Virus record (IMG/VR): IMGVR_UViG_3300030706_000110
Source: a virus
Reading direction: 5' to 3' (one strand)
Length of the DNA: 15,785 bases
Under the pieces are notes generated by a model. That model was given only the letters and a program-made list of their open reading frames with translations. It had not been told where the DNA came from and did not search any database. Below are positions 1 to 15,785 of the stretch, in pieces. Position numbers and translations under genes: made by a program. Positions within the stretch are counted from its first letter, which is position 1; each line of letters starts with the position of its first letter.

Positions 1-44
1 TTGGACACCACGGGCTCGACGGGCTTCTTGTTCTTCTTCGACAT
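1..44 (-). CDS. Partial CDS, 5' end only (MSKKNKKPVEPVVS...), continuing beyond the left edge of the window
   Basis: ATG at 44..42 on the minus strand, 2 nt after the stop of the upstream minus-strand gene (47..298). The frame stays open to position 1. Only 14 codons are visible. Confidence 0.4.
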   Translation of the reverse strand, partial: MSKKNKKPVEPVVS

Positions 45-46
45 GA

Positions 47-298
47 TCAATCCCCGTCCCACTTCTGGGACTTCCCAGGGTCGTAGTACTCGGCCACCGT
101 CTCGAGCAGGGAAGTCTCGATGATGTCTCTCGGCGCGCCGTGCTTGTGCGCGAGCTTGATACCGCTCTTCGTCATGAAGCCTGCGATGAGGCCGGCGCGC
201 GTGATCTCGTCCATTCCCGGCGTGAGCTTCTTGGCGTTCTCGACGACGCGCGCGAAGTTCACGTCTAGGTACTCGTGCAGGTCGAATTCTCCCACCAT
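47..298 (-). CDS. Hypothetical protein, 83 aa
   Basis: Track ORF, co-oriented with the array. It follows 10 nt after the stop of the previous gene. The protein has mixed composition and high GC3. Confidence 0.6.
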   Translation of the reverse strand: MVGEFDLHEYLDVNFARVVENAKKLTPGMDEITRAGLIAGFMTKSGIKLAHKHGAPRDIIETSLLETVAEYYDPGKSQKWDGD

Positions 299-308
299 GT
301 CGTCCTCC

Positions 309-710
309 TCACTTCTTCTTGCACTTGCAGATGAGGTACCCGTCCTTCAGCTCGCCCACCTGCTCGGCGTGACTGCACGACACGGGACCGCGTGCGCCGT
401 CGACGCTGATCACTTCTTCGCGGCAAGGCTTCTGCGCCTCGCCCGCCGACATGGACGCCCCGTGCGCGTACCAGCCTACGATTGCCCCCACGATCCACGC
501 AGCCGCGAGGCAGAACACCGTCCGGAATATCGCCGTGCGCATCACGGGACCGAACCCTTGGCGGAGCAGACCGCCGAGCTTGGAGAATCCGATTTTCTCG
601 AGAGCCAGTCTGAGCAGCGCTTCACGGAGGAAATCATACATCGCGCCTCTCTCTTGTGGCAGGGGCACGAGCAGGTCGGCCCGCAGAAACCGATCTCGCA
701 CTTCGGGCAC
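309..710 (-). CDS. Small membrane-anchored protein with one predicted TM helix (AIFRTVFCLAAAWIVGAIVGWYA) and a Cys/Lys-rich C-terminus. GTG start at 710; alternative ATG at 641 gives 110 aa beginning MYDF.
   Basis: Track ORF. The hydrophobic stretch and the GAGAGAGGCGCG sequence before ATG 641 were read from the sequence. A GAGGG lies 10 nt before GTG 710. The start is uncertain. Confidence 0.55.
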   Translation of the reverse strand: MPEVRDRFLRADLLVPLPQERGAMYDFLREALLRLALEKIGFSKLGGLLRQGFGPVMRTAIFRTVFCLAAAWIVGAIVGWYAHGASMSAGEAQKPCREEVISVDGARGPVSCSHAEQVGELKDGYLICKCKKK

Positions 711-723
711 AGCATGTGCGCCC

Positions 724-897
724 TCATGACGCCATCTCCGGGGGAAGCGCCTCTCTCCGGTCGAGGAGCGCGCGGATCGACCGCGAGTCCGCGTGGAGCG
801 CGTCGTCGCTGCACGTACAGTCGGGGTGGTGCTCGTTCTCGCGGAAGAACCGGAGCAGATCCTCGAAGAGTTCGGCGTCGAGCTGCGATTTCGTCAT
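724..897 (-). CDS. Unlisted small ORF, 57 aa (MTKSQLDAELFEDLLRFFRENEHHPDCTCSDDALHADSRSIRALLDRREALPPEMAS)
   Basis: Not in the track because it is under 60 aa. Its ATG forms an ATGA overlap with the stop of the SET gene (894..896). An AGAGGG RBS sits 5 nt upstream. Third codon positions are GC-rich. The stop is TGA at 726..724. Confidence 0.55.
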   Translation of the reverse strand: MTKSQLDAELFEDLLRFFRENEHHPDCTCSDDALHADSRSIRALLDRREALPPEMAS

Positions 898-1913
898 ACT
901 GCCCTCTTATAAACGTAGTCCGGCAACATGTTCCTGGATCTGTAATTAGCGACGAGTTGGGAATCAAGATACTGGCACCCGCTGATGACTTTCCTGCACG
1001 AGGCTGACCCGCACGTGCAGTCCATCCGCCACGTCTCGTGGTCGTCGGTGGAGGTCGTCGAGTAGTCGAAGCATAGCTCGGTGCCCGAGGAGACAGCGCT
1101 GAGCGTGAAGAGCGTCGCTCTGTTATTGTCCTCGATCCTCACCGCGCAGTTGGGCTCGCAGCTATGGTTCAAGTAGTCGTCCACGTCGCCCGAGGCGCCA
1201 ACGAACGCATTCAGCCCGATTTGTAGAACGTCGTCGCCCGCATCCAAGGCTTGCTGACCGGAAAGCAAGGGTCCCTTGATCTCGAGCACGTCCCTGCCGG
1301 CGGGGATGTCCTCCACAGCAAAAACCCCGCGCCCGTGCCTGCACTCTCGGACTTTGAGCTTCACGATTGATGATTCTACGTACCACTCGACGACGAACTC
1401 CGGCGCGCCCGGACCGCGCCAGAGCCGGAGCGCGAGCGCGACGTCGAAGTCCGACGGCCAGCGATCGTGACGCCACACCGTCCCGGCGAAGATCGGACAG
1501 GGCGTGTGGTCATTCATGTAGATCTGGACGACATGCATCCCGAGGTCGACCTCGTCGCACTTGAAGACCTTGCAGCGCACGATCTTGTTGACCATCGGCC
1601 CGGAGAGTCCCCAGGCCTCCGGGCGACAGATCTCGTCCTGAGCTTTCCCGAGGTCTTCCTCGTCCTCGCCCAACGCGAAGCTATAATGAAGCTCGCCGTC
1701 CGGCTCAAGCTCGCCGAGGGCGCGGGTCCGCGCGAGCTGGTCCTCGGAGATCGGGAACCACTTGTCGCCCGAACCCTTCACGTCGTCCGCGCTCTTCCGG
1801 ATGTAGACACCACAACTTGCGCACCGAAGGTCGGGGTTCTTGAGAATTCCGATGCTACAGATTGCTTCCCGAAGCTTGCGGGCACAGCCGTCGCAGATGA
1901 GCCGCCACGTCAT
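894..1913 (-). CDS. SET-domain protein (lysine methyltransferase-like) with an N-terminal CxxC...CxxC zinc ribbon and a ~190-aa unknown N-terminal region
   Basis: SET signature motifs were read directly: RGVFAVEDIPAGRDVLEIKG, NHSCEPNCAV, GTELCFDYS and a post-SET CTCGSASC. The N-terminus has CDGC...CASC. The start is an ATGA overlap with the upstream gene. Confidence 0.88.
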   Translation of the reverse strand: MTWRLICDGCARKLREAICSIGILKNPDLRCASCGVYIRKSADDVKGSGDKWFPISEDQLARTRALGELEPDGELHYSFALGEDEEDLGKAQDEICRPEAWGLSGPMVNKIVRCKVFKCDEVDLGMHVVQIYMNDHTPCPIFAGTVWRHDRWPSDFDVALALRLWRGPGAPEFVVEWYVESSIVKLKVRECRHGRGVFAVEDIPAGRDVLEIKGPLLSGQQALDAGDDVLQIGLNAFVGASGDVDDYLNHSCEPNCAVRIEDNNRATLFTLSAVSSGTELCFDYSTTSTDDHETWRMDCTCGSASCRKVISGCQYLDSQLVANYRSRNMLPDYVYKRAV

Positions 1914-2098
1914 CGCGCCGTCTCCAATCGTTGCACGGCTCGCGGGAAAGGTAACGCGAGCTGGGGATCCGCCTGAGAGAGCAGCCGCTCGAATTCTCTC
2001 CGCTTCGCGGCGATCTCCTCTTCGATCTGAAAGATCCTCCGCGCGATCCGGAGCATGCGCTCCGTGCGCGTGCGCTGCGGGTAGCGTTTGGTGCTCAC
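1910..2098 (-). CDS. Small basic/helical protein, about 62 aa (track ORF extends to a TTG at 2104)
   Basis: The track ORF is 1910..2104. The in-frame GTG at 2098 makes a GTGA overlap with the stop of the upstream gene (2095..2097). Its own stop overlaps the SET start as ATGA. Confidence 0.55.
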   Translation of the reverse strand: MSTKRYPQRTRTERMLRIARRIFQIEEEIAAKRREFERLLSQADPQLALPFPRAVQRLETAR

Positions 2099-2397
2099 GG
2101 CCAATCGTCCCGCTCGTCGGGCACGAGGAAGTCCCCTTCGCTGATTTCCGGGATCGCGGCCGTCCAGCTCCGAGACGCCAGCAGGATCAACCGGCCCTCG
2201 CCGTCCGAGAACCCCGTAACGAGAGCGCGGCCGACCCGCGGCAGGCGCCTGAGGTCCGGCGTCGCGCGCACGACGCGGGGCAAGATGCCGAGAAGCGTGT
2301 GATCGCCGCGCCCGCTCATCTGCAGCGAGCTATTGTTGATGGAGTGCACCTTGCCGAAATCTTGCCGCGTCGTCACTTCTCCACTCCCTCGAGCCAC
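2095..2397 (-). CDS. Hypothetical protein, 100 aa (GTG start)
   Basis: Track ORF. GAGAG lies 6 nt upstream of the GTG. It overlaps the upstream gene by 25 nt. Confidence 0.55.
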   Translation of the reverse strand: MARGSGEVTTRQDFGKVHSINNSSLQMSGRGDHTLLGILPRVVRATPDLRRLPRVGRALVTGFSDGEGRLILLASRSWTAAIPEISEGDFLVPDERDDWP

Positions 2398-2660
2398 TCG
2401 CTCTCTTGTTTCGCGACGAAGTCTTTACCGCAGCGCGTCTCGGCGATCACGTAATCAGCCTTGGGATTCCCTGGGACGGGCTCGACGCTCACCGGATTAC
2501 CCTGGTTCCAGTCCTCGAACGTCTTCGACCTGTAGTACATGTCCGGGTCAAGATCGTCGCCACGCTCCTCGAGCACGACGTGGATCTCTTCCACGCTCTC
2601 GGCCTCCACCGTGAGCGTGACGGATTTGTGCAGCCGCATCTCGACCTTGAACGTCGGCAT
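2373..2660 (-). CDS. Hypothetical acidic protein, 95 aa
   Basis: Track ORF. TGATG 1-nt overlap with the upstream gene. The composition looks globular. Confidence 0.7.
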   Translation of the reverse strand: MPTFKVEMRLHKSVTLTVEAESVEEIHVVLEERGDDLDPDMYYRSKTFEDWNQGNPVSVEPVPGNPKADYVIAETRCGKDFVAKQESEWLEGVEK

Positions 2661-2848
2661 CAGCGCTCGCCCCTCTCGCGCAACTCTTCTCGCGTGTAAA
2701 AGACGCCCGGAGCAATCTCCACTTCCTGCTTGGCCCGCTCGGCTTCACGACGCTTCACCAGCTCGCTCGCCATGAGCCGCACGTCCTTCATGCTCGCCAG
2801 GCCCGGCGCCTCGCTGATCTTCTTGAGCCACGACAAAGACACACCCAT
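2660..2848 (-). CDS. Hypothetical small protein, 62 aa
   Basis: Track ORF. A perfect AGGAGG lies 7 nt upstream of the ATG, immediately after the upstream TGA. Confidence 0.75.
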   Translation of the reverse strand: MGVSLSWLKKISEAPGLASMKDVRLMASELVKRREAERAKQEVEIAPGVFYTREELRERGER

Positions 2849-2860
2849 CCCACGCCTCCT

Positions 2861-3046
2861 TCAGTCGTCGTCCCACCCAGCACTGGACGAGATCAGCGAC
2901 TCGCGCTCGCTGCCTAGCCACTCGATGTGGTTCCGTATCCGTTTCGCCTCGCTCGCGCTGAGGGTCACGCCCTCGTTTTTCTCCACGGCCTTCTTCAATT
3001 TCTTGAACGCCTTCATGTCCGCGTTGATGTCGTCCATGATGGTCAT
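2861..3046 (-). CDS. Hypothetical small helical protein, 61 aa
   Basis: Track ORF. ATGA overlap with the upstream gene. Confidence 0.65.
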   Translation of the reverse strand: MTIMDDINADMKAFKKLKKAVEKNEGVTLSASEAKRIRNHIEWLGSERESLISSSAGWDDD

Positions 3047-3276
3047 GAGATCGCTTTCGCTTCCTCGTTCGTCAACTCGACCCTCACGGTCAGTGTCAGC
3101 ACGTTGTTTTTGCGATCAAGCTCGTAAGGACCTGGAGAATCGTACGCCACTCGTCCAATCAGGTTCCACGCTTCCATCATGGCGAGCGCATTCGCTGCGT
3201 TCTCCTTCATGCGCCGGCGAACTCTTGCGCGCAACGCGTCAGCTCCGTCCTCGAATAATCCTGGTCGTGCTTTCAT
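3043..3276 (-). CDS. Hypothetical protein, about 77 aa, beginning MKARPGLFED
   Basis: The track ORF is 3043..3378. The in-frame ATG at 3276 makes an ATGA overlap with the upstream stop at 3273..3275. The longer form would overlap the upstream gene by about 100 nt. Confidence 0.6.
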   Translation of the reverse strand: MKARPGLFEDGADALRARVRRRMKENAANALAMMEAWNLIGRVAYDSPGPYELDRKNNVLTLTVRVELTNEEAKAIS

Positions 3277-3629
3277 GAAGTCACCCGTCTCCGCTTCGTG
3301 GCCCGCCGCGTCCGCTTGCGCATGAAGGGTTCGATCTCCGAGTCGCCGGGGTAAAAAGGCTTCCCAGCATTCTTGCACTTGCTCGCCGTGCCGTCAGCGT
3401 GCTTTTTCTTGTGCCAGAACTCGGTCGCACCCATCGGCTCGCAATCGTCCATCACTATGCCGCACCGGCGGCACACGGCCCTCTCGCCGCGGTCAGGGAG
3501 CGATATCGTCATGATGGCTGTAAGACCTTCAAGTGAACGATGCCGTCGTCGAGAGCCCAGGCGATGAGATGCTCGGGGGATCCGCCTCCCACGAAGCGGG
3601 CCATCCGCGGCAGATGCTTCCAGGGCCAC
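3273..3629 (-). CDS. Small zinc-ribbon protein (CRRC...C...C) with a basic C-terminal tail
   Basis: Track ORF. GTG at 3629 is 1 nt after the upstream stop. An alternative ATG at 3512 (MTISLPDRGE..., 80 aa) has a GAAGG 12 nt upstream. The Cys pattern was read from the sequence. Confidence 0.6.
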   Translation of the reverse strand: MALEASAADGPLRGRRIPRASHRLGSRRRHRSLEGLTAIMTISLPDRGERAVCRRCGIVMDDCEPMGATEFWHKKKHADGTASKCKNAGKPFYPGDSEIEPFMRKRTRRATKRRRVTS

Positions 3630-3630
3630 C

Positions 3631-4461
3631 TCATGAACCGCTCCACGAGCTGTACTTCACGATGTCAAAGTCATCTCCGATGACCGTTTCCTTCGCGATC
3701 TTTTTGCTGCCGTAACCGATCGCGGGAGACATGGGCTTGGGTTTGCGGACGTAGCGCCTCGCTTCGACTTCGATGACCCACTCGAGCGGGGGCGCGAGCC
3801 AACACTGCCGGTCGAAGAGGCCCGCGTGCCATGCCACGCGGCAATGCTCGCGCGCGCGAGCGAGACCGCCATCTGTCGGATCCATGCGCAGGACTTCCTT
3901 TGCGTACGTCACCTTCGCCCACGGTAGGTTCACGGCCTTCGACCAGTCGTTTCCCGAGATGCCGATAATCAGCGTCGAGATGATCCGCTTCCGGGACGAG
4001 GCGTGAATGTTCTCGGTGACGTGGTGAATGGGTTCACCCGGACGGACGGCGTACTCGGGGATGGAACGCGTGTCCGGTTTCGAGTGACCGGCGCGGCGGA
4101 GCAGCGTCTCGATGGACCCGATCTTCATCGCCTGCTCACTCAAGCGATGCGGCTTGCCGGTCTTCTTCGAGTTCACGTTGATGGTCCGGCCCGTGTACTC
4201 CCACGCGGACCAAGAGCGCTGACCCATGCAGAGCTGCCTCTGGAACCGGCCGCGCGCGTGCGAGTAGAGCCAGCGCCACGTGGCCCTGTCGTAGATCAGG
4301 ATGTACGACGAGAGCTGCATCTCGCGGATGCGCGACATACGCATCTCGAGCTGATCGATCTTGCGCAACGCCTTGAACAGCTCCGCGGACGAAAGCTGCC
4401 GACCGCCGCTCGGATGAGCCGCGTTGATTGCCCAGCTCGGTATGTCGAGAGCTGCGCTCAC
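3631..4461 (-). CDS. Hypothetical protein, 276 aa, no domain recognised by eye
   Basis: Track ORF. GTG start in a GTGA overlap with the upstream gene. Long, GC3-rich ORF. Confidence 0.8.
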   Translation of the reverse strand: MSAALDIPSWAINAAHPSGGRQLSSAELFKALRKIDQLEMRMSRIREMQLSSYILIYDRATWRWLYSHARGRFQRQLCMGQRSWSAWEYTGRTINVNSKKTGKPHRLSEQAMKIGSIETLLRRAGHSKPDTRSIPEYAVRPGEPIHHVTENIHASSRKRIISTLIIGISGNDWSKAVNLPWAKVTYAKEVLRMDPTDGGLARAREHCRVAWHAGLFDRQCWLAPPLEWVIEVEARRYVRKPKPMSPAIGYGSKKIAKETVIGDDFDIVKYSSWSGS

Positions 4462-4715
4462 TTAGGCCACCTCGCACGGATGGCGTCGGCGACCTTGACC
4501 GCCCCATTCGGCAGATGCTCTGCATGCTCGTGAAGCAGCGCGACAATTTCGTCCACGCGCTCGCTGGCACCGCGTTCGTACACCTTGCAAAGCTCGGCTG
4601 CGACTGCGACGTGCTGCCCGATGACGTGGTCACCGATGCCGCCGGGATCCTCGCACATGTCGATGAGCTTGCTCGTGAGCGCCCTCAGCTCGGGGTCATT
4701 GATCATGTCCCTCAT
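4458..4715 (-). CDS. Hypothetical helical protein, 85 aa
   Basis: Track ORF. ATGA overlaps at both ends. Confidence 0.7.
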   Translation of the reverse strand: MRDMINDPELRALTSKLIDMCEDPGGIGDHVIGQHVAVAAELCKVYERGASERVDEIVALLHEHAEHLPNGAVKVADAIRARWPK

Positions 4716-5272
4716 CTCTTCGCATCCCTCATGAGCGGAAGCGCGTGCGACACGATTTCGGTTCGCTCCTCAACGAGCCTACAACAGAGGATCTTGGGTC
4801 GATGATCCCACCGCTTGATCGGCGGAAGGGCCGCGAACTTCTCCGATCGCTCGATGAGGACGAGCAGCTCTTGGTCCGTGGGCTTGCGATCAAGGAAGAT
4901 CGCGACCGAGTTGTACGCGGCGTGCTTGGGTTTTGCACCGGGCTTGAGCTTCGTCACGTTGCCCCGACCATCGTTCGAGTAGCCGGGCGTCGGCGCGAGC
5001 GCCATCGGCGCGCGACAGATCGCGTCGTCGCCGTGATCGTCGACGCGCGTCGTGACGAGGTCCTCGAAGGGATCCTCTTCACCGGAATTGCCGTGGATGC
5101 GGAAATCCTCCTCGTACATCGCCTTGTACAAGCCGCCGCGATGGTCGCCGTGCTCATCGCACCGGCCGACGACGAAGCTCGAAAGCTCGCGCTCGAAGTT
5201 CCCCGCGTACGAGTCCGTGTCGACGACGAACGACCATCGCGGCCCAGGACTGTCCCATGACCAGAGCGCCAT
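4712..5272 (-). CDS. Hypothetical protein, 186 aa
   Basis: Track ORF, co-oriented and tightly spaced. Confidence 0.75.
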   Translation of the reverse strand: MALWSWDSPGPRWSFVVDTDSYAGNFERELSSFVVGRCDEHGDHRGGLYKAMYEEDFRIHGNSGEEDPFEDLVTTRVDDHGDDAICRAPMALAPTPGYSNDGRGNVTKLKPGAKPKHAAYNSVAIFLDRKPTDQELLVLIERSEKFAALPPIKRWDHRPKILCCRLVEERTEIVSHALPLMRDAKR

Positions 5273-5275
5273 ACT

Positions 5276-5650
5276 TCAACCCTCTTTCTTAAGCTGGAAT
5301 GCGGGAATGTAGCAATCAGCGATCGAAAACCACTGGAGACCGCCGTTTCGTCCTCCGCCAGCATCGACGAGGAAACGCTTGCCGACGCGATCGACGAAAT
5401 CGATCGTTCCTTCCGTCCCCGTTCCGTTGTCGCCCGTGACGCGGGTGACGCGGACGTACTCGCCCACTTCAATCGGCCGCGCCATCCACTCGCTCGGCCT
5501 GTTCTTCCGTGGACGGCTCTTCCTGATGTTCAGCTTCCCGAGGATGCAGTCACCGAGCCGATGATCGTGGAGGGTCACGCCGTTGTACTGGTCAGCGAGA
5601 TCGGCCGCCACCTCGGGCCCCGCCCGGAAAGCTTTGCCTTTAGCATCCAT
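5276..5650 (-). CDS. Hypothetical protein, 124 aa, with a Gly-rich probable beta-rich C-terminal half
   Basis: Track ORF. Its start is 3 nt after the upstream stop. Confidence 0.7.
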   Translation of the reverse strand: MDAKGKAFRAGPEVAADLADQYNGVTLHDHRLGDCILGKLNIRKSRPRKNRPSEWMARPIEVGEYVRVTRVTGDNGTGTEGTIDFVDRVGKRFLVDAGGGRNGGLQWFSIADCYIPAFQLKKEG

Positions 5651-5863
5651 TCAGCCCTCCACCTTGCCGACGAAGAAATCCCCGACGTCCGGCAGATAGG
5701 CTATGCGCATGAGCAGGGCCGCGCTGTCGAAGTCCACGTCCACGAATTCGCCGGCCTGGGTGACCGCGACGAACCCACCGGCGTACGTCCGCGCGCGCCC
5801 AGGATCGCTCCGCATCCACGCTCGGATGGGATCGCCACTCTTCGTCTCGTCGAGAGGTTTCAT
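5651..5863 (-). CDS. Hypothetical protein, 70 aa
   Basis: Track ORF. Its stop abuts the next start (TGAATG). Confidence 0.65.
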   Translation of the reverse strand: MKPLDETKSGDPIRAWMRSDPGRARTYAGGFVAVTQAGEFVDVDFDSAALLMRIAYLPDVGDFFVGKVEG

Positions 5864-6060
5864 GCTTCCTCGTCAGCGTGCTCGTGTTCATTCACAAGCT
5901 GGGCCATTGCCATCCCCTCACGCTTCGCACGCTCAGCTTCGTGACGCTTGCGCGTCTGCCGATCCATGAGCGTGACCGCCACCCACATCGCCGCGACGAC
6001 CACGACGGTGAAAATGACGATCACGCCCCAGACCACATCGGAGACGGTGACGATGAACAT
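5860..6060 (-). CDS. Small single-pass membrane protein, 66 aa (N-terminal TM helix VVWGVIVIFTVVVVAAMWVAVTLM, charged C-terminal tail)
   Basis: Track ORF. The hydrophobic segment was read directly. The start lies 1 nt after the MVP stop. ATGA overlap with the next gene. Confidence 0.7.
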   Translation of the reverse strand: MFIVTVSDVVWGVIVIFTVVVVAAMWVAVTLMDRQTRKRHEAERAKREGMAMAQLVNEHEHADEEA

Positions 6061-6061
6061 G

Positions 6062-15785: not shown

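Follow-up and report, generated by a model that had tools for sequence, protein, structure and literature searches.

A predicted SET methyltransferase joined to a zinc-ribbon unit, probably by deletion between neighbouring genes, in an uncultivated phage-like element

A gene of an uncultivated and probably jumbo phage very probably encodes a real SET methyltransferase that arose when a deletion between two neighbouring genes fused them. The first half of the protein (the N-half) is a rare, unannotated two-module unit that begins with a zinc ribbon, and the second half is equivalent to an entire prokaryotic short SET protein; all relatives found have the N-half as a gene of its own, of 168-197 aa. 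The gene lies in a stretch of viral DNA of 15,785 nucleotides (IMG/VR record IMGVR_UViG_3300030706_000110), referred to here as the window. The full explanation towards which we lean is that of an active phage short SET methyltransferase, fused by deletion and tethered through its N-half.

Results

The coordinates of the fused gene and of its parts are given in Table 1. All of the SET motifs named in the original prediction were located and the domain is a genuine one, with a match to Pfam SET (PF00856) on the 339-aa protein that is well beyond chance (E 1.4e-15, 58 bits with a cut-off of 22.4, profile positions 1-104 of 105). Among solved structures, a phmmer search of the PDB matched the SET domain of MLL1/KMT2A (E 7.6e-12) to residues 189-310, including the post-SET region. 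Scans of the SET protein with NCBIfam and PADLOC gave no matches.

Table 1 Features of the fused gene in the window.
Feature	Residues	Position	Strand	Basis or remark
Complete fused gene	339 aa + stop	894..1913	(-)	ORF list; TGA at 894-896
Module A, four-Cys zinc ribbon	1-66	1716..1913	(-)	invariant Cys in homologues
CDGC	7-10	1884-1895		motif reading
CASC	31-34	1812-1823		motif reading
Module B, alpha/beta domain	71-178	1380..1703	(-)	
Fusion junction, 15 nt (GTAGAATCATCAATC), linker VESSI	179-183	1365..1379	(-)	DNA reading
GTG codon, Val184	184	1362..1364	(-)	at the ATG start position of the standalone L011 SET gene
SET half	184-339	897..1364	(-)	equals a complete prokaryotic short SET protein
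Pfam SET match, motifs I, III and IV inside	194-284	1062..1334	(-)	Pfam profile
GRGVF	194-198	1320-1334		motif reading
NHSCEPN	249-255	1149-1169		motif reading
ELCFDY	279-284	1062-1079		motif reading
CTCGSASC	299-306	996-1019		motif reading
Post-SET cluster C299-x-C301-x4-C306		996..1019	(-)	presumed zinc site together with C252 of motif III
C-terminal tail (RKVISGCQYLDSQLVANYRSRNMLPDYV...)	307-339	897..995	(-)	alignments

The definitions and roles of SET motifs I-IV follow PMC3585878. Motif I (GxG, cofactor binding) is present as G194-R-G196, the two glycines being found in 49/50 and 46/50 members of the family, and aligns with HGRGLF of MLL1. Motif III (cofactor binding, pseudoknot) is N249-H-S-C-E-P-N255, in which every residue except the E is invariant in 50/50 members, and motif IV is E279-L-C-F282-D-Y284, in which E, D and Y are invariant in the family. 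The catalytic residue is Tyr284, present in 50/50 members, and F282, the residue in the switch position (Phe/Tyr), is as in 47/50. The cysteines C299, C301, C306 and C252 are also invariant in 50/50 members and the post-SET cysteines align to the post-SET region of MLL1. All 16 columns that are invariant across 50 aligned short SET proteins are retained in the window SET, and its tail matches the SGxDWxxPEL..RY.GY.S.YL tail of the prokaryotic short SET proteins.

The tyrosine of motif II (YxG; Tyr245 of SET7/9, Tyr967 of Set1) has no counterpart in the window SET, where the aligned residue is Asp228, and the catalytic detail may therefore differ from that of the eukaryotic enzymes. Throughout the prokaryotic short-SET family this position is D/E/H, with an invariant Gln231 three residues on, and the difference is family-wide and not a loss in the window lineage. 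Asp228 could be taken as the mark of a pseudo-SET, an inactive or repurposed domain that acts as a binding module only, as could the changes of the phage sub-family at the near-invariant positions K213, A257 and T278 (the sub-family also deviates at G233). Such a pseudo-SET is highly improbable, however, given that every family-invariant residue is kept, including NHSCxPN, Tyr284 and the post-SET cysteines, that the motif II difference extends to the whole family and that the dN/dS of the SET half is 0.28 (window against L011). Because the cofactor and catalytic motifs are intact, the refutation put forward with the original prediction, that SAM-binding or catalytic residues would be missing, fails. 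Judged by these motifs, the gene product is most likely a protein-lysine methyltransferase of the short SET type of prokaryotes, SAM-dependent and catalytically competent.

The SET domain had been described as eukaryote-like and SET enzymes as rare in bacteria; the domain is not specifically eukaryote-like, and the enzymes are not rare there. The window SET aligns end to end with standalone short SET proteins of 160-190 aa at 33-41% identity and ~95 bits, which exceeds the ~48 bits obtained with MLL1; by blastp, the match of the SET half (156 aa) to 162-aa prokaryotic proteins covers its residues 11-154, at 35-41% identity. SET domains were recovered in 5,396 clusters at E<=1e-5 among 8,000 candidates scored, and species genomes of bacteria and archaea from many phyla gave at least 581 hits. 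The short SETs, examples of which are P0068, P0079 and a gene of a Spirochaetia MAG (L030), carry the NCBI annotation 'SET domain-containing protein-lysine N-methyltransferase' and have in common with the window SET the invariant residues, the switch-position Phe, the post-SET CxCx4C and the C-terminal tail. They are single-domain proteins of cellular genomes, whereas the window protein has 339 aa, of which 178 form an N-terminal unit, and is encoded by a phage-like element; P0052, a 159-aa relative of the window protein, does fit the single-domain size of ~160-190 aa. Compared with the short SETs, the phage sub-family (window, P0052 and P0005) has two extra residues inserted ahead of the post-SET cysteines. 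P0005, which has its own Cys-rich N-terminus, is second to P0052 among the phage-like contigs examined (37% identity, 80 bits), and several bacterial SETs outscore it in similarity to the window SET. The best matches among solved structures are the eukaryotic MLL/SET1, SETD2, NSD and EHMT enzymes, which align with the window at motifs I, III and IV and the post-SET region; the window SET differs from them in lacking the motif II tyrosine, the pre-SET/AWS region and the complex partners.

In the N-half, the stretch without SET similarity is residues 1-178, near the ~190 aa first proposed, the four-Cys ribbon is conserved and the rest of the N-terminus belongs to no Pfam family. Module A contains C7, C10, C31 and C34 (CxxC-x20-CxxC), followed by the start of a helix, WFP..E.QL. 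No homologue with module A lacks any of these four cysteines, and standalone versions of the module, of 66-69 aa, are also found (P0127, P0130 and P0131). By its CxxC-x20-CxxC pattern module A resembles the TFIIB-type and DksA/TraR-type C4 zinc ribbons. Likeness to the TFIIB ribbon is sub-threshold: the N-half family profile gave E 0.17-0.9 with TFIIB in the PDB, Pfam Zn_Ribbon_TF (PF08271) matched only 1/32 family members at E 0.063, below threshold, and one homologue (P0150) is labelled TFIIB/Brf1 by JGI.

Module B consists of a helix (86-96), three strands (111-118, 126-133 and 141-148), a second helix (155-166) and a final strand (172-177), with the conserved motifs AQDxIC, AGTVWRxDRWP and WRGxxAPxF. 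The structure model of the N-half is confident (pLDDT 88) yet without a match to any known fold. Module B has a beta-beta-beta-alpha-beta core, and its best structural neighbours are HicB-like proteins; it may be akin to these or to partial RNase H-like alpha/beta domains. An AlphaFold model of the full-length protein from the single sequence was unusable (pLDDT 34.6), with no interface seen between the halves. The N-half has no match in Pfam, NCBIfam, PHROG or PADLOC, and scans of IMG/VR and of 185,579 species genomes found no relatives of it. Homologues of module B are fused to, or adjoin, Cys-rich modules (P0133, P0138, P0140 and L024 6334-6645).

At the junction, homology to the unfused N-half genes ends at Tyr178, and the blastn match to one of them (L029) stops at window position 1379. 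The unfused relatives run on into a short homologous tail (e.g. AASPPESEKEDT) and then stop; the window is without this tail. On the SET side, window GTG AAG CTC AAA GTC CGA GAG TGC aligns with ATG AGG CTC GAG ATC CGA GCG TGC, with which the unfused SET gene of locus L011 begins. There the order is N-half, a 96-aa gene and the 159-aa SET P0052, which is 74% identical to the SET half of the window; in L003 the N-half gene and a 94-aa gene are present without a SET. A fused ancestral state, from which L011 would have arisen by insertion, was rejected, since the homologous tail is present in unfused relatives from several lineages and the 94/96-aa gene in both L003 and L011.

The gene content immediately downstream of the N-half gene differs in L029, L001/2, L003, L011 and the window, and a SET adjoins the N-half in one other lineage only (L011), of about eight with usable flanks. 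As most lineages have no SET near the N-half, the N-half clearly works without one; the SET is an accessory cassette within an indel hot spot. Among all homologues recovered the fusion occurs only in the window lineage, which bears out the earlier view of the N-terminus as an unusual SET partner, and it is a lineage-specific accident of gene order. A candidate for independent recurrence in L024, where an unrelated minimal 118-aa SET lies 3 kb from a module B gene, was too weak to be accepted.

Eight further loci, each from a different sample, carry the fused gene with a DNA sequence identical to that in the window, and a ninth fused locus (L020) has one base change; because the identical gene recurs across separate samples, the fusion is no assembly error. 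Sample 3300009522 contains both the fused (L019) and the unfused (L011) form. All fused copies are clonal; the fusion was not found to have recurred independently, and the period after it shows no selection signal of its own. The dN/dS of the N-half is 0.11-0.21, and dS is similar in the two halves (0.55 and 0.48-0.50), which is consistent with their co-inheritance from one ancestor.

These data bear on whether the fusion has a function. It could be neutral, an accidental in-frame deletion in an indel hot spot after which the two halves kept their former, unrelated jobs without any targeting; the variable region downstream of the N-half gene, the scarcity of SETs near the N-half, the single near-clonal population in which all fused copies were found and the linker of merely 5 residues would all agree with this. 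Neutrality is nevertheless rather unlikely, as both halves are under purifying selection along the branches that separate them from their unfused relatives, the SET and the N-half are already near neighbours in L011, and combinations of zinc ribbon with SET and of zinc ribbon with module B recur elsewhere.

The start of the fused gene is an ATG that overlaps the stop of the upstream gene as ATGA, with GGAG 8 nt upstream, and its TGA overlaps the ATG of the next gene in the same way (ATGA). The fusion product would thus be made as one polypeptide, with translation coupled to that of the neighbouring genes; the old SET start within it has no Shine-Dalgarno motif. Alternatively, the SET half might still be translated from GTG184, with the fusion protein as a minor by-product, given that this GTG stands exactly where the L011 SET has its ATG and that no obvious Shine-Dalgarno motif precedes the L011 start either, which depends on coupling through ATGA. 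The window, however, has no stop codon upstream of GTG184 for termination-reinitiation coupling and, over the preceding 15 nt, neither GGAG nor GAGG nor AGGA, and the identical 339-aa protein was called by gene callers on all 21 metagenome contigs, so that two products from the one ORF are improbable. Scans of the window for tRNA genes and Rfam families gave no matches.

The SET gene had also been read as co-operonic with an MVP-like gene. What the two share is no more than a place in one long one-strand array, 4.1 kb and ~15 genes apart, with no intergenic terminator-like site on the array strand between them. Two relatives (L001/L002) keep the MVP-like gene at 83% identity with no SET within the 20 kb read, and there is therefore no specific tie between SET and MVP.

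The window is syntenic with contigs of 264-279 kb (ERZ25039558 contig_131924 and ERZ25039562 contig_48334), which consist of tightly packed one-strand ORFs, mostly of 60-200 aa, without Pfam matches. Several neighbouring genes match PHROG families, most neighbours have no match in Pfam, NCBIfam, PHROG or PADLOC, and relatives of the MVP-like gene occur on IMG/VR viral contigs. An outward walk from the window added 7.5 kb, in which there were small ORFs and a gene for an AAA ATPase and none of the hallmark genes. The ~23 kb of the element that could be read and 20 kb of L001/L002 yielded no capsid, terminase or other virion or packaging hallmark. This last result, like the failure to find N-half relatives in IMG/VR, would also suit a large plasmid or some other giant element outside the chromosome, or else a chromosomal island, in which case the SET fusion would act on the cell's own proteins, e.g. 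nucleoid-associated proteins. A non-viral element is quite unlikely, though, in view of the gene organisation of the 264-279 kb relatives, the PHROG families among the neighbours, the viral contigs that carry MVP-like relatives and the 185,579 species genomes without the N-half. The element is probably a jumbo phage, and the SET fusion would lie in an accessory, early-like gene array.

Discussion

In the origin that we propose, the N-half gene and the SET gene would have been separate in the ancestor, with the 96-aa gene between them. A deletion would have removed the C-terminal tail of the N-half, the 96-aa gene and the start context of the SET gene, joining the two reading frames through the 5-residue linker. 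The N-half would contribute its own binding partner, a nucleic acid or a protein, and during infection the SET half would methylate one or more lysines on that partner or on something held beside it. That the N-half targets the enzyme, with tethering as the functional consequence of the fusion, is put forward tentatively.

Small SET methyltransferases are known as viral accessory genes. PBCV-1 encodes vSET, a minimal enzyme without a post-SET region that acts on host histone H3. An annotated SET ORF is also present in a bacteriophage, Stenotrophomonas phage Ps15 (ORF62; PMC9025141). The window gene resembles both in kind; a tblastn search of 50,697 deposited phage genomes with the whole protein and with the SET half gave no significant match, and no known target for any phage SET was found in the literature searched.

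Other SET lysine methyltransferases from outside the eukaryotes, as the window protein is, include cpnSET of Chlamydia pneumoniae, which methylates Hc1, and Go1-SET of Methanosarcina mazei, the substrate of which is MC1-alpha. Some of these enzymes act on DNA-binding proteins of their own organism (PMC3980110), and as a working analogy they may serve as a model for a nucleoid or transcription-factor target of the window SET. The pathogen effectors NUE, RomA/LegAS4 and BaSET are equipped with signals for secretion or nuclear localisation or with ankyrin repeats, and their targets are eukaryotic histones, whereas nothing in the window suggests a eukaryotic target. No specific sequence relationship was seen between the window protein and cpnSET, Go1-SET or the effectors; a far sub-threshold NCBIfam match to AnkI/LegAS4 belongs to P0068 alone and not to the window protein.

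A bolder reading takes the fusion as a Rosetta stone, in which the zinc-ribbon/alpha-beta protein, widespread in phages and uncharacterised, would be the targeting subunit for a phage lysine methyltransferase, or else its docking site on a host machine, e.g. RNA polymerase or a nucleoid protein. We regard this reading as unlikely. If it were true, these jumbo phages would methylate protein lysines so as to protect or reprogramme one particular complex of the host or of the phage, and host takeover by SET enzymes would be new for bacteriophages.

The case is a tidy example of gene fusion and not a new kind of enzyme, and the understanding of how SET enzymes work is unchanged by it. What is new is the origin of the fused gene: gene fusion by deletion in a phage indel hot spot is documented here, with 'before' and 'after' in one metagenome. 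The large family of short prokaryotic SETs is almost entirely uncharacterised, and through the fusion one of them is physically attached to a partner module that is defined. The fused gene and its close unfused relatives thereby form a natural paired experiment for the substrate of a phage SET, from which a first function for a rare, unannotated phage protein family could follow.

Gene fusion

The gene at 894-1913 is translationally coupled to its neighbours: its ATG (1911-1913) overlaps the stop codon of the 64-aa gene upstream in an ATGA and is preceded, at a spacing of 8 nt, by GGAG, and its TGA overlaps the ATG of the 57-aa gene downstream. The original prediction of a SET-domain protein with an N-terminal zinc ribbon is confirmed by the ORF, by the quoted motifs, all of which were found in place, by Pfam (PF00856, residues 194-284, E 1.4e-15, 58 bits, cut-off 22.4) and by the best matches among solved structures, the SET and post-SET regions of MLL1/KMT2A and relatives (E 7.6e-12, residues 189-310). 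Long plus-strand ORFs across the gene were without support and are expected because the DNA is 62% G+C.

The main new result is the origin of this protein from neighbouring genes. The homologues found of the N-terminal half (N-half, residues 1-178) are all separate proteins of 168-197 aa, ending a few residues past an EWY motif, as is P0142, which is 91% identical to the N-half. The SET profile search revealed a standalone 159-aa SET protein, P0052, 74% identical to the SET half (residues 184-339). In the contig that encodes it, L011, the gene order is N-half, a 96-aa gene, SET, next gene, and the N-half (82% identical) has the C-terminus ...EWYAASPPESEKEDT followed by the stop. In a second relative, L003, the N-half is followed by a 94-aa gene homologous to the 96-aa gene and by the same next gene, without SET. 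The junction in the window reads ...GAG TGG TAC / GTA GAA TCA TCA ATC / GTG AAG CTC AAA GTC CGA GAG TGC. The first three codons are the ...GAG TGG TAC of the L011 N-half, the next 15 nt are unassignable and encode VESSI, and from GTG onwards the sequence aligns with the start of the L011 SET gene (ATG AGG CTC GAG ATC CGA GCG TGC); neither the N-half tail nor any of the 96-aa gene is present in the window. As the homologous tail is common to unfused relatives of several lineages and the intervening 94/96-aa gene to L003 and L011, the separate genes are ancestral and the fusion derived. The GTG of Val184 (1362-1364) occupies the former SET start-codon position; separate translation of SET from this codon is nevertheless quite unlikely, as no ribosome-binding motif precedes it.

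The exact 339-aa protein was called on 21 contigs. The DNA sequence of the gene is the same in the window and in eight further loci, each from a different sample, with one base change (V174I) in a ninth (L020), and sample 3300009522 contains both a fused (L019) and an unfused (L011) contig. Since independent assemblies agree, the fusion is not a chimera. All fused copies found belong to one near-clonal population, with no independent recurrence among them. Compared with unfused relatives, dS is similar for the two halves (SET 0.55; N-half 0.48-0.50) and dN/dS (SET 0.28; N-half 0.11-0.21) indicates purifying selection on both; the fusion is thus lineage-specific and cannot be called very recent. 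That the fusion is a neutral in-frame accident is a tentative alternative.

Location of genes, motifs and conserved residues in the window and related contigs
Feature	Location	Strand	Remarks
Fused ORF	894-1913	-	339 codons; ORF list
CDGC	residues 7-10		fused protein
CASC	residues 31-34		fused protein
GRGVF	residues 194-198		fused protein
NHSCEPN	residues 249-255		fused protein
ELCFDY	residues 279-284		fused protein
CTCGSASC	residues 299-306		fused protein
Invariant SET-half residues	G214, Q231, D246; N249, H250, S251, C252, P254, N255; E279, D283, Y284; C299, C301, C306, R307		column table
Module A	residues 1-66		CxxC-x20-CxxC zinc ribbon; alone as 66-69 aa proteins
Module B	residues ~71-178		AQDxIC, AGTVWRxDRWP, WRGxxAPxF; alone as 100-110 aa proteins
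MVP-like gene, 870 aa	6062-8674	-	Pfam MVP_shoulder (E 1.5e-29), Vault_3
Phosphoribosyltransferase	10019-10816	-	between PadR-like and MVP-like genes
198-aa protein	10937-11533	-	SWIM-like CxC...CxH read by eye; no Pfam hit
RtcB RNA ligase	11419-12843	-	between PadR-like and MVP-like genes
PadR-family regulator	13541-13963	-	syntenic in L001/L002, 69% identity
AAA ATPase, 556 aa	L110 1572-3242		upstream extension
DUF3846 protein	L110 4853-5173		upstream extension
P0005, 197-aa SET protein	L004 832-1425; L005 836-1429		phage-like contigs
Minimal 118-aa SET	L024 2484-2840		unrelated lineage, without post-SET region
Module-B-only protein	L024 6001-6333
Cys-rich 103-aa protein	L024 6334-6645		directly after module-B-only gene
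1,485-aa protein with RadC domain	L024 6689-11146

SET half

The enzyme had been presented as eukaryote-like and rare in bacteria, and neither description holds. The SET half aligns end to end, including the tail beyond the post-SET cysteines, with standalone bacterial proteins of 160-170 aa (33-41% identity, up to 95 bits, against 48 bits for MLL1). Of the 8,000 candidates scored in a profile search, 5,396 clusters had E ≤ 1e-5, and a one-genome-per-species scan gave at least 581 confirmed relatives; taxa listed include Spirochaetia, Gemmatimonadota, Acidimicrobiia, Proteobacteria, Acidobacteriota, CPR bacteria and DPANN archaea. The best cellular match among those listed (41%) is a standalone gene adjoining an aminotransferase in a Spirochaetia MAG. 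The prokaryotic short-SET family is very large and, based on these comparisons, the enzyme is an ordinary member of it. Deposited phage genomes gave no significant SET match; phage annotations do include SET ORFs, e.g. Ps15 ORF62 (PMC9025141).

The SET half was aligned with 49 homologues and the columns tabulated; all 16 invariant columns are retained in the window, as are the motif I glycines (G194 and G196). In SET domains NHxCxPN and GxG bind the cofactor, and ELxF/YDY ends in the conserved active-site tyrosine (PMC3585878). The sole canonical element absent is the motif II tyrosine, with Asp228 at the aligned position. The entire short-SET family has D/E/H here and an invariant Gln three residues downstream, and the absence is a family trait and not decay in this lineage. 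As this difference is family-wide and the invariant residues are intact, the protein is not the pseudo-SET, devoid of SAM-binding or catalytic residues, that the original prediction had allowed for, and an inactive SET is highly improbable. The Phe/Tyr switch, two positions before the active-site tyrosine (PMC3585878), is Phe282 (Phe in 47 of the 50 family members), from which the enzyme is predicted to be capable of multiple methylation.

After P0052, P0005 is the SET on the phage-like contigs examined that comes closest to that of the window (37% identity, 80 bits), although several bacterial SETs outscore it. P0005 has its own Cys-rich N-terminal segment (CxxC...CxxC...CxxCGGTG) and represents an independent zinc-module and SET architecture, hinting that phage SETs are repeatedly directed by zinc modules. 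Four notable genes lie in a single array on L024, a phage-like contig of 40.5 kb (table).

N-terminal half

When 1.84 billion representative proteins were searched exhaustively with a profile, only 15 relatives of the N-half were found at E ≤ 1e-3. They divide it into modules A and B; the four cysteines of module A are invariant wherever it is present. No Pfam family matches the N-half and none of 185,579 species genomes contains it; the family is rare and unannotated. The AlphaFold model from 32 sequences is confident (pLDDT 88, pTM 0.81), with the ribbon followed by a helix and an alpha-beta3-alpha-beta domain. A Foldseek search of the PDB and of viral models gave no match at E ≤ 1e-3. The family profile resembles the TFIIB ribbon weakly (E 0.17 at best), a similarity presumably also reflected in the JGI label 'TFIIB/Brf1' on protein P0150. 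Given the lack of a convincing structural match, the N-half is described as a C4 zinc ribbon with an alpha/beta domain of unassigned fold. Cys-rich modules joined to module B or adjoining it recur in other proteins (P0133, P0138 and P0140, and the gene after P0136 in L024), so the ribbon-plus-B pairing looks functional. As predicted, the region is not a typical SET partner: the combination of C4 ribbon, new alpha/beta domain and SET appears, from the searches, to occur nowhere else.

Genomic context

About 30 genes, most of them tiny, make up the window in a single long minus-strand array in which starts and stops overlap. ENA contigs of 264-279 kb with the same build (L001/L002) share synteny with it in the MVP-like, PadR-like and several small genes, the MVP-like protein being 83% identical to theirs; relatives with 40-44% identity are encoded by five viral contigs of IMG/VR. 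Homologues of MVP were described earlier from phages (bioRxiv 10.1101/2023.11.10.566534, 2023 preprint); by comparison, the present elements are soil-type and much larger. PHROG families match RtcB, the phosphoribosyltransferase, a 186-aa protein and some flank genes. The element is probably a jumbo phage; a non-viral element, consistent with the lack of a virion hallmark in the parts read, is unlikely. The upstream extension (L110) adds 7.5 kb of small ORFs, all on one strand, and no virion genes.

In each relative examined, a different stretch follows directly downstream of the N-half gene; the site is an indel hot spot, with SET as one of its cassettes. At ~300-1380 of the window and in the corresponding regions of L001, L003, L011 and L029 there are 0 to 8 inserted small genes, differing in content per relative, and homology breaks off exactly at the last conserved residue of the N-half.

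SET had been described as co-operonic with MVP. L001/L002 carry MVP and lack SET in the 20 kb read, which leaves SET without a specific link to MVP; the minus strand has no intergenic terminator-like site between the two genes, and their co-transcription is possible.

RtcB, the 198-aa protein and the phosphoribosyltransferase, which together occupy 10019-12843 between the PadR-like and MVP-like genes, are all absent at the syntenic position of L001/L002, and contig L021 has a PHROG RNA-ligase family gene in their place; RNA repair genes near a vault-like protein may merit a look. The 101-aa (8918-9223, -) and 98-aa (9726-10022, -) proteins match the same L001/L002 gene (44-48% identity), which suggests a duplicated, diverged pair. 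The PadR-family gene is among the few recognisable regulators of the array.

Proposed function

The fused gene would produce one polypeptide in which an active lysine methyltransferase is brought by the zinc-ribbon/alpha-beta unit to the binding partner of that unit, with methylation taking place during infection. Prokaryotic SET/substrate pairs include cpnSET/Hc1 and Go1-SET/MC1-alpha (PMC3980110), and by analogy the leading guess for the substrate is a DNA-associated or transcription-associated protein. The fusion would be no surprise to a specialist and brings no new mechanism, but it is clean and testable, and could reveal the substrate of a phage SET.
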